This document shows, piece by piece, positions 1-64,000 of a DNA stretch of 64,000 bases (the stretch's first letter is position 1; every line of letters begins with the position of its first letter). The translations under genes were made by a program, and so were the position numbers. The stretch spans positions 6,082-70,081 of the forward strand of contig JBFMFR010000027.1 in assembly GCA_040752025.1 (NCBI GenBank), given 5' to 3'. The notes below the pieces were generated by a model. That model did no database searches. It saw only the letters and a list, made by a program, of their open reading frames with translations, and had not been told where the DNA came from. The stretch comes from Chloroflexota bacterium. GTDB taxonomy: Bacteria > Chloroflexota > Anaerolineae > Anaerolineales > UBA4823.

Positions 1-1035
1 AGCAACGCCCCCACACCAGCGCTCACCAGGTTGCTGCCGGACTGGAAAGCGGCCGGCATGCCAGACTTCACAATGACCGTCTACGGCCAGGACTTTATCG
101 ATGGCATTTCCAAGGTACGCTGGAATGGCAGCAACCGCCCAACCATCTTCAAGAGCAGCAGCAAGCTAGAAACAACTATTTACACGTCCGACATCAGCTC
201 AGCGGGCGGCGGCAGCGTAACAGTGTCCAACGAGAGCGGCGGAGGCGGAATTTCCAGCGCCCTGAACCTGGCGATCATCGAACCGGTAACATTCGATATC
301 AGCGCGGGGTGGTCAACAGCCGTCCCCTCGGTGGATGGGCTGATCCTGGGGGCGGAATGGGCCGGGGCGCAAACCTATGACATCACTGCGCCTTCCTATG
401 CCAGTTCTCAACTCTCAGAGGACCCGCCCGGCAAAGCCTCGTTCGCAACCAACCCATTGGGAGTGTTATCCTGGCTGAGATCGCCCTTCTCCCTGATGAT
501 CCCAACACAACCACTCTCGGCCGTCATCCTATCCGTCAAGAACGACCTGACCCACCTGTACCTGGCTATCGACAACCCCAACGATACTACCCTCAGTTCC
601 AGCGATCAGGTCCTGGTTTACTTCGACGATTTACCCCTGCCATCCGACGGTTTGTGGAATACTTCCGAATGGTGCCCCAACGAAGTGAATGGCGAGGGCT
701 ATTTCGTGCTCGCTCCCAGCCAGAAGTACTTCTATGAACAATGTTCCACGGGTACTTACCCGAACACAGAAGAGGCCCCAGGGCTGGAGAAGGCTTTCAG
801 CCTTGCCGGCGGACACATTCAGGTGGAGATCAAGATCGACCTGACCACCTCAGCCCTGGATCTGGCGCCGGAATCGACGGTCGGTATGTACCTGCGCCTG
901 CGGGACGGCGCCAACTATGCGGCGCAGGGCGTCTGGCCGCTAAATGGAGTGGGGACCGACCCGTCCACCTTCCGCATGCTGACGCTGGCACCGGCGCCGG
1001 TGAAGGTGTTCTTGCCGATGGTGGTGCGGCAATAA
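1..1035 (+). CDS. 5'-truncated secreted protein: IPT/TIG-like Ig domain + DOMON/CBM9-like domain, C-terminal VFLPMVVRQ motif
   Basis: Frame open from base 1 (SNAPTPALTRLLPD...); 'FTMTVYGQDF...VRWNG' Ig-like pattern; 'PSVDG...EW' and 'NDLTHLYLAI' CBM9/DOMON-like motifs. Confidence 0.65.
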   Translation, partial: SNAPTPALTRLLPDWKAAGMPDFTMTVYGQDFIDGISKVRWNGSNRPTIFKSSSKLETTIYTSDISSAGGGSVTVSNESGGGGISSALNLAIIEPVTFDISAGWSTAVPSVDGLILGAEWAGAQTYDITAPSYASSQLSEDPPGKASFATNPLGVLSWLRSPFSLMIPTQPLSAVILSVKNDLTHLYLAIDNPNDTTLSSSDQVLVYFDDLPLPSDGLWNTSEWCPNEVNGEGYFVLAPSQKYFYEQCSTGTYPNTEEAPGLEKAFSLAGGHIQVEIKIDLTTSALDLAPESTVGMYLRLRDGANYAAQGVWPLNGVGTDPSTFRMLTLAPAPVKVFLPMVVRQ

Positions 1036-1056
1036 GTGTAAAAATGCGGGGAGGAA

Positions 1057-1440
1057 TCAGGCCAGCAGCAGTCCCAGCTTGTCGGGATTGGCGGGCTGAG
1101 TGGGATCGGCCATGACTCCCACGGTAGAACCGACCTGCACCTGGGAGATCTTGATCATGGGGATGACCATGCTCTTCTGCACCTGGTAGACCGGGTAGCC
1201 AGGGATGTTGACTTCCAGCAAAACGGAGATACGCGGGTTATCGTTGATGCGCATGCCGGTATCTTGCAAGCCAAGCACCGTGGCAGTGCCCTGCCTGCCA
1301 GTGGCCATCAGGGCTTCCGCTTTCTTGCGGTTGGAACGATTGAAATAGAAGATCAGTCCGAAGGTCAGGGCAAAGCTGGCAACGATGATCACCAGGGTCA
1401 GGACGATCGAACCGGTGATGAGGGACGAAACGTCGGGCAT
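1057..1440 (-). CDS. Small membrane protein (N-terminal TM + OB-like domain, DUF3592-like)
   Basis: Hydrophobic N-terminus, 'G.ATVL...DTG.RINDNP' motif, AAGGAG RBS upstream. Confidence 0.7.
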   Translation of the reverse strand: MPDVSSLITGSIVLTLVIIVASFALTFGLIFYFNRSNRKKAEALMATGRQGTATVLGLQDTGMRINDNPRISVLLEVNIPGYPVYQVQKSMVIPMIKISQVQVGSTVGVMADPTQPANPDKLGLLLA

Positions 1441-1497
1441 ACACAACTCTCCTTGGATAATTGTCGGATATTCTAGCTGGGTAATTAGTTGATAATT

Positions 1498-1526
1498 ATT
1501 ATATTATTTATCCTAATTGCTGTCAA
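1498..1526 (-). promoter_or_regulatory. Consensus sigma70 promoter TTGACA-N17-TATAAT
   Basis: Plus strand tgtcaa 1521-1526 and attata 1498-1503, upstream of the 1057-1440 gene. Confidence 0.8.
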
Positions 1527-1582
1527 GGAGGAATCTAACCGCGCCTCGCAGCGCCTGACAGATGAGTGAAGCAATGTTTAAT

Positions 1583-2029
1583 TTATAAACGCTGCCGGAT
1601 CGCCTGCGCCAGGCGCGATAGCAGCTCCTGGTCGCGCTGGGCGTCAAAGCGCACCGAACGCTGGTGCTCCTGGCTGTAATGCCAGGGCGGGCCCAGGCGC
1701 AGATTTTCCGGTTCGTCCAGGTAACGCGGGACGATGTGGGCGTGCAGCACCGGATCGGTGTTGCCCAGGATGGCGTAATTGACCCGGTAGGCACCGGTGA
1801 CTTCCAAGAGGGCCTGCCCCACGAGGGTCATGTCCCACAAGTAGCGGGTGCGCGCGGCTTTGTCCAGGGTGGTGATGTCCGCCACCACTGGGTCAGGCAA
1901 GAGCAGAGTGTAGCCGCGCAGGTATTGAAGGTCGCACAGCACCACCCAGCCGGAGGGCACCTGGCAAACGACGGTCGGGTTTTGGCCGGCCCGGGCGGCT
2001 GCGACGCGCTGGTGGATGAGGGTTGACAT
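1583..2029 (-). CDS. HIT family hydrolase
   Basis: 'NYAILGNTDPVLHAHIVPRY' HIT-like motif. Confidence 0.85.
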   Translation of the reverse strand: MSTLIHQRVAAARAGQNPTVVCQVPSGWVVLCDLQYLRGYTLLLPDPVVADITTLDKAARTRYLWDMTLVGQALLEVTGAYRVNYAILGNTDPVLHAHIVPRYLDEPENLRLGPPWHYSQEHQRSVRFDAQRDQELLSRLAQAIRQRL

Positions 2030-2033
2030 GCTG

Positions 2034-2990
2034 CTATCCTTTCGGCAAAATTTGCCGCAGAACGTACTGGCCCGGCTGCGGCACGTAGCCCAGCTTGCGG
2101 TTGACCGCCAGCATGGGGGCGTTGAGCGAATCGTTGTGCGTGCGCAGGCAGCGCGCCCCGTTGCGGCGGGCGTAGCGGATGGCGGCCAGTTTCAGCGCCT
2201 GGGCGATCTTGCGCCCACGATAGGCGCTCAACACGCCGGTGATCAGGTTGTAGGCCGCCTGCGATTGGGGCAGCAACTGCACCGCCGATAGGCCCACCCA
2301 GGTCTCGCCCAGGGCCGCCAGCAACTGGCCCTGCGGGTTGAACCAATCAGCGCTGCACACGCGCTGCTCGAACTCCTCGAAGGACATCCAGGCGCCATCC
2401 TGTCCGGGGATATCCAGGACCGTCTCGTAATTCAGGGCGTGCAGCCTGCGGCGGGCGTCACGCGTGTCGCCCACGTCAGCCAGGGAAAAGATACGCAGCC
2501 CGGCATCTTCGCAGGCCAGCAGATCTTCCTGGAAGCGAGATTCATCGAAGCCGGTGAGGTCCAGGGTCGACTCGAACAGATGATGGTCGACGGCAAAGCC
2601 GCGCTCCTGGGCAAAGTGCAAACTGGCGGGGCTGTCGTCGCGCACCTGGGTCTTCAGATTCGTGGACTCCTGCTCGCGCAGGAAATCCAGGGCGTCGGCA
2701 TACAGCGCCGCGCCGATCCCCTGGCGCTGCCAGGCGGCCTCGACCGCCACCCATACGTAGAAATGCCCTTCCGAAAACCAGGGTTCGTGGGTGACTACGC
2801 TGTAACCGGCAACGGGCGCGCCCGGATCGCCCGAGCTGGCTGCCACCATGCGGCGGCAGATGCGGCCCGGGGGCATGTGGTCGTGCCAGTGCTGGAACTG
2901 CTCCGGTGTGGTCGAATCGGGCTCGAAGGCATTGTGCAGCGCCACAACAGCCGGAAGATCGGCAGGGATCTGAATAGGACGAATGTGCAC
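2034..2990 (-). CDS. Tandem GNAT acetyltransferase
   Basis: Two acetyl-CoA motifs (QRQGIG, YRGRKIA) and 'N..N.PML.VNRKLGY'. Confidence 0.85.
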   Translation of the reverse strand: MHIRPIQIPADLPAVVALHNAFEPDSTTPEQFQHWHDHMPPGRICRRMVAASSGDPGAPVAGYSVVTHEPWFSEGHFYVWVAVEAAWQRQGIGAALYADALDFLREQESTNLKTQVRDDSPASLHFAQERGFAVDHHLFESTLDLTGFDESRFQEDLLACEDAGLRIFSLADVGDTRDARRRLHALNYETVLDIPGQDGAWMSFEEFEQRVCSADWFNPQGQLLAALGETWVGLSAVQLLPQSQAAYNLITGVLSAYRGRKIAQALKLAAIRYARRNGARCLRTHNDSLNAPMLAVNRKLGYVPQPGQYVLRQILPKG

Positions 2991-3008
2991 GATGATAACC
3001 TCCTGAAA

Positions 3009-3539
3009 TCAGCGCGTCCAGGGGACGGTTACGGGCTGGCCCTCAATGGGGAGCAGGGCGGCCCGGTCGGCGATGGTCACCGGGTAAACGCCACCGGGGA
3101 CAACATCGATGGCGACGAGCACCGAGGAGGCGCAGTCCTGGCCGGCCTGGCAGCCGGTGGCCCCGTAGTGGTAATCGTTGGGGGCGTTGATCAGGCGCGC
3201 ATAGAAAACGTAGGCGCCGGGGGCTTCCACCAACAAGGTCACCGGCGGCGAAGTCGGCAGCACCGCGCCGCCGTGCGAGCCCGCCGGGTAGAAAACGTGG
3301 AAAGTCCTGCCGCTGGTCACCTCCTGGGCGTAGATCGTGGCGGTAAAGCCGGAGCCGCCCCCGCCCAGGTCGAAGGTGGTCATAATCGCAGCGGAGGCCG
3401 CCAGCGTAGGCGTGGCCCGATCAAGTTCAGGCGTTGAGGCAGCCTGGCCGCGGCAAGCGACTATGCCCGCCCCGACAGCCAGCACTACAGCCAGGCAAAA
3501 TAACCAGCGCCAGGTTGTTTGGAAAAAAGTCAGCGTCAT
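3009..3539 (-). CDS. Hypothetical lipoprotein
   Basis: Signal peptide ending in IVAC lipobox. Confidence 0.55.
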   Translation of the reverse strand: MTLTFFQTTWRWLFCLAVVLAVGAGIVACRGQAASTPELDRATPTLAASAAIMTTFDLGGGGSGFTATIYAQEVTSGRTFHVFYPAGSHGGAVLPTSPPVTLLVEAPGAYVFYARLINAPNDYHYGATGCQAGQDCASSVLVAIDVVPGGVYPVTIADRAALLPIEGQPVTVPWTR

Positions 3540-3558
3540 CGAGAGCCCTTTCCCAATT

Positions 3559-4179
3559 TTACACTAACAAATCTTCCAAAGGGGTTTGAGAAGCACACAG
3601 CGGGCACGCCTCCGGCAGCCACAGGTTAGCAGGGAAGTCAACCACGCACACCAGGGGCAGAGCCTGCCCGGCAAAGAAATCCGGCGCAGCCTGGCCCAGG
3701 ACGAGCAAAGCGCCAACCGCCAGCGGGAGCGCGCCACAGGTGCGCAGCTCGGCCAGCGTGCCGCGCACCGCCGAACCGGCGTTGATGGCGTCGTCCACGA
3801 TGACCACGCGCTTGCCCCGCACGGCCTGGCGCAGCCCCTGCGGCAGGCGGTATGGGACCGCGTACAGGGCCTGCGGCTGGGGCGGCACCTGGCGTATGGT
3901 GTAGTAGAACCCGACCTCCAGGGCAGCGGCAATGGCGTACGCCAGGAATGCGCCGCCGGTCAAAGGGCCGCAAACTGCCTCTATGGATGATGAACGCTTT
4001 GCGCAGGCTTTGACAAGCCCGGAAGCCAGGCTGTCGATGAAGGGCCGGAGCAAAGCCGGGCTCCGGAAGAGTGCATCCAGGTCGAGCCACACGTCGCCGT
4101 GATGGCCGGATTCGAGGCGGAAGTGCCCGCGGCGGGCAATCCCCTGGGCGGAGAGCAGCTCCAGGAATGGCTGGGACAT
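3559..4179 (-). CDS. Orotate phosphoribosyltransferase-like type I PRTase
   Basis: 'GHFRLESGHH' N-terminus and PRPP loop 'VVIVDDAINAGS'. Confidence 0.8.
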   Translation of the reverse strand: MSQPFLELLSAQGIARRGHFRLESGHHGDVWLDLDALFRSPALLRPFIDSLASGLVKACAKRSSSIEAVCGPLTGGAFLAYAIAAALEVGFYYTIRQVPPQPQALYAVPYRLPQGLRQAVRGKRVVIVDDAINAGSAVRGTLAELRTCGALPLAVGALLVLGQAAPDFFAGQALPLVCVVDFPANLWLPEACPLCASQTPLEDLLV

Positions 4180-4180
4180 G

Positions 4181-5416
4181 CTATGCCTGCCGCCCACCGG
4201 TATATTCTGCTACGGCCAGCAGGTACGAAGGGTGCTGCAAGCCGGTGGGCGGGTAATACTCATCATGGGTGTAGCGAAAGCCCAGCTTGAGCAAAAGGGC
4301 ACGCGAAGCCTGGTTGTTGGGGTTGTGCCCGGCGAAGAGGGCTTTGGCCCCAAGCTGGCGGAAAGCGTAGTCGATGACCGCCCGGGCGGCCTCGATGGCG
4401 TAACCCTGCCGCCAATGAGCCGAGCGGATGTGAAAACCGATCTCGTAGACCTGGCCCGGCAGGTCGTAGGGCCTGAGCCCGCAGCAGCCGATATGCTCGC
4501 CGCTCTCCAGCAGGAAAATGGGCCAGTACTGCACGCCGTACTCCTGCTGGGTGGCGATTTCCTTCTCCAGGCGCTGCTGGACCTGTTCCGGCGAAAGCTG
4601 CCCACGGGCGTCGATCAGGCGGGTGACCTGGGGGTCGCCCCACAAGGCGAGCGCCAGGTGGAAGTCGCTGGCCTGCCAGCGGCGGAAGCCCAGGCGTGGA
4701 GAGCGCAGGAAATACCCGGCTGGCTCCACCGCGCCGGGGAGGCCTTCTGGCGAAGCTTTCTTGCCAATGGCGAAGATACGCTCGTTGCTGATCTCGAAGT
4801 CATACGGGTTGCGCTGCTCCAGGAATTCCAGGAGGAAGCCAGCCTGGTCGAAATAGCCGCGGATCTCCGCCAGGGTGAAGAGGCTGAAATAGATTTCGGC
4901 TTCGGTCTCCAGAAAGTTGGCGACGTATCCCTCGGTTTCGCCAGCCTTGACCGCTACCAACAGAAAACCGCCCGGCTTGAGCAGCCGGTGGAATTCGGCG
5001 AAGAGTTCACTTACATAGCGCTTGGGAGTGTGGATGATCGAATAGTAGGCGATGATCCCATCGAAGGAAGTCGGATCGAAGGGCAAATCAGCCAGGTCGC
5101 CGCGCTCGAAGCGCATCCCAGGGTGATTGCGCCGGGCAAGCTCGACGCACTGATCGGAGATATCCACGCCGATCACTTCAAGGTCCAGGCGGCGGAGGGC
5201 ACCGCACGCGTACACGTAGCGGCCAATGTGCCCCGAGGGGCCGCAGCCTGCATCTAAGATGATGGCGTGCGGGGCGAACCTACCGGTGAAAGCGTCCAGA
5301 AGCTGTCGGTCGTACGGCTTCTCGTTCATCTCGTCGTGGAACAGATCGTGGTAGCGCTGCGCCGCCAGGTTGTACGCCTGCCTGGTCTGCGCGTGAATAA
5401 GCTCTAACGTTTGCAT
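4181..5416 (-). CDS. Class I SAM methyltransferase fused to RimJ/RimL-type GNAT
   Basis: 'ILDAGCGP' motif I, 'LLKPGG'; C-terminal 'EIGFHI...WRQGYA.EA...N.AS..LL.KLGF'. Confidence 0.85.
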   Translation of the reverse strand: MQTLELIHAQTRQAYNLAAQRYHDLFHDEMNEKPYDRQLLDAFTGRFAPHAIILDAGCGPSGHIGRYVYACGALRRLDLEVIGVDISDQCVELARRNHPGMRFERGDLADLPFDPTSFDGIIAYYSIIHTPKRYVSELFAEFHRLLKPGGFLLVAVKAGETEGYVANFLETEAEIYFSLFTLAEIRGYFDQAGFLLEFLEQRNPYDFEISNERIFAIGKKASPEGLPGAVEPAGYFLRSPRLGFRRWQASDFHLALALWGDPQVTRLIDARGQLSPEQVQQRLEKEIATQQEYGVQYWPIFLLESGEHIGCCGLRPYDLPGQVYEIGFHIRSAHWRQGYAIEAARAVIDYAFRQLGAKALFAGHNPNNQASRALLLKLGFRYTHDEYYPPTGLQHPSYLLAVAEYTGGRQA

Positions 5417-5420
5417 CGCA

Positions 5421-7394
5421 TCATTGCGCCGTTTCAAAATTGAGCGTCTCCAGGAACAGGGCCTCGAATAACTGCCGGTCGGCGGAAACAGCCACGCGGA
5501 TGGCCGGACCGGATGGGGCAACCTGGGTGCGGCCGCTGTAGGGGCCTTCATCTTCCACTACCTCTAGCTGATAAGTGCGATACTCCGCCAGGTCCTGGTC
5601 GGTCAGGATCGCCGCGGCCAGCGGGTCCCAGAAATAGTAGCCGCCGGAGAGCATCACACCACGGCGGGCGGAGAGCAGGTTGTAGGTGAAGCGCGCAGCA
5701 GGCGTGGCACTCCGCCCTTCCAGGCGCTGGAAGAAAGCGGGCGTGACCGGGGCGTGGCTGGTGGCGTCCAGGGGCACCAGCGTCAGCGGCGCGCCGGAGC
5801 GGAAGACGAGGTTGGCAGCGTGCGGGTCGATGTAAATATTCCACTCGGCGAACGGGTTGTCGATGGCAGATGAAGGGCCCACGTTGCCAGGGACCTCCAC
5901 GGCACCGCCCATGATGTAGATCATCTCGATATTGCCGACCAGGCCAGGGTCGGCCTGCACAGCCAGGGCCAGGTTGGTGAGCGGGCCGAGGGCCAGCAGG
6001 GTGACTTCCTGAGGCGAACGGCGGATGGTCTCGGCCAGCAGCTCAGGCGCGGGGAGCTCCACCGGCTGGCGGACGGAAGCGGGCAGCGGCACGCTGAACA
6101 TACTGTCGACATCCATACGCCACTGCAGAGGGAAAACGTGCTCGCCGGCCAGGGGTCTCTCCGGCCCACAGGAGACCGGCAGCTCTCTAGCGCCCACCAG
6201 CTCCAACAGGCTCAGCAAATTCGCCACGCCCGGCCCGCAGTAAGCTTCGCCTGTGCCGGTCACGGTGATCGCCCGGATATCCACAGCCGGATGTTGGAGC
6301 AAATATAAGATCGCCAGGGCGTCGTCCCCGGCCATATCGGTATCGATGATCACGGGGCGCGCCGCGGCAGCCCGCGCTGCGACGATCTTTTCGTTTGCCC
6401 TGGTCGTGATCTCGTTCGACTTCATCAACATTGAGGCGCCTCCCAACAAGGACAGCGACACAATCATAACCCACAAGCCCCACACCGGAACGCCGAAAAC
6501 CGGTGTACGCAAGAGAGCGCCGCCCAGGTCGATATTCCAGAGGCGATAGCGCCGGATGGATCGCAGGATGGCAGCGGGCAGCAGCGCCGGGATCACGATC
6601 CCCAGGTGGGTGTGAAGAAGCGCCAATCCGGGTGAATCCGGAGAAAAGCCAAAGAAGTATATGGCGCAAAGCCAGACGACGAGAAGGAAGATGCTGGCCA
6701 AAACACCACGAACCTGCCAGCGCTCAACCTGAACGGACCCCGCCTGCTGTGGGGAGCGCCGAAAATAACGGCGAAGCTGACTGGCGAAGGCAAGCAAGAC
6801 CAACACCAGGTAGAACAGGAAATCCACAAAGGCCAGGTTGGCGATGGCCGGGCCGAAAATCAAGACCAAAAAACCAGCGCAGTTCAGGAGCGCCCCCGCC
6901 AGGAGGGAAGCCTTGAGCCAGCCGGGGGCCAGGCGGCCATCTGGGAACAATACCACAAAGAGAAGGAAGCTCACCAGGCCGCCCACCCGCCAGACGGCCA
7001 GCAGTTTTTCCAGTAAGTTTCCCCAGGGCCGGGCGAAATTGATCGAAGTCCCACCCAGGTTCAACAGCAGGGGCAGGAGCAAGAGCGTCAAAGCGCAGGC
7101 CAACATGGGCAGCGCGGGGACCGCGCCCGGGCGGCGCAGCCCGAGCCAATACACGATCCCGGCTACCAGCCAAAACAGGCCCAGCACCACGTAGCGCAGC
7201 ACGAGGATATAGGCTGCGTAAACCTGCGGCCAAGCGCCCCAGCCAAGCGCCAGGCTGCCTTTCAACACGACTGGTTCACCCATGATGGAATCCAGGTTGC
7301 CGGGGATCAGAAGGATCAAAAAAGCCAGGCAGGTCAAAGCCACAGCCCAGCAGATCAGGCGAGCGGCTCGGTTAGCAAAACTGGGTATGTTCAT
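5421..7394 (-). CDS. Multi-TM domain fused to IU-type nucleoside hydrolase
   Basis: About 8-9 hydrophobic segments, then 'IIDTDMAGDD', 'LGPLTNLA', 'AEWNIYIDP', 'WDPLAA'. Confidence 0.85.
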   Translation of the reverse strand: MNIPSFANRAARLICWAVALTCLAFLILLIPGNLDSIMGEPVVLKGSLALGWGAWPQVYAAYILVLRYVVLGLFWLVAGIVYWLGLRRPGAVPALPMLACALTLLLLPLLLNLGGTSINFARPWGNLLEKLLAVWRVGGLVSFLLFVVLFPDGRLAPGWLKASLLAGALLNCAGFLVLIFGPAIANLAFVDFLFYLVLVLLAFASQLRRYFRRSPQQAGSVQVERWQVRGVLASIFLLVVWLCAIYFFGFSPDSPGLALLHTHLGIVIPALLPAAILRSIRRYRLWNIDLGGALLRTPVFGVPVWGLWVMIVSLSLLGGASMLMKSNEITTRANEKIVAARAAAARPVIIDTDMAGDDALAILYLLQHPAVDIRAITVTGTGEAYCGPGVANLLSLLELVGARELPVSCGPERPLAGEHVFPLQWRMDVDSMFSVPLPASVRQPVELPAPELLAETIRRSPQEVTLLALGPLTNLALAVQADPGLVGNIEMIYIMGGAVEVPGNVGPSSAIDNPFAEWNIYIDPHAANLVFRSGAPLTLVPLDATSHAPVTPAFFQRLEGRSATPAARFTYNLLSARRGVMLSGGYYFWDPLAAAILTDQDLAEYRTYQLEVVEDEGPYSGRTQVAPSGPAIRVAVSADRQLFEALFLETLNFETAQ

Positions 7395-7407
7395 ATGCCT
7401 CCCAGCG

Positions 7408-8304
7408 CTATACATGCTTAGGAATGTAATCGCCGAAATGCTTCAGGATGAAAGCTTCGAGCTGCTCGAGGGGATAATTGATGGCGCCTGGGTCGAAAAC
7501 GACCTTGCCCGTACGAAAAACCAGCTTGAGCGTGACCGCCCGGGTGAAGGTGTTCAAATCCAGGGCCGATTCGTAGCGGACCGCTTGCAGGTCGCTCCAA
7601 TCGAACGACTTACGGCGCAGCAGGGTGATCACGATAAGCTGGCGAACATCCAAAATGTAGCGCAGCGGAGCGGCAAACAAGGCCATCGCCGCGCCGCCCA
7701 GGATAAATGCCAGCGAGGCAAGCAGGCCCTCCAACGGGAATCCATCTCGGACGGTAAGCAGCAGCAGGAAAACGCCAAAAGCGCTCACCCCCAGGTAGAG
7801 CGCCCGCTGCCTGGCCGGCGCCTTGATCTCCAATGGCAGTGTGGAAGGCAGCTCTGCGCCGGGCTTGATCGAAGCCAGTTGCGCCAGCAGGCGGTAAAAA
7901 TCCTCGTAGCGGTTCAACTGCTTCTCCACCATGATCTTGCCGTCTGTCCCCCAAATGACCAGGCGCTGGCTGGCGGCTTTTTCCTCGATGCGGGTGATAT
8001 CCTCGTAGCGAATGCGCGTGGTGCGGCCGAACAGGCGCCGGCTGAGGCCTTCGGCGTCCAGGAAGATCTGCGGGCACAGGGCGTACCAGGCCAGCAAGAC
8101 GGGAATCCCCAAGAGCAAGAAGAGCAACGGCACCCAAAACGGGATGGCTGGCGAGACCAGGGTAGACAGGGCCGACATTATACCGCCGGCCAGCAGCAGC
8201 ACGCCGCCCAGCAGGGTAAAGAGCCGCGCCAGGAAGGGGTAGGTGAAACGCAGCGGGGCTAACGCCAGGGCTTTCAGGGCTTCAGTACGCCGGTTTTGAT
8301 CCAT
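7408..8304 (-). CDS. Membrane protein with two TM-pair + bacterial PH-like repeats
   Basis: Internal duplication of two TM helices followed by 'I.Y/W.DI..I/V' PH-like segment. Confidence 0.6.
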   Translation of the reverse strand: MDQNRRTEALKALALAPLRFTYPFLARLFTLLGGVLLLAGGIMSALSTLVSPAIPFWVPLLFLLLGIPVLLAWYALCPQIFLDAEGLSRRLFGRTTRIRYEDITRIEEKAASQRLVIWGTDGKIMVEKQLNRYEDFYRLLAQLASIKPGAELPSTLPLEIKAPARQRALYLGVSAFGVFLLLLTVRDGFPLEGLLASLAFILGGAAMALFAAPLRYILDVRQLIVITLLRRKSFDWSDLQAVRYESALDLNTFTRAVTLKLVFRTGKVVFDPGAINYPLEQLEAFILKHFGDYIPKHV

Positions 8305-8455
8305 ACACCGATTCTCCCAGGGATTACAGCAAACACAGGCCAGGTCTTGCACCGTATGAAATACTGCATGGCTGGTGGATTTGTTCATGCAGTGTTCAGG
8401 AATTATAATCGACCAGGGAATCTGTTGTGAGAATACTCTGTCCAGCGGAAAAGGG

Positions 8456-8489
8456 TCGGCCGGAGGCCACTGATGCTGCCTCCGGCCGA
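8456..8489 (-). terminator. Hairpin terminator after lipoprotein gene
   Basis: tcggccggaggc-N10-gcctccggccga, followed by CCCTTTT on the minus strand. Confidence 0.6.
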
Positions 8490-8508
8490 ATTCTTCTAAC
8501 CCCCAATT

Positions 8509-10404
8509 TTATGGCTGCGGCATGGTCACAAAAGGCGAGGTAAGCTCACAAACAGAGATGTTATCGAAGAAGAACATCGCTTTGGCACCCTCACGTAGAT
8601 GCGCTTCCAGGCCAATCGTTCCGGGAGGCAGCGGCTGGGGATCGGTGTAGCTGAAGAGCTTTTTACCATTCAGCCAGACCTCTGTAACGCCTTCGAAGGT
8701 GCTGATCTCGAAGAAAAACCACTTCTTGTTGCTCAGCTTGGCCACGCTCTGCGCCACTGGAGAGCCGCCGTTGGTAAAGCGCACCATGTTGATCTGCCAA
8801 TTTCCTCCGACTGGCACGAAATAACGCCAATCGCCCTGTTCGAAGGAGTGCCGCCAGTTCAGGAAGAGATCCGTGTCCTGACCGGTGACCATGAGGTGCA
8901 AACGCCAGACTGCATTGTCGAATGTGAAGCCCTGCAGATCATCGTTGGCGGGCATGAGGCCATTGGCAGCTTGCAAGAGCAGGTTGGCGTTCTCGGCTTC
9001 ATCGGGGAGAATGGCCCAACCGTTCTGGGCGTTCAGATCGGCGGCGGCGCTGATGTTGGGCCAACCCTGGGCCTTGCCGTCCTGGAAATCTTCGCTGTAG
9101 AGCAGGGTTTCGCCTGGCGCGCAGGCCTGCTCGGGCAACAGGCCGAAGGGATCGCGCTCCAGAATGATGGTTTGCTCGATGAGCGTATCTTTCTGCAGGC
9201 TGACCTTCTGTTCTACCGCCCGGTAGCCCATGGCGCCGACCTGCAAGGTGGCCTCCGCGCCTGGCAAATCAGTCCAGCTAACCAGGCCCTTTGCGTCACT
9301 GACCTGGCTGGCGTTATCCGCTTCTCCCAATTCCGCCATCACGACCGTGGCATTCGGGATAGGATTCCCTTCCGCGTCCAGGACGGTCACATTCAGATCA
9401 AAGCCGGTTTTCGGGCGCGGCATAGGCTGCATGGGCGCAGCCAGTTCGCACACGACGATGTTATCGTAATAGTGAACCACATCCCCTTCGAAGTGGTTTT
9501 CCAGGGCAATGGTGCCAGCCTCCCAGGGCTGCGGGTCCTGGTATTCCATACCCTGCTTGCCATCGATGTAGATGCCCAGCATGCCATCGAAGAGGCCGAC
9601 TTCTAACAAATGCCAGCCATCCCCCGCATAGCGGCCAGCCGGTCCCAAAGGCATGCCCTTTTCCTGAATATTGCGGTTCAAATCAGCAGCGCCTCCGCCA
9701 ACAACTACCATGTAGCGCGCTTCACCGGGTACAAGACGGAAATTAAAGATGGTTCTTTCACCATCCATGAATTTGAAGCGCACACGCCAAACGGCGTTCT
9801 GGAACTGGTAATACTGGGGATCGAGCACCGCCCATTCAACGCCTTTGCGCGCCGAAAGCACCTGGTTGCCCGGCTGGTCAGGATCGGCCTCTACCTTCCA
9901 ACCGGGGGCAGAGGCCTCGAGGCTGTCCCAACCCTGGGCCAGGCCATCCTGAAAATCCTCAATGTAGAGCAGTTTCTCACCGGGAGCGCAGGCGTTCTCG
10001 GGCAGCAAGCCGTCTGGGTCGGGCTGCATTACCAATGCGGCCTGGTTATCACCGGGCTGCAAATCCTGGGCGGCATCCTGCGCGAAGTACCCTGGGGCGG
10101 TAACCTGGAGCGAGGCCTGCCCGGCTTGCAAACCGGAGAAGGTCGCCAGGCCATCCGCGCCGGTAACCTGGCTGGCTTCGCCCAGGGTAACCGTTGCCCC
10201 AACCACTGGCCCACCGTCCGGATTGGTGAGCGTCACTTCCAAAACCACTGGCAGCGGCGTTGGCGTGGGAGTGGGAGGTGGCGCCGTTGGAGGCAATGCG
10301 GTAGGCGGCTGTGTAGCGGATGTGGTGGCCTGGCCAGGTGAGCCGCAGGCACCCAAAGTTAGCGCCAAGATCACCAGCAACGAGAAAACGGGTTTAGTGC
10401 TCAT
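8509..10404 (-). CDS. Lipoprotein with duplicated carboxypeptidase-regulatory-like + concanavalin/LamG-like modules
   Basis: LGAC lipobox, Pro/Thr linker, two copies of 'GLLPE.ACAPGE.LLY.EDFQDG.AQGW...DNI.VCEL'. Confidence 0.75.
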   Translation of the reverse strand: MSTKPVFSLLVILALTLGACGSPGQATTSATQPPTALPPTAPPPTPTPTPLPVVLEVTLTNPDGGPVVGATVTLGEASQVTGADGLATFSGLQAGQASLQVTAPGYFAQDAAQDLQPGDNQAALVMQPDPDGLLPENACAPGEKLLYIEDFQDGLAQGWDSLEASAPGWKVEADPDQPGNQVLSARKGVEWAVLDPQYYQFQNAVWRVRFKFMDGERTIFNFRLVPGEARYMVVVGGGAADLNRNIQEKGMPLGPAGRYAGDGWHLLEVGLFDGMLGIYIDGKQGMEYQDPQPWEAGTIALENHFEGDVVHYYDNIVVCELAAPMQPMPRPKTGFDLNVTVLDAEGNPIPNATVVMAELGEADNASQVSDAKGLVSWTDLPGAEATLQVGAMGYRAVEQKVSLQKDTLIEQTIILERDPFGLLPEQACAPGETLLYSEDFQDGKAQGWPNISAAADLNAQNGWAILPDEAENANLLLQAANGLMPANDDLQGFTFDNAVWRLHLMVTGQDTDLFLNWRHSFEQGDWRYFVPVGGNWQINMVRFTNGGSPVAQSVAKLSNKKWFFFEISTFEGVTEVWLNGKKLFSYTDPQPLPPGTIGLEAHLREGAKAMFFFDNISVCELTSPFVTMPQP

Positions 10405-10594
10405 GTTTTTCTCCTTCAAGCATTTGTGTGATTACCTGGAGCAGCCCATCCAAAGTCTGAAAATAGACACGCTCCCCTTGCTCGACACTATCCAACGAAC
10501 CACGCCAGACCCGCCGGGCAGAATCGCCGCCTTCGGGCCAAATGCGGAGAAAGAAAGTATGAACTCGGGGGTTTTTCGGTAGTTGGGCATCCAA
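10394..10594 (-). CDS. Small conserved hypothetical protein (FFLRIW...WRGSL..V..GER.YF)
   Basis: TTG start with AAGGAAA RBS, overlaps the lipoprotein start; motif I recognise from Chloroflexota small proteins. Confidence 0.6.
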   Translation of the reverse strand: MDAQLPKNPRVHTFFLRIWPEGGDSARRVWRGSLDSVEQGERVYFQTLDGLLQVITQMLEGEKHEH

Positions 10595-10614
10595 GGTTGG
10601 GTTTCCTTGGATAC

Positions 10615-10648
10615 AGCCTATCAAACCAGTCTCACAAGAGTCTCACAA
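10615..10648 (-). promoter_or_regulatory. SARP-type direct repeat (TTGTGAGACT x2, 11-bp period) plus extended -10 TG-A-TAGGCT
   Basis: agtctcacaa at 10628-10637 and 10639-10648; -10 box 7 nt downstream on the minus strand. Confidence 0.6.
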
Positions 10649-10657
10649 AGGGGGAAA

Positions 10658-13600
10658 TCAGGGGATCGCCAGCAGGCGTTTTATGCGCCAATCGTTGGCC
10701 GCCAGTGTGTCGAATAAAGCCACGCCGAGGCGCCTGGCAGATTCAGCCGGGGGCAGCGCCTCGAGAGCATTGGCGAACACGATGTCAGTCAGCCAGCGGC
10801 CATACGGCGCGGCGCGCAAGACGCTGCTGACGCGCACATCACTATCCGAAACCAGCGGAGCGCGGCGCAAAACCTGCTCCTCGGGCGCAGCCTGTCGAAC
10901 CCGGCGGCGCTGAGTCTCGCTGGCGCCAACCTGAAGAAGAAGGCCCTCTACTCGCTGTGGATGCAGCACCCATAAGGCCCCCAAGCCCTGCAAAACAGAT
11001 TCCGCCAGGGGTTGGCTCAGATCCAGGTAAGCAGCATACATCTGAAGCACCGGAACAGGATGCATCCAGCCCAGCGGGAGCAGCAGACGCAGGTAAGCGC
11101 CCGTCGTAACAGAATCACCTCGCGCTTGCTCAAGTAACTCACGCAAAACCGGGAAATCGAGCTTACCGATCCGCAGATAGCGCAGTCCCAGCGACAAGAA
11201 AGCTACCGGGCCAGCCTGGCGGAAAAAGCCCAGTTCCAAACCCTCGAGAAAAGCTGCCGGGCACTCGCGCGCCATGCGAAGGTTGAAGGTTTCCAGAATT
11301 TGCAATGCTTCCGGACTGAACGGCTGTAATTCGGGCATCGTCAAGGGCAGGAAGGCCAGCAAGATCGTCATGCGAGCCTGCTCCGAGGCTGTCTCAAACA
11401 ACTGCTGAAACACAGGCAGCGCCGTTTGCGGTTGATCATACAACCATGCAGACAACTGGTGGTGAGCCAGAATGTTAGCCGGTATGGCCGGGGAATGCAA
11501 CAAACAGCACAGGTCTTCCAATGACAAATCGGCCAGCCCGGCCTGGCCAGAGCGGAAAGTTTGCAACACACGCTGGTAGGCCCGGCGCTCGAGATCTTCG
11601 ACTGGCACCACAGGGGCCCGTGGGCGAGCGATGGAATTGCCGGCCGGCCAACCGGATAAATTCAAAGCCAACATGCGCCTCACGATTTGAGCTACCGGGC
11701 CAGAAGCCAGGCGCGGCAGGTGCAATTGCTGGACGGCCAATTTGTGCAGGATACGGTCCAATTCATCGATTGTCTCGGGAGGCAAATCGTAACGCGTAAA
11801 CCAGCTCAAGCTGCGCATGACCGCCTGTAAATAGCGCGGCGCAGTAATGATCGCCGGCAGGCTGATTTCATCCACCAGGCGATCCAGCATGTGCAGGGCG
11901 ACAGGAGCATTACGGCGCCAAAGCATGTAGAAAAAGACCAGCGCATCACGGCGAGTCTTTTCATGATGGGCGGAGACGCCAGCACGAAAAACAGCGTATC
12001 CGCCCTCGCCCATCTCGCAGGCGGAGCGGAAAGCCACCTGGTGCGCAGCGTACAAATCCAAATCGAGCAAGCGATGCGCAATCTGCAGCGCCAACGGGGC
12101 ATCTTCAGCATACAAAGCTGGCAAACCTTCGCAAACCAGTTCGTGCGCTTCGAACGAGCTGCTTTGCGCCAGACGCAAATAATCCTCAGGCTGGCGGGTT
12201 ATCAAGAGCACCATTAAAATCGCATTCCATAAAGGCGGGTAAGGCCAGGCCTCCTGAGCCAAATCCGGCAGGCGGTCACCATCGACCTGGCCAAGCCGGT
12301 AGCGAGAAAGGACGCTGAGCGCCAACAGGTATTCATAAAGGCGGTCGAAAGCAAATGCCACCTGGCGCAAGTGACTTTCCCCGAAGTCGGATTGCCCCCT
12401 GGGCTTTGCAGGCGTTTCGACCAAAATTCCCGCTTCCAACAGACGCTGATATGAGCAGTCCGGCTCACCTTGCAACCCCGTCGACAGAACCGGATCGGCG
12501 CTTAGCTCGACCAGGGGCAGGCTCAGACGGCGCAGCTCGCACAACTTGCTGGCCAGCCTCTGGGCGAAAAGCTGGTCATCGGGGCGCGGCGCCCGGCTTT
12601 CCAGGTAATGGCGATAGAGCGCCACGCCCACGCCAAGCTCAAAAAACGCCTTTCCCTGGCTAATTTCGGTTAACATACGGAGCAGAAGTGGTAAAACAAG
12701 GGCCTGGTGTTGTTTTTCAGAGAGCTGCTCCCAGCGCTGCCCAAAACGATAATGACTGCGATACACTTCGAAGGCGAGGTGAAGCTCGCCAGGCGTAAAT
12801 CTCTCAACTAAAAACGGTTGTCCGCCATCAAAATAGCCCCAGCGCAAGTTGACCTGATTGGTTATTTCCAACCAACGCCAGGCCTGGTCTCGGCAAGTCA
12901 ATACAATTTTCATGCTCGACGGAGAGTTTTCCGAACCAGTAAAAGCAGGCAGCAAATAATCCAGACGGCGCAGTAAATCTCCAGGCCCTGCGCCAAGATC
13001 CTGGAATTCGTTCAATCCATCTACCAGCAGCCAGATATGCTGCCCCTGGGCCTGAGCAGTTTGCAGCAAAGCCGGCAAACAATCCACAAATGCCATCGAA
13101 GAGGCGCATAAATCGCGCCCGAGTTGGGCTTCCAGGTTTAGCGTCAGGCTGGAAGCAGCGTAGAAGAGCACCAGGTCACCCGCTGCCAGGCGCTGTTCGG
13201 CCAAATGGGCCAACCAGCAGGATTTACCTACCCCGGACGGCCCCACTAACAACAGCGCCACCTGGGAACCGGCTAAAAAATGTTCGAGGCATTTATCCAA
13301 GGCTGGTCTGTGGACATAAACAGCCGCGTCATAGGTGCGCGTCCGGCGCAGTTCTGACAGGTAGCTTTCGGTTATTGTGCGTACGGCATGGAAACGCTCC
13401 GACCAATTTCCCAATTGCAGGTGCAGTCGCGATAAACGAGCGTAAAGCGCCTGGGTTTCAGGCATTGGTTCTATCCCCAATTCACGGCACAGGATGCGGC
13501 AACAATTCCGGTATTGCGCCAGGGCGGCAGGGCGATCACCTGCGGCTGCATACAGGCGCATGAGGGCGCGGTGTACTTCTTCGCGCAGCGGATCGTAGGC

Positions 13601-14134
13601 TAACAAGCGCCCGGCATAGCCGACGGCCTGAGTGTACTCACCGCGCGCCTGGTGAAACGCCAGTAAAGCTTCCAGCGCCTCCAGAAAACCCGCCTGCAAG
13701 CGCTGGCGCTCCATAAGGCACCATTCATCGTAACAACCTTCCAGGAAATCCCCCTGATATAGCTCTATGGCGCGGGCCAGGTCTTCCGGCTGACGCATAC
13801 GCAGCAACGCGTCGAACTGTAAAACATCCACCTGAAGTTCTGGGGAGGAACGAAAAGTGAGGCACTCGCGATCCACCTCCAGCCACAGGGCGCTAACTGG
13901 CAAAGCCTGGCGCAAGCGCCACAATGCAGTGCTCAGGCTGGCACGCGCTTTTTCCTCCGGAAAATCCCCCCACAGAATGCCTGCCAGCGCGGCGCGATCA
14001 AGCGAGCGGCCAGCGTGCACCACCAGATAAGCCAATAAGTCGCGGCACTTTCGAGTGGGCAGAGGCGGCAGAACCTGCCCACTTTGCAAGATTTGAAACG
14101 AACCAAACAGCCGGATGTCTATACAGGCTGCCAT
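10658..14134 (-). CDS. AfsR/SARP-family regulator: wHTH + BTAD + P-loop NTPase + helical C-terminus
   Basis: 'LLAYL', 'LY.GDFL.G..DEW', 'DPLREE.HR.LMRLY', Walker A 'GPSGVGKS', Walker B 'LLVDGLNE'. Confidence 0.9.
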   Translation of the reverse strand: MAACIDIRLFGSFQILQSGQVLPPLPTRKCRDLLAYLVVHAGRSLDRAALAGILWGDFPEEKARASLSTALWRLRQALPVSALWLEVDRECLTFRSSPELQVDVLQFDALLRMRQPEDLARAIELYQGDFLEGCYDEWCLMERQRLQAGFLEALEALLAFHQARGEYTQAVGYAGRLLAYDPLREEVHRALMRLYAAAGDRPAALAQYRNCCRILCRELGIEPMPETQALYARLSRLHLQLGNWSERFHAVRTITESYLSELRRTRTYDAAVYVHRPALDKCLEHFLAGSQVALLLVGPSGVGKSCWLAHLAEQRLAAGDLVLFYAASSLTLNLEAQLGRDLCASSMAFVDCLPALLQTAQAQGQHIWLLVDGLNEFQDLGAGPGDLLRRLDYLLPAFTGSENSPSSMKIVLTCRDQAWRWLEITNQVNLRWGYFDGGQPFLVERFTPGELHLAFEVYRSHYRFGQRWEQLSEKQHQALVLPLLLRMLTEISQGKAFFELGVGVALYRHYLESRAPRPDDQLFAQRLASKLCELRRLSLPLVELSADPVLSTGLQGEPDCSYQRLLEAGILVETPAKPRGQSDFGESHLRQVAFAFDRLYEYLLALSVLSRYRLGQVDGDRLPDLAQEAWPYPPLWNAILMVLLITRQPEDYLRLAQSSSFEAHELVCEGLPALYAEDAPLALQIAHRLLDLDLYAAHQVAFRSACEMGEGGYAVFRAGVSAHHEKTRRDALVFFYMLWRRNAPVALHMLDRLVDEISLPAIITAPRYLQAVMRSLSWFTRYDLPPETIDELDRILHKLAVQQLHLPRLASGPVAQIVRRMLALNLSGWPAGNSIARPRAPVVPVEDLERRAYQRVLQTFRSGQAGLADLSLEDLCCLLHSPAIPANILAHHQLSAWLYDQPQTALPVFQQLFETASEQARMTILLAFLPLTMPELQPFSPEALQILETFNLRMARECPAAFLEGLELGFFRQAGPVAFLSLGLRYLRIGKLDFPVLRELLEQARGDSVTTGAYLRLLLPLGWMHPVPVLQMYAAYLDLSQPLAESVLQGLGALWVLHPQRVEGLLLQVGASETQRRRVRQAAPEEQVLRRAPLVSDSDVRVSSVLRAAPYGRWLTDIVFANALEALPPAESARRLGVALFDTLAANDWRIKRLLAIP

Positions 14135-14193
14135 GCAGTTCTCCTGACCTGATTATACATCACGATGAGAATGTTATAATCGAACAATCCGAA

Positions 14194-15546
14194 ATGGCCC
14201 GAGAAACCGATGAATCTGCGGCTGAGAAGATGACGCAGGCATCAAGCCGAGCAGAACAGATGTCTATGCGCATCGTATCCGGACTGGCGATCTTGAATTT
14301 TGCCGGTCAGGCTGCCTGGGCATTGGAAAACCAATACTATAACCTGTTTTTTTACGAGAGAATTTTAACCAGCCCTATTTGGATCAGCGTGATGGTGGCA
14401 GTGAGCGCAATTGTCGGCCCCGCAACCGGAATCGGTATGGGTATCGTGAGCGACCGACTGAACCACCGCCAGGGCCGGCTGCCGATGATGCGCCTGGCTT
14501 ACCTGGCCTGGGCGGCGCTCATCGCTATATTCCCAGGCGTAGCCCGCCTTTACCCGGTGACTCTGGCCGCGGGAAGCGCGGTTCTATTGGATTGCCTGAT
14601 GACTTTCTGCGGCTCAACCGCCCAGAACGCCGGCCTGAATGCACTGGCAACCGACCTTACGGCGCCGCAAAACCGGGGGCGCGCGATGGGTTGGATGGAA
14701 CTGGCGCGCTGGCTGGCCGCAATAACAATTTTTGGCGGCGCGGGATGGGTTATTCACCGGTTTGGATATACGGTCCTGTTCGCCGGCGTGGGCGGGCTGG
14801 TCCTGGCGGCAGGGTTGACAGGCATTGGATGGCTGCGTGGGGGCGCCGGTGATCCTGCCAATGCACAGACCTTTCCCGCAGATGCCGCAAATGATCATGC
14901 TCTGTTCTCCTGGAAAGCGAGCCTGCGCCAGCAGCGCGACCTGTGGTGGCTGCTGCTGGCGATGGGCTTTTGGAGCCTGGCAACCCAGGTTTTCTTCCCA
15001 TACCTGACCATCTACTTGCAACACACGCTGGGGTTTTCGCCCGGGACGGTCTCTTTACTGATGCTGATGGTGATCATTCTAGGCGGCATGCTGCCAGTAT
15101 ACCCGCTGGGCTGGCTGGCAGATCACTGGGGACGGGGCAAAACTGCCTGGCTGGCGGTGGGAGTCAAATGCTGCGGCCTGCTGCTTTTCTCGCTGGCGCG
15201 CAGCCCGGCAGGGCTGATCATCAGCGGCGCGATCTGGCTGGCTGCTACCAGCGCGTGGGCGATCACCTGCAATGCGTGGAGCAAAGACCTGTTCCCTGAG
15301 GCGGAGCGCGGGCGCTTCTCGGGCGTGGTGAGCCTGTTCAACGTAGCTTTCGCGATGATCCCGGGAGCAGTGCTAGGCGGCTGGCTGGTGCAGCAGTTCG
15401 GCCAACCAACCACCCTGGCAGGACAGACAGGCACACTGCCAACCTCTCTGCTATTTCAAGTCGCCGCGCTGGCGACCCTGGCTACCGCGCTGCCGCTGTG
15501 GAAGCTGGGGCAAACGCAAAGGCGCAGCGAAATCCACAGTCATTGA
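14194..15546 (+). CDS. MFS transporter
   Basis: About 12 TM; motif A 'GIVSDRL..R.GR' and 'GWLADHWGR'. Confidence 0.9.
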   Translation: MARETDESAAEKMTQASSRAEQMSMRIVSGLAILNFAGQAAWALENQYYNLFFYERILTSPIWISVMVAVSAIVGPATGIGMGIVSDRLNHRQGRLPMMRLAYLAWAALIAIFPGVARLYPVTLAAGSAVLLDCLMTFCGSTAQNAGLNALATDLTAPQNRGRAMGWMELARWLAAITIFGGAGWVIHRFGYTVLFAGVGGLVLAAGLTGIGWLRGGAGDPANAQTFPADAANDHALFSWKASLRQQRDLWWLLLAMGFWSLATQVFFPYLTIYLQHTLGFSPGTVSLLMLMVIILGGMLPVYPLGWLADHWGRGKTAWLAVGVKCCGLLLFSLARSPAGLIISGAIWLAATSAWAITCNAWSKDLFPEAERGRFSGVVSLFNVAFAMIPGAVLGGWLVQQFGQPTTLAGQTGTLPTSLLFQVAALATLATALPLWKLGQTQRRSEIHSH

Positions 15547-16354
15547 GCCGGCCGCGCGGAGGGTGGGCGCCGCGATCGGCAGGGCGCAGGTAATCGGGGT
15601 TGCCGACGTTCCAGGCGCCGCCCTTGATCACCCGGTAGGTATAACCGTGAACATCTACCGTCTCCTGGCCCCAACCAGTCAGACACCACTCCCATACGTT
15701 GCCGACCAGATCCAGCGCGCCGTAAGGGCTCGCTCCGCCCGGGTAACTGCCCACCGGAGTCGGGCGCCCAACCTGCCTGGCAAAGTTACCGCGCTTATCT
15801 TCAAACTCGTTGCCCCAAGGGTAGCGCCAGCCGCTGTCGCCCAGCGCGGCACGCTGCCATCCCTGCTCGGTAGGCAGGCGCACACGCCCGGACGTTGGGT
15901 AGGCACGCTTCAGCGCCGCTGACAACCAGGCGCAAAAAGCCATGCTGTCGAACCAGCTCACCCGGGTGCGAGGCAGGTTGGCCCCGCCGAAAGCAGTAGG
16001 CCTGGGGTTAGGACGGTCCTGGCGCCAGCGCGCCGCCTCGGCCGAAAATCTCCACCAATCAGGATTGGCAAATCCGTCTGGGTCATCCAGGAAACGCTGA
16101 TACTGGGCATTCGTGAGGGGACATTTGGCGATGGCAAAAGCGGCGACCGAGTAGTGACCGCCGGATGTACCCTCGCGTTGGGAGGCGTCTTCCAGAGTGA
16201 CTGTGCCAGCGCTCACGTAGCACCATTCGAAGGCAGTAACATCTTCGCCAGCCGTATCCGGGGATGCGCCAAGGATAATCTGCACGGCTTTCGAAAGAGA
16301 TTCCAGAACGCCGGATGCGAGCTGATCTGAAGGGAGGGCTGAGGTTTCCGGCAC
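15482..16354 (-). CDS. Formylglycine-generating-enzyme (FGE-sulfatase) domain protein
   Basis: 'TNAQY..F', 'RLPTE..W.RAA', 'YPWG', 'GNVWEW', 'GFRC'. Confidence 0.85.
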   Translation of the reverse strand: MPETSALPSDQLASGVLESLSKAVQIILGASPDTAGEDVTAFEWCYVSAGTVTLEDASQREGTSGGHYSVAAFAIAKCPLTNAQYQRFLDDPDGFANPDWWRFSAEAARWRQDRPNPRPTAFGGANLPRTRVSWFDSMAFCAWLSAALKRAYPTSGRVRLPTEQGWQRAALGDSGWRYPWGNEFEDKRGNFARQVGRPTPVGSYPGGASPYGALDLVGNVWEWCLTGWGQETVDVHGYTYRVIKGGAWNVGNPDYLRPADRGAHPPRGRLNDCGFRCAFAFAPASTAAAR

Positions 16355-16364
16355 AGGCTCGCGC

Positions 16365-16862
16365 CTAAGATCGTTTCTTCTGCTTCAGCAACTTGAGCGC
16401 TTCGATCTTGTTGCCTTCGGCAGTGTAGCTGACTTGCGCTTCGATCCAGTCCCCAGGCTCAAGCTGCTGGATCAATTCGTAAAGCTGTTGGTGCTTTGCA
16501 TCCAGGGCTGGTCCGGCAGCGGGCGCGGCCAGCAGTAGGGTTTGTTTGCGGCCATCATCCAGTTCTACTTCCAGCATGGCAGAAACACCCGGCTGGGCCG
16601 TGGCCGCCATCTGCCCGTCATTCCCCGCGCCCACCAGGCCTGAAGGCGGCGGGAGCGCTTCACCCGGGTCAAGGATCACGATATTCGTAACCATGCCCTG
16701 CACACTTTGCGCGCCCTGGGCCACCAGGACGGTCGCCAAAGCGTAGATCGTCAGGCCAAAGATCAACGCCAGGCCCAACGCCAGGATCAAGTTAGAATTC
16801 TTCGAAGTAAGCAAAAACTTTTCTCCTTTGCTGTGAGTTCGAGCAGGCTCAGTCCATGCCAT
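16365..16862 (-). CDS. Hypothetical membrane-anchored protein
   Basis: Single N-terminal TM, coding-like composition; start uncertain. Confidence 0.5.
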   Translation of the reverse strand: MAWTEPARTHSKGEKFLLTSKNSNLILALGLALIFGLTIYALATVLVAQGAQSVQGMVTNIVILDPGEALPPPSGLVGAGNDGQMAATAQPGVSAMLEVELDDGRKQTLLLAAPAAGPALDAKHQQLYELIQQLEPGDWIEAQVSYTAEGNKIEALKLLKQKKRS

Positions 16863-16904
16863 TCAGTAAGACGCCCACAGGCAAAGAAAAGTTTCAGCCG
16901 AGCG

Positions 16905-17327
16905 CTAACTGGAGCGCTTTGCCACCAGGTACACCCCTCCAAAGGTGAGCACAAAGCCGGCCAGGCCCAGGACGATGGCCCAGGCTACCTGCCCCTCGTT
17001 GTGGATCAGGACGCCGACCGCCAGGCCAACGCCCACCGCGTACCATAAACTGTTGCGCAGCTCCTGCGAGACGCCGCGCCGGATCAGGATCAGTTCGACG
17101 GCCACGATGAGCACCACCAGGGCCAGCGCCGCAGCCACCACGTACCCGGCTGGCGTTTCCACACTGGGGAAAATCTTTTTCACCAGGTAAGGAGCAAAGA
17201 CGCCAATGGACAGGATCAGGGCAAAGACCAGGCTGCGGCTGATGGCGCTCTGCCGCTTCAAATCCTGCATCCAGCGGTCGGCCGCCTCCTGGAATTTTCG
17301 CTTGTTTTCGCTGTCGCGTGGGATCAT
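16905..17327 (-). CDS. Hypothetical 4-TM membrane protein
   Basis: AGGAGG RBS, four hydrophobic segments. Confidence 0.65.
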   Translation of the reverse strand: MIPRDSENKRKFQEAADRWMQDLKRQSAISRSLVFALILSIGVFAPYLVKKIFPSVETPAGYVVAAALALVVLIVAVELILIRRGVSQELRNSLWYAVGVGLAVGVLIHNEGQVAWAIVLGLAGFVLTFGGVYLVAKRSS

Positions 17328-17348
17328 GCGCCTCCTTTTTGAATTCTC

Positions 17349-17960
17349 CTACAGGTTGTGCTGTTTTAGTATGGAGAGAGCCGCCAGTTCGGCCTCGAAT
17401 GCCTCCGCACTGGTGAAGATATGGCCCGGGATGCCAGCCGCGGCGGCAGCGCGCACATTTTGCGGGTTATCGTCCACGAAGAAGCACTGCTCGGGCGGGC
17501 GACCCAGCGCCTGGAGCACCCGCTGGAAGGTCGACGGCTCGCGCTTGGTCTGTTTTAACTCGAATGAAAAGAACTGTGCTGTGAATACGTTTAGAAACGG
17601 GTGGACGGCGTGGATGTAATCCACCCATTCGACGGCGTGGTCCGAATGCAGCACCAACTCGCAGCGCGGCGCCAGGCGGCGCAGCAGAGCCTCCATCCCA
17701 GGCACGCGCTGACGAAAATTGGCGCGGATGATTGGCTTGATTTCTGCCGGGGATAGCTGCCATCTCTGGGTGGTGATGACCTGGTTGAGGTAATCCTCCT
17801 CGGACAAGAGGCCGCAACACAGGTCGCGAAGCAAAGGACCTCCAAAGGCCGGGAGGATGCGCTCTTCGTCAACGTGCAAACGCGCAGATAGGGGCCGCTC
17901 GATGCCCAGCAAGCCAGCGATCAGCACTTCAGAGAGGTCGAAAATCAGGGTTTGCGGCAT
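17349..17960 (-). CDS. HAD-family phosphatase (YihX-like)
   Basis: 'LIFDLSEVL', K motif, 'FFVDDNPQNV.AA...GI'. Confidence 0.85.
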   Translation of the reverse strand: MPQTLIFDLSEVLIAGLLGIERPLSARLHVDEERILPAFGGPLLRDLCCGLLSEEDYLNQVITTQRWQLSPAEIKPIIRANFRQRVPGMEALLRRLAPRCELVLHSDHAVEWVDYIHAVHPFLNVFTAQFFSFELKQTKREPSTFQRVLQALGRPPEQCFFVDDNPQNVRAAAAAGIPGHIFTSAEAFEAELAALSILKQHNL

Positions 17961-18146
17961 AGGTCCACGCCTGAGGGGAACTGTTCCCGGTATTATACGC
18001 CGGTTAGCGCGCCAAACGAATATTATCTGTGGGACTGTCACATTGCAGGCACAATTCTTCCCGCTTGGGAGTAGGATCAGGCACAATGGTACAGATCGTG
18101 AAGCGGCTGGCCCCGGGCCAGTGGGGCAGGATTGGGGAACCCGGGG

Positions 18147-18875
18147 CTACTCCCCTGGTTTGCGCTCGAGATACCGGCCAGGGTCCTGCATGAAAGCCTT
18201 GTAGATACGGTAGTGCTGGGTGTCTTCATAAGCAATCGGCGTGGCCTCTGAACCATCAAAACTGTAGATCAGCGCGCCCGGGCAGGCCAGCAGCAAGGGC
18301 GAGTGCGTGGCGATGATGAACTGGGCCTGATTGGCGGCCGGGGTGCGCGCCATGATCTCGAGCAACTCGAGCTGGCTGCGCGGCGAAAGGGCCGTCTCGG
18401 GTTCGTCCAGCAAGTACAGGCCCTTGATGCGGTAGCGGCTGCGGAAGAACGACATCAGCGACTGGCCATGCGATTGGGTGAGTAAAGAGCGCCCACCGAA
18501 ATACTCCAACTGGCCAGGATCCGAAACGGCCCATTCATCCAGGGCCTGGGCAAAATGCTGAAAGACGCTCGAGCCAAAGAACGAACCGGGCACGCGTCCC
18601 GCCGCCCATTCGATCGTGACATAACGGTGAAATGTGGCCTCGTAGGGGTTGTAACGAAAGCGCCGCCTGGCCTCATCGCGCCAGATGTGGATGCCGCAGC
18701 ACTGCGCCAGGGCTTCCAACAATGTCGATTTGCCAGTGCCGTTCTCGCCCACAAAAAGGGTGACCGGAGTGGTGAAAGCGATAGAGCCGGCCTGCTGGAA
18801 GACAGGCAGGTTGAACGGGTAGACATCCCGAGTGGGGTATTGGTGGGGGTGAAGACTGGCGCGGATTAAGTGCAT
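18147..18875 (-). CDS. Stand-alone AAA/ABC-type ATPase
   Basis: 'GENGTGKSTLLE', 'QSHGQS', 'LLDEPETALSP', 'IATHSP'. Confidence 0.9.
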   Translation of the reverse strand: MHLIRASLHPHQYPTRDVYPFNLPVFQQAGSIAFTTPVTLFVGENGTGKSTLLEALAQCCGIHIWRDEARRRFRYNPYEATFHRYVTIEWAAGRVPGSFFGSSVFQHFAQALDEWAVSDPGQLEYFGGRSLLTQSHGQSLMSFFRSRYRIKGLYLLDEPETALSPRSQLELLEIMARTPAANQAQFIIATHSPLLLACPGALIYSFDGSEATPIAYEDTQHYRIYKAFMQDPGRYLERKPGE

Positions 18876-19000
18876 GCTGGGCTCCTGGGTGCTCGCCGCG
18901 CCAGGCGAAGGCCAACTTACCGGGCGCGGTAGCGATCTGGCTGGTTGAAGAAGGTGATACCGGTATAGCCAGCATGGATTTTACCAGAGTGTTTCGCAAC

Positions 19001-19186
19001 TCACGAGGATTCTGGCCTCTTTTCGGGAATGGAGATGCCGCGCTTGTGCATCTCTGCCAGCAGCCGCCCAGGGATAGGCGCACAGTTGCAGTTTTGGTAG
19101 TGCTGCAAATGCCAGGCGATCCTTTGCTCAAGGGTGGCCCTGGGCGGCATACGATTGTTCAGATGCCAGGTCTTATTGATCGCCAC
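19001..19186 (-). CDS. Small hypothetical protein (WH...WH..H...C.C motif)
   Basis: Same-strand packing after the zinc-ribbon gene; 'WHLQHYQNCNC'. Confidence 0.6.
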   Translation of the reverse strand: MAINKTWHLNNRMPPRATLEQRIAWHLQHYQNCNCAPIPGRLLAEMHKRGISIPEKRPESS

Positions 19187-19191
19187 AGCCC

Positions 19192-19446
19192 CTATGCCTG
19201 GACGTTCTGCCAGGCAGGCAGCCTGGCCATGCCCTCGCGAGCCATCTGCAGCGCCTCAGTTTCAGATACACCCATCGAGCGCATGGCAAAGTGTTTCATG
19301 CCTTCCAGCACGACCTCGTAGGGTTTGAGCGCGCCTTCATCGTCGGTACAATGCACGCAGTACAGGTTATCCGGGCGGCCGCCGCCGAAATCCTGCGGCT
19401 CGCGCATGGGCATGCCACAGCTCTGGCAAAAAGTTGGTTCGGACAT
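19192..19446 (-). CDS. Putative zinc-ribbon protein
   Basis: 'FCQSCGMPM...YCVHC...LPAW'. Confidence 0.85.
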   Translation of the reverse strand: MSEPTFCQSCGMPMREPQDFGGGRPDNLYCVHCTDDEGALKPYEVVLEGMKHFAMRSMGVSETEALQMAREGMARLPAWQNVQA

Positions 19447-19450
19447 GGTT

Positions 19451-20038
19451 TTACTCCTTCGTAGATAGAAATTTCATGAAAGTCTCCACCAGCGCCTGGC
19501 GCTTGACGCGGATGACGCTGCCTGCGGAAACGTAGGCCTGTCGCAGGCGCAGGTAATCGTCCAGTGTGGCGAACAGGAAAGCCAGCGCCATGCCTGGGTC
19601 AACCTGTTTGTAGAGGCCCAGGGCGGTGCCCTGCTCCAGGGCCTGGTAGAAATAGCTGCGCACCGCTGCTTCCCGGCCCAGGATGGTGCGCCTGAGTTCA
19701 GGAGGATAGAAAGGTTTCTCCCGGGCAATGACAACGAAGAAATCTTCCTCGCGCTCGAGGAAATCCAGGTAGATGTGCAACATTTCGACCAGATCATGTG
19801 AACCGTGCAGGCGCAGATAGAGGTCATTGGTAACTTGCAGCAGTTCCCGGTCCAATACTTCGAGCAGCAAAGCTTCTTTGTTCTGGAAGTGGAAGAAGAC
19901 CGTGCCATGCGCCACACCCGCCCGCCGGGCGATCTCGAGCGTCGAGACGTTGAGCAGGCTGTTTTCGACCAGTTCTGCCTTGGCGGCAGCCAGGATCTTC
20001 AGGCGGGTTTCTTGCTTGGTTTCGGCGCGGGTCGGCAT
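19451..20038 (-). CDS. TetR/AcrR family regulator
   Basis: 'IARRAGVAHGTVFFHFQNKEALL' HTH. Confidence 0.9.
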   Translation of the reverse strand: MPTRAETKQETRLKILAAAKAELVENSLLNVSTLEIARRAGVAHGTVFFHFQNKEALLLEVLDRELLQVTNDLYLRLHGSHDLVEMLHIYLDFLEREEDFFVVIAREKPFYPPELRRTILGREAAVRSYFYQALEQGTALGLYKQVDPGMALAFLFATLDDYLRLRQAYVSAGSVIRVKRQALVETFMKFLSTKE

Positions 20039-20065
20039 GGTTCGTTTTTCATCAAAACATTTTGT

Positions 20066-20127
20066 TGAGTATACACTCATTGAGTGTATACTCAGCGTAG
20101 TATAATCCAAAAGATTCCTCCTGTCAA
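20066..20127 (-). promoter_or_regulatory. Promoter TTGACA-N17-TATACT with perfect 14-bp inverted repeat operator at +1
   Basis: tgtcaa 20122-20127, agtata 20099-20104; TGAGTATACACTCA-T-TGAGTGTATACTCA at 20066-20094. Confidence 0.85.
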
Positions 20128-20377
20128 GACCCGCAACAATAGGAACCAACACGGAGAACGCGGAGAAGAACCACAGAGTGCACGGAGTTTACTGTAGAAA
20201 AGACTCGGGGAACTCCATGGTTTCATTGCGACTAATGGATTTCATCTCTCACCACGAAGAACACCAAGAACACGAAGATTTTTGGTAAAGCATCCGTGAG
20301 CGGTTTTTGCCCCCCGGCAACCACATGCGCCGCATCAAGAAACCGATTTCTTTCCTCCTACTTCTACCTTCTAACCT

Positions 20378-21331
20378 CTACCTTTGCTCCCCGCGCCCTT
20401 CATAGATCCTCAAAAAGACCACGCCGCCCAGGATCATCAGGCTGCCCAGCAACTGCATGCCGCCCAGGCGCTCGCCCAGCAAGAAGTAGGCGATCACAGC
20501 GGTGAAGGCCGGCTCCAGCGTGACGATCAGGTTGGCCACGCTGGAGGAAAGATAGCCCAGGCTGACGTTGTACAACCCGAAGCCGGCCACGGTGGGCCCG
20601 GCAGCCAGCAAGAACAGCACCCCCCAGCCGGCCAGGGCTTTGCCCAGCCAGAAGAGCTGCGCCGGGTGCGCCACCGAGCCGGGCAGCGGCTGGCCGGGCA
20701 GCAGGCTGAAGACCAGCAAGAACAGCGCGGCAAAGCCGAACGTGTAGAGCAGCGTGCTCCAGGGGTTCAGGCCACGCTGGTTGGCCGAGCGCCCCATCAG
20801 GCTGTAGATGGCGTACAGCAGGCCGGAAAGCACCCCGGTGAGGATGCCCAGCAGGTTGGCCTGCCAGACCCCGGGCAGCAGCGCCCCAGAAACCAGGTAA
20901 CAGCCTGCCAGGCTGAAACAGACCGCCACGACTTTCGCCCAGCCCAGGCATTCTTTGAGCAGCCACCAACCCAAGAGCGCGGTGAAACCGGCCGAGCAGT
21001 ACACCAGCACGGTCGAGACAGCCGCCCCGTTGAGCGCAACCGACAGGGTCCACAAAGCGTTGAAGATCGCCAGCGCCAGGCCGTAGCAGGCCAGGTAAGG
21101 CAGGTGGCGGCGCTCGACGCGCAGTAAGGCTGGACGCAGCCAAGCCAGGACCGGCAGGAGCGTCAGCGTCACGAAGCTGTCGCGCCAGAAAGCCAGCACC
21201 AGGGAAGGCATGTGGTAAGTTTGGGTCAGGTAGCGGATGAAAATGGCTGTTGTAGACAGGATCACCGCGCTGACCAGGGCAATCGAATAGCCACGCGTCA
21301 GATCGGAGCGAGGGGAAACAAGCGCAGTCAT
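20378..21331 (-). CDS. EamA/DMT family transporter
   Basis: 10 TM in two repeats; 'LEPAFTAVIAYFLLGERL'. Confidence 0.9.
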   Translation of the reverse strand: MTALVSPRSDLTRGYSIALVSAVILSTTAIFIRYLTQTYHMPSLVLAFWRDSFVTLTLLPVLAWLRPALLRVERRHLPYLACYGLALAIFNALWTLSVALNGAAVSTVLVYCSAGFTALLGWWLLKECLGWAKVVAVCFSLAGCYLVSGALLPGVWQANLLGILTGVLSGLLYAIYSLMGRSANQRGLNPWSTLLYTFGFAALFLLVFSLLPGQPLPGSVAHPAQLFWLGKALAGWGVLFLLAAGPTVAGFGLYNVSLGYLSSSVANLIVTLEPAFTAVIAYFLLGERLGGMQLLGSLMILGGVVFLRIYEGRGEQR

Positions 21332-21370
21332 GGTTGAAGCAGGACTCCTTTCGTTTTGGTGTTCCCATTT

Positions 21371-21506
21371 TAGCCAGAATTGGCTATCTGCAAAGGGCCA
21401 ATTTTGAGCAATATCTACCAGGCCACTTAAGTCTCTCTTGCAAAATTCAACCAGATTGGCCTGATATCATGATAGAATTAACGCAGAATATCATCCAGCC
21501 AATTTT
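21371..21506. promoter_or_regulatory. Repeated ATTGGC/GCCAAT boxes, candidate MocR operator
   Basis: attggc 21379 and 21455; gccaatttt 21397 and 21498; palindrome TAGCCA-GAAT-TGGCTA 21371-21386. Confidence 0.55.
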
Positions 21507-21520
21507 CGAGATTGAAAGCT

Positions 21521-23014
21521 ATGCGCATTGCATTGGAACGCGACGGCAAGACTCCACTCTACCAACAGATCGAAGCTTATTTACGCCAGGCGATCCTGGC
21601 GGGCAGCCTGCCACCCGAGACGCGCCTGCCCGCCAGCCGGAAGTTGGCCAGCGACCTGGGCGTCAACCGCATCACCGTGGAGAAAGCCTACGCCGGCCTG
21701 GAAGCCGATGGACTGGTCTTCTCGCAGGTGGGCAGCGGCACCTACGTGCTGCCGCCGCCCGGCCCGCCCCAGGCGCGGGCGGCCCCCGGCGCGCCCTGGC
21801 CGCTCTGGCAGCAGGAATTGCAGGCCAGGCAGCCGGTTGCCTCGGCCCCTGCTCCGGAGATACTGCTGGCCGAGGCCGGGCATCCCGACCCCATCGATTT
21901 CTCCAGCGGCAGCGGCGACGCGCAGCGCTTCCCGGTGGAAGAACTGCGCAGGGTGATCCAGGCGATCCTGCGCCGGGATGGCATCGCTGCCCTGGAATAC
22001 GGCGAGCGCGGCTGCAGTGAGCGCGGCTACACGCCGCTGCGCAGCACCATCGCCCAGGTGCTGGCCAGCCAGGGCTTGCCGGCCGGCCCGGAAAACATCC
22101 TGATCACTTCCGGGTCGCAGCAGGCCCTGGCGCTGGCAGCCCAGGCGCTGCTCCAGCCGGGGGAAGTGGTGCTGGTCGAAAGCCCCACCTACAGCGGGGC
22201 GCTGGAACTGTTCCGCCTGCTGGCGCTGAGGATCGCCGGTGTGCCGGTGGACGACAACGGCCTGCAAATCGAGAAGCTGGAAGCGCTGCTGCAACAGCAG
22301 CACCCGAAGCTGATCTACACCATCCCCAATTTCCACAACCCAACCGGCGCCTGCCTGAACGCGTCGCGCCGGCGCCAACTGGTGGAGCTGGCCGGGCGTT
22401 ACAACCTGCCTATCCTGGAAGACGACTTCGTGGGCGACCTGCGCTACGAAGGCCGCACCCAGCCGGCGCTGAAAGCGCTCGACCCGGACGGCAGGGTGGT
22501 CTACACCAGCACGTTTTCCAAGATGCTGATGCCCGGGCTGCGCGTGGGTTTCCTGGTGGCCTCCGGCCCGGTGTACGAGCGCCTGGTGGCCGGCAAGCGC
22601 GTCAGCGACCTGGCCACCTCCAGCCTGACTCAGCGCGCTCTGGAGGCCTACGTGACAGTTGGGCGCTACCAGGCCCACCTGCGGCGCTCATGCCAGGTGT
22701 ACCGCAAACGGCGGGACGCCATGCTGCACGCTATCAAGCGCTACCTGTCCAGCGGGGTGCAGTTCTCTCCGCCACAGGGCGGTTTGTTCGTCTGGCTGCG
22801 CCTGCCTGGCGCGCTGAACGCTGAAGACCTGCTGCCCCTGGCCTGCGAGCAAGGTGTGGCCTTCGCTCCCGGCGGGCGCTTCTTCCCGGCAGACGCAGCC
22901 GTAAACGCAGGTTACCTGCGCTTGAACTTCGCCGTGCAAACGCCGGAGCGCATCCAGGCGGGCATGCAGCGCCTGGGCAAGGCGCTGCGCAGGCTCAAAG
23001 CGGGCGCGGCCTAG
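21521..23014 (+). CDS. MocR/GabR-type GntR regulator with PLP aminotransferase domain
   Basis: GntR wHTH 'LPASRKLA.DLGVNR.TV..AY'; 'PNFHNPTG', 'TFSKML.PGLRVG'. Confidence 0.92.
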   Translation: MRIALERDGKTPLYQQIEAYLRQAILAGSLPPETRLPASRKLASDLGVNRITVEKAYAGLEADGLVFSQVGSGTYVLPPPGPPQARAAPGAPWPLWQQELQARQPVASAPAPEILLAEAGHPDPIDFSSGSGDAQRFPVEELRRVIQAILRRDGIAALEYGERGCSERGYTPLRSTIAQVLASQGLPAGPENILITSGSQQALALAAQALLQPGEVVLVESPTYSGALELFRLLALRIAGVPVDDNGLQIEKLEALLQQQHPKLIYTIPNFHNPTGACLNASRRRQLVELAGRYNLPILEDDFVGDLRYEGRTQPALKALDPDGRVVYTSTFSKMLMPGLRVGFLVASGPVYERLVAGKRVSDLATSSLTQRALEAYVTVGRYQAHLRRSCQVYRKRRDAMLHAIKRYLSSGVQFSPPQGGLFVWLRLPGALNAEDLLPLACEQGVAFAPGGRFFPADAAVNAGYLRLNFAVQTPERIQAGMQRLGKALRRLKAGAA

Positions 23015-23873
23015 CCGCCTGCTGCTGGCTCCAGGCTTCCAGGGTGATAGATGGTGCGCCGAGCAGGGCATTAGCCTGTTCGGGGTGCTCCTCGAACCGC
23101 ACCGTTTCGCAGTAGCGGAAGAAGGGCAGCACGCCCTGCAACTGCTTGCGATGCCCCAGGATGGCCACGATCCACGTCACCCAGATGGGCATGTAGACCA
23201 GGCGCGCTTCGGGATGAACGATGCGGCAGAAAATTTGCAGCGCCTGGCGCATGCTGAGTTTTTCGGGGCCGGCCACATAGAGCACCTTCCCGGCTGCTTC
23301 GGGCGTGGCGTAGGCGCGCGCCACCATGCGAGCGTAATCGGCAGAAGCGATCCACGAATAAGGCGTGGGGTGTTTGCCGATGTGCAGAGCCATCTTACCG
23401 CGCACCAGGTTGTGCAGCACTTCCATGAAGAAATTGTCGCGGAAGATGGTGTAGGGGATGCCGCTGGCCTGGATGGCGGTTTCAGCCTGGAACTTGGCGC
23501 GCGTGCCGGGGTACCAGCAGTTTTCCTGGCATACCGAGGCCCCCGAGGTGTACGTGACGCGCTGCACGCCGGCTTTGGCCGCGGCGCGCACGGCATTTTC
23601 AGCGCCGCGCCGTTCCAGGTCGTAATCGAAATTGTCTTGCAGGTTGATATGCACGCCCTGGCAGCCCTGCATGGCCGCATCCAAGGAGGCAGGGTCTTCC
23701 ACGTCCCCGGCTGCGATCTCGAACGGCTCGGGGAACAGAGCACGCGCCTTGTGGGGAGAGCGCGTCAGCACGCGCACGGCGAAGCCTTCCTCGGCCATGC
23801 GGCGGGCCACCGGCTGGCCCAACATGCCTGTGCCCCCGATCACCAGAATCTTCGAGATTTGTTCTGCAACCAT
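22995..23873 (-). CDS. NmrA-like NAD(P)-binding oxidoreductase
   Basis: 'ILVIGGTGMLG' Rossmann motif. Confidence 0.85.
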   Translation of the reverse strand: MVAEQISKILVIGGTGMLGQPVARRMAEEGFAVRVLTRSPHKARALFPEPFEIAAGDVEDPASLDAAMQGCQGVHINLQDNFDYDLERRGAENAVRAAAKAGVQRVTYTSGASVCQENCWYPGTRAKFQAETAIQASGIPYTIFRDNFFMEVLHNLVRGKMALHIGKHPTPYSWIASADYARMVARAYATPEAAGKVLYVAGPEKLSMRQALQIFCRIVHPEARLVYMPIWVTWIVAILGHRKQLQGVLPFFRYCETVRFEEHPEQANALLGAPSITLEAWSQQQAARPRPL

Positions 23874-23999
23874 TTGATCGCCTCCCAACCTACAATTTCT
23901 CCTGGACCATTGCCAGGGTTTCGTCCAACCAATCCAGGTAAGCCTGTTCGTGCAGCTCGCCCATGCGGCGGGTGGCCGGAAGTCAATCCCCAGGATGGC

Positions 24000-25097
24000 C
24001 TACTGGCTGACCTCCCAGAAGATCTTATCAGGCAAGGTCAAATCCGGGATGTAGAAGATCTTGACCAGGTCGGTAAAGGGGCCCAACCAGCACACGTAGC
24101 CTTCTAGAGATTCGCCGGCTGGTACATAGCCAGTCAGGAAAGGCTCGCACGAGTCATACTCTCGCTCTAACTGGACGCCATCGCTGTTGCTGGCGTAGAA
24201 ATTGAAATCCGCTTCAACCGACAGTTCTTCGCTGCCGGTGTTCTGAACCGTGAAATAAACCATCAATAAATCACCGTCGAACTCGGCGCTCTCCAGCGTG
24301 ATGGTCTGGTTCTCCAGTTGCACCGGCAAACCCAACAACTGGGCCTCGCCGCCATCGGAGGTGGATTCAGGCGTGATGGTCGGGGTTGGAGTCAAAGATG
24401 CCACAGGCGTGGTGGCTGAGATCGTCAGCGTTTGGGTGATCACAGGCGTGTCCGAAAGGAGCGGCTGCTCAGTCGGTTCACTGGGGGGCTCCCATTCCCA
24501 ACTCAGCGCCGGTGTGGCAGGTATCGCCAGCGGTAAACCATCCAAGACGCGCACCGTGGCGCTGAAATGATTGAACTCGGGCAGGTCGATGCGCAAGAAA
24601 TCAGCCGGAGACAGGCGCTGCTGCGTGCTGGCGCGCGGCAGCAGCACCGCGCAGGTGACCGCCAGGCTGCCGAAATACTCATCGATGTCATTGCCGGCGT
24701 AGCAGGAATAAGCTTTCTGGGAGAGCGTGCTTCCAAAGATGTACACATCGCTCAGGTAGAGCTTGAGCACGAGTTTGCCATGTATGAGCGGCTCTTCGCC
24801 GAACAGCACTGCCCCATTGGTATCCACTGTATCGATGCGAATGGCAAGCTGTTCACCCTGCACTCCGGCATATACGCTGCGCAAACATACCGGACCATTA
24901 CAATACTCCAGAGGCAAAGCCGTGGGAGGCACAGGTGTGGCAGTTTTGCGCGGCTTCGAGGTTGGCGTGGAAGAGAACTGCGCCTGTTTCGAGCTATCTG
25001 CAGAACCCGGCAAAGCGCAAGCCAACAGCATGAGCAGAAGCGCGATCACAGCAATTCTAGGTCTGAGCGAACGTTTTGAAAAATCAGCAGCTTTCAT
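24000..25097 (-). CDS. Lipoprotein with C-terminal DUF4352-like Ig domain
   Basis: LLAC lipobox, Thr/Pro linker, 'V.FTVQNTG.EEL.V...F...G...G.V.W'. Confidence 0.65.
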   Translation of the reverse strand: MKAADFSKRSLRPRIAVIALLLMLLACALPGSADSSKQAQFSSTPTSKPRKTATPVPPTALPLEYCNGPVCLRSVYAGVQGEQLAIRIDTVDTNGAVLFGEEPLIHGKLVLKLYLSDVYIFGSTLSQKAYSCYAGNDIDEYFGSLAVTCAVLLPRASTQQRLSPADFLRIDLPEFNHFSATVRVLDGLPLAIPATPALSWEWEPPSEPTEQPLLSDTPVITQTLTISATTPVASLTPTPTITPESTSDGGEAQLLGLPVQLENQTITLESAEFDGDLLMVYFTVQNTGSEELSVEADFNFYASNSDGVQLEREYDSCEPFLTGYVPAGESLEGYVCWLGPFTDLVKIFYIPDLTLPDKIFWEVSQ

Positions 25098-25204
25098 GGT
25101 TTTCGTCCTGCAAGCCTGGATTACTGCCCATTATACACTGCGATACGCCTGTAACGAGCCTGAAATGCGCGCGTGTGATGGGGTGTTGCCTCGCGAACAT
25201 ACTC

Positions 25205-25254
25205 GCCGGGGGATGAATTCCCCCGGCTACACAGCTGCGCCCCGTGAACGGGGC
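25205..25254. repeat. GTAG-type REP-like double palindrome
   Basis: gccggggga-tgaat-tcccccggc-tac, then gccccg-tgaa-cggggc. Confidence 0.6.
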
Positions 25255-25320
25255 TTCTTAGCCGATTTGATCTAACGCGACTGGATAAGCCGGCCGGACC
25301 AGCTCGGTATTGCCGAAATA

Positions 25321-26532
25321 CTAATGCGGCTTGCGCCGGGTAGCGGCGATCTCGCTGACCGCCCGTACGGCGGTTTGGATATGTTCTTCCGTATTGAACG
25401 GGCCAATGCCAAAGCGCACCGCGCCGCGGATTTTGTCGGTGCCGAGCTGCGCGTGCACCAGTGGGGCGCAGTGCAGGCCAGTGCGGCACAGCACGTTGTA
25501 GTCCACATCCAGCAGGGTGCCGACATCGGCGGCGTCCATGCCTTCGACATTGAAAGCCAGCACGCCGATGTGGTCAGTCAAATCATCCTGGCAGTACAGG
25601 ATCACGCCGGGGATGGCGCTCAAGCCATCACGCAGCAATTGCAGCAAATGCATTTCGTGGGCTTCAACGTTCTCCAGGCCTTGCTTCAAAAGCCATTTCA
25701 CCCCGGCGTTCAGACCGGCGATGCCCATCGTATTGGGCGTGCCATATTCCAGGCGGAAGGGGTATTCGTCCAGGTGGGCGCGGTCGGCAGAGCGCACGCC
25801 TGTGCCGCCGGCGCGCGTGTGGCGGATCTCGATGCCTTCGCGCACGTACAGGCCGCCGATGCCGGTCGGGCCGAGCAAAGATTTATGCCCGGTGAAAGCC
25901 ACCACATCCAGGTATTGTTCCTGCATGTCGACAGGGATCTTGCCAGCCGACTGCGAAGCGTCGATGGCAAAGGGGATGCCCGCCTGGCGACAATAACGCC
26001 CGATCTCGCGGACAGGCTGCACGCTGCCAATCACGTTCGAGGCATGGTTGACGATCACCAGACGGGTGTTCGGGCGGAAGCGCCGGCGGATTTCATCGGG
26101 GTCCACGAACCCGGCCCCATCGAAGGGCACGTAATCGACCTGTACGCCCTCTCGCGAGAGGTGATACAACGGGCGCAGGACTGAGTTGTGTTCGATAGTG
26201 GTTGAAATGGCATGATCGCCGGGGCGCAGCATGCCGAAGATGATCAAGTTCAAGGCATCGGATGAGTTGTAGGAAAAGCACAGCCGATCCGGGTCCGTTC
26301 CGTTGAAGAACCCGGTCAGCAGCTTGCGCGTGTTCTCCACCACAGCCCCCGCCTCCAGGCAAAGGTCGTAGCCCGAGCGCCCGGGGTTGACCCCGAAGTT
26401 GCGGTAGAAGTAGTCCATGTAAGTATAGACTTCTTCAGGCTTGGGGAAAGAAGTGGCCCCATTATCTAAGAAAATGTAATCGGGCTGCTTCATCTGGGCG
26501 CTACGTTCGGCGAGTTTCGGTTCGATTGTCAT
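25321..26532 (-). CDS. Cysteine desulfurase-family PLP enzyme (aminotransferase class V)
   Basis: 'FLDNGATSFPKP', 'EHNSV', 'FTGHKSLLGP.G', catalytic 'RTGLHCAP'. Confidence 0.92.
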   Translation of the reverse strand: MTIEPKLAERSAQMKQPDYIFLDNGATSFPKPEEVYTYMDYFYRNFGVNPGRSGYDLCLEAGAVVENTRKLLTGFFNGTDPDRLCFSYNSSDALNLIIFGMLRPGDHAISTTIEHNSVLRPLYHLSREGVQVDYVPFDGAGFVDPDEIRRRFRPNTRLVIVNHASNVIGSVQPVREIGRYCRQAGIPFAIDASQSAGKIPVDMQEQYLDVVAFTGHKSLLGPTGIGGLYVREGIEIRHTRAGGTGVRSADRAHLDEYPFRLEYGTPNTMGIAGLNAGVKWLLKQGLENVEAHEMHLLQLLRDGLSAIPGVILYCQDDLTDHIGVLAFNVEGMDAADVGTLLDVDYNVLCRTGLHCAPLVHAQLGTDKIRGAVRFGIGPFNTEEHIQTAVRAVSEIAATRRKPH

Positions 26533-26547
26533 TCAAGCCTCCTTGAG

Positions 26548-26585
26548 AAAAATAAAAAAGAGCCCGTGCACCAGGCAACGGACTC
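26548..26585 (-). terminator. Intrinsic terminator (attenuator) in the desulfurase leader
   Basis: GAGTCCGTTGC-CTGGT-GCACGGGCTC followed by TTTTTTATTTTT, just upstream of the AAGGAGG RBS. Confidence 0.85.
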
Positions 26586-26725
26586 TATATACACAACGAC
26601 CCCTGCGTACAACAACAGGCCTCTGCAGCTTGGGGTGTCACGTCCTGCGCCCAACCATTGAGCGCAGGACAGGTACAGATGCAATTACAGGGCTGGCGGA
26701 CTGGCGCCGCGGTAAAAACGTTCAT
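26585..26725 (-). CDS. Cys-rich leader peptide MNVFTAAPVRQPCNCICTCPALNGWAQDVTPQAAEACCCTQGSLCI (46 aa)
   Basis: Hand-translated; GGAGTGG 8 nt before ATG; 8 Cys codons; stop overlaps the terminator stem. Confidence 0.7.
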   Translation of the reverse strand: MNVFTAAPVRQPCNCICTCPALNGWAQDVTPQAAEACCCTQGSLCI

Positions 26726-26838
26726 CGGGGTAACCACTCCAATCCATTAAAGCACGTTTTGAGACGGCTGTCAGGTGTCATTTGTCATGACCAGATCTGT
26801 CAATCATGATGAACGCTTTAGCAAGTCCGCTGCCCGGA

Positions 26839-27363
26839 TTATGCGCGGCTTACATCTTCAACACTTAATAGAACAAGTTCCCCAATCTTTTGAGTTGAGA
26901 TCAAGAAGCGGATACGCTGCGAAACTTTGCCGGATGTATCGTCACTCAGCGACTGATCGAGCGTGGCAGGAACCCGCTGGCGGGGCTGACCGGTATTCAA
27001 AGTTTCCGTGACCGTTCTACGGATGGTGCAACCGCTGCAATGGATGGTGTGGCCACAGCCTTCCGGCAGGCGGGCATGCACACATTCAAACACATCCCCA
27101 CCAAGGCGGCCTTCAATCGCAGGTAAGGGCTTTTTCAGCAACTGGCGGGCAGGCTGATTCGCAGATCTAACTCTACCATCTCCATCCACCAGCAGTACTG
27201 GCAGATCCAGGCCTTCCAGGTAATCCGGCAGAGGTATGCCAATCTGAGCCTTCAAGTGGAAAGCGCAATCCGGACAAATGCCGTGCGTCACCCAATTCTG
27301 ATGCTCAGAAGCGGGCACAGACTCATCCAGAAGTTTGCCACACCAGGCGCAGATTTTTTCCAT
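26839..27363 (-). CDS. Small Cys-rich PAS-like protein
   Basis: 'CAWC...HGICPDC' plus PAS-like 'PVLLVDGDGRVRSAN..A' and 'C.HA....GCG....CSGC'. Confidence 0.75.
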   Translation of the reverse strand: MEKICAWCGKLLDESVPASEHQNWVTHGICPDCAFHLKAQIGIPLPDYLEGLDLPVLLVDGDGRVRSANQPARQLLKKPLPAIEGRLGGDVFECVHARLPEGCGHTIHCSGCTIRRTVTETLNTGQPRQRVPATLDQSLSDDTSGKVSQRIRFLISTQKIGELVLLSVEDVSRA

Positions 27364-27460
27364 GCTCAATCCTTTATCGAGTTGCGCAAGAGAAACTGGT
27401 TTCATGAGTGGGAGTGTTGTCCGCCCCGATTATACTGCTATATGGCGTTGAACAAGGCGG

Positions 27461-27539
27461 TTAAAATGCAAACGTCCGAGTGAGGGGGGCACCCGGACGT
27501 TTGCGCCTTTATATTACCTCAGGTGTGGAAATTTTGCAA
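27461..27539 (-). ncRNA. Candidate ~45-nt hairpin sRNA (copy 1) with promoter TTGCAA-N17-TAATAT
   Basis: Promoter 27539-27511; RNA from ~27504: GCAAACGU-CCGGGUG-CCCCCCU-CACUCGG-ACGUUUGC-AUUUU. Confidence 0.6.
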
Positions 27540-27586
27540 GGGTGATTCGATTAATTTTCGATGAAATGCCTAATCCCAGAGCCTGC

Positions 27587-28597
27587 TCAGGCGCGCAATT
27601 CGATGATATCCCCGTCTTGCAAGACGTAATCGCGCTGCACCATTTGCCCATCGAAGGCGGCGCTGCCCCACACGCGCGCCGACTTCAGGTTGTTGTAAAA
27701 ATCACGGTGGACTTTGGCCGCCAGATCGATGACCGTGCAGCCGCGCTTGAGCACAAAAGGGCGCGCCAGGTCGGGCTCCTGACCTGGCGGGCGGGCATAC
27801 ACGCGCACCACATCCAGGGCCTCAAAAACCCGCCGCTTGAACTCATCAAAATTGCGCCCGGTGAGCACTGAGATGGGCAGCATCGGGCAGGGTACGTCGC
27901 CAGGCGTTTCAGAGACCAGCAGCTCGCATAAGACCTCGAAATCTTCGTACAGGCGTTGGTCATCGCACTTGTTGGCCAATACCAACAGGGGCTTGAAGAC
28001 AAAACGCGGCAGGTCAGCGAACTGCTCCCGGCGTTGTACCGGCGCCAGGCGATGCTCGTACAGCAAGTTCAAAGCGTCTTCGAGCTGCTGCAAGGGATCA
28101 TCTTGCAGATCGACCATCAGCAGGATCAGGTCACAGCGGCGCAGCAGATCGAACAGGCCCGGGTCGACAAAACCAGCCGGATCCAGGGGCGGCGTATCGA
28201 CAAGCTGGACCTGAACGTTCTCCACCAGCAGCATGCCCGGCGTGGGTTTCCAGGTGGTGAACGGGGCTGCGGAGACTTCGGGTTCGGCGTTGGTCAGGGC
28301 GCGCACCAGGGCTGACTTGCCCACGTTGGTGGCCCCGACCAGCACCGCCTGCCCGGCGCCCTCTTTATCGATCTGGAAAGTCGAAGCGTGCCCACCGGTT
28401 TTCTTGCGGGCCTGCTGGGCATCGGCTTTGAGCCTGGAAAGCTGGCGGCGCAGGTCGGCGCGCAGCTTATCGGTGCCCTTGTGCTTGGGCACCGTGCTGA
28501 TCAATTCCTCCAGAGCCGCGGCCTTCTCGGCCGGACTCTCTGCCTGGCGGAAGCGCTTATCGGCTTCGAAGTAATCGGGCGGCAGGTTGGTAGGCAT
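27587..28597 (-). CDS. DRG/OBG-family GTPase with TGS domain
   Basis: 'PKHKGT', 'VGATNVGKS', 'PFTT', 'DTPP', 'NKCD', TGS end 'LQDGDIIEL'. Confidence 0.9.
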   Translation of the reverse strand: MPTNLPPDYFEADKRFRQAESPAEKAAALEELISTVPKHKGTDKLRADLRRQLSRLKADAQQARKKTGGHASTFQIDKEGAGQAVLVGATNVGKSALVRALTNAEPEVSAAPFTTWKPTPGMLLVENVQVQLVDTPPLDPAGFVDPGLFDLLRRCDLILLMVDLQDDPLQQLEDALNLLYEHRLAPVQRREQFADLPRFVFKPLLVLANKCDDQRLYEDFEVLCELLVSETPGDVPCPMLPISVLTGRNFDEFKRRVFEALDVVRVYARPPGQEPDLARPFVLKRGCTVIDLAAKVHRDFYNNLKSARVWGSAAFDGQMVQRDYVLQDGDIIELRA

Positions 28598-28663
28598 GCG
28601 TTCTTACTCCCAAGAGGGATTATACCCTGAAGGGATTCTGAACCAAAATACTTGAGACGAAAG

Positions 28664-29545
28664 CTATAGCAAGTTGAAGATATGGATTGACTGGTCCTTC
28701 TCGGTACAGTGTTTGGATTGTTCGCCAGGTTTACGTTTATCTGAAACAACCACAATCTGAGTCGGAGTGATCCAGTTCACCCCCTCAACGTTACAGTACA
28801 GGATATTGCCATCCGGGTCCCGGGGGAATTGATAAACCCGGCCATTGTCCACCCATTCCCAGCGATCCTCGCACAGTTGACCAACCCACAGCGCCGAGGT
28901 CATCTGCGAAACAACCGCCAAGCGATGGTTGTCAGCGTCCAGGCAGGCATAATCCTCGAATGCGACCGACTCGGGCAGCTTGAGCGTACCGCGATGCTCC
29001 CATTGGGTGTCACTGCGCTGCAACAGTTGGATGCGCCCACCGCCAGGTTTACGGCCCTCTTTACCGGCGCGGCACTTGTTGCTTTCGCACAACCCAAGCA
29101 GATAATCTTCACCGCCATGCCGAATGTAAGCGAGCCCCTCCATGCCTTTGTTCAAACCCTGCAAGGGAAAATCCACCCAGGCATTGCCCAAATAGCGAAA
29201 GTCTTCGGTGTATTCCTCGATGTTGGGTTTGTACGTATTCTCATCAAAGATCAGGGCTTCCAAGATTACGAGAAAGTGTTTGCTGGTTTGGTGATAAGTG
29301 ATGTCTTCGAAGCCAGTCGACTCACCACGCTGGCGTATCAGTGTATTGGCTGGATGGCCGGGCGCCAAGGATGCATCCAGCCGGGCGATGTGCGGAGAAT
29401 TGTCGAAGATCACGTAGAAACGCCCATCCTTGAGGCACACGCCGCTGGCTTCCATACGGTCATCGACGCTTTTACTGGGCAGCAGGGCATGAATCTTGCA
29501 TTCCTGCACCAATTGAAGGGTGGGATAAGATTGGATTTCAGACAT
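28664..29545 (-). CDS. Hypothetical beta-propeller protein
   Basis: Repeated E-G/D-hydrophobic blades (EASGV, EDITY, EGLAY, EGVNW). Confidence 0.65.
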   Translation of the reverse strand: MSEIQSYPTLQLVQECKIHALLPSKSVDDRMEASGVCLKDGRFYVIFDNSPHIARLDASLAPGHPANTLIRQRGESTGFEDITYHQTSKHFLVILEALIFDENTYKPNIEEYTEDFRYLGNAWVDFPLQGLNKGMEGLAYIRHGGEDYLLGLCESNKCRAGKEGRKPGGGRIQLLQRSDTQWEHRGTLKLPESVAFEDYACLDADNHRLAVVSQMTSALWVGQLCEDRWEWVDNGRVYQFPRDPDGNILYCNVEGVNWITPTQIVVVSDKRKPGEQSKHCTEKDQSIHIFNLL

Positions 29546-29619
29546 ACAGCCTCCTCGAGATCGGTAAAATAATTGTATCAGGTGAGGCCTGGTTCTTGCC
29601 AAAAACCGGAGCGCAGGTG

Positions 29620-29647
29620 TTGACACCTCCCACCTTTGGGGTATAAT
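29620..29647 (+). promoter_or_regulatory. tRNA promoter TTGACA-N16-TATAAT
   Basis: Consensus boxes 20 nt upstream of the tRNA. Confidence 0.85.
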
Positions 29648-29667
29648 AGCGCCGCTAAGTACATAAC

Positions 29668-29743
29668 GGTCCCGTAGCTCAACTGGCAGAGCAGTTGACT
29701 CTTAATCAATTGGTTACAGGTTCGAGTCCTGTCGGGATCACCA
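29668..29743 (+). tRNA. tRNA-Lys (CTT)
   Basis: 76 nt cloverleaf; anticodon arm gttga-ctCTTaa-tcaat; TTCGA T-loop; encoded CCA. Confidence 0.97.
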
Positions 29744-29752
29744 GGAACGACC

Positions 29753-29780
29753 CGCCCGGTTATAAACCCGGGCGTTTTTT
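29753..29780 (+). terminator. Intrinsic terminator of tRNA-Lys
   Basis: cgcccgg-N8-ccgggcg-tttttt. Confidence 0.85.
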
Positions 29781-29865
29781 CTCTATGCACCATCCGGGGA
29801 AATAAAGAACCAGTCATCCAATAACATGGTATGATGATATTCACACCACCGGGGAGGAACCGGCG

Positions 29866-30399
29866 TTGCGCGATGACGATCTTCGAGGCTTCCTCCGCAA
29901 CCGGTCCAAATGGGCCGTTTTCAGGGAGATTACTGCTATGCCAACGCTTTCTGAAGACCTGGAACACTATTGGGACGAAGCCTATACCCACAAAGATATC
30001 ATCGCCGGGCTCAAGCTGCTGGCTGAGTTTGCGGGATTGGTGGGCCTGGGGATCACGGCCGGGATCGGCGGGGCGTGGGCGCTCTCTTTGATCCTGGGGC
30101 CGTTCGGCATCCCGGTCAGCGCGGGGGCGGTGTATCATGGCATCGTCAAGCCCATCCTGGAATGGTACAGCAAACTGGAAACCGAGGAGCGCTTCTACGT
30201 GCGGGCGGCGGTCAACGCTTTCAACCCGGCGCAGCACCTGCAAATAGCGGGCGAGGCCATCGATCACGTTGACGAAGTCGCCGTGCTGATCGATATCCTG
30301 CGCAAGGCACTGGACGTACACAAGATCGCCGGGCGCTCAGCCAGCGCCCTGGACACGGCTGCCAAGGCCGCCAAGGCGGTTTTCAAGCGGAAAAAGTAA
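29866..30399 (+). CDS. Hypothetical protein with central glycine-rich hydrophobic hairpin
   Basis: GGAGG RBS, TTG start, GC3-rich codon usage. Confidence 0.6.
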   Translation: MRDDDLRGFLRNRSKWAVFREITAMPTLSEDLEHYWDEAYTHKDIIAGLKLLAEFAGLVGLGITAGIGGAWALSLILGPFGIPVSAGAVYHGIVKPILEWYSKLETEERFYVRAAVNAFNPAQHLQIAGEAIDHVDEVAVLIDILRKALDVHKIAGRSASALDTAAKAAKAVFKRKK

Positions 30400-30451
30400 A
30401 CAGAATATAGCAGCTATTGGACAGCTAAAACAAACAACAGAGGCTTTCAAC

Positions 30452-30946
30452 ATGAACGATCCAAGCAACGACCAGCCAGACATCCACTTCAAACGGATCA
30501 ACGCCACTACGGCCCTGCAAATCTGCAAGCTCAGCGAGACGCTCTCGCCGCCGCAGCGCAGGATGGTGGCCGACAACGCCATCTCGATCGTGGAGGCGCA
30601 CTTCTCGGAGAACGCCTGGTTCCGGGCGATCTACGCTGATGAAACACCGGTCGGGTTCATCATGCTGCACACCGGCTCGGATTACGATGACGGCATCGAC
30701 TGCCCGGGGGTGTTCCTGTGGCGCTTGATGATCGCCGGGCCATACCAGGGCCTGGGCTATGGCAAACGCGCCATGCAAAAGTTGTTCGAACACCTGCAAG
30801 CCCAGGGCGTGCCGCGGCTGTATACCAGTTGCGGCCTGGGCGAGGCCAGCCCGGAGGATTTCTACCGCAAGCTGGGCTTCATACCTACCGGCGGGATGTA
30901 TGGTGATGAGATTGAGTTGGTGGTTGAGATCACCAGGAACGCGTAG
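30452..30946 (+). CDS. GNAT acetyltransferase (spermidine/diamine acetyltransferase-like)
   Basis: 'VADNAISI.EA', 'WRLMI...YQGLGYG', 'FYRKLGF'. Confidence 0.85.
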   Translation: MNDPSNDQPDIHFKRINATTALQICKLSETLSPPQRRMVADNAISIVEAHFSENAWFRAIYADETPVGFIMLHTGSDYDDGIDCPGVFLWRLMIAGPYQGLGYGKRAMQKLFEHLQAQGVPRLYTSCGLGEASPEDFYRKLGFIPTGGMYGDEIELVVEITRNA

Positions 30947-30955
30947 CCAACCATC

Positions 30956-34282
<3,327 letters not shown>

Positions 34283-34420
34283 GTTGCGCTCCTTTGCTAG
34301 GAAGAACCAATAACCAGCCGTACAGTTAAATTATAACCGACGCTTTCGAAGCGCCGGCGCTTAGTTGAGTTCTCGCCGGGAAGTAGGATCGAGCCTTATA
34401 ACGAAAGATGGGGTGCACAT

Positions 34421-34723
34421 CTAGCCAACAGGATGCAGCACTTTTACCTCGCGTTGGATGCGCTCGCCTGATTCGCGTTCGGCCACTTCCAAGTCATAGC
34501 GCACCTGCAAGCGCAGCCAAACCGCCGCGCTGGTGCCAAAATAGCGCGCCAGGCGCATGGCGGTATCTGCCGTAATCGCGCGCTGGCCGCGGATAATCTG
34601 GCTGATGCGGATGGGCGTCACCCCAATATCCTGCGCCAGGCGATACTGGCTCAAGCCAAGCGGCTTCATAAAATCTTCCAGGAGCACTTCTCCGGGATGG
34701 ATGGGGGAAAGCAATTCATCCAT
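34421..34723 (-). CDS. higA: HigA addiction-module antitoxin
   Basis: 'PIHPGEVLLEDF', HTH, 'W.RLQ..YDL'. Confidence 0.92.
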   Translation of the reverse strand: MDELLSPIHPGEVLLEDFMKPLGLSQYRLAQDIGVTPIRISQIIRGQRAITADTAMRLARYFGTSAAVWLRLQVRYDLEVAERESGERIQREVKVLHPVG

Positions 34724-34732
34724 AGTTTCCTC

Positions 34733-35017
34733 TCAAGCGTGGTAATCCACAATCTCCACATTCCTGGCCGTATTTCCCACCCACTCAAAGCAGATGCGCC
34801 ACTGATCATTGATGCGAATACTATATTGGCCAGTGCGATCCCCTTTGAGTTTTTCCAGATGGTTGCCAGGCGGCGCAAGCAGATCCTGCAAATCTTCGGC
34901 ATCATCCAGGTACAGTAATTTGCGCCGAGCCGTGCGTTGGATATCCCTGGGCAGTTTCTTCGAAACACTACCCAGGTAGATTTTCCTGGTCTCTTCAGAT
35001 GCGAAGGACTCAATCAT
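34733..35017 (-). CDS. higB: HigB (RelE-fold) toxin
   Basis: 'PPGNHLEKLKGDRTGQYSIRINDQWRICF...VDYH'; toxin upstream of antitoxin. Confidence 0.92.
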   Translation of the reverse strand: MIESFASEETRKIYLGSVSKKLPRDIQRTARRKLLYLDDAEDLQDLLAPPGNHLEKLKGDRTGQYSIRINDQWRICFEWVGNTARNVEIVDYHA

Positions 35018-35021
35018 GAGA

Positions 35022-35053
35022 TTGATGATATCACTACACGATAATATCGTCAA
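35022..35053 (-). promoter_or_regulatory. higBA promoter TTGACG-N17-TATCAT overlapped by an inverted repeat operator
   Basis: cgtcaa 35048-35053, atgata 35025-35030; TTGATGATAT...ATATCGTCAA. Confidence 0.75.
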
Positions 35054-35115
35054 GAGATATGTGGTTTTTCCTGCAAAGCCAATCTTCCTGTCAGATCAGG
35101 CCGCCCATACAGCGC

Positions 35116-35367
35116 GACGCAGGCCCGTTCATCGGAGCGGGCCTGCGTCATTGTTCAAAATCCATATTCAATTGTCACCAGCTTCTGAACGATCCGTTCA
35201 ATGCCTACCTGTTGATGAGCTCTTGGAGCTTTCCTGGGGGCAAGTGCACCTTACCACAGGCGATCAAGCAGATGCAGGCATCAACGGTGGATAAAGGTAA
35301 ACTTTGTTCGGCGCACCTCCTTCGCTTTGGTCACTTCTATTATCGCGAATTCCGGTGCAAAAATCAA
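35116..35367 (-). ncRNA. Candidate ~215-nt structured ncRNA
   Basis: Promoter TTGATT-N17-GATAAT (35367-35339), long self-complementary rod, 12-bp hairpin 35116-35149, no credible ORF. Confidence 0.35.
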
Positions 35368-35400
35368 GAGGCTTTCGAATTTGTTGGGTGAAAATCACCC

Positions 35401-36507
35401 TCAGACCTGGAACTTGCCATCCTTGTAGAACAGCTCGCCATCCACGAGCACTTCGCTTTGCTGGCGCATGTCGCAAATCATGTCCCAGTGCAAAGTGGAG
35501 AAGTTCTTACCGCCCGCCTCGGCGAAGCCGCGGCCAACCGCCAGGTGGATGGTGCCACCGATCTTTTCATCGAACAGGATGCTCTTGGTGAAGCGCTGGA
35601 TGCTGGTATTCGTGCCAAAGGCGAATTCACCCAGATAGCGGGCGTTGTCATCTGAGTCGAGCATTTGATGCAGGTAATCCTCGTTCTTGCGGGCTGTGGC
35701 CTGCGTCACTTTGCCATCCTCGAACTCCAGGCGCACACCCTCGACTTCGCGCCCCAGGTAAACCGCGGGGAAGCTGAATTCGACCCAGCCATTGACCGAG
35801 TCTTCTACCGGGCTGGTGAAGATCTCGCCGCAGGGCATGTTCTTCTTGCCGTCGCCATTGATGAAGGTGCGGCCGGCGATCGACAGGCGCAGCTCGGCGC
35901 TCGGGCTGTGTACCACCACTTCCTTTTTGCCCTTCAACCAGTCGACCAGGCGCTGCTGCCCAGAATGCACCTGACGCCAGTGACTGACGGGATCCTCTTG
36001 ATCGGCGTGCATGGCTGAGTAAGCGAAATCCTCGTAATCGTGTAGATTCATGTCGGCTTCCAGGGCAAAGGCGTCGCAGGGGAACTGCGTGCCCGCCCAG
36101 CGCAGCTCGCCGCTGGCAACGCGCTGCGAATAAGCTTCCAGGAACTCGCGCTGCCCAGCCCGCTCGGCGCGCACCTTAGAGCCAGCGACGCCGCCCTTGA
36201 AGCGCGTGTTGCGGGCAGCCCAAACCGTGATCAACACGTTGGCCTGGCTGGCGATGAATCTGCGCAGCGGCACAGGCCAGGATAACTGCTCTTCACTGCC
36301 CGTGCGCAGAGCCGTCTCCAGGATGCGCTCGGAGGTGAAATAGGCGGTAGGATAACCGCCGGCTTGCAACACTTTCTCGGCGATATCGTTGACCAAGGGT
36401 TCAGCAACCAGGTCTTCGGCCAGGATCACCACCCATTCGCCGGGCCTGACTTCGGTGGAATAGTTGACCAGGATATCGGCCTGCTTTTTGCTACGTGGGT
36501 CGGACAT
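35401..36507 (-). CDS. Aminopeptidase, M29 (AmpS/AmpT) family
   Basis: 'NMPCGEIFTSP', 'LGEFAFG', 'LFDEKIGGTIHLAVG', 'HWDM'. Confidence 0.92.
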   Translation of the reverse strand: MSDPRSKKQADILVNYSTEVRPGEWVVILAEDLVAEPLVNDIAEKVLQAGGYPTAYFTSERILETALRTGSEEQLSWPVPLRRFIASQANVLITVWAARNTRFKGGVAGSKVRAERAGQREFLEAYSQRVASGELRWAGTQFPCDAFALEADMNLHDYEDFAYSAMHADQEDPVSHWRQVHSGQQRLVDWLKGKKEVVVHSPSAELRLSIAGRTFINGDGKKNMPCGEIFTSPVEDSVNGWVEFSFPAVYLGREVEGVRLEFEDGKVTQATARKNEDYLHQMLDSDDNARYLGEFAFGTNTSIQRFTKSILFDEKIGGTIHLAVGRGFAEAGGKNFSTLHWDMICDMRQQSEVLVDGELFYKDGKFQV

Positions 36508-36627
36508 AAACACTCCTTGTGTGAGAGGTAAGTACATTCGCCAGCCCAGCAGCCAGGGCCAGGCGTCTATTCCTATTATACCCGCGCGGGTGCAGCGTGC
36601 GCGCCTGCGCCAGTCCTAAGTTTCTTC

Positions 36628-38475
<1,848 letters not shown>

Positions 38476-38657
38476 AAATCTTTCCTTTGTTACGAACCAG
38501 CAAAGACCCCGACCACTGCGGGCCGGGGCCGATAAGTACGAAAGGAGATTGTATCAGAAGGTATCGGGATTGAGAAGAGGTGAGATTCCGCCTCTTCCAG
38601 ATAGCGTTTATTAGACCCGGCTCAGGCGCAGCCAGCACCCTACCTGGTCCCCCCAAC

Positions 38658-38735
38658 AAAAAAGCGGCCTCCCGAGTGAGGGGGGCACCCGGGAAGCCGC
38701 AACCAAATTCTACTAAATCTACATCCAAAAGTCAA
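38658..38735 (-). ncRNA. Candidate ~45-nt hairpin sRNA (copy 2) with promoter TTGACT-N17-TAGAAT
   Basis: Promoter 38735-38707; RNA from ~38700: GCGGCUUC-CCGGGUG-CCCCCCU-CACUCGG-GAGGCCGC-UUUUUU. Confidence 0.65.
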
Positions 38736-38826
38736 GCAATTCCCTTACCACTCAGACAATTTGAGATAAGGAGCCGCTTGAGGGTCAAGAAATGGGCAAA
38801 AATAAATCGCAAAGGTGAGCTATAGA

Positions 38827-39228
38827 TTATCCGTTACGAGGCAAAATATTAGAAATTTTTAGAGCCAACATTCCAGCAATCATTCTTTTTGCCCCTTTAG
38901 ATAAATCATCACGATAAATAATGTTCCCATGATATGGATTGACACCTTCAATCGGTTCTCTATTGCAAACAATGGCGCCCGGAAGTGTCGGTGCACTAAT
39001 CACTTCTTGGATTCCTGAATAAGGTAATCTAGCAACTCCGTATTTGAATTGGTATTCCCCATCTTTTCTCTGTTCAAAAGTAAAATCAAGAACGTGTTGA
39101 TCGTCCTCCCAATTAATAGATATGTTCGATCCATGTTGTGGATAAAACAAGTCAGATGAAATTGCACCTTCAGGTGTTATATTTGTACTGTTATAAATGC
39201 CACGAAGACAATTGCTAGGGAAACACAT
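38827..39228 (-). CDS. Hypothetical protein, possible ADP-ribosyltransferase-like toxin
   Basis: 'LRGI...F...SINW...NPYHGNI' pattern; TAATG coupling to upstream gene. Confidence 0.5.
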   Translation of the reverse strand: MCFPSNCLRGIYNSTNITPEGAISSDLFYPQHGSNISINWEDDQHVLDFTFEQRKDGEYQFKYGVARLPYSGIQEVISAPTLPGAIVCNREPIEGVNPYHGNIIYRDDLSKGAKRMIAGMLALKISNILPRNG

Positions 39229-39821
39229 TAAGTTGTTATCCGTGGATTCGAAGTTATTAGGCTAATTAACCATTTTATTGGGAGATTTACTTTTTTGCAA
39301 AACAACTTACCATAAGCGTTTATATTTCCAGCAACATCGTTCGATACCAAGAACCAACTTGAATCCTCAATAATAGGTTCAATACTGAGGCCGAGACGGA
39401 GATTTGGAAAAATCCATTCGATAAGTAGAGATTTATCTTCCGACTGGATGGCGCTGAAGTTAGGTAGGTAACTAATGTTTATTTGCCTACTGAGTTGCTC
39501 ATTTATCTCGTTTAGAACGAGAACTGCTGTTTGAGCTTGTTTCTCATTTTCTAGGGAGCGGGCAACCTCTCTGGCAGTTTTTGTCAAGTCCCTACTATAA
39601 CCAACAATTGAATCGATATAGTTCCCCAATTCAAAGGAAGATGTTCCGCTTGTAGAGGTGGGTATGAGACGATCTAGCCTTGTAATGTATTTCCTTGGAT
39701 AATCATGAAACCGTTGAAAGGACTCTATATTTGTGGTGATGTATACTAATTTTGTAGGCCTATCCGGTGAATATGCCTCTGTTTTTTCCAGATCAGCGTC
39801 TAACACTGTTTGTGTACTCAT
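39228..39821 (-). CDS. Hypothetical protein (middle gene of TIGR04255 cassette)
   Basis: ATGA coupling; Ser/Thr-rich N-half, folded C-half 'LLIEW.F'. Confidence 0.65.
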   Translation of the reverse strand: MSTQTVLDADLEKTEAYSPDRPTKLVYITTNIESFQRFHDYPRKYITRLDRLIPTSTSGTSSFELGNYIDSIVGYSRDLTKTAREVARSLENEKQAQTAVLVLNEINEQLSRQINISYLPNFSAIQSEDKSLLIEWIFPNLRLGLSIEPIIEDSSWFLVSNDVAGNINAYGKLFCKKVNLPIKWLISLITSNPRITT

Positions 39822-40606
39822 ATTGCTTCCGGCTCCATTGCATCACGCAAGCGATCTGTTATACACCACTGGAAAAGACAACTACCTTTCTGATTAAAAT
39901 AATCGAGTTGCTCCGTTGCTTTGGATACATCAAATTTACCTTCAATGAAAAAGTCGTTGTCGATCCGATAGCAAGCTTCCCCTGTGCTAGCAGCCTCGAT
40001 CAAGCCATCCCTGATCCTAACTATGCTTACGCTATCCGATAGCCGTATTTCTGTTGTATGTGATGTTCCCAAAACATGATCGGCAATATTTGGTTCACTC
40101 AAACTGCCTACAATATATGGATTTAGAAGATCAGACCAGGGGATGTTATCTACACCAATTACAGAACGTTTAATTGTGTTAACATATCGTAATCCGATCC
40201 TTGTAAAAAAGCTGGGTTCATATACTTCTAACAGAGCAGCAAGAGGCTTTGCAAAATGGGTCTTGAATTCTTCCCAGCGAGTATATTGTGATGTGGATAC
40301 GGCCAGAAAGCTATTGGTGAGGTTTATCTTCCATGTTTCGTCTTCTGATATAAATTCATAATTCTTAGAGCTACCACTTGGCAATTCTAGCAATTCTTGG
40401 GGGATAGCTGCTTTTAGTTCACTAGGCAGATTAAATTTTACTTCAAGTCTTTCACCAAAGAGTGGGTATTGTTTTCTGATAGCTTCTTGAAATTTTGATG
40501 GGAGCTCGTTGTCGATGGACAATATTGGTGGAAAGCGAAATTGGCAGATAACAGGATCTAACGGATTTTTATTGAATATAATTCGCTGGCAAGGTGGAAA
40601 TGGCAT
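39818..40606 (-). CDS. TIGR04255 family protein
   Basis: 'NPL..VICQFRFP', 'Y.RWE.F', 'RIGLRYVN', 'IDND', 'F...IT'. Confidence 0.8.
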   Translation of the reverse strand: MPFPPCQRIIFNKNPLDPVICQFRFPPILSIDNELPSKFQEAIRKQYPLFGERLEVKFNLPSELKAAIPQELLELPSGSSKNYEFISEDETWKINLTNSFLAVSTSQYTRWEEFKTHFAKPLAALLEVYEPSFFTRIGLRYVNTIKRSVIGVDNIPWSDLLNPYIVGSLSEPNIADHVLGTSHTTEIRLSDSVSIVRIRDGLIEAASTGEACYRIDNDFFIEGKFDVSKATEQLDYFNQKGSCLFQWCITDRLRDAMEPEAI

Positions 40607-40931
40607 AGTTGCCTCCCATGTATTTTCCGGGCTTAGACAACATCCGGTTTTTCCGAATATGTGATGGCGAAGCTTTTATAGGACTACTAATTGACGATAA
40701 ACCAAATGCTATTATTTGCTTCTGTGATTTTATTATACCGAGAAAACTTTGGAAATAAATGAGAATGAATGGAGTTATCCATAAATGCTTGAGATCGTTT
40801 AGTTATTATCGAAAGCATAAAGGACCAAAAATGTTCTATGATACCGAAATTCTATTAAATCTACATCCAAAAGTCAACTCCCTTACCACTTTTGCCCATT
40901 CTGTACTAAAATACCCCTATCACAACCGAAC

Positions 40932-41030
40932 AAAAAACCTCGCCCAGGATACCGCCTGGCGAGGCACGGCCTCAACGTGGTGGGACGCATCGGCAGCCTG
41001 AATTGTAACCCAAGCGCCCGCCCTCCGCAA
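40932..41030 (-). ncRNA. Candidate ~65-nt sRNA with own promoter and terminator
   Basis: TTGCGG-N17-TACAAT (41030-41002); terminator CCTCGCCAGG-N6-CCTGGGCGAGG-TTTTTT. Confidence 0.45.
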
Positions 41031-41104
41031 GAGGTCCCAGGCGCTATTTTTGTTATTCTCAATCGTAAATTCAGAAATTCATGGTTGATAGATGGAAGAG
41101 AAAA

Positions 41105-41797
41105 ATGGATCCTAAACTTCAAGAAATACTCTTGGAATTGATTGTTAATATCGTAAGCATCATCCTGGGCGGTGGAATTATCATGATGATAATTGAATGG
41201 CGTCGTCATCAAAGAGAACAGCGCAAATGGGAGCGCGAAGATCGGTTGATAGAGATAGATATTCCTCGTGCAGATATGTCTTATTCCACTTGGCAATTCC
41301 GGGAAGAAATGTCTGATGGGGAAAAATTAAACATCTATGAAAACAATTTGGAAGATACTATAAGATCAATGCTCGTTATAGTAGAATTCGTGATCCGCAA
41401 TACTACAGGGTCTGAAATTATTATAACAAAATATGATGTTATTCTGATTCAAATTCCTCCAGGAGATGAGACTAAGCGTTTTTATGATCTTGAAACGGCT
41501 GACCTAATATCAGTGCAGGATATCGGCCCCGTAAAACTCTCCCCTTACGCTGTAATTGCTAGAACAGCTATTGTGGTGAATACATTTAGTAAAAATAGGA
41601 GACTTGAAACGCCGCCATCTGCGCTAGCTGTTATCGTAACTACAAGTAGTGGAAATGTATTGCAAGGAACAGCCAGCTTAAGGATAGTAAGAGGGGTTCC
41701 TGACGATATCAAAGTTTATCAAGAAGAACTTCATTTGAAAAAATATATACAGAAAATTCAAACTCACTCCGATAACTTTAATGATATCCCCTTTTAG
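41105..41797 (+). CDS. N-terminal TM + beta-rich domain, C-terminus NFNDIPF
   Basis: Hydrophobic N-terminal stretch, AT-rich coding; same strand as and directly upstream of the RT. Confidence 0.7.
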   Translation: MDPKLQEILLELIVNIVSIILGGGIIMMIIEWRRHQREQRKWEREDRLIEIDIPRADMSYSTWQFREEMSDGEKLNIYENNLEDTIRSMLVIVEFVIRNTTGSEIIITKYDVILIQIPPGDETKRFYDLETADLISVQDIGPVKLSPYAVIARTAIVVNTFSKNRRLETPPSALAVIVTTSSGNVLQGTASLRIVRGVPDDIKVYQEELHLKKYIQKIQTHSDNFNDIPF

Positions 41798-41876
41798 CTA
41801 TTTATCTTGACTCTATATTTTATAGCTTGGATATTGCTTCGGTTTCCACTAACAGTTCTTAAAGAGTAGAGAGAAT

Positions 41877-43520
41877 ATGCCAATTCACGAGCTATTAGAT
41901 CTGAAAAAGGCTTTTCGTCGAGTGATGTCTGATAAACACGATGATACATGGCCTGACGTTGTGGGATATCGAGATTATTCGCTTCGACTTGATGAAAACT
42001 TAGGTTATCTGTCTTCTCAGTTAGAGCATCCTGGCTCATATAGAGCCAGCCTACCTCTAGGAATCGATTTGCCCAAAAAGGGGTTTACACTACGTCCAGG
42101 TGTAGTACCTCTAATAGATGATCGAACGATCTATCAAGCAACAGCAGATTTCTTGTCACCCCATTTCCGCACTGAAGCATGTGTTTTTAGTAATCAATTA
42201 TCTAGCCCTGAATCCTCACGAATGTTTTTGCCAGGTGTTGATCTATGGTTAGGATTTCAGGCTGAGGAAGAGAGACTTTGTGCAAATTTCCCTTTTGTAG
42301 TACAAACTGATATTACAGCATATTTCGAACATATTAGCCATGATTTATTATTACATCGAATTGATGATTTATTTTCTTCTCGTGTTGATCGAACAACTTT
42401 GCGGGAAATAAAAATAATACTACAGCGTCTTTGGATGCGTTGGAACAGATCTCGAAATCGTTTTGGAATACCTCAGGTAAATGATGCCTCATCATTTTAT
42501 GCAAATCTTTACTTGGATGAGCTAGATAAGTGGATGCTTAGACATAATTATACTTTCTTGCGTTATGTTGATGATATGCGTATATTTACCAGAGACGAAC
42601 CCAGTGCTCGAAGAGCCTTGGCAGAATTAATTACTCAGTTGCGTGAGATGGGATTATATGTCGCTTCAGCCAAGACCAAAATTCTGGATACAGCATCAGT
42701 GCTGGAAGAGATGATTCTAGGTCATCAAAGAATGGATGCGATAGAAACTGAACTAAGATCTAGAGATCCGAGACGTTTACAAGGTGCAGCTTCTCTTCTA
42801 GAAGATTTTGCAAACGAACTCATTAACTCTCCTGAACAATTTAATGACCGACATTTCCGATACTGTGTGAATCGGTTTAAGAAGCTTCGTGTCAATGGTT
42901 TAGGGGCAGCTACCCATGACCGTATGGTGATCGAAGTATTAGAGCGATTGAAGGCTATGCCCTACTCTACTGACATATTTGTAGATTACTTATCTTTGTT
43001 CCCAGATCATGATGTTATGCAACAAAGCATCCTTGAGTTTCTGGAAGGTCCCTACAACATATATCCTTGGCAGGAGATGCTGTTGTTAGAGTTGTTGATC
43101 CGTTGCCAGATTCCAATCCAATTTCTCGAACGGACCACGAGACTTGCACGCTCATTTGCGCTTGATAACTGGCAACATCCTGCATGCAGGGCCAAGGCAT
43201 ATATTTTGTGGGGAAAGATTGGCGATTATGCAGACAGAAGAGAAATTAGAGCACGTTATCACGATGAGGAAAGAGAAGATGTGCGTCGTGCCATTCTTGC
43301 AGCTATTCAGGAAATGCAGATCGGTGAACGTAATCACTTTTATGAAACCGTCTTGGTTGATTCGAGAGCTATCAATTACACAACCCGATATATTCAGACC
43401 CTTCCAAGACCCACTTACCATTATTTCAATCCTCCCAGAGGCTTCGAAGTAGAAGAAATCGAAGCTTTTGACATCTCGGATGATATAGATGAATTAAGTA
43501 GTGAAGATTTTCTCTATTAA
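41877..43520 (+). CDS. Reverse transcriptase, UG/Abi (defence-associated) type with helical C-terminal domain
   Basis: 'PKK...RP', 'TDITAYFEHI.H', 'GIPQ....SS..ANLYL', 'RYVDD', 'KT'; no maturase/HNH domain, no retron VTG motif. Confidence 0.9.
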   Translation: MPIHELLDLKKAFRRVMSDKHDDTWPDVVGYRDYSLRLDENLGYLSSQLEHPGSYRASLPLGIDLPKKGFTLRPGVVPLIDDRTIYQATADFLSPHFRTEACVFSNQLSSPESSRMFLPGVDLWLGFQAEEERLCANFPFVVQTDITAYFEHISHDLLLHRIDDLFSSRVDRTTLREIKIILQRLWMRWNRSRNRFGIPQVNDASSFYANLYLDELDKWMLRHNYTFLRYVDDMRIFTRDEPSARRALAELITQLREMGLYVASAKTKILDTASVLEEMILGHQRMDAIETELRSRDPRRLQGAASLLEDFANELINSPEQFNDRHFRYCVNRFKKLRVNGLGAATHDRMVIEVLERLKAMPYSTDIFVDYLSLFPDHDVMQQSILEFLEGPYNIYPWQEMLLLELLIRCQIPIQFLERTTRLARSFALDNWQHPACRAKAYILWGKIGDYADRREIRARYHDEEREDVRRAILAAIQEMQIGERNHFYETVLVDSRAINYTTRYIQTLPRPTYHYFNPPRGFEVEEIEAFDISDDIDELSSEDFLY

Positions 43521-43566
43521 CAAGGGGAAGTAATGGGATCACTTAGATACCCTCCGGAGAGACTTT

Positions 43567-44304
43567 ATGGAATTTGAGGAAACACTGAACCCAAGAATCA
43601 AGAAGCATTGCTTGCCTTTATGGCAGGATGGGTATTACAGACATGCTGCCCACGAATCTATGATACAAGTAGAGAATGCCTTAAAGGAGAAAGGTCTGGT
43701 TTCAGAGAAAAACAAAATTTATGGCCGCACGCTGATAAAAAGACTCCTCGATTCTAGTGGGAAGGAAAAATCTGTTAAACTACGTGTACCCTTAGGCGAG
43801 GATTTACAACAGCAAGCGAAAAACTACTTCGAGGGTGTTTTCGGATATTATAGGAACTATACTGCTCATGATGGTAGCAAAATAGATAAACCCATCAGCG
43901 CCCGCATTATGATCATTGCGTGCGAGTTGTTAGATCTGATTGACGCCTCAAACCTGAGTTTTACTGATATTGGTGGTATTGATGGTTTATTAGAACTGGG
44001 TGCATTTTCCAGCAAGCAGCAAATCTATGATGTGCTGGTACATTTGGAGGCGCAATATCTACCTGATGGAATGACCGACGGTTTACTTGAAGAGCTTTTT
44101 GAAAAGTTCGGGGTCGATGAGACAGAATTCTTCGCCTTATTTGATCTGGGATTGGTATGTTTTGTGGAAGAGGATTATGCTCCCTCACGAGAGGAATGGT
44201 TAGCAGTTTGGCAGAATTCTTCACCGCCTCAAACACTCGCTCATTTTGAGATAACTGATCTGGGCCAACAATTCCTTGATGAAATTTCGGCTGCCTCAAG
44301 TTAA
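43567..44304 (+). CDS. TIGR02391-like HEPN protein with C-terminal winged-helix-like domain
   Basis: 'G.Y..AA.E....VE..L', RxxxxH motif 'RNYTAH', C-terminal 'EITDLG..FL'. Confidence 0.7.
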   Translation: MEFEETLNPRIKKHCLPLWQDGYYRHAAHESMIQVENALKEKGLVSEKNKIYGRTLIKRLLDSSGKEKSVKLRVPLGEDLQQQAKNYFEGVFGYYRNYTAHDGSKIDKPISARIMIIACELLDLIDASNLSFTDIGGIDGLLELGAFSSKQQIYDVLVHLEAQYLPDGMTDGLLEELFEKFGVDETEFFALFDLGLVCFVEEDYAPSREEWLAVWQNSSPPQTLAHFEITDLGQQFLDEISAASS

Positions 44305-44442
44305 ATTAAACAGTGTCACATTGACCGTAGTAACGATTCAATTCTGCCTCGGCATGGTTTGGCTGGCCTCACCAACCTATTCAAACAACTTTCTCCCTAC
44401 CCTATTGTTCTTTCTGGCTAAAAAGATAATTTGGAGTGTGCT

Positions 44443-45294
44443 ATGAGAAAAATAATTAAACAGGTTGACCCGATCTTGCTTATAGGCATAACAATCTCAA
44501 TACTGATCTCAGTAATTCTCGTGTTTGTTGGGCAAGATGAAGTTAATAGCCTTTTGGTTGGTTTAGTACTTACTACAATTACTCTTATCATCGATGGTTT
44601 CACCCGAATTAAAGAGGTTGAAAGGAATACGATTCAAGCATTAGGATTAGAAGAATCACTAACTAAATACCCATTTTTATTCTCGACCTTATTCCAAATA
44701 GCGAAAGATTATGAAAGTGTAAGAAATCTCGAATTTGATTTTTTTAAACACGGAGCTGATGATGTTCTCTTAGATTGTCGTAATACTATTCATAGCTTGG
44801 CTGAGCAAAGAATAGAAGTGGGGTTAGAGAATAATCTTGCTTACGGACGTCAAGGGATTCATGATGCTCAAAAAAGCCTTAAGGCAGTTGCTTATGCCGA
44901 ACCTTCTTTTTGGAAGACAAAATATGCAGATTTTTACTTAGAATCAAATGCTCAGGCTGTTGCACGTGGTGTTAAATTTACACGAATATGGCTTTACGAT
45001 GTAAAGACTTTAACAGAATATCAAGAAATCTTGCAAAGGCAAGTGGATGTGGGGATTCGTGTTTTGATAGCTTACCCTGATAGAGTTCCAGACCATATAC
45101 TAGATGATATTCTTCTCGTTGATGATAAGGTTCTCGCCAGGTTGGTACTAGATGCAAATGGGAAAGCAAAATCCCAGATAGTAACCATTGACCCAATAGA
45201 GATTGAAAAAGCAATGCAAAAATTCACTTTATTGGAAAGATATTCTCAAACTTATAGTGAGTTCTTAGATTATATGAACAAAAACAAAGAATGA
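44443..45294 (+). CDS. 2TM + DUF6879-like (PLD-like fold) protein
   Basis: Two N-terminal TM helices; 'W....Y...N..AV.RGV...RI...Q...GI.V...D.LLVDD'. Confidence 0.6.
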   Translation: MRKIIKQVDPILLIGITISILISVILVFVGQDEVNSLLVGLVLTTITLIIDGFTRIKEVERNTIQALGLEESLTKYPFLFSTLFQIAKDYESVRNLEFDFFKHGADDVLLDCRNTIHSLAEQRIEVGLENNLAYGRQGIHDAQKSLKAVAYAEPSFWKTKYADFYLESNAQAVARGVKFTRIWLYDVKTLTEYQEILQRQVDVGIRVLIAYPDRVPDHILDDILLVDDKVLARLVLDANGKAKSQIVTIDPIEIEKAMQKFTLLERYSQTYSEFLDYMNKNKE

Positions 45295-45466
45295 TTTTTA
45301 CAGAGCACTTTTGCGAGCGAACTCTAGTTCCACTAGCTGGGCTTTCACCTGAAGGATACGCGGCGCAAAAAGCCAAGCTTGAGGCCAAAACCTGATCCTG
45401 ATTTATTCAAGAAACCTGAAATTGCCCAATCCGTTCTCGAACTATAAAATCACCACCCTTCCTCCC

Positions 45467-48265
45467 ATGCCCTGGCCCCCCACCCTCACCCGCCTCCAAT
45501 CCCTCCTCGCCGAGCTCTACCCCCACGGCGAAGACACCCGCCGCCTGGCCACCCGGGCCAACCTGCCCCTGGCCAACCTGCACCTGGAAGGACCGCCGAT
45601 CCGCAACTGGCACAGCCTGCTCAACCAGGCCATCCGCCACCAGCGCCTGGAGCCCCTGCTCGAAATCGTCAGCAGCGAATACCCCGAGCACCTGGCCGAA
45701 GCCCTCCAAGAGTTCCGGGCTTACCTCGCTGCCGGCGCAGCGATCCAGGTGGAAGAAGAAGAACCGACCCACCCCGCTTCAGCCGTCAGTGTCGGATCTA
45801 TCTCGCACACCTCCGGCGGCCAGGTCAACATCGCCGGCAGAGATGTCAACGTTTACCCCATCTCTCCCCTGCCCGCCTACCAACCCCCACCCCTGCCCCC
45901 CTCCGACAGCCTCCCCGACCCCGCCGCCTTACCCCCCGCCTCGCGCCTGCCCTTCCCGCGCAACGCGGCCTTCACCGGGCGCCTGCCCGACCTGCAAAGC
46001 CTGGCCCGGCGCCTGTTCTACGCCCAGGCAGGCCCCCTGGCCATCACTCAAAGCCTGTCCGGCATGGGCGGCATCGGCAAGACCCAGCTCGCCGTCGAGC
46101 TCGCCTACCGCTACGGCCAGTTCACCCACGGGGTGCACTGGCTCAACGCCGCCCAGGACCTCGACGCCGAAATCGCCGCCTGCGGCCTGGCCATGCAGCT
46201 CCAGCCCTGGCCCGACGAGCAGCCCAAGCAAGTCGCCCTCACCTTGCAGCGCTGGCAGGCCCAGCCCCAGCGCCTGGTGATCCTCGACAACCTCGATGAC
46301 CCCGCCCTGCTGCAAGCCTGGCTGCCCCAGCTCGGAAACACCCGCATCCTCGTCACCACCCGCCTGGCCAGCCTGCCCCGCACCCTGCAGATCGACCTGC
46401 ACCGCCTGGACTGCCTCAAGCGCCCCGAGAGCCTGGCCCTGCTGCGCAAACTGGCCCCGCGCCTGGAGCGCCTGCCCGACCCCGAGCTCGAGCCCCTGGC
46501 CGAGCGCCTGTGCGACCTGCCCCTGGCCCTGCACATTGCCGGCACCTACCTGGACAAGCGCCCCGGCCTGACCCCCGCCGCCTACCTGGGCGAGATCGAG
46601 CAGGCCGGCGGCCTGGTGCAGCACCAATACCTGCCCGAGTCGCTGCGCGAGCGCACCCCCACGCAGCACGAACTGGACCTGTATGCCACCTTCCGGGTGA
46701 GCTGGAACTACCTGGACGCAAACGACCCCCTCGACCAGGCCGCCCGCCGCCTGTTCCTGGCCGCCGGCTGCTGCGCCCCCAACACCCCCATCCCCGTGGA
46801 AATCTTCAGCGCCCTGCCAGACGCCGGCGAGCCCGACCTGCCCCTGGCGCGACTGGCCGGCCTGGGCCTGCTGAACGCCGAGCCGCCCCTGATCCACCCC
46901 CTGCTGGCCGAGTTCGCCGGCGCCCTGGATCAGCAGGGTGAAACAAGCGCCCTTCCCGCCCTGGCCGATGCTTTGGTCGATCTGTCCTACGAAGCCAACG
47001 CCAGCGGTTTCCCGGCGCGCTTCACCCCCTTGCGCCCGCACATCGCCCGGGTGGCCGATCTGGCCGTGAAGCAGGGCCTGGAGAAAGCCGCCGCCCTCCT
47101 GGGCAACCTGGGCTTCCACCTCCAGGCAGTCGCCGACTACCAGGCCGCCCGCCCCTACTACGAGCAGGCCCTGGCCATCCGCCGCCAGGCCCTGGGCGAG
47201 GCCCACCCCAACACCGCCACCAGCCTCAACAACCTGGGCTCCCTGCTGCAAGACCTGGGCGAACTGCAAGCCGCCCGCCCCTACCTGGAGCAGGCCCTGG
47301 CCATCACCCGGCAAGCCCTGGGCGAGGCCCACCCCGACACCGCCAGCAGCCTCAACAACCTGGGTCTGCTGCTGCAAGCCCTGGGCGAACTGCAAGCCGC
47401 CCGTTCCTATCTGGAGCAGGCCCTGGCCATCACCCGGCAAGCCCTGGGCGAGGCCCACCCCGACACCGCCACCAGCCTCAACAACCTGGGCTCCCTGCTG
47501 CAAGACCTGGGCGAACTGCAAGCCGCCCGCACCTACTACGAGCAGGCCCTGGCCATCTACCGGCAAGCCCTGGGCGAGGCCCACCCCGACACCGCCCAAA
47601 GCCTCAACAACCTGGGCCTGCTGCTGCAAGACCTGGGCGAGCTGCAAGCCGCCCGCCCCTACCTGGAGCAGGCCCTGGCCATCCGCCGGCAAGCCCTGGG
47701 CGAGGCCCACCCCGACACCGCCAGCAGCCTCAACAACCTGGGCTCCCTGCTGCAAGACCTGGGCGAACTGCAAGCCGCCCGCCCCTGCTACGAGCAGGCC
47801 CTGGCCATCCGCCGGCAAGCCCTGGGCGAGGCCCACCCCGCCACCGCCAGCAGCCTCAACAACCTGGGCTACCTGCTGCGCGCCATGGGCGAACTGCAAG
47901 CCGCCCGCCCCTACTTCGAGCAGGCCCTGGCCATCTACCGGCAAGCCCTGGGCGAGGCCCACCCCGACACCGCCACCAGCCTCAACAACCTGGGAGGACT
48001 GCTGCAAGCGACGGGCGAACTGCAAGCTGCCCGCCCCTACCTGGAGCAGGCCCTGGCCATCACCCGGCAAGCCCTGGGCGAGGCCCACCCCGACACCGCC
48101 CGCAGCCTCAACAACCTGGGCACTCTGATGTACGATCTGGGTGATTTACCCGCTGCTCACCGCTACCTGGAGCAAGCTCTGGCCATCTTCGAGCAGGTTT
48201 TGCCCCCTGGTCACCCCCATATTCGCCTCGTCAAGAATAGCCTGCACTTCCTGAACGAAACATAA
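45467..48265 (+). CDS. NLR-like STAND protein: EAD1 + NB-ARC + 9 TPR repeats
   Basis: EAD1-like 'L..LLA.LYP...W..LL..A...L..LL.....EYP'; 'FTGR', 'GMGGIGKTQLA', 'LVILDN', 'LPLAL'; 42-aa repeats. Confidence 0.9.
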   Translation: MPWPPTLTRLQSLLAELYPHGEDTRRLATRANLPLANLHLEGPPIRNWHSLLNQAIRHQRLEPLLEIVSSEYPEHLAEALQEFRAYLAAGAAIQVEEEEPTHPASAVSVGSISHTSGGQVNIAGRDVNVYPISPLPAYQPPPLPPSDSLPDPAALPPASRLPFPRNAAFTGRLPDLQSLARRLFYAQAGPLAITQSLSGMGGIGKTQLAVELAYRYGQFTHGVHWLNAAQDLDAEIAACGLAMQLQPWPDEQPKQVALTLQRWQAQPQRLVILDNLDDPALLQAWLPQLGNTRILVTTRLASLPRTLQIDLHRLDCLKRPESLALLRKLAPRLERLPDPELEPLAERLCDLPLALHIAGTYLDKRPGLTPAAYLGEIEQAGGLVQHQYLPESLRERTPTQHELDLYATFRVSWNYLDANDPLDQAARRLFLAAGCCAPNTPIPVEIFSALPDAGEPDLPLARLAGLGLLNAEPPLIHPLLAEFAGALDQQGETSALPALADALVDLSYEANASGFPARFTPLRPHIARVADLAVKQGLEKAAALLGNLGFHLQAVADYQAARPYYEQALAIRRQALGEAHPNTATSLNNLGSLLQDLGELQAARPYLEQALAITRQALGEAHPDTASSLNNLGLLLQALGELQAARSYLEQALAITRQALGEAHPDTATSLNNLGSLLQDLGELQAARTYYEQALAIYRQALGEAHPDTAQSLNNLGLLLQDLGELQAARPYLEQALAIRRQALGEAHPDTASSLNNLGSLLQDLGELQAARPCYEQALAIRRQALGEAHPATASSLNNLGYLLRAMGELQAARPYFEQALAIYRQALGEAHPDTATSLNNLGGLLQATGELQAARPYLEQALAITRQALGEAHPDTARSLNNLGTLMYDLGDLPAAHRYLEQALAIFEQVLPPGHPHIRLVKNSLHFLNET
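47093..48230 (+). repeat. Intragenic tandem array of ~9 x 126-bp TPR units
   Basis: Near-identical 'gagcaggccctggccatc...gccctgggcgaggcccaccccgacaccgcc...agcctcaacaacctggg' units. Confidence 0.92.
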
Positions 48266-48300
48266 TTTGTCAATCGAACCCCTGTTCCCTTGACGCGTTC

Positions 48301-48344
48301 AGAAATCGGATTTTGTCGCTGCGCTGATCAAAAATCCGATTTCT
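48301..48344. repeat. Palindromic repeat AGAAATCGGATTTT...AAAATCCGATTTCT
   Basis: 14-bp inverted repeat; related copy at 63170-63203. Confidence 0.7.
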
Positions 48345-48371
48345 AGCTGCGCCAGCGCATCGCCGGCGGTG

Positions 48372-48483
48372 CTACCCGCCCAAATAACGCAAAGCGATCA
48401 TGGTGATGTCATCGAACTGGGTGGCGTCCAGGACGTGGTGGTCGACCAGGTTGAGCAGGGCCCTGGCGCTCAGGCCGGGCCAG
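48372..48483 (-). pseudogene. Orphan duplicate of the 3' end of the REC-PP2C phosphatase gene
   Basis: Translates WPGLSARALLNLVDHHVLDATQFDDITMIALRYLGG*, matching 49093-49216 with a 12-nt deletion. Confidence 0.85.
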
Positions 48484-48545
48484 TGAGCGCTCCCAAATAA
48501 TGCTGTGCCTGCAAGAACAGTGGTAAACTAAAGACTCGGCTTCGC

Positions 48546-49127
48546 ATGGAATTTCCAACTACACTGCCCTTTTTACTCGCTTTGACAGTTCCGGTGACCA
48601 CCGTGGCGCTGCTCTACGCGCGCTGGGAGTATCGCCAGCGGGGCCGGCTGGCCGGATTGGGATTGGCGCTGATTTGCGCCATGTTCTTCGTGCCCAATCT
48701 GATCCTCGAATACGCCACTACCTATGAGATGCCGAGCACGCTTCTGGACTACGTTGGCGTAATCGTCGGCGGTTTCGGGATAGGGTTGTGTCTGATCAGT
48801 ATTGCCGTCTTCCACTCGATGCCCAAAACCCTGTGCATAGATGCCGGCAAGTTGACTACCGCCGGGCCATACCGGTGGAGCCGCAACCCGCAGTACGTGG
48901 GCTGGTTCCTGTTCCTGCTCGGATTTGCGCTCAACGACTGGTCGCTGTGGTGCCTGGCGGCTCTGCTCGCCATCGCCATCAGCTTACATCTCCTGGTTCT
49001 CGTGGAAGAAGAACACCTGCTTCGCACCTTCGGCAAGCAGTACCTCGAGTTTTGTCGCAAAGTCCCGCGTTATGCCGGAAGAGGGCAATCCCTCACCCGC
49101 CCAAATAACGCAAAGCGATCATGGTAA
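48546..49127 (+). CDS. Isoprenylcysteine carboxyl methyltransferase / PEMT family membrane protein
   Basis: 'L.T.GPYRWSRNPQY', 'EEE.L...FG..Y..F...VPRY'. Confidence 0.9.
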   Translation: MEFPTTLPFLLALTVPVTTVALLYARWEYRQRGRLAGLGLALICAMFFVPNLILEYATTYEMPSTLLDYVGVIVGGFGIGLCLISIAVFHSMPKTLCIDAGKLTTAGPYRWSRNPQYVGWFLFLLGFALNDWSLWCLAALLAIAISLHLLVLVEEEHLLRTFGKQYLEFCRKVPRYAGRGQSLTRPNNAKRSW

Positions 49128-50391
49128 TATCGTCGAACTGCGTGGCATCCAGGATGTGGTTGTGGATGTGGTGGTCGACCAGGTTGAGCAGGGCCTTGGC
49201 GCTCAGGCCGGGCCAGCGCACCAGCTCGGAGAGGCGTTTGTCGCCGTAATGCTCGCCCTGCGGGTTGGCGGCATCGGGGACGCCGTCGGTGAAGGCGTAC
49301 AGCAGGTCGCCTGGTTCGAGGTCGACCTGCCCGATTTCGAAGCGCGCTCCTGGAATCACACCCACCGCCGGCCCGGTGGGCTTGAGGCGGGCCTTGATGC
49401 TGCCGTTCTTATCCAGCACGTAGGGCGGGTTGTGCCCGGCATTGATGTAGAATACGTTGCCGTTGGAAGGGTCCAGCGTGCCGAAGAACATGGTGAAGAA
49501 CATGTTGCTGTCGCTGTGGTTATCGATGATGTATTTGTTGGTCAGGTTGACGGCTGACTTCAGGCTGGTGGTGCCGGCCGAAAGCAAGGCGCGCTGCGGC
49601 TCTTCCTGCTCGGCGATCTGAGCGAGCGGGTCATCCGACCGGCGGTTGCGGCTGGCCTGGGCGCCCTTTTTCACCGTATTCAGCCAATCGCCGGAGGAGA
49701 ATTCCTGGGTATCCATCCAGCGCAGGGACATGTTCTGCTGGGAAAAGGCGCGCAGCAGGCTGCGGCACAAGGCCATGAACAGGGCCGAGGGCATGCCTTT
49801 GTCGCACACGTCCGCCACCACGAAGCCCACGCGGCGCTTGCCGGACATGAAGAAGGCGTCGTACCAGTCGCCGGCGACTTCGCGGGCCGGATAGAAGAGG
49901 GCCTGGAGTTCCCAGCCCGGCACCCTGGGCAGCTCGCGCGGCAAGAAGTTCTCCTGGATGCGCCGGGCGACGTCGATATCGTGCTGCAAGTGCAGCATGC
50001 GCTCGCGCGCCTGCTGGTTCTTGACGAAGGCGTGGCGCTCGAGGCAGCCGGTGACGCGCACCTGCAACAGGCCAGGGTTATAGGGCTCGTGCAGGTAATC
50101 CTGGGCGCCCAGGGCCAGGCACTGCTCGGCCAGTTGGATTTCGTCCAGGCGCGCCAGGACGATCACCGGCGAATCACAGCCAGCGGCGCGGATTTGCTCG
50201 AGGATATCCAGGCGGTGGGCATCCAGCAAGAGCAGGTCGAACGTCTCACACGCCAGTTGTTCCAGGACAGCCTGGTGATTATCCACCAGGGTTACCTGGA
50301 GGTTCATCTGCTCCAGATGCATGCGCAAGAAAGGGATGTCTTCCGGATGATCGGTCTGGATCAAAACGCGGCTATTCGAAAATTCAGTCAT
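49093..50391 (-). CDS. Receiver-like domain + PP2C/SpoIIE (RsbU-like) phosphatase
   Basis: 'AREVAGDWYD', 'ADVCDKG', 'NAGHNPP', 'TDGV', 'DDITM'; degenerate REC N-terminus. Confidence 0.92.
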   Translation of the reverse strand: MTEFSNSRVLIQTDHPEDIPFLRMHLEQMNLQVTLVDNHQAVLEQLACETFDLLLLDAHRLDILEQIRAAGCDSPVIVLARLDEIQLAEQCLALGAQDYLHEPYNPGLLQVRVTGCLERHAFVKNQQARERMLHLQHDIDVARRIQENFLPRELPRVPGWELQALFYPAREVAGDWYDAFFMSGKRRVGFVVADVCDKGMPSALFMALCRSLLRAFSQQNMSLRWMDTQEFSSGDWLNTVKKGAQASRNRRSDDPLAQIAEQEEPQRALLSAGTTSLKSAVNLTNKYIIDNHSDSNMFFTMFFGTLDPSNGNVFYINAGHNPPYVLDKNGSIKARLKPTGPAVGVIPGARFEIGQVDLEPGDLLYAFTDGVPDAANPQGEHYGDKRLSELVRWPGLSAKALLNLVDHHIHNHILDATQFDDITMIALRYLGG

Positions 50392-50473
50392 AAGGTATTT
50401 TCTCAGTCGATGGCAGGCAAAGGAACCTGAAAGTTCACGAGCTTCCAGGTTACCTCATCCGCAGATGGCCTGC

Positions 50474-50920
50474 TCACGGGTTGCTTTCCGGCTGCGTCTC
50501 TACCACCTGGTCGAGGCGCAATACGAAAATGTTTTGGTTCTGCCCGTCTTCGTAGACATAGCGGAATTCGTCCACGTTCTTGAAAGCCAGGAAGACGCCC
50601 AGGCCGCCCACCGGACGTGTATCCAGGGGCTGGGTGAGGTCTCCAGGCGATTTCTTGGCAAACGGGTTGAAGGGCGGGGCGGTATCTTTGAGGGTGATGG
50701 TCAACCTTCTCGGGTTGATTTCCACATCCACAACAATGTCACCCTGTAATGCACCGTTATCATAACCATAGCTAACGATGTTGGTGGCAACTTCGTCGAT
50801 GGCTAACTGCAAACGGTAGGTACGTTTTTTGTCCACTCCGGCCTGTTCAGAGACTGTGCGCACGTAAGCACGAATCGCCGCCAGAGAGTCCAGTATTCCA
50901 GGCACTTGGAGAGCATCCAT
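50474..50920 (-). CDS. RsbW-like anti-sigma/Ser kinase (HATPase_c_2)
   Basis: 'LAIDEVATNIVSYGY', 'D...PFNP', 'GGLG'. Confidence 0.9.
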   Translation of the reverse strand: MDALQVPGILDSLAAIRAYVRTVSEQAGVDKKRTYRLQLAIDEVATNIVSYGYDNGALQGDIVVDVEINPRRLTITLKDTAPPFNPFAKKSPGDLTQPLDTRPVGGLGVFLAFKNVDEFRYVYEDGQNQNIFVLRLDQVVETQPESNP

Positions 50921-51076
50921 AAGTCTTCTCGGCATTTCTGGCCGCAGGCCCAGGCGATGAGCCCGGAACAATCCATTCAAGCCACCAGCGACAGGCTAAC
51001 CCAGCGCTGCCAACCACCCTGGGACAGGGCGGCCAGCGTGGGCAGCCCACGACCGGGCCTGCGGCCGAAGAAAGAA

Positions 51077-51409
51077 CTAATTGAGCTGGGCCGGATCGTA
51101 CTCATCCAGCATGATGACACTGTAATGGAAACCGGTCATTTCGATGGTTTCACGCACCGATTCCGAAGCGCCGACCAGGTAGATATCCACATCACCGCTC
51201 ATTTTCTGGCGTGCGAAGACCAGGACGCGCAGACCGGCGCTGGACATATAATCCAGGGCCTTCATATCCAGCACCAGGCGCCTGAGTTTTTGCGCGGACA
51301 ATTTACTGACTTCGTCGCGGAAAGACTCGGCCACCAGGCCATCCAATTCGCCCTCCAGGATGACCTTACCAATGCCGTTATCGAATTCAGAAGAAAGTTT
51401 GAATGCCAT
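51077..51409 (-). CDS. STAS-domain anti-anti-sigma factor
   Basis: 'LDYMSSAGLRVL' phospho-Ser motif. Confidence 0.92.
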   Translation of the reverse strand: MAFKLSSEFDNGIGKVILEGELDGLVAESFRDEVSKLSAQKLRRLVLDMKALDYMSSAGLRVLVFARQKMSGDVDIYLVGASESVRETIEMTGFHYSVIMLDEYDPAQLN

Positions 51410-51503
51410 GTTGTTGTTCCTTTCGTATGCGAAACAGGAAGTTCCGGTGCGGAACAGGAAGTTCCGTTAGATCAGGCGCAGGGGCGCAACGTGCGCGCGC
51501 TGC

Positions 51504-51548
51504 GCGGCTTATTTTCCAACTAAGCGGCTTATTTTCCAACTAAGCGGC

Positions 51549-51563
<15 letters not shown>
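51504..51563. repeat. 3 x 20-bp perfect tandem repeat covering the glgX stop codon
   Basis: gcggcttattttccaactaa at 51504, 51524, 51544. Confidence 0.95.
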
Positions 51564-53654
<2,091 letters not shown>

Positions 53655-53673
53655 GATTATGCTCTTTCGAGTG

Positions 53674-54015
53674 CTAGGCAGACAGATTCAAGGAAGCCAG
53701 GCCGGCTTCCACACTGTCGAAACGGCTGAAGAAATCCAGGAAACCCGTCATCGCCATGGTATCGGCCAGGTCTTCAGACAGGCCGACCAGGACCACTTTG
53801 CCGCCCTTGCCCACGATCGTACGGTACATGAGCAGGAGCATGCGCAAGCCAGCGCTGGACATGTACTCCACCTTGCTCATATCCAAGATGATGCGCACGC
53901 CCGGGGCGGCAAGCGGCAGGATGTGTTCCTGGGCCAGCGGGGTGGTGGCTCCATCCAGGTCGCCGTCGATGACGACGATCTGGGCGCCGTTGTTTTGAGA
54001 AATTCTTACTTCCAT
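53674..54015 (-). CDS. STAS-domain anti-anti-sigma factor
   Basis: 'VEYMSSAGLRMLL'. Confidence 0.92.
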   Translation of the reverse strand: MEVRISQNNGAQIVVIDGDLDGATTPLAQEHILPLAAPGVRIILDMSKVEYMSSAGLRMLLLMYRTIVGKGGKVVLVGLSEDLADTMAMTGFLDFFSRFDSVEAGLASLNLSA

Positions 54016-54072
54016 TGGTCCTCCTCGTATCAAGGGTGCAAATCTTGCGCCCAGGGCGCACACCGTGCGCCC

Positions 54073-55893
54073 CTACTTAATCGGTTCTACGCGCACTTTG
54101 ACATCCAGGCGCTGCTTGCTATCCGGCAGTTTGACGGTGAGCTTAGCGGCGTCGAATTCTTTGTGCGGCTGGCCATCGATCCAAACCTGGGCGATTCGAA
54201 CTCTGCCCAAGGGGAGAATATCCGGCTGGACGCGCAGAACGTTGCGTTTGAAGCCGCCCGGCATGGGCCTGAAGTACAGGTCCAGAGGCTGGCCGGTGAT
54301 CAGCAAGTTGGTATAAATCTGAGCCAGGTAACATAACTCAAAAGAGTGATACCCGCTCATCGAGTGGCTGCCCTTGAGGCGCTCGGTGCCCATCAGGTAG
54401 GGGATGCCGTTGGCCAACACGTTGAAATAGACCGCGCCATCGTCGTGGTCCAGGAAAAAGGCGTTATAGAAGGCGGCCGACTCGCGCCCGATGCGCAGGT
54501 AGTCTTCGTCGCCCAGCACGCCCTTGAGGATCAAATAGGCCAGGATGCCCTGCTCCTGCTGCCACCAGGCTTTGCGATCGTGGAAAGCGAAGCGATTCCA
54601 CTCCTGCCCGGCAGCGCGCATGCGCTCCATCACATCGTACCAGCCGCCGCGCTGCTGGTCGCCGCCGATGGCCGGCATGACCTCGGCGATCTTGCGCGCC
54701 AGGGCTTCGTACTCCGGCTTGGGCTTGAGGCCGTACATGCGCATCAGGTTCCAGGCGATCTTCAGGTTGTGGCCGATGACGCCCCGGTTCTGCTGCCACA
54801 TGTGGGTGCGGTCGGGGCTCCAGTCCTCGTAGAACTTCTCCTGGACGAAGGGGCTTTCCTCGTAGTTGGGGAAGTATTTGGCGATGGTGTCGAAGGTGTA
54901 CTCGAGCATGCGGGCGTAACGGTCTTCGCCGGTAGCCAGGTACAGGTTGATCAGGTAAGCCGGGGCATGGTCGCCGACGGAGTTCCAGTTCTTCTTGCCG
55001 CGGTTGGGACCGAGAGCCTGGCTGCGCGGGTCGAGGGTGATCGGGTCGAGGTGCGAGAAATAACCGCCCTTATCGCGGTCCAGGTAGAAGCGGTCGAACA
55101 GGTCCACGGTCATCTCGGCGTCGCGCAGGATGCGCGGGTCGCCGGTGATGCGGTAGGTCTGGATCGGGCCAGCCAGGGCGTAGATTTGCTCGTAAGCCGG
55201 GATGGCGTCTAAATCGTCGCCGAACTCGGAGGCGAAGACCTTGACCTCGCGCCGGCCGCGCACATCGATGCCGTGGTACCAGTAAACGATGTTCTCATCC
55301 GGATCGTAAAAGCGCATGTGCTCGCGCAGGTATTCGGTGCCCTTCTCGGCGCCTTGCAGGTAGCGCTCGTCGCCGGTGAACATGTAGGCCGAGGCAAAAC
55401 CGTACACCAGGCGCGAGATCGTATCGGTTTCCTGGCGGTAGTTATCGGCCGGTTTTTCGCCGGTCAATTGGATGGAGGTGCGGTAGTTGTCATAGTTGAC
55501 CTGGCCATCCGGGAATTGGGCGCGCAGGTAAAAGTCGCCCAACGAGGCAATCTGCTTGACCCACCAATCCGAGCGCTCGGGGAAGAACTCCTTGGGCTTA
55601 CGCCCAACAAAGATGATAAATTGAGCCTCGAAATTAAAGTCGCCCTGCTCGGGATAGAAAATCCCATACACAAACAGATAGCGCCCAGCGGTGAGCATCT
55701 CGCGCATCGATCCGGTCGAATCCTGGTAGGGATCGCCCAGGTTACGGACCAGTTGGGCATAGGTGTTGCTCTTCATCTGTACGGTGTATTCCCGGCCATC
55801 GCTGGTGCGCAGGCCAAAACGATCGGCTTCGCGGTCGTAGCGCGTAACGTAACCGGCGATGGTATCGGAAAATGTAAACTTGATCTCATTCAT
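54073..55893 (-). CDS. AGE-family (N-acylglucosamine 2-epimerase-like) protein with extra N-terminal domain
   Basis: 'SRLVYG.A', 'NS..DH', 'GHNLKIAW', 'WWQQEQ', 'K.....YH..E'. Confidence 0.85.
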   Translation of the reverse strand: MNEIKFTFSDTIAGYVTRYDREADRFGLRTSDGREYTVQMKSNTYAQLVRNLGDPYQDSTGSMREMLTAGRYLFVYGIFYPEQGDFNFEAQFIIFVGRKPKEFFPERSDWWVKQIASLGDFYLRAQFPDGQVNYDNYRTSIQLTGEKPADNYRQETDTISRLVYGFASAYMFTGDERYLQGAEKGTEYLREHMRFYDPDENIVYWYHGIDVRGRREVKVFASEFGDDLDAIPAYEQIYALAGPIQTYRITGDPRILRDAEMTVDLFDRFYLDRDKGGYFSHLDPITLDPRSQALGPNRGKKNWNSVGDHAPAYLINLYLATGEDRYARMLEYTFDTIAKYFPNYEESPFVQEKFYEDWSPDRTHMWQQNRGVIGHNLKIAWNLMRMYGLKPKPEYEALARKIAEVMPAIGGDQQRGGWYDVMERMRAAGQEWNRFAFHDRKAWWQQEQGILAYLILKGVLGDEDYLRIGRESAAFYNAFFLDHDDGAVYFNVLANGIPYLMGTERLKGSHSMSGYHSFELCYLAQIYTNLLITGQPLDLYFRPMPGGFKRNVLRVQPDILPLGRVRIAQVWIDGQPHKEFDAAKLTVKLPDSKQRLDVKVRVEPIK

Positions 55894-55898
55894 AAAAA

Positions 55899-56336
55899 TT
55901 ACTCCTGGTCCAATTGAGGTGGGTTTTCCTGGTCAACAAAGCCCTGGCTGATTTCAACGATGTTGCCTTCCGGATCGGCTACCCACACAGTGCGCCAGCC
56001 GGGGATAAAAGCATCGAAGTCGAAGGGTCCCAGAGTGACCTCGGCATCCTGGCCCATCTCGGCCAGCTTGGCGTCGACGTCATCGACTTTGAAAGCGATG
56101 TGGCGCCATTCCGGATACCAGGGGCCATCTTTGCCCAGGCGCGGCGATGGGCGAGTTTCCTTGGACTTGAAAAGCTCGAGATAAGCGCCGCCATTCTTCA
56201 GAAAAACGATCTGGTCGTTATCGCCCAGGGGGATCAGGCGCGCCCGCCGGAAGCCGAAATACTTCGTGTAGAAGCGCTCCACCCGGATAGGATCGTCGCA
56301 GGCAATGGCCATGTGATGAAAAACTAAAGAAGTCAT
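55899..56336 (-). CDS. VOC/glyoxalase family protein
   Basis: 'HHMAI', 'LELF', 'HIAFKVDDVD', 'DPEGNIVE'. Confidence 0.9.
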   Translation of the reverse strand: MTSLVFHHMAIACDDPIRVERFYTKYFGFRRARLIPLGDNDQIVFLKNGGAYLELFKSKETRPSPRLGKDGPWYPEWRHIAFKVDDVDAKLAEMGQDAEVTLGPFDFDAFIPGWRTVWVADPEGNIVEISQGFVDQENPPQLDQE

Positions 56337-56359
56337 GATTATTCCTCCAAAATTGAGGC

Positions 56360-56383
56360 GTAGGGGCGCACGGCGTGCGCCCC
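56360..56383. repeat. GTAG-type REP palindrome
   Basis: gtaggggcgcac-ggc-gtgcgcccc; related copy at 54054-54076. Confidence 0.65.
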
Positions 56384-56388
56384 CCACG

Positions 56389-56955
56389 TTATTTCGCCAA
56401 AAGGTCGATGATCTGGCGGGCGAACAGGTGGCAGTGACCCCCGGTACGCCCGGTGACCAGGTCGCCATCTACAACCACATCTTGATCGGTATAAATGGCG
56501 CCCATGTTGACGGCATCGCCGTAAAGGTTGTTGTGCACGACGACTTTGCGACCGCGCACCAGCTCGGGAAGCGGAGAAACCAGCCACATCCCGTGGCAGA
56601 TGATGCCTTTGAGAATGCCGGGCTCGGCGAAAGCGCGCTTCAAGAACTCGGTTGCAGGCGGCAGCTTGCGCACATCGTCGGTATAACGCAAGCGGTCAGA
56701 GATCATGCCGGAGGGGACGATAATGGCTGCATAGCTGCGCAGCTCTGCATCGCTCATGCCCTCGAAGCTCTTATCGCAGTAGAAGGGCGCCTGGTATTCG
56801 TGACCCAAGAAGGTCAAGGAAGGCTGGCCCCATAGACGCGAAAGGAAATGCAGCTCGGCGCCCTCTTCCGGGAAGCGATGTTCGTAGTAAAAGATTTCCT
56901 TCTCGTAGAAATCGCCTTCGATCAGCACGGCGATTTTCTTGCCTTTAAGTCTCAT
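56389..56955 (-). CDS. DJ-1/PfpI family protein
   Basis: 'F...E', nucleophile 'ICHG', 'VVVDGDLVTGR'. Confidence 0.92.
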   Translation of the reverse strand: MRLKGKKIAVLIEGDFYEKEIFYYEHRFPEEGAELHFLSRLWGQPSLTFLGHEYQAPFYCDKSFEGMSDAELRSYAAIIVPSGMISDRLRYTDDVRKLPPATEFLKRAFAEPGILKGIICHGMWLVSPLPELVRGRKVVVHNNLYGDAVNMGAIYTDQDVVVDGDLVTGRTGGHCHLFARQIIDLLAK

Positions 56956-56969
56956 GCCGCATTCCTTAT

Positions 56970-58499
56970 CTAAAAGCCGTAATCTTTCTTGATGAAGTCA
57001 GCCGCCCGCTCGCCGATCATGACGATGGCAGTGTGCGGATTGCCGGTGACCACGGCTGGCATAACGCTGGCGTCGGCTACGCGCAGGCCCTGCACGCCGT
57101 AGACCTTCAACTCGGGGTCAACCACGGCCATCGAATCGATGCCCATCTTGCACGAGCCGACCTGGTGATGGTAGGAGTCGCAGCGAGCGCGTACGAACTC
57201 CATCAACTCATCGTCGGTCTTGTACTGCGGGCCGGGGAGCAGTTCGTCCGCCAGGGTGGAGCCGAAGGCTTTGGCGGCGAAGATCTCACGGCTGATCTTG
57301 ACAGCCTGCACCATTTTGCGGGCGTCCGATTCTTCCGCCAGGTAGTTGGGGTTGACCAACGGCTTCTCCAGGGGATCGGCGCTGCCCAGGCGCAGCCAGC
57401 CGCGCGACAGCGGGCGCTGCAAGCCGGGGATGATGGTGATCGAGTTCGGGTGGCTCTGGCCGATGATGATATCGAAGGGCACATGCACCAGGTTGAACTG
57501 CAAGTCCGGGCCAATCCGGCGCGGGTCCGAGCGAGTGAACAGGGCCGCTTCCGACAGGTTCAGATTGCCCTGAGGCACGGGTTCCCTGGTCTCCATGATC
57601 ACGCCGGTGAGCACGTGGTTGTGGAAATTCTCGCCCACACCCGGCAGATCAACGACCACATCCTTGCCAAACTCTTTGAGATGCCCGGCCTTGCCGATGC
57701 CGGAATTCAACAGGATGTGCGGCGATTCGAGCGCCCCGGCGCTGAGCACAACTTCTTTGCTGGCCCGGGCGGTCTTCAACTGGCCGTCGTGCAGGTATTC
57801 CACGCCGACACAGCGCTGGCCTTCGAACAGCAAGCGCGTCACCTGTGAGTTGGCGCTCAGAGTGACGTTCGGGCGCTCGAGCGCCGGCAGCAGGGCCGAG
57901 ACCGCCATGCTGGCGCGCTTGCCATCCCGCCCGATATTGACGTGGTGCCAGCCAGCGCCTTCCATCTGCGGGCCGTTGAAATCGGCCGTGGGCGGGTAGC
58001 CCAGCTCCAGGCAGGCATCGATGAAGCGCTGCGAATAGGGGTTAGGCTTGTGCTTGCCGGCGTTGATCACGCTCAAAGGCCCGCCCTGCCCCACCAGGTC
58101 GCTGGTGCGGTCTTCCTGGTCTTCCAGCTTCTGGAAGAAGGGCAAAACCTCTTTGAATGACCAGCCGACTGCGCCGTTGTAAGCCCAGTTATCGAAGTCG
58201 GAGGAGTGGCCGCGGATGTGCATCATGATGTAAAGCTGGCTGGTGCCGCCAATCACTTTGCCGCGCGGCTCGTAGGTCTGGCGGCCCTTCAGGCCAGACT
58301 GAGGTACGCTCGAATAACCCCAATCATAGGGGGAACCCAGCAGGGTAAACCAGATCGAAGGGTTCTCCATGTTGGGCGGGATTTCCGTGCCCCCGGCTTC
58401 GATGACCAGGACGCGGGAGTCCGGGTTCTCGCTGAGGCGATAAACCACCATCGAGCCAGCCGAGCCAGCACCGATCACAATAAAGTCGAATTCACTCAT
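56970..58499 (-). CDS. GMC oxidoreductase
   Basis: 'IVIGAGSAG', 'RGKVIGG', 'H..GSCKMG', 'LRVADASVMP....GN'. Confidence 0.95.
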   Translation of the reverse strand: MSEFDFIVIGAGSAGSMVVYRLSENPDSRVLVIEAGGTEIPPNMENPSIWFTLLGSPYDWGYSSVPQSGLKGRQTYEPRGKVIGGTSQLYIMMHIRGHSSDFDNWAYNGAVGWSFKEVLPFFQKLEDQEDRTSDLVGQGGPLSVINAGKHKPNPYSQRFIDACLELGYPPTADFNGPQMEGAGWHHVNIGRDGKRASMAVSALLPALERPNVTLSANSQVTRLLFEGQRCVGVEYLHDGQLKTARASKEVVLSAGALESPHILLNSGIGKAGHLKEFGKDVVVDLPGVGENFHNHVLTGVIMETREPVPQGNLNLSEAALFTRSDPRRIGPDLQFNLVHVPFDIIIGQSHPNSITIIPGLQRPLSRGWLRLGSADPLEKPLVNPNYLAEESDARKMVQAVKISREIFAAKAFGSTLADELLPGPQYKTDDELMEFVRARCDSYHHQVGSCKMGIDSMAVVDPELKVYGVQGLRVADASVMPAVVTGNPHTAIVMIGERAADFIKKDYGF

Positions 58500-58501
58500 C
58501 G

Positions 58502-58891
58502 CTAGCCTCCGGAAATCTGGCGCAGGAAGGGCGCAAAGGGCTTCGAGTCGTGCACGTTGCGCATATAGGCGATCTTGCCATCTTTGAAGCGGAAGAAGTT
58601 CATCACTTCGGCTTCGATCGGCTCATCAGGGTACCTGGCTGCCCGGGCGGAGATGTGCGATACCACCGCGCCGCTGTCACCCTCGACCACCATCTCGCGC
58701 AGCTCGTTGCGGAATTTGGCGTAGGCCTGGCCCATGCCGGCCATCATCGGGCGCAAGGTAGCCAGGGTCTCGATGCGCCCGGCCAACTGCTCGTCCATCA
58801 CCATATCGTCGGCAAACAGGTCGCACCAGGCGTCCCATTTGCCGGCGTTGGCGTATTCATAATACTTGCGAATAATCTCATGATTGTCCAT
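58502..58891 (-). CDS. SnoaL-like/NTF2 family protein
   Basis: 'YY...N...W....DLFADD', 'FRFKDGKI'. Confidence 0.85.
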   Translation of the reverse strand: MDNHEIIRKYYEYANAGKWDAWCDLFADDMVMDEQLAGRIETLATLRPMMAGMGQAYAKFRNELREMVVEGDSGAVVSHISARAARYPDEPIEAEVMNFFRFKDGKIAYMRNVHDSKPFAPFLRQISGG

Positions 58892-58916
58892 TACTAATCT
58901 CCTAAAAAAGGGATGA

Positions 58917-59345
58917 TTACCCAGGCGGCGGTATGACGCCAACCTGCTGCATCAGGCCCAGCATATTGGCTTCGAGCCAACGTTCAACGATCTTTCCGTT
59001 AGCAATGCGAGAAATGTCCATCCCGGTCCACGACAGTTGTTTGCCGGTTGCCGGCACGCCGAAGAGAGGCGCGCCGGTATGGGTTCCACTGACGCCGCCC
59101 TTGATCACAACCAGGTCATCTTCTGCGATGACGAGGACTGGCGGCCCACCGAAATGCAAGTCGGGCAGGGCGGCCTTGAGCATCTGGTAGGTACCCAGGG
59201 CCTGATCGAAACTGAGCGCACCCCAGGCAGGGTTATGCTCCTTGAAGTTCTCCTTATCGATAACCTCACCCAGCGCGTCCAGGTCCCATTCATTGATGAT
59301 ATCGATGTAGCGTAGTGCGATGGTCTTGTTGGCTTCTGTACTCAT
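58917..59345 (-). CDS. SnoaL-like ester cyclase
   Basis: 'GTHTG..FGVPATGK..W.G..I.RI.NGKIVERW...LMQQ.G'. Confidence 0.9.
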   Translation of the reverse strand: MSTEANKTIALRYIDIINEWDLDALGEVIDKENFKEHNPAWGALSFDQALGTYQMLKAALPDLHFGGPPVLVIAEDDLVVIKGGVSGTHTGAPLFGVPATGKQLSWTGMDISRIANGKIVERWLEANMLGLMQQVGVIPPPG

Positions 59346-59390
59346 GATCTGACCTCTTTTCCTTGATAGATTCTCGCTTGCCCTTCAACG

Positions 59391-60293
59391 TTAATTGAGA
59401 TGTTGCTTGAACCAGTCGATAGCTGCCACGACGGACTGGGACATCCACGGGTCCTTGTCATAGACGTCAGAATGGCTGCAATCGAGGCTCACGAACTTCT
59501 TGGGTTCCAGGGAGCGTTGGTAAACTTCACGTACCAGCGCAATTGGAACCAGATCGTGCTCCGGATGCACGAAAAGCACCGCCGTCGGTGATGCCAGACC
59601 GATAGCAAAGTCAGGATTGTATTCGACGAACTTCTCAACGGATTCCATCGTGACGAGATTCTCGTAGTGGGGGGCAACCGTTGCCTTGGCTCTCGTGTAG
59701 AACTCGAGGGCTTCCTCCTGAGGAAACGCACACATCTCCCCAGGCTTGCCCCAGGCCTGCATGGTTGTCGCCGTCGCCCCGGTCTTGAAACGATTGCCGC
59801 GATCCTGCCCAATCTGCGCCAGGAAACCCTGAAGCCCCTCCCGACCAAAGATCATCTCAAAGGTGCGCACATTGTTGACAGCGGATGCGGTGGCGACCAC
59901 CGCCTTCAAACGGCGGTCGAAGGCCGCCAGGTAGTACATGTGACCGCCGCCCAGGGAAATCCCCCAGCCTCCCATGCGGTTGGCGTCCACCTCCGGCTGC
60001 TCGGCCAGCCAGGTAATCGCATTACGGATATCCTGAAGCTGCTCGTAAGGGATGACCTGGTTGCGGGGTTTGCCGCCGCTGCCGCCCCAGAAACGGAAGT
60101 CAAAGACCAGGGTAACAAACCCAGCCGCCGCAAACCTTTCCGCGTAACCCGGCAAGGTAATCTCTTTGACAGAGGTCATCGCGCCAGCCATAACGATGGC
60201 CGGCGCCTTGGCCCCGGCCTTCAAGCCATCCGGTACATACAACCAGCCAACACAGTTTTCCCCTTGACTACCAAAGACAATGTCGCGTCGCAT
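59391..60293 (-). CDS. Alpha/beta hydrolase
   Basis: 'FDFR.WG.S.G.PR', nucleophile 'GISLGG'. Confidence 0.9.
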   Translation of the reverse strand: MRRDIVFGSQGENCVGWLYVPDGLKAGAKAPAIVMAGAMTSVKEITLPGYAERFAAAGFVTLVFDFRFWGGSGGKPRNQVIPYEQLQDIRNAITWLAEQPEVDANRMGGWGISLGGGHMYYLAAFDRRLKAVVATASAVNNVRTFEMIFGREGLQGFLAQIGQDRGNRFKTGATATTMQAWGKPGEMCAFPQEEALEFYTRAKATVAPHYENLVTMESVEKFVEYNPDFAIGLASPTAVLFVHPEHDLVPIALVREVYQRSLEPKKFVSLDCSHSDVYDKDPWMSQSVVAAIDWFKQHLN

Positions 60294-60373
60294 CAATTTT
60301 CTCCTCGTTTACATTACAGCCATCTGGCGCATCATGGTCGCTGCGCCGGGCATCAGAGAGCGCTCGACTGCTA

Positions 60374-61369
60374 TCAAGCGCCAGCGCTCGAACCGCCAAC
60401 GCCAAGCTGCTGCATCAGACCCAGCAGATCCACGTTGTACCAGCTTTCTACCACCTGCCCCCCGGCGAAGCGCAAAATGCCGATCTCGCCCCAGGAAACT
60501 TTCTTGCCGGTGGGCGGGATGCCCATCAGCTCGCCCGTCTGCGTGCCGCTCTGCTTGAAGCGCGCCAGCACCTGGTTGCCGTCCGCCAGCAAGTCGATGA
60601 TCTCAATGTGATAATCGGGCATGGCATTGCGGAACATGGAGGCGATCACCTTGACGCCCTCGCCGCCGGTTGGCAACTGCGGCGCGCTGGGACTGGTGGC
60701 CTGTGGGTGGAAGATTTCATCGGCCACTTCCAGCTTGCCCTGGTTCCACACCTCTTCGATAAAGCGCTGGAAAATCGCCTTGTTTTCTGCAGGTGAGGTG
60801 TAGCGCCCACCCGTGACGTGCGGAGGAACAGGGTCGGGGAGCTTGCCATTCGAGCCGGGCGGCGTGGGAACGACGCCCATCTGCTGCATCACGCTCAGAC
60901 CGTCCCATTCCTGCCAGCGAGCGTCCATCAGTCCCTGGTTGTTGAAGCGGAAAATCGCCGTCCCGGTCCAGGTGATGCGCTTGCCGGTAGGAGGAGCGAA
61001 ACCCATGAAGTTGCCCTTGTGCGTACCGCTCAAAGTGCCATACACGCCGCACAGGTTGCCTTCGGCGATCAGGTTATCGACCCGGAAGGTCAGGTTGGGC
61101 ATCGAGCCGGTGAACTGGATGTACAACTGGCGGAAGGCCTCCGCCCCATTCAAGTCCTGAAAACCGGCCCCGCCATAGCTGACAAAGTCCGGGGCGAACA
61201 TTTCGTCGAAGACGGCGAAATTTTGGCGGTTCGACTCGTCGTAAAGGCGCACCATGGCATCCTTCATCTCGTTGATGCTCAACGGGTGACCTGGCGACGA
61301 ACGCACGGCGGGCTTCAACTGCCCCTGCCAAATGCCTTCTGCATACGAAGCTTTCTTATCCGCGCACAT
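60374..61369 (-). CDS. Tandem (2x) SnoaL-like ester cyclase
   Basis: Two 'GT..G..MG..PTGK...W' domains. Confidence 0.9.
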   Translation of the reverse strand: MCADKKASYAEGIWQGQLKPAVRSSPGHPLSINEMKDAMVRLYDESNRQNFAVFDEMFAPDFVSYGGAGFQDLNGAEAFRQLYIQFTGSMPNLTFRVDNLIAEGNLCGVYGTLSGTHKGNFMGFAPPTGKRITWTGTAIFRFNNQGLMDARWQEWDGLSVMQQMGVVPTPPGSNGKLPDPVPPHVTGGRYTSPAENKAIFQRFIEEVWNQGKLEVADEIFHPQATSPSAPQLPTGGEGVKVIASMFRNAMPDYHIEIIDLLADGNQVLARFKQSGTQTGELMGIPPTGKKVSWGEIGILRFAGGQVVESWYNVDLLGLMQQLGVGGSSAGA

Positions 61370-61393
61370 GGGTGTCCTCCTGGTCCCTAAGAA

Positions 61394-61807
61394 CTACGCA
61401 TTGCCATTGAGCTGGTTGATCATGCTGAGCATATCGACCTCGTACCAGCTCTCGACGATCTTGCCATTCTGGATGCGCAGCACACCGATTTCGGTCCAGG
61501 TGGCCTTGCGCCCGCTGGGCTGCATGCCCATCAGGGGCGCACCGGAGTGCGTGCCGCTCTGCGTGAAGCGCCCGACAACCTTTTCCTCATCGGATAAGAG
61601 CATGTCGATATCCATGTGATAATCGGGCATAGCCTCGCGAAACATACGCGCCAGCATCTTGACGGATTCGGGCCCGGGGGGCAAATCCGGCGCGCTCGGG
61701 CTGGTGTGCTCGGGGGCGAACAGCTCGTCCGCCGTCTCCATCTTGCCCTGGTTCCAAACCTCTTCGATCATGCGCTGCATGATCACTTTGTTGTGTTCGA
61801 TTGACAT
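61394..61807 (-). CDS. SnoaL-like ester cyclase
   Basis: Close paralogue of domain 2 of the 60374 gene ('EEVWNQGK.E.ADE.F.P..TSPSAP'). Confidence 0.9.
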   Translation of the reverse strand: MSIEHNKVIMQRMIEEVWNQGKMETADELFAPEHTSPSAPDLPPGPESVKMLARMFREAMPDYHMDIDMLLSDEEKVVGRFTQSGTHSGAPLMGMQPSGRKATWTEIGVLRIQNGKIVESWYEVDMLSMINQLNGNA

Positions 61808-61820
61808 TCCTGACTCTCCT

Positions 61821-61871
61821 GTAGGGCGGGTTGATGCCCGCCGGAAGGGCGGGTCTGAGACCCGCCCCTAC
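61821..61871. repeat. GTAG-type REP doublet
   Basis: gtagggcggg..cccgcc and gggcgggtctgagacccgcccctac. Confidence 0.7.
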
Positions 61872-61878
61872 ATAATTG

Positions 61879-63147
61879 TTAATGACTGGGTGGGGTGACC
61901 ACGGGCGAGCGCGACCAGAACTGGTCGTACTCGGTGGTGCCATCGCCGAAGATAGCGCCCTTGCCGGCAACAACTTTGCCGTCTTGCCAGCGCAATACGT
62001 GCGCCACTTCGATGTCCATGGTCTTATCGGGCTGGTCGGCACGCTGACCGCGGTTGCGGGTGAGGTCCACGGAGTATTCGCCGGTCACCAACACCTTGCC
62101 AGCGATCGGCTCCATGTTGAAGCTGTGACCTGAAAGCTCGCCAACCTGCCCCATGAAGGCCAGGAATTCATCCAGGCCGTAGTACCAACCGGACAGCTCG
62201 TTGTGTCCCGGAACCTGCCAGACCATATCCTGGGCCCAGTACTGTCGAACGCGGTTGATATCGCCGGAGGCCAGGGCGCCATAGGCTGCCAAAACGTGCT
62301 CGGGTGTGACTGCCGCTTCGATTTCCACGGATGCGCCGGCCTGTTGCTCGGGACCCGGGATGGCGCCCATCTGCTGCATCATGCCAAGCATGTTGAGCTC
62401 GCCCCAGCCCTCGGTGATCTTTCCGTTGATCACCCGGTCGATGCCGATAGAAGTCACCTCGACCTTCTTGCCGCTGGCCGGGATGCCATAGAACTCTCCC
62501 TGGTGAGTGCCGCGGAAGGTCATGCGGATGGCCGACAGATCACCTTCAGTGATGATATCGTCCATGGTCATGTGACCGTCTGGGAAAGCGGCGTGCCAGA
62601 TGCGCACCATGCCGGCGACGCCATCCGGGCCCTGCTTGATGTCCTGTCCGCCAGCGCCGTGGGCGGTGAACTCGGCATCCACCAGCTCCTGGGTGATGGC
62701 GTAGTTCTTCTGGTTCCACAACTGCTCGAACCAGCGCTCGAACAATACCCGGTGTTCCTCGGCTTTCGAAGCAGACTGCTTAGCCGTGCCCAGACGGACG
62801 GTGCGATTACCGCCCAACACCATCGTGGCAGGCGCGCCGGACTGCGGCATTTGGAAAATCAGCTCTACTTCCTCACCGAAGGCAATCGTATCGCCTGATT
62901 GCAAGATGGCCTGATTCTGGACACGGCTGCCATTCACAAACGTGCCATTGGTAGAAGCCAGGTCTTCCAACACCCAGGTGCCGTTTTGGGAAACCAGGCG
63001 AGCGTGACGGCGCGACAGCGCCCGGTCATCGATCGCGATCGAATTGGACTCATCCCGACCCAGGGAGATATTATCCCCTTCCAGTTCGAAGACCTGGCCA
63101 GGATTGGGCCCTTTCTGCATTACTATCTGAAATGATTGCGAAGCCAT
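61879..63147 (-). CDS. FHA + ester cyclase + SnoaL-like fusion
   Basis: FHA 'LGRD...SRRHA...DL.STNGTFVNG', then two NTF2-like domains. Confidence 0.9.
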   Translation of the reverse strand: MASQSFQIVMQKGPNPGQVFELEGDNISLGRDESNSIAIDDRALSRRHARLVSQNGTWVLEDLASTNGTFVNGSRVQNQAILQSGDTIAFGEEVELIFQMPQSGAPATMVLGGNRTVRLGTAKQSASKAEEHRVLFERWFEQLWNQKNYAITQELVDAEFTAHGAGGQDIKQGPDGVAGMVRIWHAAFPDGHMTMDDIITEGDLSAIRMTFRGTHQGEFYGIPASGKKVEVTSIGIDRVINGKITEGWGELNMLGMMQQMGAIPGPEQQAGASVEIEAAVTPEHVLAAYGALASGDINRVRQYWAQDMVWQVPGHNELSGWYYGLDEFLAFMGQVGELSGHSFNMEPIAGKVLVTGEYSVDLTRNRGQRADQPDKTMDIEVAHVLRWQDGKVVAGKGAIFGDGTTEYDQFWSRSPVVTPPSH

Positions 63148-63206
63148 TCACTTCCTCCTGATCTATGGGAGAAATCGGATTTTCGGTAAAAAACCCGATT
63201 TCTGGC

Positions 63207-63566
63207 TTAGCTGCCTTCCCAGATCTTCTGGGCGTTGGCATTCTTGCCGTCTGTATCCGCGGCTTGCTGGGCAGTAGCCTGCTGAGAGGCAGCCTGCTGC
63301 TCCACGAAGTTGCGCATGATGTCGTTAGAGACCTGGTGCATACCTGCATACTCAGGGCCGTACAGGAAAGGCAGGTCGGGCAGCGGTTTGCCGGCGATCG
63401 ACCACTCGTAGAGCGGCGTTTCCTGGATGATGCAATAGGTATAAGGGCGGGCAACTTCCCCAACTACACTGATAAAAGTATCGGTCATCTTCTGAAGTAG
63501 TTCGCGCTTCTGCTCAGGGCTGGTCAATACAACACCCTGGATGGCCTGGATCGTGATAATAGGCAT
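63207..63566 (-). CDS. 4-oxalocrotonate tautomerase family protein
   Basis: N-terminal Pro (MPIITI), 'EQKREL..K.TD', 'W.IAGK'. Confidence 0.85.
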   Translation of the reverse strand: MPIITIQAIQGVVLTSPEQKRELLQKMTDTFISVVGEVARPYTYCIIQETPLYEWSIAGKPLPDLPFLYGPEYAGMHQVSNDIMRNFVEQQAASQQATAQQAADTDGKNANAQKIWEGS

Positions 63567-63583
63567 GAGATTTCTCCTTCGTT

Positions 63584-63612
63584 GTAGGGGCGGGTCTGAG
63601 ACCCGCCCCTAC
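63584..63612. repeat. GTAG-type REP palindrome
   Basis: gtaggggcgggtct-g-agacccgcccctac perfect inverted repeat. Confidence 0.8.
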
Positions 63613-63620
63613 CATAATTG

Positions 63621-64000
63621 TTAATGGCTGGGCGGGGTAACCACCGGCGAGCGCGACCAGAACTGGTTGTACTCGGTGGCGCCGTCACCAAAGATGGCGC
63701 CTTTTCCGGCAATGACTCTACCGTCACGCCAGCGAAGTACGTGAACCACCTCAATATCCATGGTCTTCTCTGTATCCCCGGCGCGGTGGCCGCGGTTGCG
63801 GGTCAGGTCAGCGGAGTATTCACCGGTGACGATTACTTCACCAGCAATCGACTCCATATTGAAGCTGTTACCGGAAAGCTCACCAACCTTACCCATGAAG
63901 GCCAGGAATTCATTCAGGCCGTGATACCAGCCGGAAAGACGGTTGTGCCCCGGCACTTGCCAGACCATATCTTCATCCCAGTACTGCCGGACGCGTTCAA
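63621..64000 (-). CDS. 5'-truncated SnoaL-like protein, paralogue of the last domain of the FHA fusion
   Basis: Shares 'DMVWQVPGHN.LSGWY.GL.EFLAFMG.VGELSG...FWSRSPVVTPPSH'; frame open to window edge. Confidence 0.85.
   Translation of the reverse strand, partial: ERVRQYWDEDMVWQVPGHNRLSGWYHGLNEFLAFMGKVGELSGNSFNMESIAGEVIVTGEYSADLTRNRGHRAGDTEKTMDIEVVHVLRWRDGRVIAGKGAIFGDGATEYNQFWSRSPVVTPPSH

Follow-up and report, generated by a model that had tools for sequence, protein, structure and literature searches.

A cysteine-codon-rich leader ending in a terminator before a cysteine desulfurase gene of a Chloroflexota bacterium: a possible attenuator of inverted polarity

The question raised by this locus is whether a short, unannotated, cysteine-rich reading frame that ends inside an intrinsic terminator couples the transcription of the cysteine desulfurase gene behind it to the supply of cysteine, and in which direction. 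The sequence belongs to a Chloroflexota bacterium (Anaerolineales; UBA4823; assembly GCA_040752025.1, contig JBFMFR010000027.1), and the window is the whole stretch of 64,000 nt that was analysed. The spacer upstream of the desulfurase gene is 306 nt long and most likely is a translation-dependent transcription attenuator. The elements needed for this reading are the following:

25321 to 26532, minus strand: the regulated gene, a class-V aminotransferase of the cysteine desulfurase family (group II, SufS/CsdA-like), 403 aa
26725 to 26585, minus strand: the Cys-rich leader ORF, 46 codons from ATG 26725 to the stop TAG at 26587-26585
26689 to 26669, minus strand: Cys cluster 1 of the leader ORF, CxCxCxC
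26617 to 26609, minus strand: the CCC run of the leader ORF
26593 to 26591, minus strand: the Cys45 codon of the leader ORF
26548 to 26586, minus strand: the intrinsic terminator, with stem 26586-26578 / 26567-26559, a loop of 10 nt and the U-run 26558-26548
26538 to 26544, minus strand: the Shine-Dalgarno sequence AAGGAGG of the desulfurase gene, 5 nt 5' of ATG 26532, read directly

The desulfurase scores 291.8 bits with Pfam Aminotran_5 and 424 bits with NCBIfam TIGR01977 (cut-off 377), residues 20-395 lying on profile positions 1-376, and 300 bits with SclA, which is under the cut-off of 525. The solved structures closest to it all carry the name cysteine desulfurase (top 5b7s, E 5e-60). 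The protein contains the motifs GHKSLLGP and TGLHCAP, which we take to be the PLP lysine motif and the catalytic cysteine motif, respectively. The gene is regarded as an accessory copy, because it is one of nine Aminotran_5 matches in the genome. Its orthologues adjoin genes of sulfur-relay type, encoding HdrD-like CCG proteins, DsrE, TusA and Sulf_transp. By its family, the regulated gene is a cysteine consumer and does not belong to the biosynthesis or tRNA-charging genes that a classical attenuator would control.

The leader ORF, read from the minus-strand ATG 26725, encodes MNVFTAAPVRQPCNCICTCPALNGWAQDVTPQAAEACCCTQGSLCI; the ORF listing gives 50 aa for the same frame from an alternative GTG at 26737. 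Cysteine occupies codons 13, 15, 17, 19, 37, 38, 39 and 45, and seven of these eight codons are TGT and one is TGC. The genome has a GC content of 58.7%, and TGT makes up 24.6-24.8% of the Cys codons in its long ORFs, so that at least seven TGT among eight have a probability of 3.7e-4 at genome coding usage (3.5% at 50:50). Both Cys codons are served by a single tRNA-Cys (anticodon GCA, among 50 tRNAs in the genome), which reads UGU by wobble. When the region 26745-26548 was shuffled 20,000 times with dinucleotides preserved, an ORF with at least 8 Cys appeared in 0.14% of the shuffles (P about 0.0014), and the enrichment in Cys codons (8/46) is therefore of the kind expected from a classical attenuator. 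A frame of at least 46 codons, by comparison, arose in 18% of them.

The length of the frame gives some room to a possible but somewhat unlikely alternative, in which no cysteine is sensed at all. The spacer would then be a structured RNA, namely the terminator of the upstream gene and/or a switch that works through structure only or through a factor, by means of the long-range helix A:C described below; the Cys frame would be an accident of U/G-rich, helix-rich sequence, and the desulfurase gene would be expressed by leak or by factor-controlled A:C antitermination. Cys-rich uORFs that are due to chance are present in this genome. By its Cys count alone, the frame is not unique, since 16 of 6300 intergenic ORFs (at least 20 aa) hold at least 8 Cys, and the four others that were checked as uORFs precede unrelated genes, for a periplasmic binding protein, a cNMP-binding protein, an FtsX permease and an MFS transporter. 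About five other Cys-rich uORFs in the genome are evidently due to chance. The rarity of the Cys count among the shuffles argues against an accident, as does the position of the uORF before a cysteine-related gene, for which a rough, post-hoc estimate gives about 0.02 (some 6 uORFs times some 20 of 5530 genes, the 20 being a guess, not a count).

In a wider search, a poly-Cys pattern was found in 21 uORFs among the 3156 genes with at least 60 nt upstream, and a T-run follows 2 of the 21; the second of these precedes a histidine kinase gene and, by eye, apparently lies within the coding sequence of another gene. No convincing leader peptide for other amino acids (with runs of W, H, F or other residues ahead of a T-run) was found in the genome, so ribosome-mediated attenuation is not evidently common there. 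As a separate observation, part of the 16 Cys-rich intergenic ORFs look ferredoxin- or Zn-ribbon-like by eye and seem to be real small Cys proteins.

The terminator lies directly behind the frame. Its 5' arm (26586-26578, AGAGUCCGU) and 3' arm (26567-26559, ACGGGCUCU) form a stem of -15.3 kcal/mol, which is followed by UUUUUAUUUUU at 26558-26548, and the U-run on the minus strand only makes it unidirectional. A generic terminator scan lists the inner part of the stem (GCCTGGTGCACGGGC, then a T-run); with 3 sites in 3 kb against 3.0 expected, the scan alone adds nothing. The A and G of the TAG stop are the first two paired bases of the stem, an overlap that makes a coincidental Cys frame rarer still. 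Between the end of the U-run and the Shine-Dalgarno sequence only 3 nt remain. No promoter fits into this gap, and every desulfurase transcript must therefore come by read-through of the terminator. The main architectural points of the initial annotation hold up under direct reading: 8 Cys in 46 aa with seven TGT in a GC-rich genome, and a TAG stop within the 5' arm of an intrinsic terminator just before the desulfurase RBS. A separate promoter between terminator and RBS, which it had named as an observation that would overturn its proposal, is excluded by the 3-nt gap.

Where the transcripts that reach this terminator begin is of importance for its control. Two sources come into consideration:

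26746 to 26787, minus strand: a promoter-like cassette recognized by comparison within the genome, TGACAAATGACACCTGACAG, 17 nt, then TTAAT (hexamer TTTAAT)
26839 to 27405, minus strand: a gene of 188 aa with Cys motifs and a weak PAS_8 match, a possible source of long transcripts

The cassette would set the transcript start near 26740. Six to seven similar sites of the same genome have ATAAT at equal spacing, and the window's copy has T for A of ATAAT; it is not among the sites of a generic promoter scan. For the 188-aa protein, no orthologue was found in 400 other genomes of the class; only its PAS part has matches, within larger sensor proteins of 15 of these genomes, which makes the gene unusable as a synteny anchor.

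The reading that we prefer, tentatively, is an attenuator by occlusion, in which plentiful cysteine means ON; it has the more coherent polarity. Transcription would start at the promoter-like site near 26740, and a ribosome keeping pace with the polymerase would reach the stop codon as the 3' arm of the terminator is made. A ribosome at the stop would cover the 5' arm, the hairpin would not form, and the desulfurase gene would be transcribed. When Cys-tRNA is scarce, the ribosome would stall at the UGU/UGC codons over 20 nt upstream, so that the hairpin would form and transcription would end. Such a polarity fits an accessory enzyme that consumes cysteine. In equilibrium folds of the short transcript (start near 26740), P(terminator) is 0.87-0.93 with a ribosome masked at codon 13, 15, 19 or 38, and it falls to 0.00 only when the ribosome sits at codon 45 or the stop. 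Both Cys clusters give equal output in this transcript, as the terminator forms with either. Since the UAG (26587-26585) includes the first base of the stem, 26586, and since P(terminator) is 0.00 with the ribosome at the stop or codon 45, the layout is that expected of occlusion. Against this model stand the lack of conservation (below), the T for A in the promoter-like site and the weak start context of the ORF, with GGAG 12 nt 5' of the AUG; the chance Cys-rich uORFs and the want of any other leader peptide in the genome also weigh against it.

The spacer contains more structure than the occlusion model makes use of. Its fold as a whole has z = -3.22 (matched by 1 of 200 shuffles), and the following elements were recognized:

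26641 to 26671, minus strand: a strong hairpin after Cys cluster 1, 14 bp including G.U, loop AUG
26588 to 26611, minus strand: hairpin H2, UGUACGCAG / UUGUGUAUA, spanning the last CCC codon and Cys45
26823 to 26837, minus strand: segment A, CCGGGCAGCGGACUU, starting 2 nt past the TAA of the upstream gene; candidate antiterminator strand
26690 to 26705, minus strand: segment B, within uORF codons 7-12 and reaching as far as the first Cys codon; candidate anti-antiterminator
26808 to 26819, minus strand: the 5' strand of helix P2, whose partner 26726-26715 (GAUGAACGUUUU) contains the uORF AUG

The core of the strong hairpin (26642-26670) has 13-nt arms with 92% complementarity and a 3-nt loop, and it reaches -23.7 kcal/mol when folded alone. 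The 13-bp hairpin that had been noted here after the first Cys cluster was recovered by both repeat search and folding; it could be a pause or timing hairpin, a role suggested by its position. The 5' strand of H2 has an alternative pairing with the 5' arm of the strong hairpin. Several UGU codons fall in predicted helices, and the structure is significant without invoking translation; both points are in favour of an accidental Cys frame.

Segment A pairs with segment C (26585-26571), which comprises the 5' arm and loop of the terminator, in a long-range helix of 15 bp. The A:C duplex has a free energy of -29.0 kcal/mol; 1000 shuffles averaged -19.9 (sd 2.4), and none of them was as stable. The duplex is specific to the sense strand (antisense only -20.0 kcal/mol), where each of the three positions that break the perfect inverted repeat is a G.U pair. 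The helix is present both in the MFE of the whole spacer and in an inverted-repeat search. The initial annotation had seen no convincing antiterminator, and within 26740-26600 candidates are indeed at chance level (501 of 1000 shuffles as good); a candidate nevertheless exists outside the coordinates it covered, as 26837-26823 with 26585-26571. Segment B is an alternative partner of A, with a duplex of -24.4 kcal/mol that is marginal (56 of 1000 shuffles as good). Partial transcripts that end at 26640, 26600 or 26588 contain A:B in their MFE fold, and A:C replaces it once the transcript extends to 26570, stepwise MFE folds being only a proxy for co-transcriptional folding. For P2, which like A:B was also listed by the inverted-repeat search, 8 of 1000 shuffles are as good, and P2 and A:B together have -38.4 kcal/mol.

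Segment A lies upstream of the predicted start near 26740, so that A:C concerns the transcripts that come from the upstream gene. In such long transcripts, the same parts could act as an attenuator of classical polarity (scarce cysteine means ON) in an unusual layout. A:B would be the default and lead to the terminator; a ribosome stalled at codons 13-19 would cover B, A:C would form and the polymerase would read through. The quality, strand specificity and G.U pattern of A:C, the order in which A:B and A:C appear, and the spacer fold are in favour of it. When a ribosome masks codons 13-19 of the long transcript, moreover, A:C forms with a probability of 0.97-0.98 and the terminator with one of 0.00; a mere 3.7 kcal/mol separates the two conformers (-112.8 vs -109.1). 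The classical polarity is also, as far as is known, that of all Cys leader ORFs described (10.1101/834739; PMC1262725; PMC8632094). We nevertheless consider it decidedly unlikely. The ORF continues for another 27 codons, with a second Cys cluster, and has its stop inside the terminator; an unstalled coupled ribosome would also block the terminator and so abolish regulation. With a stall at CCC the output is reversed, P(terminator) being 0.90-0.92. The AUG is locked in the 12-bp P2 in exactly the long transcripts; the mean unpaired probability at the ORF start is similar in short and long transcripts (0.37 vs 0.30) and not informative. Furthermore, A:B is marginal, and the induction of a cysteine consumer in cysteine shortage makes little physiological sense.

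For the occlusion attenuator, in turn, A:C and the P2 helix over the AUG are left unexplained. Folding with the ribosome footprint masked, a check that had been proposed with the first reading, agrees with plentiful cysteine as ON in the short transcript, and in the long transcript with the ribosome at codons 13-19 it gives the opposite polarity. Because of this effect of A:C, the sequence is compatible with either polarity. A combined arrangement, which we think fairly unlikely, would be a sensor of tRNA charging with inverted polarity, to which the distal antiterminator 26837-26823 adds a second, differently wired route for transcripts of the upstream gene.

Comparative searches bear on all of these readings. 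No homologue of the peptide was found among 5.8 billion protein clusters or elsewhere in its own genome. None was found in 136 other genomes of the family either, where the best E was 0.008 and the four top weak matches lie in frames overlapping longer ORFs. The leader DNA gave only chance-level matches of 17-38 nt in the same 136 genomes, and against the 700 nt upstream of 152 orthologues the best E was 1.0 with blastn and 0.2 with tblastx. The initial annotation had held that its proposal should fall if orthologous leaders were without a uORF or Cys enrichment. Taken at its word, this is what was found: Cys-rich uORFs in 146 orthologous leaders number 6 in sense against 7 in the antisense control, which is background, and none resembles the ORF of the window. 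No neighbour in the window recurs at any orthologous locus. The closest orthologues are preceded by a Cys-rich CCG-domain gene; a derivation of the uORF from this gene, as a remnant, was considered and rejected, there being no similarity. As judged by sequence comparison, leader and ORF are a singleton known only from one genome, which suits an accidental frame. The claim of an inverted attenuator is supported in part, by the architecture and the terminator fold in the short transcript, and it suffers from the missing conservation and the opposite polarity of A:C.

Searches for known RNA families gave a similar picture. A cmscan with Rfam 15 at E up to 1 over 20000-33000 returned tRNA only, with no T-box, riboswitch or leader, and in 20 orthologous loci no Rfam family reached the gathering score. 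The want of an Rfam family at this permissive level speaks against a structured RNA that functions without cysteine sensing.

A further possibility is that the product of the ORF is a small Cys-rich protein in its own right, which binds metal or accepts sulfur from the desulfurase; its gene would have its own terminator, and the desulfurase gene would be expressed by leak. The CxCxCxC and CCC motifs presumably resemble those of metal-thiolate peptides, the terminator follows directly after the stop codon, and the neighbouring desulfurase could use a thiol-rich acceptor. This is very unlikely, and the metallothionein-like peptide that had been offered earlier as an alternative finds no backing, as the peptide matches no Pfam family at E up to 10 and no NCBIfam family and has no homologue in the protein collection or the family genomes. 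In addition, the rare TGT accounts for seven of its eight Cys codons, the neighbourhood of the ORF contains no metal, RiPP or sulfur-carrier genes, and such a peptide gene is present at 0 of 146 orthologous desulfurase loci.

Ribosome occlusion of an intrinsic terminator is the principle of the pyrBI and pyrE attenuators of E. coli, which sense UTP through polymerase pausing. Two sets of experiments in E. coli support it physically. Termination dropped from about 90% to less than 10%, in a translation-dependent manner, when the stop codon was shifted to 5 bp before the terminator (PMC4824070), and a polyproline stall site before the pyrL terminator lowered downstream expression 26-fold in a delta-efp strain (PMC5021804). 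In the pyrBI/pyrE and engineered cases, as is proposed here, a translated frame reaches the terminator, a close ribosome prevents the hairpin, an upstream stall or uncoupling raises termination, and an antiterminator is not needed. The pyrBI and pyrE systems differ in sensing UTP and not aminoacyl-tRNA, whereas in the present proposal Cys codons would cause the stall and a cysteine consumer would be the target; the polyproline/EF-P case is a built reporter, unlike the present leader (PMC5021804).

The trp/his-type attenuators share with this locus a leader ORF with the sensed codons, a terminator directly before the gene and mutually exclusive helices (here A:B, A:C and C:D). In contrast to them, the regulated gene here is catabolic and not biosynthetic, the strand that may act as antiterminator precedes the ORF and does not follow the regulatory codons, the stop is inside the terminator and not well before it, and the ORF is long (46 codons) with two separated codon clusters. 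The leaders tnaC and speFL are induced by an amino acid and serve catabolic genes; there the ribosome itself detects the free amino acid, and Rho is blocked. As proposed here, plenty of an amino acid switches on its consuming enzyme through a leader peptide, but sensing in the present case would be by tRNA charging and would act on an intrinsic terminator.

Two Cys leader systems come closest in their parts. The polycysteine leaderless sORFs of mycobacteria exert translational control by pairing of the Cys tract with the downstream SD; they are ON at low cysteine, stand before cysteine-supply genes and are conserved across species (10.1101/834739). Common to both are a short ORF that had not been annotated and has Cys codons in a row, a cysteine-related gene and proposed pausing at Cys codons. 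The mycobacterial sORFs have at least two consecutive Cys codons at the mRNA 5' end; here a CCC run is present, and a 5' end near the ORF is predicted from a promoter-like site with an imperfect -10. The present leader differs in having a terminator, no pairing of the Cys tract with the SD in predicted folds (where the desulfurase SD pairs, if at all, with the U-run and not with Cys codons) and no conservation. The uORFC-8-2 motif upstream of cysS in Rhodobacterales has 145 conserved examples with two Cys codons, mostly UGC, and is presumed to switch its gene, for a tRNA synthetase, ON at low cysteine (PMC8632094). It likewise shows a tandem-Cys uORF followed by a terminator stem and U-run; the leader here is a singleton with eight mostly UGU codons before another gene.

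To our knowledge, all leader-peptide attenuators that read tRNA charging are ON when the amino acid is scarce. If the Cys ORF were a mere chance frame in a structured leader, the locus would be a warning that chance alone yields several codon-rich uORFs in a GC-rich genome. In either case it is a compact test object, with two competing ways to defeat one terminator in about 300 nt. If the occlusion attenuator is true, it would be a natural case of the same parts working with the opposite sign, in Chloroflexota, a phylum where attenuation has hardly been studied, and ribosome-polymerase coupling could then act as a signal of plenty for a catabolic or sulfur-mobilising enzyme.

The minus strand of the locus reads, in order, a 188-aa gene (27405-26839), a 306-nt spacer and a 403-aa gene (26532-25321). 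The 403-aa product matches NCBIfam TIGR01977, "cysteine desulfurase family protein" (424 bits, cut-off 377), and Pfam Aminotran_5 (291.8 bits), and the solved structures nearest to it all bear the name cysteine desulfurase and belong to the SufS/CsdA kind. It is an accessory copy, since the genome (6.82 Mb, 116 contigs, 58.7% GC) holds nine Aminotran_5 matches and a different copy scores far above it. Of the 188-aa protein, the PAS part alone was matched elsewhere: 15 genomes of the class, out of 400 others searched, have it within far longer open frames resembling sensor proteins. When the spacer sequence was read directly, every element listed in the initial annotation was in place. The eight Cys codons of the leader ORF (uORF) are seven TGT and one TGC, and the hairpin behind the first Cys cluster (codons 13-19) spans 26671-26641, with arms of 13-14 bp and -23.7 kcal/mol. 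The TAG stop, claimed to be part of the terminator, contributes its A and G as the first two paired bases of the 5' arm.

26839-27405, minus strand: 188-aa upstream protein, with a CxxC...CxxC pair at the N-terminus and, at the C-terminus, a stretch rich in Cys and His that surrounds a weak PAS_8 match
26725 (ATG) to 26587-26585 (TAG), minus strand: uORF of 46 codons, with Cys at codons 13, 15, 17, 19, 37, 38, 39 and 45
26586-26578 paired with 26567-26559, minus strand: stem of the intrinsic terminator (-15.3 kcal/mol), then UUUUUAUUUUU

An alternative in-frame start, GTG 26737, would lengthen the uORF by four codons. The U-run ends at 26548, and AAGGAGG (26544-26538) and the desulfurase ATG (26532, minus strand) follow so closely that no room is left for a promoter between terminator and ribosome-binding site; the desulfurase can therefore be transcribed only by passing through the terminator. 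Elsewhere in the window lie an 1108-aa protein (30956-34282, minus strand) with a glucose/sorbosone dehydrogenase propeller, DUF11, weak multihaem cytochrome matches (Cytochrome_C7, MtrC/MtrF-like) and several CxxCH motifs visible in its translation; a tRNA gene (29668-29740, plus strand; Rfam RF00005, 70.1 bits); and a 500-aa protein (21512-23014, plus strand) in which a GntR domain is fused to a class I/II aminotransferase domain, the layout of MocR-type regulators.

Upstream of the uORF, TGACAAATGACACCTGACAG is followed by 17 nt and TTAAT. The pattern TGACAAAT[GA]ACAC[CG]TGACA, 16-17 nt, ATAAT recurs in the genome.

Window 26746-26787 (minus strand), and on other contigs C92:17737 (+), C13:36700 (-), C51:249167 (+), C45:6353, 4203 and 2753 (-): promoter-like cassette, seven copies in the genome

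The six other copies of the 20-mer have 0-4 mismatches, carry ATAAT at the same spacing and precede unrelated genes (CHAT-TPR, LIM/DA1-like, pentapeptide and TPR proteins). Near-identical matches of 19-20 nt occur in more than 12 other family genomes, and there three TGACAC repeats are seen (loci L171, L175 and L192). The 20-mer could mark either a shared type of promoter or a site that a regulator binds, and we read the window cassette, which lies between the uORF and a distal pairing segment, A (26837-26823), as a candidate promoter whose transcripts would begin near 26740 and lack A. In the window copy, T replaces the A of ATAAT that the six others have; this A is the most critical base in sigma-70-type promoters. 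The cassette was not among the sites listed by a generic promoter scan. Both short and long transcripts were considered.

Ribosomes were masked from +18 to -14 of the A-site in transcripts ending at 26556. In the short transcript (from 26740), the equilibrium probability of the terminator, the real choice between folds being kinetic, was 0.92 without a ribosome, 0.87-0.93 with one at codon 13, 15, 19 or 38, and 0.00 with one at codon 45 or the stop; A:C, a pairing of segment A with segment C (26585-26571), does not apply here. The initial annotation had proposed an inverted attenuator, in which a ribosome that reaches the stop when cysteine is plentiful melts the terminator. The architecture and this occlusion fold speak for it, and the orthologous leaders do not. 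Such an attenuator, in which plentiful cysteine would switch the desulfurase on, is our tentative reading, held at distinctly less than an even chance. It explains the spread of Cys codons along the whole uORF, the end of the uORF within the terminator stem and the possible start site just upstream, and its polarity fits an accessory cysteine-consuming enzyme. The principle has been demonstrated in E. coli. The passages of PMC4824070 on stop-codon placement report that termination there fell from about 90% to less than 10% when the stop was placed 5 bp ahead of a terminator, an effect lost on uncoupling translation. An extract of PMC5021804 describes a polyproline stall site before the E. coli pyrL terminator that reduced downstream expression 26-fold without EF-P.

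Occlusion leaves A:C and the helix P2 unexplained. The whole spacer (26840-26548) folds at -111 kcal/mol (z = -3.22; 1 of 200 shuffles as good; antisense strand z = -2.0) and is closed by the 15-bp A:C helix, 26837-26823 with 26585-26571. Segment A begins 2 nt past the TAA of the upstream gene, and C comprises the terminator 5' arm and loop. The duplex reaches -29.0 kcal/mol, where shuffles average -19.9 (sd 2.4) and none of 1000 equals it; on the antisense strand it has only -20.0 kcal/mol, and each of the three places where the sense strand deviates from perfect inverted repetition is a G.U pair. An inverted-repeat search recovered the pair independently. Because A:C and the terminator are mutually exclusive, A:C is a candidate antiterminator. 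That no convincing antiterminator was to be seen, as first noted, holds for 26740-26600 (501 of 1000 shuffles as good), but A:C lies outside the coordinates then considered. Segment B (26705-26690), which runs up to the first Cys codon, is a second possible partner of A, likewise recovered by the inverted-repeat search but marginal alone (56 of 1000 shuffles as good), and P2 (12 bp, 26819-26808 with 26726-26715; 8 of 1000) contains the uORF AUG. In stepwise folds, A:B and P2 are present for transcript ends 26640 to 26588, and A:C from 26570 on.

These helices would allow the opposite polarity, with the desulfurase on when cysteine is scarce. In the long transcript (from 26845), the terminator and A:C had probabilities of 0.01 and 0.96 without a ribosome, 0.00 and 0.97-0.98 with one at codons 13-19, 0.90-0.92 and 0.00-0.03 at codons 37-39, and 0.00 and 0.00 at the stop, where A:B forms; in the ribosome-free case, the terminated fold (A:B plus terminator) lies just 3.7 kcal/mol above the preferred one. 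This classical reading accounts for A:C, A:B and their position beside the first cluster, and has the polarity of all known Cys leader ORFs, as far as the parts of the sources concerned describe them: mycobacterial polycysteine sORFs (10.1101/834739), actinobacterial cys leaders (PMC1262725) and the uORFC-8-2 motif before cysS (PMC8632094). However, P2 keeps the AUG locked in long transcripts, and a stall at codons 37-39 reverses the output. A coupled ribosome that reaches the stop unstalled would block the terminator too, so little regulation would result, and induction of a cysteine consumer in shortage is odd. We regard this polarity as improbable; given these problems and the features that occlusion explains, we lean to occlusion for promoter-proximal transcripts. 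The modelled A:C helix would be a real second route through the terminator, possibly serving transcripts from the upstream gene.

Orthologous desulfurases were kept from 80 species-genome loci (52-85% identity; titles include Chloroflexia, Anaerolineae, Aminicenantes, Acidobacteriota and others) and 80 metagenome loci (68-87%), with some contigs common to both sets. A tblastn match to the enzyme was found at 167 loci, 146 of them with sufficient upstream sequence. Among these 146 leaders, a loose Cys-rich-uORF criterion was passed by 6 in the sense orientation and by 7 in the antisense control, so enrichment stays at control level, and none holds an ORF like that of the window. The initial annotation had named the lack of a uORF or of Cys enrichment in such leaders as grounds for rejecting its proposal, and, taken literally, this is the outcome. 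The only weighty tblastn matches of the peptide at orthologous loci were the window's own copies; the leader had no similarity to the 700 nt upstream of 152 orthologues, the window's neighbour genes showed no synteny at any locus compared, and no Rfam family matched the leader or any of 20 orthologous loci. As far as the compared sequences go, this shows the element to be lineage-specific and is not proof of inertness. The nearest orthologues sit directly 3' of other genes, encoding an HdrD-like Fer4_8+CCG protein (L004-L007 and L010, the last also with a DsrE-like protein), a PALP enzyme (L013), a peptide-transporter permease (L008) or a GntR/FCD regulator (L011). Relatives at E <= 1e-60 occur in only 2 of 40 other family genomes (44-47% identity; L002, L003), preceded by Sulf_transp and TusA genes. 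The HdrD-like, DsrE-like, PALP, Sulf_transp and TusA neighbours point to a sulfur-relay role for the enzyme family.

A structured leader or terminator carrying a Cys-rich frame by chance is rather unlikely, though a serious competitor. Cys-rich frames are not rare in this GC-rich genome: at least 8 Cys occur in 307 of 45520 six-frame ORFs of 30-80 aa and, among 6300 intergenic ORFs of 20 aa or more, in 16. Some of these 16 resemble, by eye, genuine small Cys proteins of ferredoxin or Zn-ribbon type, and four others of them that were examined precede genes for a periplasmic binding protein, a cNMP-binding protein, an FtsX permease and an MFS transporter. One 45-aa six-frame ORF (C30:2392-2529, minus strand), which is built from GCWLGCCLGYCL-like repeats and contains 13 Cys codons, probably reflects tandem repetition of the DNA. 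When 26745-26548 was shuffled 20000 times with dinucleotides preserved, 18% of the shuffles held an ORF of 46 codons or more, and 0.14% held one with 8 or more Cys. TGT makes up 24.6-24.8% of Cys codons in the genome's long ORFs, at which usage seven of eight has P = 3.7e-4 (3.5% at 50:50). As the sole tRNA-Cys gene has anticodon GCA, UGU is decoded by wobble, following established decoding rules. Of the 3156 genes that have 60 nt or more of upstream sequence, 21 are preceded by a uORF with a poly-Cys pattern, and a T-run follows in two: this locus and one before a histidine kinase, where the uORF seems by eye to lie within another gene's coding sequence. Because the terminator requirement leaves so few, it is notable that one of them precedes a cysteine-using enzyme (about 0.02, a rough, post hoc estimate that leaves the stop/stem overlap uncounted). 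A free-standing Cys-rich peptide is the least probable of the four readings, a long shot: no homologue of the peptide was found in a collection of 5.8 billion protein clusters, in its own genome or in 136 other family genomes, where the leader DNA had no match either. The probabilities given to the four leave a remainder for something else. If real, the leader would be a new variant of ribosome-mediated attenuation and not a new kind of system.

Follow-up and report, generated by a model that had tools for sequence, protein, structure and literature searches.

Four co-oriented genes of a Chloroflexota bacterium, encoding a transmembrane (TM) protein, a reverse transcriptase (RT), a HEPN protein and a protein with two transmembrane helices (2TM), are probably independent defense-type genes that accumulated, together with a separate three-gene module, in a composite, horizontally acquired low-GC island, and not the parts of one system. 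They lie in a window of 64,000 nucleotides (GCA_040752025.1 JBFMFR010000027.1:6082-70081), that is, the whole stretch of DNA analyzed, to which all coordinates refer. The first-pass annotation of this window had offered two alternatives: a new multi-gene DRT-like system coupling the RT product to a HEPN or membrane effector, or independent defense genes stacked at a hotspot. Because no partner was found in the loci of RT relatives (see below), a stack of separate defense genes is probable, and this second alternative fits the data better. The analysis itself establishes the gene structure, the families, the folds and the missing co-occurrence; the enzymology and the roles in defense are predicted.

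Organization of the low-GC island

The composition profile and the GC content of individual genes delimit a horizontally acquired island of 6.8 kb (38700-45400) with about 35-42% GC, against 67-70% for the flanking host genes. On its left lies a typA-like GTPase gene on the minus strand (36628-38475; GC 0.669). On its right, at host GC and outside the island, a plus-strand gene (45422-48265; GC 0.697) encodes a STAND NTPase of 947 aa, in which Pfam recognizes a weak EAD1, NB-ARC and TPR_10/TPR_12 repeats. The four genes of interest span 41105-45294 on the plus strand and, with the starts chosen below, are separated by gaps of 79, 46 and 138 nt; their GC values are, in the order TM, RT, HEPN and 2TM, 0.378, 0.407, 0.423 and 0.353. 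The ORF list and the GC values therefore bear out the co-oriented low-GC run described at first pass.

The separate module occupies the minus strand (38827-40606; ORF list), and encodes a TIGR04255-family protein (39818-40606; NCBIfam E 5.9e-47), a 197-aa ORF (39228-39821) and a 133-aa ORF (38827-39228), the latter two without a family match in Pfam, PADLOC and NCBIfam profile searches. Its genes overlap at their junctions, whereas the plus-strand genes stand 46-138 nt apart. A repeat search and reading of the sequence revealed that the module is bracketed by a direct repeat of 48 nt (identity 97% over 31 nt and 94% over a further 16 nt), with its left copy at 38705-38752 and its right copy at 40847-40890, both on the plus strand. 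Between the module and the plus-strand genes sits a GC-rich, hairpin-rich element (40871-41060, plus strand), identified through an own-genome DNA search and alignments as a repeat that is dispersed in the host genome and recurs on contigs C100, C115 and C82 (81%, 70% and 78% identity, respectively). The promoter scan places a promoter-like site in it at 40883-40912, and it also has a hairpin with a T-run that resembles a terminator; it is not common to the RT relatives. The earlier remark that no obvious noncoding RNA adjoins the RT holds for Rfam, no family of which matched at E <= 1 in the scanned region (38000-46000), but not for this hairpin-rich element upstream. Given the direct repeat around one module and the host repeat between the two, we consider the island composite.

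No plus-strand terminator was predicted by the scan between the four genes, which, together with their co-orientation and similar GC, makes co-transcription and a shared origin possible. The same features, and the short gaps, speak for one lineage-specific Class 1 DRT system, in which the RT would sense infection or make ssDNA, the winged helix of the HEPN protein would read the RT product or state and free the RNase, and the membrane protein or proteins would serve as effector or anchor. We judge such a system unlikely: the genes are not translationally coupled, and the distribution of their relatives, described further on, argues against it.

The reverse transcriptase

The RT gene (41877-43520, plus strand) encodes 547 aa with a YVDD motif, a predicted helical C-domain and an acidic C-terminal tail. 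Judged from its sequence, the protein is a Class 1 UG/Abi enzyme, as first proposed. It matches Pfam RVT_1 (E 8.4e-16) and, over residues 5-507 of 547, the PADLOC profile RT_UG21 (E 8.3e-88, 293.3 bits), which is the closest profile, although the UG21 label follows profile scores and not a reference phylogeny, and UG9_small scores nearly as well (260.1 bits, E 1.1e-77; UG32, 200.9 bits). The UG21 profile spans the C-terminal half of the protein, and matches to Abi-P2 and AbiK run past the palm to residues 390-404; the AbiA profile covers the RT core only (residues 127-331, E 7.2e-15). The catalytic motif is intact, with Y230, V231, D232, D233 and also D145 unchanged across 27 aligned relatives. 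Searches of Pfam, PADLOC and NCBIfam gave no family match for a HEPN domain inside the RT, and hydrophobicity revealed no membrane segments in either the RT or the HEPN protein.

Among the RTs compared, those of group II introns match the fingers and palm by far the best (E 1.4e-25), ahead of Abi-P2 (4.7e-8), AbiK (1.3e-7) and DRT4 (1.4e-6). An identity as a group II intron, retron or DGR enzyme was considered and rejected, there being no Rfam match and the RT scoring below the curated family cut-offs (group_II_RT_mat, 102.5 bits versus 300; retron_St85_RT, 24.6 bits versus 235). The first-pass annotation had likewise seen no hallmarks of these elements.

The nearness to group II intron RTs bears on a further reading, in which the RT belongs to a mobile retroelement or is carried by an IS200/IS605-type element, and the low-GC island is a mobile-element remnant with no role in defense. 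IS200-type Y1 transposase genes or fragments do adjoin the RT in three relatives (L005, L006 and L086), and the gene acts as a mobile low-GC single-gene cassette: in the contexts of the 21 close relatives (43-63% identity), it is often the sole low-GC gene amid genes of host GC (e.g., 0.38 versus 0.54-0.56 in L004, and 0.38 versus 0.50-0.55 in L007). We nevertheless regard this reading as very improbable. The Rfam scan gave no intron RNA, the maturase model scores far under its cut-off, the best full-length match is a UG/Abi profile, and neither the ORF list nor Pfam places a transposase or integrase in the window's island. Moreover, the neighbors of the relatives are typical of defense islands. 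A UvrD-type helicase gene lies directly downstream of the RT in 8/21 close relatives and directly upstream in 1/21, and further neighbors include methyltransferases, a DUF4145 HEPN gene and the IS200 transposase genes.

The acidic tail of the RT, pointed out at first pass, is conserved in style (DSDD[LI]xDL...) and probably serves in regulation or recognition. The terminal Tyr noted with it shows no such conservation: among the 90 relatives with 535 aa or more, 28 have Y as their last residue, which weakens the idea of priming from this residue. We suggest that the RT would act alone, like other Class 1 enzymes. By analogy with AbiK, Abi-P2, AbiA, DRT4 and DRT6, it would probably be oligomeric and make protein-primed, template-independent ssDNA, and would answer a signal from the phage, for instance the phage's ssDNA-binding protein, with abortive infection. 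The available text of two reports describes protein-primed, untemplated ssDNA synthesis as the Class 1 mechanism, the activation of DRT4 by phage SSB proteins, and the dependence of other Class 1 enzymes on their C-terminal regions (10.64898/2026.10.21.760695; 10.64898/2026.10.27.754916). The RT domain is itself much nearer in sequence to the RTs of group II introns, which calls for caution; we infer untemplated synthesis from the class to which the enzyme belongs.

The HEPN and membrane proteins

The third gene (43567-44304, plus strand) encodes a 245-aa protein that is a Ymh/TIGR02391-type HEPN domain, with the motif RNYTAH, fused to a C-terminal winged helix (Pfam, alignment and AF2 model, pLDDT 86.5). 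It exceeds the cut-off for Pfam Hypoth_Ymh (PF09509; E 4.1e-13, 49.7 bits, cut-off 25) and falls under that for NCBIfam TIGR02391 (34.2 versus 39.45 bits). Residues R96, N97 and H101 are unchanged across 24 family sequences. With VIA-align, residues 8-127 match the HEPN structures 1ufb (Z 9.1, rmsd 3.2, 100 aligned), 2hsb (8.6) and 1wol (8.5), values of a size common among helical domains, and the HEPN domain of AbiA is also among the matches (8oz7, Z 7.1); residues 136-245 match winged helices (Z 6.6-6.1). The original HEPN call thus stands on the profile, the invariant R96 and H101, and the structural matches. The family is conserved, about 240 aa in length, and comprises 145 proteins at E <= 0.001 among 848 candidates. 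Contexts were seen for two of its members (G112 and G643), and for none of the TM or 2TM family. Both lie amid small paired ORFs that, read from their translations, resemble toxin-antitoxin genes, with no match to the RT or to the TM or 2TM family. The gene for the HEPN-winged-helix protein probably works by itself, as an RNase toxin or an Abi gene.

The first gene (41105-41797, plus strand) encodes a 230-aa single-pass protein with an N-terminal TM helix, an Ig-like beta-sandwich, a C-terminal helix and a final acidic stretch that closes with DIPF; the ORF opens at 41081, and the start at Met 41105 was taken from relatives. The hydrophobic segment predicted at first pass is present at residues 4-32, and is followed by a basic stretch which suggests that the domain is cytoplasmic. 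The AF2 model (pLDDT 87.4) found generic beta-sandwiches only in Foldseek. We found 36 relatives among 1.84 billion representatives, and the family turned up in none of 400 other genomes of the phylum. In its alignment P229 and F230 are unchanged, and among the relatives of 220-310 aa the last residues are IPF in 20/24 and [ILVF]PF in 23/24, with acidic residues before. The window protein ends in ...NDIPF and the SSB of the same genome in ...SDDIPF. At the sequence level, the family's acidic ...(D/E)IPF tail is therefore a match to the C-terminal tip of the genome's own SSB; the available text of PMC10143822 describes IPF as the part of SSB to which its partners bind. The SSB-like tail may matter because DRT4, a Class 1 RT, is triggered by phage SSBs.

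One could pair the TM protein with the RT only, the tail in the cytoplasm being a tethered decoy or sensor for proteins that dock on the SSB C-terminus, and the TM protein modulating the RT. Besides the conservation of the tail, its likeness to the host SSB and the putative cytoplasmic domain, such a pair would agree with the SSB activation of DRT4, the C-terminal dependence of Class 1 enzymes, the acidic tail of the RT itself and the gap of 79 nt between the two genes. The TM family, however, occurs in 0/160 RT loci and in 0/400 other genomes of the phylum, no longest-contig size is common to its members and the RT relatives, and the 79-nt gap holds a promoter-like site (such sites are no commoner here than in shuffled sequence). 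A TM-RT pair is, in our view, quite unlikely. We give similarly little credit to a wider version, in which the TM protein is a membrane-tethered SSB-tail mimic working with the RT, and possibly with the HEPN and 2TM proteins, as a rare lineage-specific system. If this were true, an SSB-tail bait for host or phage SSB-docking proteins, together with RT-made ssDNA, would license RNA cleavage or membrane damage.

The fourth gene (44443-45294, plus strand) encodes a protein of 283 aa that has two TM helices at its N-terminus and, at its C-terminus, a DUF6879-like domain. The ORF opens at 44431; GGAG precedes the ATG at 44443, and the database copy has 283 aa. Both helices predicted at first pass fall in a hydrophobic stretch at residues 4-56. 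The DUF6879 likeness, also proposed then, is just below the Pfam cut-off (PF21806, 22.6 versus 23.9 bits) but finds support in the ESM Atlas (feature score 0.98, TM 0.60 to a DUF6879 cluster), and the sole relative found carries PF21806. In the stacked reading, which we prefer, the two membrane proteins would be separate genes.

The gene set is thematically coherent, with precedents for RT, HEPN and TM genes and an SSB-like tail encoded beside an RT, an observation that runs counter to a mere stack.

Distribution of relatives and comparison with known systems

The loci inspected around RT relatives numbered 160: species genomes offered 231 and metagenomes 319, and from each set the best 80 were taken. 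In tblastn searches, the six other island proteins gave no hit in these loci at E <= 0.01 outside their own genome. Among their 7040 ORFs (1,302,352 bases), HMMs of the HEPN and TM families matched none, and that of the 2TM family gave one marginal match (E 0.013). Neighbors that fail to co-occur across RT homologs had been named beforehand among the outcomes that would refute a single system; in the 160 loci they do not co-occur. The new multi-gene system proposed at first pass thus finds no support. Elsewhere, members of the RT family stand alone; conversely, the HEPN family is without RT in both contexts seen, and a full-length member is present in 0/4 genomes holding close RT relatives.

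The closest homologs lie outside the inspected contexts, at 65-71% identity for the RT (contigs of 1.8-4.1 kb), 75% and 66% for the HEPN protein and 54% for the TM protein. The nearest database relatives stand at 71% (RT), 75% (HEPN), 54% (TM) and 30% (2TM) identity, which is unexpected for a block inherited together. No longest-contig size is common to the 119 RT relatives and the 119 HEPN, 14 TM or 2 2TM relatives; the sole size shared between any lists, 1216 nt (HEPN and TM), is too short for both genes.

Among known systems, the RT most resembles UG21, its best full-length profile match, in its length (about 545 aa), YVDD motif and RT plus predicted helical C-domain. The available text of Mestre et al. 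2022 (PMC9226505) assigns UG21, which has HEAT-like repeats at the C-terminus, to Class 1 and names no associated gene, in agreement with the lone RT gene of the relatives. The acidic tail and the frequent UvrD-helicase neighbor are not described for UG21 in that text, and no experimental test of this described group was found in the available literature.

With the single-gene Class 1 enzymes DRT4 (UG15), AbiK and Abi-P2, the RT shares its class and, as predicted, its overall architecture, Abi-P2 and AbiK matching to about residue 400, and from them comes the model of protein-primed ssDNA, SSB-type triggers and C-terminal dependence that it would follow by analogy. In sequence it resembles them weakly (E 1e-6 to 5e-8), and the RT domain is far nearer to group II intron RTs.

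A Class 1 RT beside a HEPN RNase recalls AbiA, which has a HEPN domain in cis, and, in the available text of PMC9226505, UG22, UG23 and AbiA variants whose partners are HEPN genes or genes for small TM proteins (SLATT). These precedents, and the structural match to the AbiA HEPN, would favor one system. Here, in contrast, the HEPN is a separate Ymh-family gene with a winged helix, absent beside the RT relatives in the 160 loci. It shares with the Ymh HEPN family (PF09509/TIGR02391; Anantharaman et al. 2013, PMC3710099) the Rx4H motif and the defense or conflict neighborhoods, and adds a C-terminal winged helix, the fusions listed in the available text being pMORC, AbiJ-NTD1 and AbiTii.

Finally, the TM family shares with bacterial SSB the C-terminal tip of acidic residues followed by IPF. 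The TM protein has no OB fold, unlike SSB; its model is instead a membrane-anchored beta-sandwich, with a putative role in binding SSB partners.

Composition and assembly of the low-GC island

The composition profile delimits a low-GC island at ~38700-45400, in which individual genes have GC values of 0.353-0.423, as against 0.669 for the typA-like flank and 0.697 for the NB-ARC/TPR STAND gene. On the plus strand, the ORF list gives a TM protein (41105-41797; a longer ORF starts at 41081, but relatives begin at the Met at 41105), a UG/Abi-type reverse transcriptase (RT) of 547 aa (41877-43520) and a HEPN protein of 245 aa carrying the motif RNYTAH (43567-44304), followed by a 2TM protein (44443-45294; GGAG precedes its ATG, and the database copy has 283 aa). 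The ORF list reproduces the gaps of 79, 46 and 138 nt reported by the first-pass annotation, and its observation of a four-gene run is confirmed. A 947-aa STAND NTPase (45422-48265) abuts the island at host GC, with NB-ARC, many TPR_10/TPR_12 repeats and, at its N-terminus, a weak match to EAD1 (E 1.6e-4) that lies below the cut-off.

The same island holds a minus-strand module of three genes with overlapping junctions (38827-40606), the first belonging to the TIGR04255 family (E 5.9e-47) and the other two being ORFs without a known family. This module is enclosed by the two copies of a 48-nt direct repeat (38705-38752 and 40847-40890), as if it had been inserted separately. The right-hand repeat copy runs into the 5' end of a GC-rich, hairpin-rich element (~40871-41060; ~150-175 nt), which sits between the module and the four plus-strand genes and has both a promoter-like site and a hairpin resembling a terminator. 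Three further contigs of the genome carry copies with 70-81% identity to it (C100:177-361, C115:2417-2587 and C82:2364-2446), two copies lying at most ~230 nt from contig ends. Aligning the four copies revealed compensatory change in just 1 of 34 predicted pairs; the predicted fold of 40890-41080 does not stand out on either strand (z -1.69 and -0.86), Rfam returned no family, and blastn of the 300-nt RT flanks from the window and 20 close relatives did not find the element to be common to RT relatives. The element firmly ties the island to its own genome, and its position suggests that the island arose through two or more independent insertions. A second short low-GC stretch is present in the same genome (C82:5328-6777, locus L183), ~3 kb from another element copy, with ORFs of 162 and 246 aa at GC 0.46 and 0.38.

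An integron-cassette origin was considered and gained no support, inspection by eye revealing no attC-like inverted repeat in the three intergenic stretches. Among the nearest genomes compared for an empty site, TypA identity is only 74-78%, and the single genome of the same family gave no match. For 40800-45400, no sequencing runs and no RNA holder were listed.

The reverse transcriptase and its genomic neighbors

The RT contains Pfam RVT_1, and its residues 5-507 match the PADLOC model RT_UG21 (E 8.3e-88), the next best being UG9_small (1.1e-77). At E <= 1e-10 we collected 122 relatives, mostly close to 545 aa in length and with identities of 42-71%. None of the catalytic residues, YVDD included, varies among 27 aligned sequences. 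UG21 has been put in Class 1 on account of its HEAT-like C-terminal repeats, and the portion of that study available to us names no partner gene for it (Mestre et al. 2022, PMC9226505); in the partial texts of the literature examined, we found no experimental test of UG21. Among solved structures, group II intron RTs are the best match for the RT core (E 1.4e-25). The E-values for Abi-P2, AbiK and DRT4/UG15 range from 4.7e-8 to 1.4e-6, and the similarity to the Abi proteins continues past the palm domain to approximately residue 400. Because the resemblance to group II intron RTs is the stronger, the RT may yet use a templated mode of synthesis.

The family has a conserved acidic C-terminal tail, DSDD[LI]xDL..., with a hydrophobic end. 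A terminal Tyr is kept in just 28 of 90 near-full-length relatives, and is therefore unlikely to be the priming residue. The tail motif (window RT and its database relatives P0002-P0060) is similar to the acidic residues that precede IPF at the end of the host SSB (...ADSDDIPF), and one RT subclade ends in ...DDLPMPSP instead. Relatives in viral contigs and plasmids are distant: four in viral contigs, at 26-30% identity, and plasmid matches all below 31%. All-against-all blastn of the 300-nt flanks of the window RT and 20 close relatives identified conserved blocks inside subclades, and no conserved ncRNA candidate common to the window.

The first-pass annotation had proposed either a new multi-gene DRT-like system, coupling the RT product to a HEPN or membrane effector, or independent defense genes stacked at a hotspot. 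We examined 160 RT-relative loci, namely the best 80 of 231 relatives confirmed in species-representative genomes and the best 80 of 319 from metagenomes. With tblastn, the six other island proteins had no match at E <= 0.01 in these loci outside their own genome. Profile HMMs of the HEPN and TM families found nothing in the 7040 ORFs (>=50 aa, 1.30 Mb) of the loci, and that of the 2TM family gave one marginal match (E 0.013). As a rough test of co-location, "longest contig" lengths were compared: the 119 RT relatives had none in common with 119 HEPN, 14 TM or 2 2TM relatives. One value, 1216 nt, occurs for both HEPN and TM relatives; it is too short for both genes and comes from different sources. 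Complex prediction pairing the RT with TM-protein residues 40-230 reached a median score of 0.25, against a mark of 0.32, and gave no answer in either direction. With its partners missing from the RT-relative loci examined, the multi-gene system is unsupported by the comparative evidence at hand, which favors the stacked-genes alternative; on balance we lean towards separate defense genes, with some confidence.

In the 21 close RT loci, at 43-63% identity, a low-GC RT gene often stands alone amid genes of host GC (e.g., 0.38 versus 0.54-0.56 in L004 and 0.38 versus 0.50-0.55 in L007). A UvrD-type helicase lies directly downstream in at least 8 of the 21 and directly upstream in at least 1, these counts being minima because several contigs stop no more than a few hundred bases from the RT. 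They derive from blastp clusters, with Pfam or PADLOC confirmation for L004, L005, L007, L009, L086 and L098. With a GC content like that of the host and matches to generic UvrD models, these neighbors may simply be resident genes. One or two UvrD-type genes adjoin the RT relatives of L004, L005, L007, L084-L086, L097, L098 and L009; the RT is sandwiched by two helicase paralogs in L004, L005 and L085, and upstream of both in L098. In three loci, IS200-type Y1 transposase genes or fragments adjoin the low-GC RT gene (L005:5308-5748; L086:5330-5791; L006:5294-5854 and 8975-9331), which hints that the RT cassette may have been moved by IS200/IS605-type elements. Other close loci have methyltransferases or a DUF4145 HEPN gene nearby.

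The HEPN, TM and 2TM proteins

The HEPN protein matches Hypoth_Ymh above the Pfam cut-off, and NCBIfam TIGR02391 just under its own. Ymh is described, in the part of the source available, as a HEPN family whose motif is conserved and whose genes occur both solo and in restriction-modification neighborhoods (PMC3710099). Of 848 candidates, 145 proteins belong to the family at E <= 0.001, the 120 listed being mostly of 230-250 aa; all 24 sequences of an alignment keep R96, N97 and H101. The AlphaFold2 model (pLDDT 86.5) has two domains. VIA-align matches the first, residues 8-127, with HEPN structures (Z 9.1 to 8.5; AbiA HEPN domain, Z 7.1) and the second, residues 136-245, with winged-helix domains (Z 6.6-6.1). 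Such Z values are common among helical domains, so the HEPN call is based on the motif and the Pfam match; Foldseek against the PDB gave no match at E <= 0.001. The family is sparse: 3 of 401 genomes of the phylum, own genome included, have a match, with only one other full-length, and a second phylum has matches in 5 of 401 genomes, only one of them full-length. Both full-length cases sit among small paired ORFs whose translations read as toxin-antitoxin-like, with no RT, TM-family or 2TM-family match nearby, and no full-length member was found in four genomes with close RT relatives. No relative was detected in viral contigs, nor any match in plasmids. Most simply, this HEPN-winged-helix protein would be a self-contained RNase toxin.

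The TM family, of single-pass membrane proteins, is rare, with 36 relatives among 1.84 billion representatives, none in the 400 other genomes of the phylum searched, and no match in plasmids or phages. In the model (pLDDT 87.4), an Ig-like beta-sandwich lies between a long helix at the N-terminus and another helix at the C-terminus; Foldseek returned generic sandwiches for it. The tail consists of acidic residues and then IPF: among the 24 of 36 relatives with 220-310 aa (the rest are mostly fragments), 20 have IPF and 23 have [ILVF]PF. The SSB of the same genome, encoded at host GC, ends in ...SDDIPF, with the same C-terminal tip. SSB is reported to dock partners through its IPF tip, in the accessible text of PMC10143822. 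A basic stretch after the TM helix suggests that the domain and tail face the cytoplasm. The protein may be a membrane-tethered mimic of the SSB tail; a literature search of limited coverage returned no paper linking the SSB C-terminus with phage defense.

For the 2TM protein, a word-based search found one relative, at 30% identity, which carries PF21806; the protein's own Pfam score is just below the cut-off. ESM Atlas ties it to DUF6879 clusters (features 0.98, structure TM 0.60), and it is also similar to certain HTH and TrmB-type regulators in their C-terminal domains. Plasmids gave no match.

Comparison with characterized Class 1 systems

The locus cautions against over-reading gene order: what looks like a four-gene RT system is better seen, on the evidence, as an ordinary defense island around a stand-alone UG21-type RT. 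Its family provides three leads on UG21, namely the conserved acidic tail, the frequent placement beside UvrD-type helicases, and the apparent mobility of the RT, in Chloroflexi-type genomes, as a one-gene cassette of low GC. The SSB interaction hub is now central to phage detection by several defense systems, Class 1 RTs among them. If the TM family truly mimics the SSB tail, it would offer a new route to probe or exploit this hub.

The RT itself probably works as a stand-alone Class 1 enzyme. As far as the available portions of the sources describe them, characterized Class 1 members are hexamers making protein-primed, template-independent ssDNA, and in DRT4 the binding of phage SSB to this ssDNA and to the C-terminal domain activates the enzyme, turning on an RNase and leading to abortive infection (10.64898/2026.10.21.760695; 10.64898/2026.10.27.754916). 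Entirely by analogy with these enzymes, the UG21-type RT of the island could operate through the same Class 1 mechanism.
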